Shown piece after piece: positions 1-17,910 of a DNA stretch of 17,910 nucleotides. A model generated the notes under the pieces. That model ran no database searches and was not told the origin of the DNA. It worked only from the letters and a program-made list of their open reading frames with translations. The DNA comes from Candidatus Micrarchaeota archaeon. GTDB lineage: Archaea > Micrarchaeota > Micrarchaeia > Norongarragalinales > Norongarragalinaceae. Location of the stretch: assembly GCA_037444485.1 (NCBI GenBank), contig JBBIMI010000016.1, positions 1 to 17,910 on the forward strand. The letters run 5' to 3'. A program made the translations under genes and the position numbers. Position 1 is the stretch's first letter. Each line of letters begins with the position of its first letter.

Positions 1-1
1 T

Positions 2-2596
2 GTAGGCAGCGCTGCTGCGCCGAGTGACGCTGTTGCTGCAGCTAACATTGCTGCAATGATTGGCAACCTGGCGTACACTAGCTCGGACATTACCGTCCTC
101 GGCAAGGACCAATTGTCGTGCGGCGGCGGAGGCGAGGTTACTGAAAAAACTACTACGCTTGAAGTAACCACGCCTGGAGTGAACCCGAACGTAGCGTACC
201 AAATGAAGACGTACATTCAAGGCTATCTAGACAAGACGCCGATTGACGACCGCCTCAACGACATGAGTGGCTCGCTAACGATTTTAGGCAGTGACGGCAG
301 CAGCGGCGGACGCAAGATAACTAATTATGAAGCGCCGGCGTTGGTTTTCAAGACGACCGTCACGGACACGCAAGTAAGCAAGTCTTACACTGAAGACGAG
401 AGGTACTTCGCGTACGCGTACACTTCGTACGACACTAGTAGTAAGACCGTGAAAGCGAAGAACGGCCAAATCGCGTACGAAGCACAATTCACTAACCCGA
501 TTCAAGTCTGCACTGAATTCACGCCCGACGACTCGACTTGTTCAGACACGTACAGGACCAGCAAGCACCGCGTCAAGATAAAATTCTTGGGCAGCGACTG
601 GGTCATTTACGGCATGGACAACTTTCCGAGCAACGGCGGAGTGACTGCAGGCAGCACCGCGCTGACGATAGGAAAGGAAGTCGCGTACAAGGAATTCATG
701 CAAATCGGGGACGAGGCGACTGCGCCGAACGGCGTTAAAGTCGTTCTCAAAGACATTTCAGGCTTTCCGACCGGCACGCAATACCAGCCGCCTGTTTCGT
801 TCGACATTTACGACGCGAACGGAAACAAGATAGACACTGCAACCCTGCAGGAAGGCGGGACGAACGAGTACAACAAGTACGGAATAGTCATCAAAGTCTG
901 GAAAGCGTTTGCAGGCATTGGGCAAACTGCTTACGCGCAAGTCAGCATTTTCAGTGACAAGCTCGTGTTGACGCATGGAACAGTTGTCGACACTAACAAC
1001 CAACAATGGCAAGTGTCTCTAGTCGGAGGCGGAACCGCGTACGGATCCTCCTTATCGCGCGTGCAGTTAAGCCGCGTGGTAATCGACGACTTGAACGCTG
1101 GAGACTACGTGACTTTCATTCAAAAACCGCAAGCCATGAAGCTCACGTACAGTGGCTTGGAGACAGTCGATTACGACACGCTGCAAATCGGAACCGGCGA
1201 GAGATCGTTTCCAACGAGTTCAAGCGATATCCTCAGCTACGTGTACATTACGTCAAGCTTGACGAACCCGTTCAACATGGGTACGACGAGCACGAACACG
1301 ATTTACTACATTACTGAGAACACTACAACTGGACAAGTCGCGCAAGGAGATATTTTATACCAAGACCCAAGCACCGGAAACTTTATAAAGTATTACGGAG
1401 CAGGCAACACAGGCACTTTCACGTACAACGCAGGCACTAGCGTGAAGTTCACCGGCTTGAGCGGAGTTTACATGACAGCTAACGCAAGTGCTGGACAGTG
1501 TCCGCCTGGAGTGGTTGATGGACCAACGTTGATCACAACATTCGGTCCATACACTTTACTCAACTCGTCGATACTGACGGGAACAATTAATGTGTACGAC
1601 TCTTCAGTCGCATTCTCCGCAGTAAACGACTCTTCAAATGCAAGCGCATACATTATAACTACGAACGCGAGCTGCTACGGATATCTGCAGTTCTATAATG
1701 GAGCTGGCACCGCGTACCCGAAGCCAGATGCGTACAACATAACCGTGAACAAAGTTCCGTACAACTATGGTCCGAACACGCTCAACATAATATTCGACGC
1801 GAACGGCATTAATGCATCAGGAGAACCGACTACAGCCGACGGCTACGTGATCGCCATTCCAGAATTCCAGAATGACGACGACACCAACCAAGGCGCTTGG
1901 CTGTTCGACGTCGGCTACGGCAGTGTAAGCACGCCGCGCTTGGGACCAACAAGCGGAACAGCGTACCTAGCGTACAACAACAGCTTCAGTGGAGTTGACA
2001 GCACCGGCAAAATAACTGGCACTGTATACGAGTCCGACTACATTTCGCCACGCGGCAGCACTGGCAAGATTTCGTTGAACAGCGGCAGCGTAAACTACGC
2101 GACGAATCTAGCGCACGCGTTGTACACGTTGTCAGGAACAACTGTTGCGGGGGCAGGCAACGTTGCTGAAGTTGGACCACTCAAGGAAGGCGAAACTGGA
2201 CTTAACGAAAGCGGATACATAGTCGTAGTCAAGACCATTACAGCAGGCGGCGCTGCAGGCGGCGAATTAAGCGGCCTAGAAAACCTCAAACCAAGCAGCG
2301 ACAAAGCGTTCGTTGTAACGCAGTTGGACACTGCAAGCAGCCCGCTCGTAGTTACTGACGCGAGCGGATTAGCTGGAACAACTCAACCGTTGATAGTGGT
2401 CGGAGGACCCCTCGTGAACACGGTTGCTGCAGGAGTTCCAGGCGGAGACGTTGCTGCAACTCCAGGCAGCGAGGCAGTCGTGAAAGTAATCGGCGACAAG
2501 ATTCTCGTCTACGGTTACACTGCTGCTGACACGACCAGCGCGGCTAACGCGTTGATCTCGTGGCTCGCTGAAAACGCTGCAACCATCCAGAGATAA
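2..2596 (+). CDS. S-layer protein (Methanococcus/Thermococcus-type S_layer_N + S_layer_C), 5'-truncated by the window edge
   Basis: The frame is open from base 2 and reads VGSAAAPSDAVAAANIAAMIG, a typical archaeal S-layer N-terminal motif, so the true start lies upstream of the window. C-terminal LIVVGGPLVNTVA...ILVYGYTAADT matches the S_layer_C pattern. Rich in T/S/G/N/Y with several N-x-S/T sequons. Confidence 0.88.
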   Translation, partial: VGSAAAPSDAVAAANIAAMIGNLAYTSSDITVLGKDQLSCGGGGEVTEKTTTLEVTTPGVNPNVAYQMKTYIQGYLDKTPIDDRLNDMSGSLTILGSDGSSGGRKITNYEAPALVFKTTVTDTQVSKSYTEDERYFAYAYTSYDTSSKTVKAKNGQIAYEAQFTNPIQVCTEFTPDDSTCSDTYRTSKHRVKIKFLGSDWVIYGMDNFPSNGGVTAGSTALTIGKEVAYKEFMQIGDEATAPNGVKVVLKDISGFPTGTQYQPPVSFDIYDANGNKIDTATLQEGGTNEYNKYGIVIKVWKAFAGIGQTAYAQVSIFSDKLVLTHGTVVDTNNQQWQVSLVGGGTAYGSSLSRVQLSRVVIDDLNAGDYVTFIQKPQAMKLTYSGLETVDYDTLQIGTGERSFPTSSSDILSYVYITSSLTNPFNMGTTSTNTIYYITENTTTGQVAQGDILYQDPSTGNFIKYYGAGNTGTFTYNAGTSVKFTGLSGVYMTANASAGQCPPGVVDGPTLITTFGPYTLLNSSILTGTINVYDSSVAFSAVNDSSNASAYIITTNASCYGYLQFYNGAGTAYPKPDAYNITVNKVPYNYGPNTLNIIFDANGINASGEPTTADGYVIAIPEFQNDDDTNQGAWLFDVGYGSVSTPRLGPTSGTAYLAYNNSFSGVDSTGKITGTVYESDYISPRGSTGKISLNSGSVNYATNLAHALYTLSGTTVAGAGNVAEVGPLKEGETGLNESGYIVVVKTITAGGAAGGELSGLENLKPSSDKAFVVTQLDTASSPLVVTDASGLAGTTQPLIVVGGPLVNTVAAGVPGGDVAATPGSEAVVKVIGDKILVYGYTAADTTSAANALISWLAENAATIQR

Positions 2597-2656
2597 GACC
2601 ATTCAGAGACAAGTTAGCAAAACGAAAAGCCGTTTAAAAAAAAACCATTGATTTTC

Positions 2657-2735
2657 GTGAAAGGCCCTGAAAGCCTTTCACTTCCCCTCTTTTTTCCCTC
2701 CAAAATTTTTTTTCTTTTAATTTTTTTCTTTTTTC
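2657..2735 (+). terminator. Hairpin plus oligo-T tract, putative terminator of the S-layer gene
   Basis: GTGAAAGGC (2657-2665) pairs perfectly with GCCTTTCAC (2673-2681) around a 7-nt loop, followed by a pyrimidine/T-rich run, about 60 bp after the stop codon. Confidence 0.65.
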
Positions 2736-3026
2736 AACTTAACGAATTTTTCCTCAAAAAAAATGATTTCGCGCGCGCACGCTGGCGCACGCTTTCAAAA
2801 CTACAAACTATGAAAAAAAGATTCTTGATTTTTTAATTAAAAGCAAGCTAAACAAAGAAACAAAAAGTTTTTTAAAAAACCGTTTTATAATCAAACCATT
2901 TTGTTAGTAAAACGTCGTTAAAAAAAAATTTGTGGCGGGATTTTAAGGCAGGATTTTTAATAAGGTTTTTAATAAGGTTTTCAAGCAATAATCTAGTATC
3001 TAGTTCTGCGGGGTTTCAAACAAGAA

Positions 3027-5537
3027 TTGAGTTCCGCGACAACGAATAGAAAACACTTGTTTTTCTTTCTAGCGTCTTCAATTTTTTTAGTTTCAACCCT
3101 AATTGGGGTACTGTCCAGCGAAGCGCGCGCGTTTGACGTGAACGCTTGCGGTTTTACTGTAAACGCTTCAGGCGAGTACGTAGTCACGCAAAACCTTTCA
3201 AACGATGTTACTCCGGCCTGCATTACAATAAATTCTAGCGACGTGTCGCTTGACTGCGCTGGACACTCAATCACGCAGGCAACGCCTACGCCTGCTTCAG
3301 GCGTACTCGTTTTAAATGCGAGCAACGCGAGCGTAAAAAACTGCGTCATACAGTTTTTCGAGAATGGTGTGAAACTCGATTACTCGAACAACTCGCTGGT
3401 TGAAAACAATTTGTTGAACAACAACACTTACGGCGTTCTAGCAAGCCAGTCTCAAGCAAACGCGTTTCGCTTGAATACTGCAAGCAGCAACACGTACGGA
3501 ATCGCGTTGTTTGACTCCACCGGCAACCAAGTTCTCGAGAATACTGTGGATGGAAACGATTACGGTATTTACTCGTCGAACTCGCATTACAACGTTTTTT
3601 CAAGCAATACTGTTGACGTGAACGGGTTTGACGGCGTTTACTTTTTCCTTTCCAACGATAACACGTTTTCAAACAATTCGGTGAACAACAACGGGGGAAA
3701 CGGCGTCTTCGCGTACGGCTCGTACAACAACGTTATTGACGGCAACGCGATTAACTCGAACGCGGACGCGGGCGTTAAACTAAAGCATTACTCGATTGTA
3801 AATTACTCGACTACAAGATATTCGACTTCATCAACTTCAAGGTACTCGACTCCGAGTGTTGCGGCGAGTGTTGCAGGGAATGCTGGGATTACTGTTTTTA
3901 GTAATACTGTAAGCAATAACGCGATTTCGAACGGAGCGTACGGCGTCTACGTTGCAGACGATCAAGTAATGGTAACTGGTAACACGATTACGGGCGCGTC
4001 ATCAGCTGGACTCGTGATTGACGGTTACGCGTTGACGGGCTTTAGCGCAACGGTGACTGGAAACACGATTAACGAGAACGACGCGGGCGTCCTGCTCTTG
4101 TATACGCGTGACAACGTTTTTTCAAGCAACCAGATTGGCGTCAACACTAATGCTGGCATTGCTTCGATTGGGAGCGACAACAACAATTTTACTAGCGACG
4201 TGATTCAAAACTCGGTTAACCCAGGCACCGTTTTTCTTGACGCTGCATCAAACTTGACGTTCGTCAACGTTAGTTTCGACAAGACGCGTTCATTCTTTAA
4301 TGACTATGACAGCTTGCTGACAGTAAAATGGTTTTTAAACGTTTTCGTGACAGACCAGTACGGCGCGCCAGTGAACAACGCTGTAGTCTCTGTTTACGAC
4401 GTCAACTCTACTCAAACTTTCGCTAGCGTAACGAACGCTAACGGAATGGTTTCAACGCAAACGCTTGAATATATTCAAAACCAGTCTAACACGATTAATT
4501 ACACGCCTCACGCGATTACTGCGGTGAAGAACAGTGTTTCAAACTCTACGCAAACGCAAGTAACTCAAAGCACTACAGCAAGCATCACGCTTGCCTTGAC
4601 GCCTCCAACGATTTCAAGCGTGACCGTCGCAGACGTAATGCAGAACTCTGTAGTAATAACTTGGGTTACTGACTACCCTGCAAACGAAACGCTTGAGTAT
4701 GGCACAAGCACTAATTACGGCGCGAATTACACTAACCCCGCGCTGGCAACAACGCATTCAGCGACGCTCGTCGACTTAACTTCAGGCGTCACTTACCACT
4801 TTAAAGTGTGGGCTTGCGACGCGAACAATAACTGCGCGAACTCAAGCGACTATGTTTTTACTACAGTAAGCGGCGGAGCTACTGGTGGAACGAGTGGGGG
4901 CGGAGCAACCAGCGGCTCGGCTGGAGGCAGCAGCTCGACTAGCGGTGCAGGCAGTAGTTCAACGGTTACGCCAACTCCTTCACCGTTCACGCAGCAACTT
5001 GACTTGGGCGACGGCGCGATGGTTACGGTGACGAGCAACAGCGGGCCTTCAAACGAGTACACTGTTTTTTACTTGAATTATTCAAGCAACGATTCATTTA
5101 CTGGAACAATAGAATGGGTGTTGCCGCTTGATTGCAGTGATTACTTGAATGGGTTACTGTCGTTCACGCCGCCTCCGTCCAGCGTTTCCTGCGGCAGCAT
5201 TAAAGCAGTATGGGAAGTAAAGTTTTTGAAGGCGGGCGACGAGTTCAACGCGAAAGTTACAGTACGCAAGCAACTTCCTGCAAGCATCGTGAACGACGTT
5301 AAAAAACCAGTAATCACTCGAATTCGCGAAGAATCGGTTTCTAGCCCGGTTTCAAGCGCTATTGCAACGCTGCCGACAGTTACAGCAAGCACTCAAGTTG
5401 AAGCAATGCAGCCGGTGACGGGCGGAGTGTTTGCGGGAAGCAATAGTTACTGGTTGATTGGCGTGATAATCGCGGTTCTCTTAGTGGCTGCAATCGCGTT
5501 TTACGCTAGAAAACGCAGCAGCCAGCAGCAGCATTAG
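3027..5537 (+). CDS. Membrane-anchored surface protein: right-handed parallel beta-helix (NosD/pectin lyase-like) repeats, FN3-like domain, G/S/T linker, C-terminal TM helix
   Basis: N-terminal signal peptide; many repeats of the type N-x-YGI-x-L-x-x-S-x-x-N-x-[VI]-x-x-N-T; FN3-like segment (VVITWVTD...EYGTSTNYG...LTSGVTYHFKV); hydrophobic helix WLIGVIIAVLLVAAIAFYA followed by RKR. TTG start is uncertain. Confidence 0.85.
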   Translation: MSSATTNRKHLFFFLASSIFLVSTLIGVLSSEARAFDVNACGFTVNASGEYVVTQNLSNDVTPACITINSSDVSLDCAGHSITQATPTPASGVLVLNASNASVKNCVIQFFENGVKLDYSNNSLVENNLLNNNTYGVLASQSQANAFRLNTASSNTYGIALFDSTGNQVLENTVDGNDYGIYSSNSHYNVFSSNTVDVNGFDGVYFFLSNDNTFSNNSVNNNGGNGVFAYGSYNNVIDGNAINSNADAGVKLKHYSIVNYSTTRYSTSSTSRYSTPSVAASVAGNAGITVFSNTVSNNAISNGAYGVYVADDQVMVTGNTITGASSAGLVIDGYALTGFSATVTGNTINENDAGVLLLYTRDNVFSSNQIGVNTNAGIASIGSDNNNFTSDVIQNSVNPGTVFLDAASNLTFVNVSFDKTRSFFNDYDSLLTVKWFLNVFVTDQYGAPVNNAVVSVYDVNSTQTFASVTNANGMVSTQTLEYIQNQSNTINYTPHAITAVKNSVSNSTQTQVTQSTTASITLALTPPTISSVTVADVMQNSVVITWVTDYPANETLEYGTSTNYGANYTNPALATTHSATLVDLTSGVTYHFKVWACDANNNCANSSDYVFTTVSGGATGGTSGGGATSGSAGGSSSTSGAGSSSTVTPTPSPFTQQLDLGDGAMVTVTSNSGPSNEYTVFYLNYSSNDSFTGTIEWVLPLDCSDYLNGLLSFTPPPSSVSCGSIKAVWEVKFLKAGDEFNAKVTVRKQLPASIVNDVKKPVITRIREESVSSPVSSAIATLPTVTASTQVEAMQPVTGGVFAGSNSYWLIGVIIAVLLVAAIAFYARKRSSQQQH

Positions 5538-5649
5538 CAGCAACAACACTTAAACAAACAACAACACTTAAATAAAAAATGCGCAAAAAAGCAGACTAAC
5601 CCTTTTATTCCCAGTTCCTGTTTTTGTTTCCAATCAAATTATTAAATTA

Positions 5650-5847
5650 ATTAAAATTTATTAAAAAAGAAAATGAAAATAGAAATAAAAACAGAAAATA
5701 GAAATGAAAAAAGAAAAATAAAATGAAATGAAAATAAAAATTAAAAAAAAATGAAAATGAAAAATAGAAAAAAATTGAATAAAAAAAGATGAAAATAAAT
5801 AAAATAAAAATAGAAATAAAAATAGAAAAATAAAAAAAATAGAAAAG
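5650..5847. repeat. About 200-bp A-rich low-complexity tract (degenerate AAAAT[G/A] units)
   Basis: Directly visible; almost only A with interspersed T and G, and a single C. Confidence 0.9.
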
Positions 5848-5920
5848 TTTTTTGAGGGATTTTGAGGGACTTGACAACAATTCGGGCAAACGAGTTAAGT
5901 GATTGAGGTGAACGAGTAAA

Positions 5921-6568
5921 GTGGGTTGGAAAAAGATTTGGATGAGTTTCAAGAAAACGTTTTTAGGTTTTTTTCTAGTCACGGCAGTTCTCGCGATGGG
6001 CTGCACGCAACAACAAACGCCTACGCCGACGCCTACGCTAGCGCCGACTCAAACGTTGACGGTTTCACCTACTACAGTAATCGCTTCACCAAGCGAAGCG
6101 GCAACGCAAGCCGCGAGCGTTGAAGCCTCGCCTAGCATTGAAGCCTCGCCGACCCCGAAAGCGGACGCGCTTGAACAATTGAAAAAAGATTTCGAGACCG
6201 CAGCGTCAAGCGTTTTCGGCGACGCAGTCAAGTTCGTAGAAGAAAGCCCGATTAGCAACCCTGGTTTTTGGAGTTTCTCAAAAATAAAGCCCAGCTACAA
6301 GTACGAGTTGTGGATTGAACCCTCACATTTTAGAGATTGGCTCGCTGAAGAAAAAGGCACAGTGCGTGAAGTGACGACAAACCAAGGCAGTAAAGTAAGC
6401 GTTTCAATAGTCGAGACAGTCATTGGCAAGTACACGTTTGAAGCGAAAATGCCTTGCTATAATTGGAAGTACTTCGCGAAAATCACGGTTATCGAAAACA
6501 ACGCTGATGCGCGCGTAGGTTACGGCGAGAAGCTCGTCAAAACGCTCGGCGACTACTGCCCCCAATAA
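5921..6568 (+). CDS. Hypothetical lipoprotein with P/T/S/A-rich linker
   Basis: GAGGTGA RBS at 5905-5911 before the GTG (alternative ATG at 5942); basic N-region, hydrophobic stretch and lipobox-like LAMGC; TPTPTP/ASP linker; C-terminal globular domain with two Cys. Confidence 0.8.
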   Translation: MGWKKIWMSFKKTFLGFFLVTAVLAMGCTQQQTPTPTPTLAPTQTLTVSPTTVIASPSEAATQAASVEASPSIEASPTPKADALEQLKKDFETAASSVFGDAVKFVEESPISNPGFWSFSKIKPSYKYELWIEPSHFRDWLAEEKGTVREVTTNQGSKVSVSIVETVIGKYTFEAKMPCYNWKYFAKITVIENNADARVGYGEKLVKTLGDYCPQ

Positions 6569-6639
6569 AGCCGCCTACAATAAAGCCAATCACTTAATAA
6601 AACCACGCCGCGCAACGCAACCTTTCCTTGCCTCAATTA

Positions 6640-6745
6640 TTTTTCCTTTTTTTAATTCTTTTTTTAATTCTTTTTTTCTTTTCCTCTTTTTTTCTTTTCC
6701 TCTTTTTAATTCTTTTCTTGTTTTTCCTCTTTTTTTCTTTACTTT
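6640..6745 (+). terminator. Long T/C tract after the lipoprotein gene, putative archaeal oligo-T terminator region
   Basis: 6668-6707 is 40 nt of pure pyrimidine containing TTTTTTTCTTTTCCTC twice; located about 70 bp after the stop codon. Confidence 0.55.
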
Positions 6746-6747
6746 AC

Positions 6748-6849
6748 ATCTTTACCCTTAACCAGGCTATCCTTTACTCTAACCACCCACATCTTTTATT
6801 TTAACTATACATATCTTTTACTCTAGCACCCTATCTTTCGCCATAACGA
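6748..6849. repeat. Five degenerate 17-bp direct repeats, consensus ATCTTTTACTCTAACCA, spaced 20-22 bp
   Basis: Copies start at 6748 (ATCTTTACCCTTAACCA), 6769 (ATCCTTTACTCTAACCA), 6791 (ATCTTTTATTTTAACTA), 6813 (ATCTTTTACTCTAGCAC) and 6833 (ATCTTTCGCCATAACGA). Confidence 0.7.
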
Positions 6850-7303
6850 CGCAACGCGTCAAGCAAGGCACGCGCATCACGCTTGACAGCAAAGAGTTAG
6901 TCAAGAGAATAAGTTAAGAGGATAGTCAAGGATAGTCAAGAAAAGCGCGAAAAAAATGTTTTTCTACTTCAAAAACGTTGAGTACCGTGATTACATGAAC
7001 GTTTGAATCAAACGTATCAAACGCCGAAAAAAAGCATTTTCGTGGACTTGGTTTTACTTCAAGTAGCCGGTTAAGTCGAGCAGCCGGTGAGTCGAGCAGC
7101 CAGTAAGCCGGGAAGCCGCGAGTGAAACGCCGGGAAGCCGTTGAATGAAGCGATACTCTGCGAATCCGTGAATACTTTAAAGAAACGAAGAAAACGCTGC
7201 TGAACACCGAAAAGTTGAGTCAAGCACCAAAAACCAAAAAACTTTAGGCTGGCGTTAAAAACGCTTTAACGCGGAAGCGTCTGGCCTGCCAGCTGCACCG
7301 CGT

Positions 7304-7483
7304 TCACTCTTTCTTTTGCGGGTTGTTTTGCGAGCTTTTTTCTTTCTCGAAACTCTCGATGTCCCTACGCACCAACTCGCGAATAAAGTCCTGCACTGAC
7401 GGAAATTTCCGTTTATTTACAGCGTGGTCTTGAATATTCCAATCCACTGGTACTGTAACGAGGAAAGACTCTGACTCAGGCAT
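7304..7483 (-). CDS. Small ribbon-helix-helix (CopG/CdrS-like) DNA-binding protein, 59 aa; absent from the supplied ORF track
   Basis: Hand translation: MPESESFLVTVPVDWNIQDHAVNKRKFPSVQDFIRELVRRDIESFEKEKSSQNNPQKKE*. Alternating beta-strand FLVTVP, then FPSVQDFIRELVRRDI matching the RHH helix B pattern (F/Y-x-S-x-x-[ED]-[FA]-I-R-x-x-V-R). GGGGGT RBS-like sequence upstream of the ATG. Confidence 0.82.
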   Translation of the reverse strand: MPESESFLVTVPVDWNIQDHAVNKRKFPSVQDFIRELVRRDIESFEKEKSSQNNPQKKE

Positions 7484-7750
7484 TTCTCAACCCCCAACAT
7501 GCGACGAGTGACACTGCGGCAGGCGACAAGCAGCAGCCGACTTACTCGAAAAAACCAAGCAAGGACGCATTTTCCCCCAAATCACATAACGGTTTTCCCA
7601 AAAGATTACGCAACAAAAAAACAACGAAAAATAAAAACGAAAAACACATATTTAAACATATGCTTTTATATTAAAGAAGCAAAAAAACACTCTAAACACC
7701 TCACTTCCAATAATTTTTAAATAAAACCATATTTTTTCTAGTAATGTAAG

Positions 7751-7767
7751 CGAAAGGTTTTTAAATA
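7751..7767 (+). promoter_or_regulatory. Archaeal BRE-TATA promoter, probably for the first ftsZ
   Basis: CGAAAGG-TTTTTAAATA matches the BRE plus TATA consensus; the next + strand gene is ftsZ. Confidence 0.65.
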
Positions 7768-7802
7768 AAGTCGTGTTTTCTCTTAATTACTTCCCAGTAA
7801 TT

Positions 7803-7840
7803 CAAAAACCAAGTTAGAAAACAAAAACCGAGTTAGAAAA
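7803..7840. repeat. 19-bp direct repeat x2 just downstream of the putative ftsZ promoter
   Basis: CAAAAACCAAGTTAGAAAA / CAAAAACCGAGTTAGAAAA, one mismatch. Confidence 0.8.
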
Positions 7841-8054
7841 ACAATTTGGAAACACTCAAAAAAAAATTTGTTTAAAACCAAAGAATTAAAACTATTAGAA
7901 CTGGAAAATGGTGGAAAACAAAAATTAAATTAAAACCAGAAAATAAAAAAAATTAAATGAAAATAAAAAAATTAAATTAAAACTCAAAAATAAAAAAAAA
8001 TTAGAGAGCGAAAATAAAAAACGGAAATAAAAAAATTTGGAGGGGCGGTTTGAC

Positions 8055-9119
8055 ATGGAGGACATCGTTAAAAGCGCTTTGGGGGCTCCTCGCCCGCAAA
8101 GCAACAGCGACAAGGAATACGAGGACATTAAAATCAGCGTTATCGGTGTCGGTGGAGGCGGAAACAACACCGTCAACCGCCTGCGTAGGCTCGACGTGAA
8201 GGGAGCTGAACTAATAGCGTGCAACACCGACCGCCAGCATTTGAACATGCTCGACGAATCCATTGCAAAACTACTCATTGGAAAAAGCGTGACGAAGGGA
8301 TTAGGCGCAGGTGGTTTTCCTGAAGTTGGAATGAAGTGCGCTGAAGTCGACCGAGCCGCAATCGAAAAATCGCTCAGCGGTTCGCACCTCGTGTTTCTCT
8401 GCGCTGGAATGGGTGGAGGCACTGGGACAGGCGCTGCACCAGTAATAGCTGAAGTCGCGAAACAACAAGGCGCAATCGTCGTTGCAATGGTGACTTACCC
8501 GTTCGCGCTTGAACGCGCGCGAGTGCAAAAAGCAGAAGAAGGAATCGCGCGATTACGCGAAGTTTCCGATTCTGTGATTATTCTCGACAACAACCGCCTA
8601 GTGCAAATCGTCCCGAACTTGCCGATGAATCAAGCTTTCCTGGTTGCGGACGAGATTCTCGCGAAAGCCATCGGCGGACTCGTGTTTACGATAACCCAAC
8701 CGTCGCTCGTAAACATTGACTTTGCGGACGTGCGCGCAATAATGGGACACGGCGACGTTGGAATGATTGCAGTCGGCAGCGGCAAAGGACCTGGAAAAGT
8801 GGAAGACGCTGTTGATGGAGTGTTGAAGAACCGCTTGTTGGACGTCGACTTCGCGGGCGCGCGGGGAGCAATCATCCACATTGCTGGCGGCGCCGACTTA
8901 ACGCTCGGCGACGCGATAAAAGCAGGCGAAATGATTACAGACCAAATGGACGCTAACGCAAACGTCAAGTGGGGTGCTAGATTGATTCCGGATTACGACG
9001 GCAAACTAGAAATCTGCGCTATAGTTACCGGCGTTAAAAGCCCGCAAATCGTTGGCAGAACCGCGCCTCAAAAACAACCAGAAAAAGAAGTCGGTTACGA
9101 CATCGAAATAATAAGTTAA
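8055..9119 (+). CDS. ftsZ: Cell division GTPase FtsZ, paralog A (FtsZ2-type)
   Basis: GVGGGGNN, NTD, GLGAGGFPEVG, tubulin signature GGGTGTG, T7 loop NIDFAD. TYPFALERAR and VPNLP are FtsZ2-like. GGAGG at 8039-8043 favours ATG 8055 over TTG 8037. Confidence 0.97.
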   Translation: MEDIVKSALGAPRPQSNSDKEYEDIKISVIGVGGGGNNTVNRLRRLDVKGAELIACNTDRQHLNMLDESIAKLLIGKSVTKGLGAGGFPEVGMKCAEVDRAAIEKSLSGSHLVFLCAGMGGGTGTGAAPVIAEVAKQQGAIVVAMVTYPFALERARVQKAEEGIARLREVSDSVIILDNNRLVQIVPNLPMNQAFLVADEILAKAIGGLVFTITQPSLVNIDFADVRAIMGHGDVGMIAVGSGKGPGKVEDAVDGVLKNRLLDVDFAGARGAIIHIAGGADLTLGDAIKAGEMITDQMDANANVKWGARLIPDYDGKLEICAIVTGVKSPQIVGRTAPQKQPEKEVGYDIEIIS

Positions 9120-9275
9120 AAGCTTTTCTTTCTTAAAAAGAAAGAAAACCTTGGAAAAAAGCTTTTCTTTCTTAAAAAGAAAGAAAACCTTGGAAAAAAG
9201 CTTTTCTTTCTTAAAAAGAAAGAAAACCTTGGAAAAAAGCTTTTCTTTCTTAAAAAGAAAGAAAACCTTGGAAAA
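9118..9275. repeat. Perfect tandem repeat, 39 bp x 4, internally palindromic, no spacers
   Basis: Unit GCTTTTCTTTCTTAAAAAGAAAGAAAACCTTGGAAAAAA starts at 9122, 9161, 9200 and 9239 (last copy two A short). Each unit has TTTTCTTTCTT-AAA-AAGAAAGAAAA (11-bp inverted repeat); junctions form the palindrome AAAAGCTTTT. Confidence 0.97.
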
Positions 9276-9672
9276 GAAAGAACGAAAAAAAAAGAAAAAA
9301 CCATTAAAAAAAGAATCAATAAAAAAGGAAATTGTTAGAGAAAAAAAATCAATAAAAAAAAGAGAGTTAGTGGATTTCTTTAGTTTGCGCGATTCCCGCA
9401 ATTCGTTTTTTCGCGGAACGCAAAAAATAAAAAATTTGTGTTTTTCGTGAATGAAGACAAGCGTTTGTTTTTTTGCTTGCCCGAAAAAAAAGCTTTTCTC
9501 AAACCACTTCCTTAAAAAAAAGTGTTTTGAGAAAAAAATCAAACAATAAAAAAGATTCAACCCACCCGGAAGAACACTAAGAAAAAACAGCGTTTGAAAA
9601 CGCGTTGCTTCAACGCGGTGCAGCTGTAAAAAAGTTTAGTGCAACTTCCGATAAAACAGGAGAGTGAACAAA

Positions 9673-10755
9673 ATGAATGAATTAATTGCGGACGCGTTAA
9701 AGTATGGCGCGCAAAAAAACCTTGAACAAGAAGGCAAGAAATTTACGCCAGCCGAAGTACGCATTAAAGTAGTCGGCGTAGGCGGTGGAGGAACGAATAC
9801 AGTCACGCGCTTGCACCGAATGGGCGTAGAAAGCGCGGAAACCATTGCGATAAACACGGACAAAAAACACTTGGAAATCGTTGAAGCAGACAAAAAAGTA
9901 TTGATTGGCGCAACGATGACGCGCGGACTAGGCGCAGGTGGTTTTCCTGAAGTTGGAATGAAGGCGGCAGAGCAAGCTAAAGACAAGCTCGCGCAACTAC
10001 TCAGCAACACTGAACTCGTTTTCATTACTGCCGGCATGGGTGGAGGCACTGGGACAGGCGCTGCACCAGTAATAGCTGAAGTCGCGAAACAACAAGGCGC
10101 AATCGTCGTTGCAATGGTGACTTACCCGTTCGCGCTCGAACGAGCGCGGCTGGACAAAGCAGACTGGGGACTTGAAGCACTCCGCGAGGCTTGCGACACA
10201 GTCGTAATCATAGACAACAACCGCCTCGTGAGTTACGTCCCGAACTTGCCGATGAATCAAGCGTTTGCTGTCGCAGACACCCTAGTCGCGCGCAGCGTTA
10301 AAGGAATCGCGGACACGATAATGTTGCCTTCACTAATAAACATCGACTTTGCGGACTTGCGCATGATAATGGGTAACGCGGGCGTGGCCATGATTTCTAT
10401 TGGTGAAGCCAGCGGCACCGATAAAGTCGAGAACGTCGTGAAAAACACTCTCGCACACCCGCTCTTGGACGTAGACTACGCCGGCAGCAAGGGCGCGTTG
10501 ATTCTCGTCAACGGAGGCCCGCAGTTGACGCTTGGAGAAGCAGTGAAAGTCGGGGAAGGAATTACTGAAGCGTTCGACGACAACGCGTACGTCAAGTGGG
10601 GGGCGCGCATAGTGCCGGAACTCGGCGACAAAATCATGGTTACGAGCATCGTTACGGGCGTGACGAGCCCACACGTGCTTGGACACGAGGAACGCAAGCG
10701 CGCCGCTAAAGTAGAGAGCATGAAAGGCATCGCTTCAATAAGCTTTCAAGGTTAA
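9673..10755 (+). CDS. ftsZ: Cell division GTPase FtsZ, paralog B (FtsZ2-type)
   Basis: GVGGGGTN, NTD, GLGAGGFPEVG, GGGTGTG, PSLINIDFAD; TYPFALERAR and CDTVVIIDNNRL are FtsZ2-like. GGAGAGTGA upstream favours ATG 9673 (alternative GTG 9664). Confidence 0.97.
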   Translation: MNELIADALKYGAQKNLEQEGKKFTPAEVRIKVVGVGGGGTNTVTRLHRMGVESAETIAINTDKKHLEIVEADKKVLIGATMTRGLGAGGFPEVGMKAAEQAKDKLAQLLSNTELVFITAGMGGGTGTGAAPVIAEVAKQQGAIVVAMVTYPFALERARLDKADWGLEALREACDTVVIIDNNRLVSYVPNLPMNQAFAVADTLVARSVKGIADTIMLPSLINIDFADLRMIMGNAGVAMISIGEASGTDKVENVVKNTLAHPLLDVDYAGSKGALILVNGGPQLTLGEAVKVGEGITEAFDDNAYVKWGARIVPELGDKIMVTSIVTGVTSPHVLGHEERKRAAKVESMKGIASISFQG

Positions 10756-10794
10756 GCTTTAAAGGCTTTTATTTAAACCTCTTTCCCCCAATCG

Positions 10795-10915
10795 TTTTTT
10801 CTTTTCTCGTTCTTTTTTCGTCTCCTTTTTCCTTCTCTTTCCTTCTTTTTTCCCTTCTTTTCTTTTTCTTCTCTTTTCCCTCTCTTTTTCTTCTTTTCCC
10901 CTCTATTTTTCTTCT
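10795..10915 (+). terminator. Polypyrimidine tract after ftsZ B, putative terminator region
   Basis: 10821-10904 is 84 consecutive C/T bases; the tract begins 40 bp after the stop codon. Confidence 0.55.
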
Positions 10916-10962
10916 GCACTACGCGCCGCACGTCGCATGCGTTGCCGCGCGCGTTACTGCGC

Positions 10963-10981
10963 CGAAACTCTTTTTAAAAAA
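10963..10981 (+). promoter_or_regulatory. Putative BRE-TATA promoter of nrdJ
   Basis: CGAAACTC-TTTTTAAAAA about 80 bp upstream of the TTG start; GGAGGG RBS at 11045-11050. Confidence 0.5.
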
Positions 10982-11058
10982 GATAACGTAATCCACTGAA
11001 AGCAGTGAATCAAGTTTAGCAGTAAAATCAAGGTTTTACGCGTTGGAGGGAAAGAAAG

Positions 11059-13176
11059 TTGAAAGTCAAGAAAATAAGAAAGCGTGACGGAAGCCTTCAA
11101 GACTTCAACCCGCAGAAGATAGAGAATGCTATACTCAAAGCACTCAAAGCAGTCAAACAAAAGAACGCGCGCGAGCTGGCGCGCAAGCTCGCAGCACGCG
11201 TTTGCGCGCTAGTGGACGCACGCTTCGCGCAAGTGGGCGCGGGCGCGGCGCGCGTGCCGAGCGTTGAGGACGTGCAGGACTTGGTTGAGCAAGTGCTCGT
11301 GGAGGGCAGGCTAGCAGCTGCAGCGCGCGCTTACATCTTGTATAGGAGGAAGCGCGCAGAGTTGCGTGAAGCGAAAGCGGTTTTTGGTGTTAGCGACGAA
11401 CTCAAGTTGGGGCTCAACGCGGTTGCAGTGTTGAAGAAAAGGTATTTGTTGCGGGACGAGGTTGGGAGAATAGTTGAAACGCCGCGCGAGTTGTTCACGC
11501 GAGTCGCGCGGGCTATCGCTGGCGTGGACGCGCGTTACGGCGCGACGCCAAGCGAAGTTAGTGGAACAGAGAAAAAGTTTTTCGAGTTGATGGCTAACCG
11601 TGATTTCTTGCCGAATTCGCCGACGCTCATGAACGCTGGCACGCCTTTAGGGCAGCTTAGCGCTTGCTTTGTTTTGCCTGTAGGTGATTCGCTTAAAGAA
11701 ATTTTTGACGCACTCAAGTATACTGCCTTGATTCATCAAAGTGGTGGTGGAACTGGTTACGATTTTTCGCGTTTGCGGCCGCGGGGGGACGTGGTGCGCA
11801 GCACTATGGGTGTTGCGAGCGGTCCGGTTTCGTTCATGAAGATTTTTGACGCGACGACGGAAACCATTAAACAGGGCGGCAAGAGGCGGGGCGCAAACAT
11901 GGGGGTGTTGCGCTTCGACCATCCGGACATTATTGAATTCATTAACGCGAAGACTACGCCTGGGGTTTTAAGCAACTTTAACGTGAGCGTGAGCGTGTCG
12001 GACGATTTCATGAAGAAAGCCCTTGAAGGCGGAGAGTGCGAACTAGTTAACCCGCGAACGAAGCAAAACGTCGGCAAGGCGGTTAACGCGAAAGCAGTTT
12101 TCGACTTGATTGTGGCGAACGCTTGGCGCGTTGGAGACCCCGGCTTGCTTTTTCTAGACGAGATAAACCGCCACAACCAACTGCCGGCGTTAGGGCCGCT
12201 GGAAGCAACCAATCCTTGCGGCGAGCTTCCCTTGTTTTCGTACGAGTCGTGCAACTTAGGAAGCATTAACGTTGCGAACTTCGTGAAAGCGGGAAAAATC
12301 GATTTCGAGCGCTTGCGGGAAACAGTGCACGCGGCAGCGCATTTTCTCGACAACGTTATTGACGCAAACAAGTATCCTTTACCGCAAATCGAGTTGATTA
12401 CGCGCGCGAACAGAAAAATCGGTTTAGGAATAATGGGTTTCGCTGAACTACTAATCAAGCTAGGAGTGCCTTACGACTCGCAACGCGCGCTCGCGATAGC
12501 GGAAAAACTCATGAAGTTCGTGAATGATGAAGCACTCAAGAAATCAGTTGAACTCGGCAAGCAACGCGGGAGTTTCCCGAACTTCCAGAAAAGCGTTTAC
12601 GCCAAACGCTTGCCCGCGTTACGCAACGCTACTCGCACAACCATCGCGCCGACCGGCACGATTAGCATAATCGCGGGGTGCAGCAGCGGCATCGAACCGC
12701 TTTTCGCTGTTTCTTTCGTGCGGAACGTGTTGGAAGGCACGCGGCTACTGGAAACAAACGCGTTGTTCGAAGAAACCGCGCGCAAGCGCGGATTCTATTC
12801 AAGCGAGTTGATGGCGCGCATCGCGCGCAAAGGCAGCGTTCACGGCTTGAGTGAAGTGCCGAAAGACGTTCAACAACTTTTCGTTACTGCATTAGACATT
12901 TCGCCAGAGTGGCACGTGCGCATGCAAGCAGCGTTTCAAAAACACGTTGACAATTCTGTGAGCAAGACTGTTAACTTGCCAGAGTCTGCGAGCGTTGAAG
13001 ACGTGAGGAACGCTTTCGTGCTCGCTTGGAAACTCGAGTGCAAGGGAATCACTGTTTTTCGTTACGGAAGCAAGGAACAACAAGTGCTTACAATCGAGCC
13101 CACGCGCGGCGAAGAGCGCGTGAGCGCGGACGTCGAGTACGCTGGCGGTTGCCCCACGCCAGTGTGCCCAGTGTAA
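11059..13176 (+). CDS. nrdJ: Class II (adenosylcobalamin-dependent) ribonucleotide reductase with N-terminal ATP cone
   Basis: ATP cone (IRKRDG...FNPQKI), FLPNSPTLMNAG, LSACFV, finger loop ATNPCGE, TTIAPTGTIS, SKTVN, KGITVFR (no class I YY pair), C-terminal CPTPVC redox pair. No beta-subunit gene nearby and no intein. Confidence 0.93.
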   Translation: MKVKKIRKRDGSLQDFNPQKIENAILKALKAVKQKNARELARKLAARVCALVDARFAQVGAGAARVPSVEDVQDLVEQVLVEGRLAAAARAYILYRRKRAELREAKAVFGVSDELKLGLNAVAVLKKRYLLRDEVGRIVETPRELFTRVARAIAGVDARYGATPSEVSGTEKKFFELMANRDFLPNSPTLMNAGTPLGQLSACFVLPVGDSLKEIFDALKYTALIHQSGGGTGYDFSRLRPRGDVVRSTMGVASGPVSFMKIFDATTETIKQGGKRRGANMGVLRFDHPDIIEFINAKTTPGVLSNFNVSVSVSDDFMKKALEGGECELVNPRTKQNVGKAVNAKAVFDLIVANAWRVGDPGLLFLDEINRHNQLPALGPLEATNPCGELPLFSYESCNLGSINVANFVKAGKIDFERLRETVHAAAHFLDNVIDANKYPLPQIELITRANRKIGLGIMGFAELLIKLGVPYDSQRALAIAEKLMKFVNDEALKKSVELGKQRGSFPNFQKSVYAKRLPALRNATRTTIAPTGTISIIAGCSSGIEPLFAVSFVRNVLEGTRLLETNALFEETARKRGFYSSELMARIARKGSVHGLSEVPKDVQQLFVTALDISPEWHVRMQAAFQKHVDNSVSKTVNLPESASVEDVRNAFVLAWKLECKGITVFRYGSKEQQVLTIEPTRGEERVSADVEYAGGCPTPVCPV

Positions 13177-13211
13177 ATGCTGAAAGCATGGAAGCAGGGA
13201 AAGGTTACGAA

Positions 13212-13862
13212 ATGAAAGCAAATGTAATGCTATTGGCTTCAATTCTCGTTGCAGCGATTCTGTTGTTCGGCTGTACGCAGCAAGTGCAGCAACCAGCACA
13301 ACAACCAGCACAGGGCGGCACGCAACAACCTGCAGCGACTGCTGCAGCAACGCAGCAGGCAGCCGCGTCCCAAGCTTCGGGCGCGAGCACTTCAGCATTG
13401 TCATGCAGCGGAGCGGAAAACGGTTTCAAGTTGACGTGCGCTGAAAACCCGCCTGCGGGCTGCGAGAACAAGAACTTGGGCGAGCGCGCGGACTGCAAAC
13501 ATCCATTAACGTGCTTCGCGAGCAAGTGCGCGCAGGCGACGCCTTCACCGACTCCCTTTTTCGCGAGTCCTTCGCCGCAGCCCAGCGGCGCGTTGAGCGG
13601 CGCGGTCACGATCCGCATTAAGAACTTTGCTTTCGAACCAAGCGAAGTCACCATAAAATCAGGGACTCAAGCGACTTGGATTAACGACGACAGCGTTTCA
13701 CACACGGTTACGAGCGACGGCGGAAGGTTTGCTTTTCCTGACAGCGCGACGCTGTCTTGGAATCAGCAGCACATCGTCGTGTTCTCGAATCCAGGAACTT
13801 ACAACTACCACTGCAACATTCACTCGAACATGAAAGGCAAAATAATAGTAGTCCCGCCTTAA
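13212..13862 (+). CDS. Lipoprotein with a 6-Cys module and C-terminal cupredoxin (plastocyanin/amicyanin-like blue copper) domain
   Basis: Probable start at ATG 13212 (MKANVMLLASILVAAILLFGC, lipobox). C-terminal domain has NFAFEP, W-x-N-x-D, HTV and YHCNIHSNMKG, giving the type 1 copper ligands His, Cys, His, Met. Confidence 0.88.
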   Translation: MKANVMLLASILVAAILLFGCTQQVQQPAQQPAQGGTQQPAATAAATQQAAASQASGASTSALSCSGAENGFKLTCAENPPAGCENKNLGERADCKHPLTCFASKCAQATPSPTPFFASPSPQPSGALSGAVTIRIKNFAFEPSEVTIKSGTQATWINDDSVSHTVTSDGGRFAFPDSATLSWNQQHIVVFSNPGTYNYHCNIHSNMKGKIIVVPP

Positions 13863-14335
13863 GTTAGTCTTAGATTTAATTAATCTTGGTTTTAACTTAA
13901 AAGTTTTTAGTTAAGTTTAATTAAGTTAGTAAGCTTTTAAAGCCTAAAATATATTTTTGAGTTAAAATAACTGTTGGCTTGAAAACCAACGAATTTCTTT
14001 TAGTAGCCGCAGCTTGCATTCAACGCGTTCACGAAAACCAATCATTCTGCGCGCAAAACGCGGCGTCAAGGCTCGCGTCGCCTGCGCCAACGAGCCAGCG
14101 CGGCCTCAACAAAATAATTGACAAATAACTGAAGCGAAACAATTAGTTGCTGGTTCATTCAGCGACTGAACTCGCGGGATTTCTCAGCCAAACGCATTAA
14201 TTTCAGCCAAACGCGTTAATTCTTGTTACTTGTCTGTTAACCGCAAGCCACTGTCAAGCCAGCGATAAAGTCTGCGACAAAGCCTGCGACAAAGCCCTAA
14301 AGTTAATTCTTTTAATTTTTTTTTAAAGTTAATTG

Positions 14336-16069
14336 TTACTTGTCAAGCCACTCGCGCTCAAAATCCTTGAACGCAAGCGCGTTAGCCACGTTCTTCTTCT
14401 CGACCCAGCCGCGGCGTGCAGTTGCAATGCCTAAGCGCATGTTTTCGAGTTGTTGCGTCGAATGCGCGTCGGTGCTTATCACCAGCGTCGCGCCTGCCTT
14501 GACTGCTTCACGCGCGTGAACGTCACGCAAGTCCAAACGCTCTGGCCACGCATTGACTTCCAAAAGCACTCTATTCTCGCGCGCTTTCTCGAACACGCGC
14601 GGCAAGTCGAGTTCAATGCCCTCGCGTTGATTTATTTTTCGTCCTGTCGGGTGCCCTAACGCGTGCACGAACTCGTTTTCAAGCGCGCGAAGCACGCGTT
14701 GAGTTTGTTTTTCTTTAGGCAAGTTGAACGCTGAATGCACGCTTGCCACCACGAAATCCAAGTCTTTAAGAACCTTGTTCGAGTAGTCGAGCGCGCCGTC
14801 TGGCTTGATGTTTACTTCACTTCCATGCAAAACGCGTATTCCAACTTCCTTTTCAACGCGAGCGCATTCCACAGCATGTTTTTTAAGGGCTTCAGGCTTC
14901 AAGCCGCGCGCGACCCCTAATCCAGGCGAGTGGTCGGTGACTGCGATGTACTCGCGTCCTAACGCGCGCGCGGCAACAGCCATTTCTTTAATCGAAAAAC
15001 TCCCGTCACTCCAATTCGAGTGAACGTGAAAGTCCCCGCGCGCGTCTCCGTAACCGACTAGTTTCGGCAGTTTGCCTGAAAGCGCTGCCTCTACTTCTCC
15101 AGCGTCTTCCCTCAATTCAGGCTCGATGAAAGGCAAACCTAATGCGGCGTAAACTTCTTCTTCAGTTTCGCCAGCAATTTTCTTGCCGGTCTTTCTCTGG
15201 AAAACTCCGTACTCGCTGAGCTTGAGTTTCTTTGAAACCGCGATTCTCCGAATCGCGATGTTATGGTTTTTAGAGCCAGTAAAGTATTGTAACGCAGAAC
15301 CGAAAGAGTCTCGCGGAACCACGCGCAAGTCACAATTCAAACCGCTTTCAAGAACAACGCTTGACTTCGTTTCACCGCGCGCGAGCACGCGCGTTACGAA
15401 AGGCAACGAAACGAAGGCGTCGGTAACGCGCTTCGCGTCAGCCGCGCTGGCGACTGCGGTGAGAATGTCGACGTCGCGAATCGTTTCCTTCATCCTCCGC
15501 GTAGAGCCTGCGACTTCAATTTCTTGAATCGACGCGCCGCACGCTTTCTTCAAGCCAGCGATTACTTGACTCGCGTCCGCAAGCGCGAAACCCACTGGAA
15601 CGCGTTCGCTCTTGCGCGCTTCAGCTTGCTTGAGCGCGAGAGACAAGTTTTCCTCGCTCTTGACGCCGAATCCTTTGAGTCCGCGCAGCTTGTGCGCCCG
15701 CAAAGCTTTCTTCAAGCCAGCGATGTCGCGCACTCCAAGTTTTTCGTACAACACTTTCGCTTTCTTGGGCCCGAGTCCCGCGACTGCAGAGAGTTCCTCG
15801 AATTTTATTGGCAGTTGTTTCTTCAAATCATCGTAGTACTTCAACTTGCCGGTTTCAATGATTTCCGCGATTTTCTTCGCGATGTTTTCGCCGACTCCAG
15901 GAATTTCTTTTAGTTCGCCGCGCTTGTAAACTTCTTCTACGTCTTCAGGCAGCGACTCTATTTCAAGCGCGGCTTTACGGTAAGCGCGGGGCTTCCACTG
16001 TACGCCCTGGAGTTCAAGCATGTCTGCAATGTCGTAAAAAATTTTCGCGACGAGCTTGTTTTTCGCCAT
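14336..16069 (-). CDS. polX: DNA polymerase/3'-5' exonuclease PolX (family X polymerase + PHP domain)
   Basis: AYRKAA lyase domain, HhH (IPGVG, GLGPKK), GSTRR...DVD and CDLR catalytic aspartates, YFTGS; PHP motifs HVHS..SDG, TDH, HPTGR, TDAH. ATG 16069 is preceded by GAGG (ORF track starts at TTG 16093). Confidence 0.96.
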   Translation of the reverse strand: MAKNKLVAKIFYDIADMLELQGVQWKPRAYRKAALEIESLPEDVEEVYKRGELKEIPGVGENIAKKIAEIIETGKLKYYDDLKKQLPIKFEELSAVAGLGPKKAKVLYEKLGVRDIAGLKKALRAHKLRGLKGFGVKSEENLSLALKQAEARKSERVPVGFALADASQVIAGLKKACGASIQEIEVAGSTRRMKETIRDVDILTAVASAADAKRVTDAFVSLPFVTRVLARGETKSSVVLESGLNCDLRVVPRDSFGSALQYFTGSKNHNIAIRRIAVSKKLKLSEYGVFQRKTGKKIAGETEEEVYAALGLPFIEPELREDAGEVEAALSGKLPKLVGYGDARGDFHVHSNWSDGSFSIKEMAVAARALGREYIAVTDHSPGLGVARGLKPEALKKHAVECARVEKEVGIRVLHGSEVNIKPDGALDYSNKVLKDLDFVVASVHSAFNLPKEKQTQRVLRALENEFVHALGHPTGRKINQREGIELDLPRVFEKARENRVLLEVNAWPERLDLRDVHAREAVKAGATLVISTDAHSTQQLENMRLGIATARRGWVEKKNVANALAFKDFEREWLDK

Positions 16070-16085
16070 TTTCGCGCGCCTCAAG

Positions 16086-16125
16086 GCAAGCAAGTTAAAA
16101 ATTAAGCAAGCAAGTTAAAAATTAA
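16086..16125. repeat. Perfect 20-bp tandem duplication upstream of polX
   Basis: GCAAGCAAGTTAAAAATTAA x2. Confidence 0.9.
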
Positions 16126-16215
16126 TATCAATTAATACAAACAAGTTATTAACAACCTTAACGAAAAACATTATTAAAGCGTTTTCTTTTTTTGAAAGCG
16201 TTTTGGGTTGGCGAA

Positions 16216-16281
16216 GGGCTCGTGAAGAACGAGGTAGCTACCGAATTTGTGGAATGTGGTGACTGTCCCAGTCTGAAGCCC
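16216..16281 (+). ncRNA. Box C/D methylation-guide sRNA
   Basis: Terminal stem GGGCT/AGCCC; box C GTGAAGA (16222-16228); 12-nt guide ACGAGGTAGCTA; box D' CCGA (16241-16244); box C' GTGGTGA (16256-16262); 10-nt guide CTGTCCCAGT; box D CTGA (16273-16276). GC-richer island in AT-rich intergenic DNA with CGAAAAACA-TTATTAAA promoter-like motif at 16162-16178. Confidence 0.8.
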
Positions 16282-16392
16282 GCTAAATTCCAGCTGATTC
16301 AAACCCCTGCAATTACAACCAAAATTAATTCCAATCAAAAATTATTAATTCAACCAAAAATTATTAATTCCAATCAAACCCGTTAATTTCGA

Positions 16393-17025
16393 TTAACGTG
16401 ATTCCTTCGCGTGAAAATAAACGAAGAAAATTCGTTGCGCGACCGTCACAACAGCAAGCGCTGTTGCAAGCGCGGTTGCGTACACGAGCAGTAAGTTGTT
16501 TGGAAACATCACAGCGGCGGCGAGTCCCAGCAACACTAGCGCGAGGCGCTCGCCGCGTTCAAGCAAACCACCCATCGCCTTAAGCGTTTTCTCGTCGGTG
16601 ACGACGCGCCGGTGGTCAGCGTAAGCGCGCACGAAGCTCGTCATGCAAGTTCCGAAAAACAACAACAACGCGAGCCACGCCCACGCTGGGACTAGGAAGC
16701 CTGGCAGGGGCGGCGTTAAAGCCATCAACCCAAACAACAACAACGCTTCATTGAACCTGTCGACAACCCCGTCGAGAAACGCGCCGAAAGCAGTAACGCG
16801 TTTTTGCGTTCGCGCGAGCGCTCCGTCGAACGCGTCGAGAAAACCAGCGGCCGCGAACAAGACGAGCGCCGCAAGCAGGCTTCCGTAAAACGCGAGCGCG
16901 GCGAATCCCAACACAGCGAAAACTATTGACGCGAGCGTGACGACGTTAGGCGTAAGCCAACGCGGGGCTCGCGCTGCCAACGCCTCAAGAAAACTTGTTG
17001 GTGCCCAGAGTCTCGCTTTCAACAC
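16393..17025 (-). CDS. CDP-alcohol phosphatidyltransferase (archaetidylinositol phosphate synthase / PgsA-like)
   Basis: TPN motif and family signature DAFDGALAR-x8-GAFLDGVVDR, then SFVRAYA and GLLERGER; multiple TM helices. Probable start GTG 17025 or TTG 17022 rather than 17085. Confidence 0.92.
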   Translation of the reverse strand: MLKARLWAPTSFLEALAARAPRWLTPNVVTLASIVFAVLGFAALAFYGSLLAALVLFAAAGFLDAFDGALARTQKRVTAFGAFLDGVVDRFNEALLLFGLMALTPPLPGFLVPAWAWLALLLFFGTCMTSFVRAYADHRRVVTDEKTLKAMGGLLERGERLALVLLGLAAAVMFPNNLLLVYATALATALAVVTVAQRIFFVYFHAKESR

Positions 17026-17090
17026 GAAACAACACGAAAATAATTTAAGACTAAACCAATTTAAAACTAAACTCGTTTTAAACAATACTC

Positions 17091-17825
17091 ATGACCGCGT
17101 CCAAGTTCTCCAACTTCGCCGAGTTCTCAGGGTTCTCGGAGTTCTCCGAGTTCGACTTGCACGTTCACTCGTTTTACTCGTTCGACTCGCCCACGCGACC
17201 TGAAGACGCCGTAAAACAAGCCGCGCGTTTAGGCTTGCGCGGGTTAAGCGTGAACGACCACGACTCGCTGCGCGGTGGACTTGAAGCCGAGCGTTTCGCG
17301 AAAAAAAACAAGCTTGAACTCGTAGTCGTTTCAGGCGAGGAAGTCAAGACGACTGCTGGCGACGTGCTTGGCTTGTTCTTAAACGAGGAAATCCGCGAAA
17401 CCCACGCTCGCGACGCTTTCGAAGCAATTGATTTGATTCACGCGCAAGGCGGGCTTGCAGTGCTTCCGCACCCGTACCGCGCTCACAACCCCGCGTTAAT
17501 CAAGGAAATCGCGCGGCGAGTTGACGTGATTGAAACCGCGAATTCGCGCACTTACTTTAACGGCAACGCGCGGGCGCGCGCGTTAACGCAAAAACTTCGT
17601 AAGCCGGAGTGTGGTGGAAGCGACGCGCACTTGCTTTGCGAAATAGGTTTGGCGCGCACCGTATTCAGCGAGAACGTTGAAGGTGGAGAGGAATTACGGA
17701 GAGCGTTGAAGAAAGGTTTAGGCGAAGCGCGAGTGTTCGGCGTTAATCGTTTAGCGCGGTTAGCGACAGGGCTTTACGCGAAGTTGAAGAAAACTAGAAA
17801 TTTTTTTTGGAACCAGAACCTTTAA
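17091..17825 (+). CDS. Stand-alone PHP-domain metal-dependent phosphoesterase (TrpH/YciV-like)
   Basis: DLHVHS...DS, NDHD, GEEV, PHPYR, GGSDAH motifs. Confidence 0.92.
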   Translation: MTASKFSNFAEFSGFSEFSEFDLHVHSFYSFDSPTRPEDAVKQAARLGLRGLSVNDHDSLRGGLEAERFAKKNKLELVVVSGEEVKTTAGDVLGLFLNEEIRETHARDAFEAIDLIHAQGGLAVLPHPYRAHNPALIKEIARRVDVIETANSRTYFNGNARARALTQKLRKPECGGSDAHLLCEIGLARTVFSENVEGGEELRRALKKGLGEARVFGVNRLARLATGLYAKLKKTRNFFWNQNL

Positions 17826-17853
17826 ATAACCGTGGCCTGAAGGCGTAGGATTT

Positions 17854-17910
17854 CTAGTATGCTGCCAGCTTGCGCTGGCGGGCGTCGTTATCCTCGCGCA
17901 CGTAACGCGC
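17854..17910 (-). CDS. 3' end of a gene entering from outside the window; ends in a PIP-box-like motif
   Basis: Minus-strand frame reads ARYVREDNDARQRKLAAY* with coding-like GC content; only 18 residues are visible. Confidence 0.5.
   Translation of the reverse strand, partial: ARYVREDNDARQRKLAAY

Follow-up and report, generated by a model that had tools for sequence, protein, structure and literature searches.

The question raised by this locus is whether a spacer in a small archaeal genome encodes a guide RNA for ribose methylation, and if so which ribosomal nucleotides it would serve. The window, by which we mean the whole stretch of 17,910 nt that was analysed, belongs to a Candidatus Micrarchaeota genome (G000; assembly 0.96 Mb, 95% complete), and the spacer in question (16094-16392) lies between two minus-strand genes, one for a PolX-type polymerase (14336-16093) and the other for a CDP-alcohol phosphatidyltransferase (16393-17085). 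We identify positions 16216-16281 of the plus strand as an unannotated box C/D sRNA gene. We further consider it highly probable that the RNA encoded there, with ends at 16208 or 16216 and at 16281 or 16286, directs methylation at the equivalents of Escherichia coli G2251 and U2438 in 23S rRNA, and that it is a circularly permuted orthologue of a dual-guide family found in its relatives.

The anatomy of the gene is largely that described in the initial annotation, in which four boxes, two guides and a terminal stem extending past a GAA bulge were listed; each of these elements is present at the positions given for it. The terminal stem is formed by GGGCT (16216-16220) and AGCCC (16277-16281), and its 5 bp are prolonged beyond the 3-nt GAA bulge (16213-16215) by a further 5-bp extension of TTGGC (16208-16212) with GCTAA (16282-16286), which juxtaposes boxes C and D as in a kink-turn. 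After a single C, box C reads GTGAAGA (16222-16228), retaining GA at positions 3-4 and at 6-7; its departure from RUGAUGA is the A at position 5, where any base is found in the 50 aligned relatives. It is followed by the 12-nt D' guide ACGAGGTAGCTA (16229-16240), whose predicted target is 23S helix 74, by box D' CCGA (16241-16244), a variant that also follows the same guide in the sister genus and several relatives, and by a D'-C' linker, ATTTGTGGA (16245-16253), of a sequence and length that vary among homologues. The D guide GACTGTCCCAGT (16261-16272), with the 23S P-loop as its predicted target, precedes box D, which is read directly as CTGA (16273-16276). Box C' is degenerate, and lacks A at position 4 whichever frame is chosen; the model alignment and the sister-genus homologues place it at ATGTGGT (16254-16260), with a D guide of 12 nt that matches the length of the D' guide, and not at GTGGTGA (16256-16262), the frame chosen originally, which leaves a D guide of 10 nt. 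Such a degenerate C' may weaken the internal k-loop, and hence the activity of the D guide.

Upstream of the gene, the TATA-like A/T-rich stretch ATTATTAAA (16170-16178, plus strand), read from the sequence, is a possible archaeal promoter element some 30-45 nt from the sRNA, and TTTAAA/TTTATA-like boxes occur at comparable distances upstream of the sRNA loci of relatives. Short private tandem duplications, perfect or near-perfect, flank the gene on either side (16086-16125, 20 nt x 2; 16324-16378, 19 nt x 2.8). Just 3' of it, ATTCCAGCTGA (16287-16297) resembles a second P-loop-guide end, shorter by 1 nt, together with a box D (TCCAG-CTGA); this could be a duplication remnant or chance, and it is not predicted by a simple duplication model.

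The locus stands out from the background of the genome when sought by its overall architecture. A whole-genome motif scan covering 961,727 bases on both strands, in which candidates had to combine NTGANGA as box C, CTGA as box D and a terminal stem of no fewer than 3-4 bp with internal boxes that scored 9 or more out of 11, returned the sRNA site as its single match, with none in a reversed-sequence control; a strict four-box regular expression matched nowhere in the genome because C' is degenerate. No Rfam family matched the window at gathering thresholds, and a permissive scan gave sub-threshold matches to two Pyrococcus sRNA families, sR22 and sR2, the first of which (RF01275) scored 17.5 bits (E 0.41) and so fell short of its gathering cut-off of 40 bits. 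A covariance model built solely from 50 relatives, with the window excluded, matched twice, at 16223-16244 (20.9 bits, E 1.7e-4 in the window) and at 16248-16285 (17.1 bits, E 0.0025 in the window). Free-energy folding did not select the terminal stem and indicated a stability that is not unusual (z -1.16); such an uninformative result is common where an RNA relies on proteins for its fold.

The same two guides are linked in 28 distinct sRNAs of relatives, every one of which has exact spacers of 12 + 12 nt, and an alignment across the class (A1) holds 50 distinct sequences; the boxes and both guides are conserved in many relatives. In a sample of 401 genomes from the phylum the linked two-guide pattern was found in 24, of which 23 belong to the same taxonomic order as the window and one lies outside it, and a reversed control gave none; a search for the P-loop half alone succeeded in 47 of 311 genomes with a completeness of 85% or more, against three control matches over all 311. 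The family accounts for 35 of the 49 generic C/D pattern matches in 61 genomes, and no other C/D sRNA is as widely detectable in the order as the P-loop/helix 74 dual guide. Conservation is limited to the boxes and guides, with linkers that range from 3 to 14 nt and not in multiples of three, while the terminal stem covaries over the 50 members: 68% of cells are paired compared with 43.7% in shuffled alignments, none of 500 shuffles being as high, and the covariation score is 0.571 against 0.214 in the shuffles, with slid controls far lower. In five class-level genomes the helix 74 pattern gave no match and the P-loop pattern then found two; no 23S was located for the f19 genomes, in which the helix 74-type guide is divergent (AAGAGTAGCT).

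Both guide cores, GTCCCAG for the P-loop and GAGGTAGCT for helix 74, are conserved in relatives, and where substitutions occur they mostly preserve pairing with the 23S targets. In the P-loop guides the positions opposite G2253, G2255 and G2256 are only ever U or C, both of which pair with G, an exception elsewhere in these guides being an A opposite C2254 in one of 28 sequences; guide position 11 (A) pairs with U2257 in relatives that have an A...U P-loop, a form seen in 13 of 27 P-loop-like matches in the examined loci (two of the 27 being unrelated CTGGGGC sites). By our own reading of the helix 74 guides, all three genomes with U2443 (G029, G038 and G046) carry A at guide position 10 and 16 of the 18 with C2443 carry G, the exceptions being G051 and G039. 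An A.C mismatch in this duplex is itself conserved, at position 9 in the taxonomic order of the window and at position 8 in family f21 (for which the 23S was checked in G117), and A opposite a target C recurs not only at helix 74 positions 2441 or 2442 but also at the D+5 nucleotide of a 16S-directed guide. We infer that the A.C mismatch and the P-loop G-U pairs are tolerated transitions (G to A, C to U) in the guides of mesophiles.

The window differs from most of its relatives in the arrangement of these parts. Usually box C is followed by the P-loop guide, D', a linker, C', the helix 74 guide and box D, and in the window the two halves are swapped relative to this; the covariance model matches in two swapped pieces, with model positions 35-56 at 16223-16244 and the 5' half of the model downstream, at 16248-16276. 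No full-length copy in the usual order was found in G000, the best other match scoring 14.1 bits (E 1.1). A swapped-order pattern was found in six of 68 genomes of the order, namely G000 and all five genomes of genus g10 of the same family, with none in the control, and g10-type swapped-order sequences are also present on two metagenome contigs; the arrangement is therefore not an assembly artefact. An earlier view that G000 held the only permuted copy was abandoned when a looser pattern found the five g10 copies, to which the first pattern had been blind because it required TGA directly before the guide and so could not see a C' of the ATGTGGA type.

The permutation is most simply explained by a single event in an ancestor of the G000 genus and g10. 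The permuted genes agree in having CCGA as D' and a terminal stem that a bulge of three purines divides in two. This stem is formed in g10 by GGGG-AAA-GCTC with GAGC-CTCC and in G000 by TTGGC-GAA-GGGCT with AGCCC-GCTAA, that is, with different bases in the same bulged form; the proposed stem extension is thereby borne out by compensatory changes in the sister-genus homologues. The former terminal box C lies internally in these genes and decays stepwise in the permuted clade: it is ATGAGGA in G021, four g10 genomes have ATGTGGA and G000 has ATGTGGT. The terminal motif stays near consensus. Since in many relatives the internal C'/D' motif is closed by a GCC-loop-GGC hairpin, the terminal stem GGGCT/AGCCC of the window looks like the hairpin of such relatives opened.

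The predicted targets were located in the organism's own 23S rRNA and numbered from the E. coli K-12 rrlH record, in which CTGGGGCGG starts at 2248 and GGGGATAACAGG at 2444 (the helix 74 region had no match when searched by BLAST in E. coli genomes). The P-loop of G000 reads GCTGGGGCGG (G-CUGGGGCGG-C), and positions 1-10 of the D guide pair with it (2247-2256) through seven Watson-Crick and three G-U pairs, one G-U pair more than the initial annotation gave. C16268, 5 nt upstream of box D, lies opposite the equivalent of G2251 as originally proposed, and within the 12.2-kb rRNA operon region no site other than the P-loop pairs with the D guide without a mismatch. Helix 74 reads AAGCUACCCCGG (2434-2445) and forms nine Watson-Crick pairs over D' guide positions 2-11 (at 2-8 and 10-11), nine of ten positions being paired; A16236, 5 nt upstream of D', lies opposite the equivalent of U2438. 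This second target thus also holds on the organism's own 23S, albeit in a duplex with a single internal A.C mismatch, of A16232 with C2442. Shuffled guides found an equally good site in 16S plus 23S in 113 of 500 cases for the D guide and 64 of 500 for the D' guide, and taken in G000 alone the pairing is weak and not statistically compelling; the support for it is comparative. There was no comparable site among 32 tRNAs, and the rest of the genome holds no perfectly complementary site for the D' guide. For the D guide there is perfect complementarity over 10 nt in each of the two ftsZ paralogues of the window (8037-9119 and 9664-10755), on the plus strand at 8421-8430 and 10048-10057, in both cases within codons of the GGGTGTG tubulin signature; by our own arithmetic the genome should hold about 1.8 perfect 10-mers by chance.

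The proteins on which such an RNA would depend, whose presence had been put forward as a check, are all encoded in the genome: fibrillarin (C1:22248-22889, 256.7 bits), a Nop5-type protein (contig C5, 169.5 bits for the Nop domain) and two proteins of the L7Ae family (101.1 and 65.6 bits), each above its Pfam cut-off. If the RNA is transcribed and behaves as the established mechanism of the family predicts, pairing of its ends would let boxes C and D join in a kink-turn, to which L7Ae would bind, followed by assembly of Nop5 and fibrillarin. The 12-nt D' guide would then pair with 23S helix 74, leading to methylation of the ribose of the U2438 equivalent, and the D guide would pair with the P-loop (helix 80), leading to methylation of the G2251 equivalent; both predicted sites are part of domain V and are found at the peptidyl-transferase centre. 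In evolutionary terms the RNA is the local orthologue of a dual-guide family that spans this DPANN class and, as sR22, the Thermococcales; the permutation in the common ancestor of the G000 genus and one sister genus would have turned an internal C'/D pair into the terminal C/D motif, and the old terminal box C into an internal C' that is now decaying.

Three other readings deserve consideration. The one closest to ours accepts a genuine C/D sRNA but holds that only the helix 74 (D') guide still methylates, with the P-loop guide serving as a folding clamp or decaying. The state of C' is its main attraction, in that both ATGTGGT and GTGGTGA lack the A of the second sheared pair and the box has passed stepwise from ATGAGGA through ATGTGGA to ATGTGGT in the permuted clade, and the three G-U pairs of the P-loop duplex point the same way. 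However, all six permuted genes keep GTCCCAG as guide core and CTGA as box D, which argues for continued selection on the pairing and on the D+5 register, and eukaryotic snoRNAs are known to function with degenerate C' boxes; we therefore think this reading decidedly unlikely. It is also conceivable that the true targets are other RNAs, such as the two ftsZ mRNAs, and that the 23S matches are coincidental. The ftsZ complements are perfect over 10 nt, and rRNA sites of similar quality were often found by shuffled guides; but chance would give about 1.8 such 10-mers and the two ftsZ matches amount to one paralogous motif. Conservation of the guides extends from this class to Thermococcus, with substitutions that track the rRNA targets, and the sites on which the two D+5 positions fall already have predicted guides in other archaea, according to the published predictions cited below. 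The chance that this reading is right appears to us to be very small.

Smaller again is the likelihood that there is no RNA gene here at all, and that the boxes arose by chance in an A/T-rich spacer or are part of a small overlapping ORF (64 aa, 16192-16386, plus strand). This ORF and the lack of an Rfam match at threshold are the observations in its favour, but it accounts poorly for a single genome-wide scan match against none in the control, for covariance model matches with E values of 1.7e-4 and 0.0025, and is contradicted by a pattern of conservation in which only boxes and guides are retained, linkers vary between 3 and 14 nt in steps other than multiples of three, and stems covary. We accordingly retain the dual-guide interpretation, in which both guides are predicted to be active on 23S rRNA.

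The nearest described system is sR22 of Pyrococcus and Thermococcus (RF01275), which carries the same dual guide cores, ..GGGTAGCT.. and then ..GTTCCAGT.., in the arrangement seen in the window, and whose Rfam consensus likewise has a D' of CCGA. Two Thermococcus metagenome-assembled genomes carry the dual guides in that arrangement, and in one of them helix 74 reads AGCUACCCUG and the guide CAGGGUAGCU, a perfect 10-bp match on the same uridine. The window differs from sR22 in the A.C mismatch to its own target, the degenerate C', the bulged stem extension and a score of 17.5 bits against a cut-off of 40, so that its likeness to the Rfam family lies in the two guide cores and the order in which they stand. 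The dual-guide family of its own class resembles it in guides, 12-nt spacers, box variants and GC-rich closing stems, and in partial synteny downstream of an ftsZ pair in G002 and G018, but has the halves in the opposite order. By parsimony, therefore, the arrangement in the window would be derived within its own family and not inherited from an ancestor shared with the Thermococcales, and the dual-guide family would have been permuted at least twice, here and in the Thermococcales.

Each target has also been predicted in other archaea. In the compilation of Dennis et al. (2015; PMC4644070) guides for the G2251 equivalent are predicted for three of seven archaea, and sR14 of Nanoarchaeum equitans is predicted on 23S alignment position U2712 (PMC4644070, supplementary file 1), which by our own count of the alignment block in that supplement corresponds to E. 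coli U2438. N. equitans sR14 and Methanococcus maripaludis sR106 both have a ..GGAGTAGCT.. guide of the helix 74 type, as in the window, but as listed there are partnered with other guides or with none. M. maripaludis sR106 is entered without a predicted target in the same supplementary file, perhaps because of the same A.C mismatch. The statement that guide sRNAs are little described in DPANN archaea is accurate outside N. equitans, and among the papers searched the only one to mention both DPANN and box sRNAs was a general review; it does not apply to N. equitans itself, for which 26 C/D sRNAs are reported (Breuer et al., 2021; PMC7994747) and sR14 is predicted on the same helix 74 uridine (PMC4644070).

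How the halves came to be exchanged is a matter on which we can offer a tentative and rather doubtful suggestion, namely that the swapped order represents a circular form of the guide RNA of which a copy became fixed, either because the RNA was circularised and copied to DNA and the original then replaced, or else because a local tandem duplication was trimmed at both ends; the family would then be a module with two-fold symmetry, either of whose kink-turns can serve as the point of opening, and would have been re-opened at least twice. Circularised C/D sRNAs are known from Thermococcus, Pyrococcus, Sulfolobus and Nanoarchaeum. In T. kodakarensis the circularised C/D sRNAs include one named Tko-sR22 (PMC9014305), possibly the orthologue of the Rfam family sR22. 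A search for an RNA ligase in G000 gave with PF09414 only a 28-bit match within a 612-aa ORF. The sR56 and sR57 sRNAs of Pyrobaculum are circular permutations for which circularisation and re-insertion have been proposed (Lui et al., 2018; PMC6009581); like the gene in the window they are permuted C/D sRNAs, but as described in that report they have other guides and 16S targets, and the two forms coexist as paralogues in each genome, in contrast to G000, where the permuted form is the only copy and marks a clade.

The genomic setting of the gene shares some features with those of its relatives. It lies downstream of an ftsZ pair, as in G002 (at 0.3 kb) and G018 (at 2 kb), with genes for ribonucleotide reductase, a cupredoxin and PolX intervening in G000; a GluRS gene follows the sRNA in relatives and is on another contig in G000. 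No synteny with the immediate flanks (PolX and CDP-alcohol phosphatidyltransferase) was found within 1.5 kb either side of the relatives' loci. The rRNA operon of G000 is on contig C12, where the 23S gene (C12:13659-20365) spans 6.7 kb because of insertions. Between the P-loop and helix 74 the distance is 1250 nt, compared with about 192 nt in relatives, and the two guide targets therefore flank an insertion, within which a 212-aa ORF has no Pfam match. More speculatively still, because the targets lie on either side of this insertion of about 1 kb, the dual guide could act as a clamp between the 23S segments that flank it while the rRNA folds or is spliced. A further 23S insertion, directly after GGGGGTAA of helix 74, holds a LAGLIDADG ORF (31.8 bits). 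In the relative G032 the dual-guide sRNA (C35:12466-12519, minus strand) is about 0.7 kb downstream of 23S helix 74 (13180-13192, minus strand), and is thus within or just after the 23S gene of its predicted target.

These genes would provide the first concrete methylation-guide RNAs for DPANN archaea of the Micrarchaeota type. The sRNA itself is new and has a clade-specific permuted architecture, although it falls within the already known C/D class, in which permuted families have been described from Pyrobaculum, at least as that work presents them. The equivalent of G2251 is a universally conserved P-loop guanosine whose 2'-O-methylation (Gm2251) depends on RlmB in bacteria and on snR67 in yeast, the bacterial enzyme acting as protein alone and the yeast guide being unrelated in sequence context. 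A dual guide for this guanosine and for U2438 of helix 74 is common to the class and to the hyperthermophilic Thermococcales, and since it is also so widely detectable, the two methylations may represent a core function for which genomes of less than 1 Mb retain their fibrillarin machinery. The permutation, which marks a clade and is accompanied by stepwise decay of the now-internal box, offers a natural experiment on which of the two box pairs is the more constrained. Standard predictors that forbid mismatches would miss targets of this kind and list their guides as orphans, as with sR106.

The sRNA in the window is probably not the sole representative of its class in G000. The idea that it was the only C/D sRNA in the genome was rejected when guide motifs of other families, taken from relatives, found at least two further C/D candidates, which the genome motif scan had missed because of their long linkers. 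One of these is on contig C12 (from about 19124 down to 19057, minus strand) and reads ATGATGA, 15 nt, CCGA, a linker that holds a private tandem duplication, ATGGGGA, TTGACGGACGGC and CTGA, with flanking segments able to pair (CCGAAACC with GGUUUUGG). It is on the 23S strand, inside an insertion of about 120 nt which, as judged by eye from conserved flanks, interrupts the 5' half of the 23S gene, and its guide family is represented in relatives by stand-alone genes on other contigs. Its D guide matches 16S at CCGCCCGUCA with one mismatch, an A at D+5 opposite a C that we take to be E. coli C1402. The other candidate (contig C14:12911-13030, plus strand) reads GTGATGA, a guide, CCGA, a GC-rich and repetitive linker of about 70 nt, TGACGA, AGACCTTGAGTG and CTGA; no rRNA target was found for it at one mismatch and one G-U pair or fewer, and it is homologous to a guide family present in G020, G026, G036 and G044.
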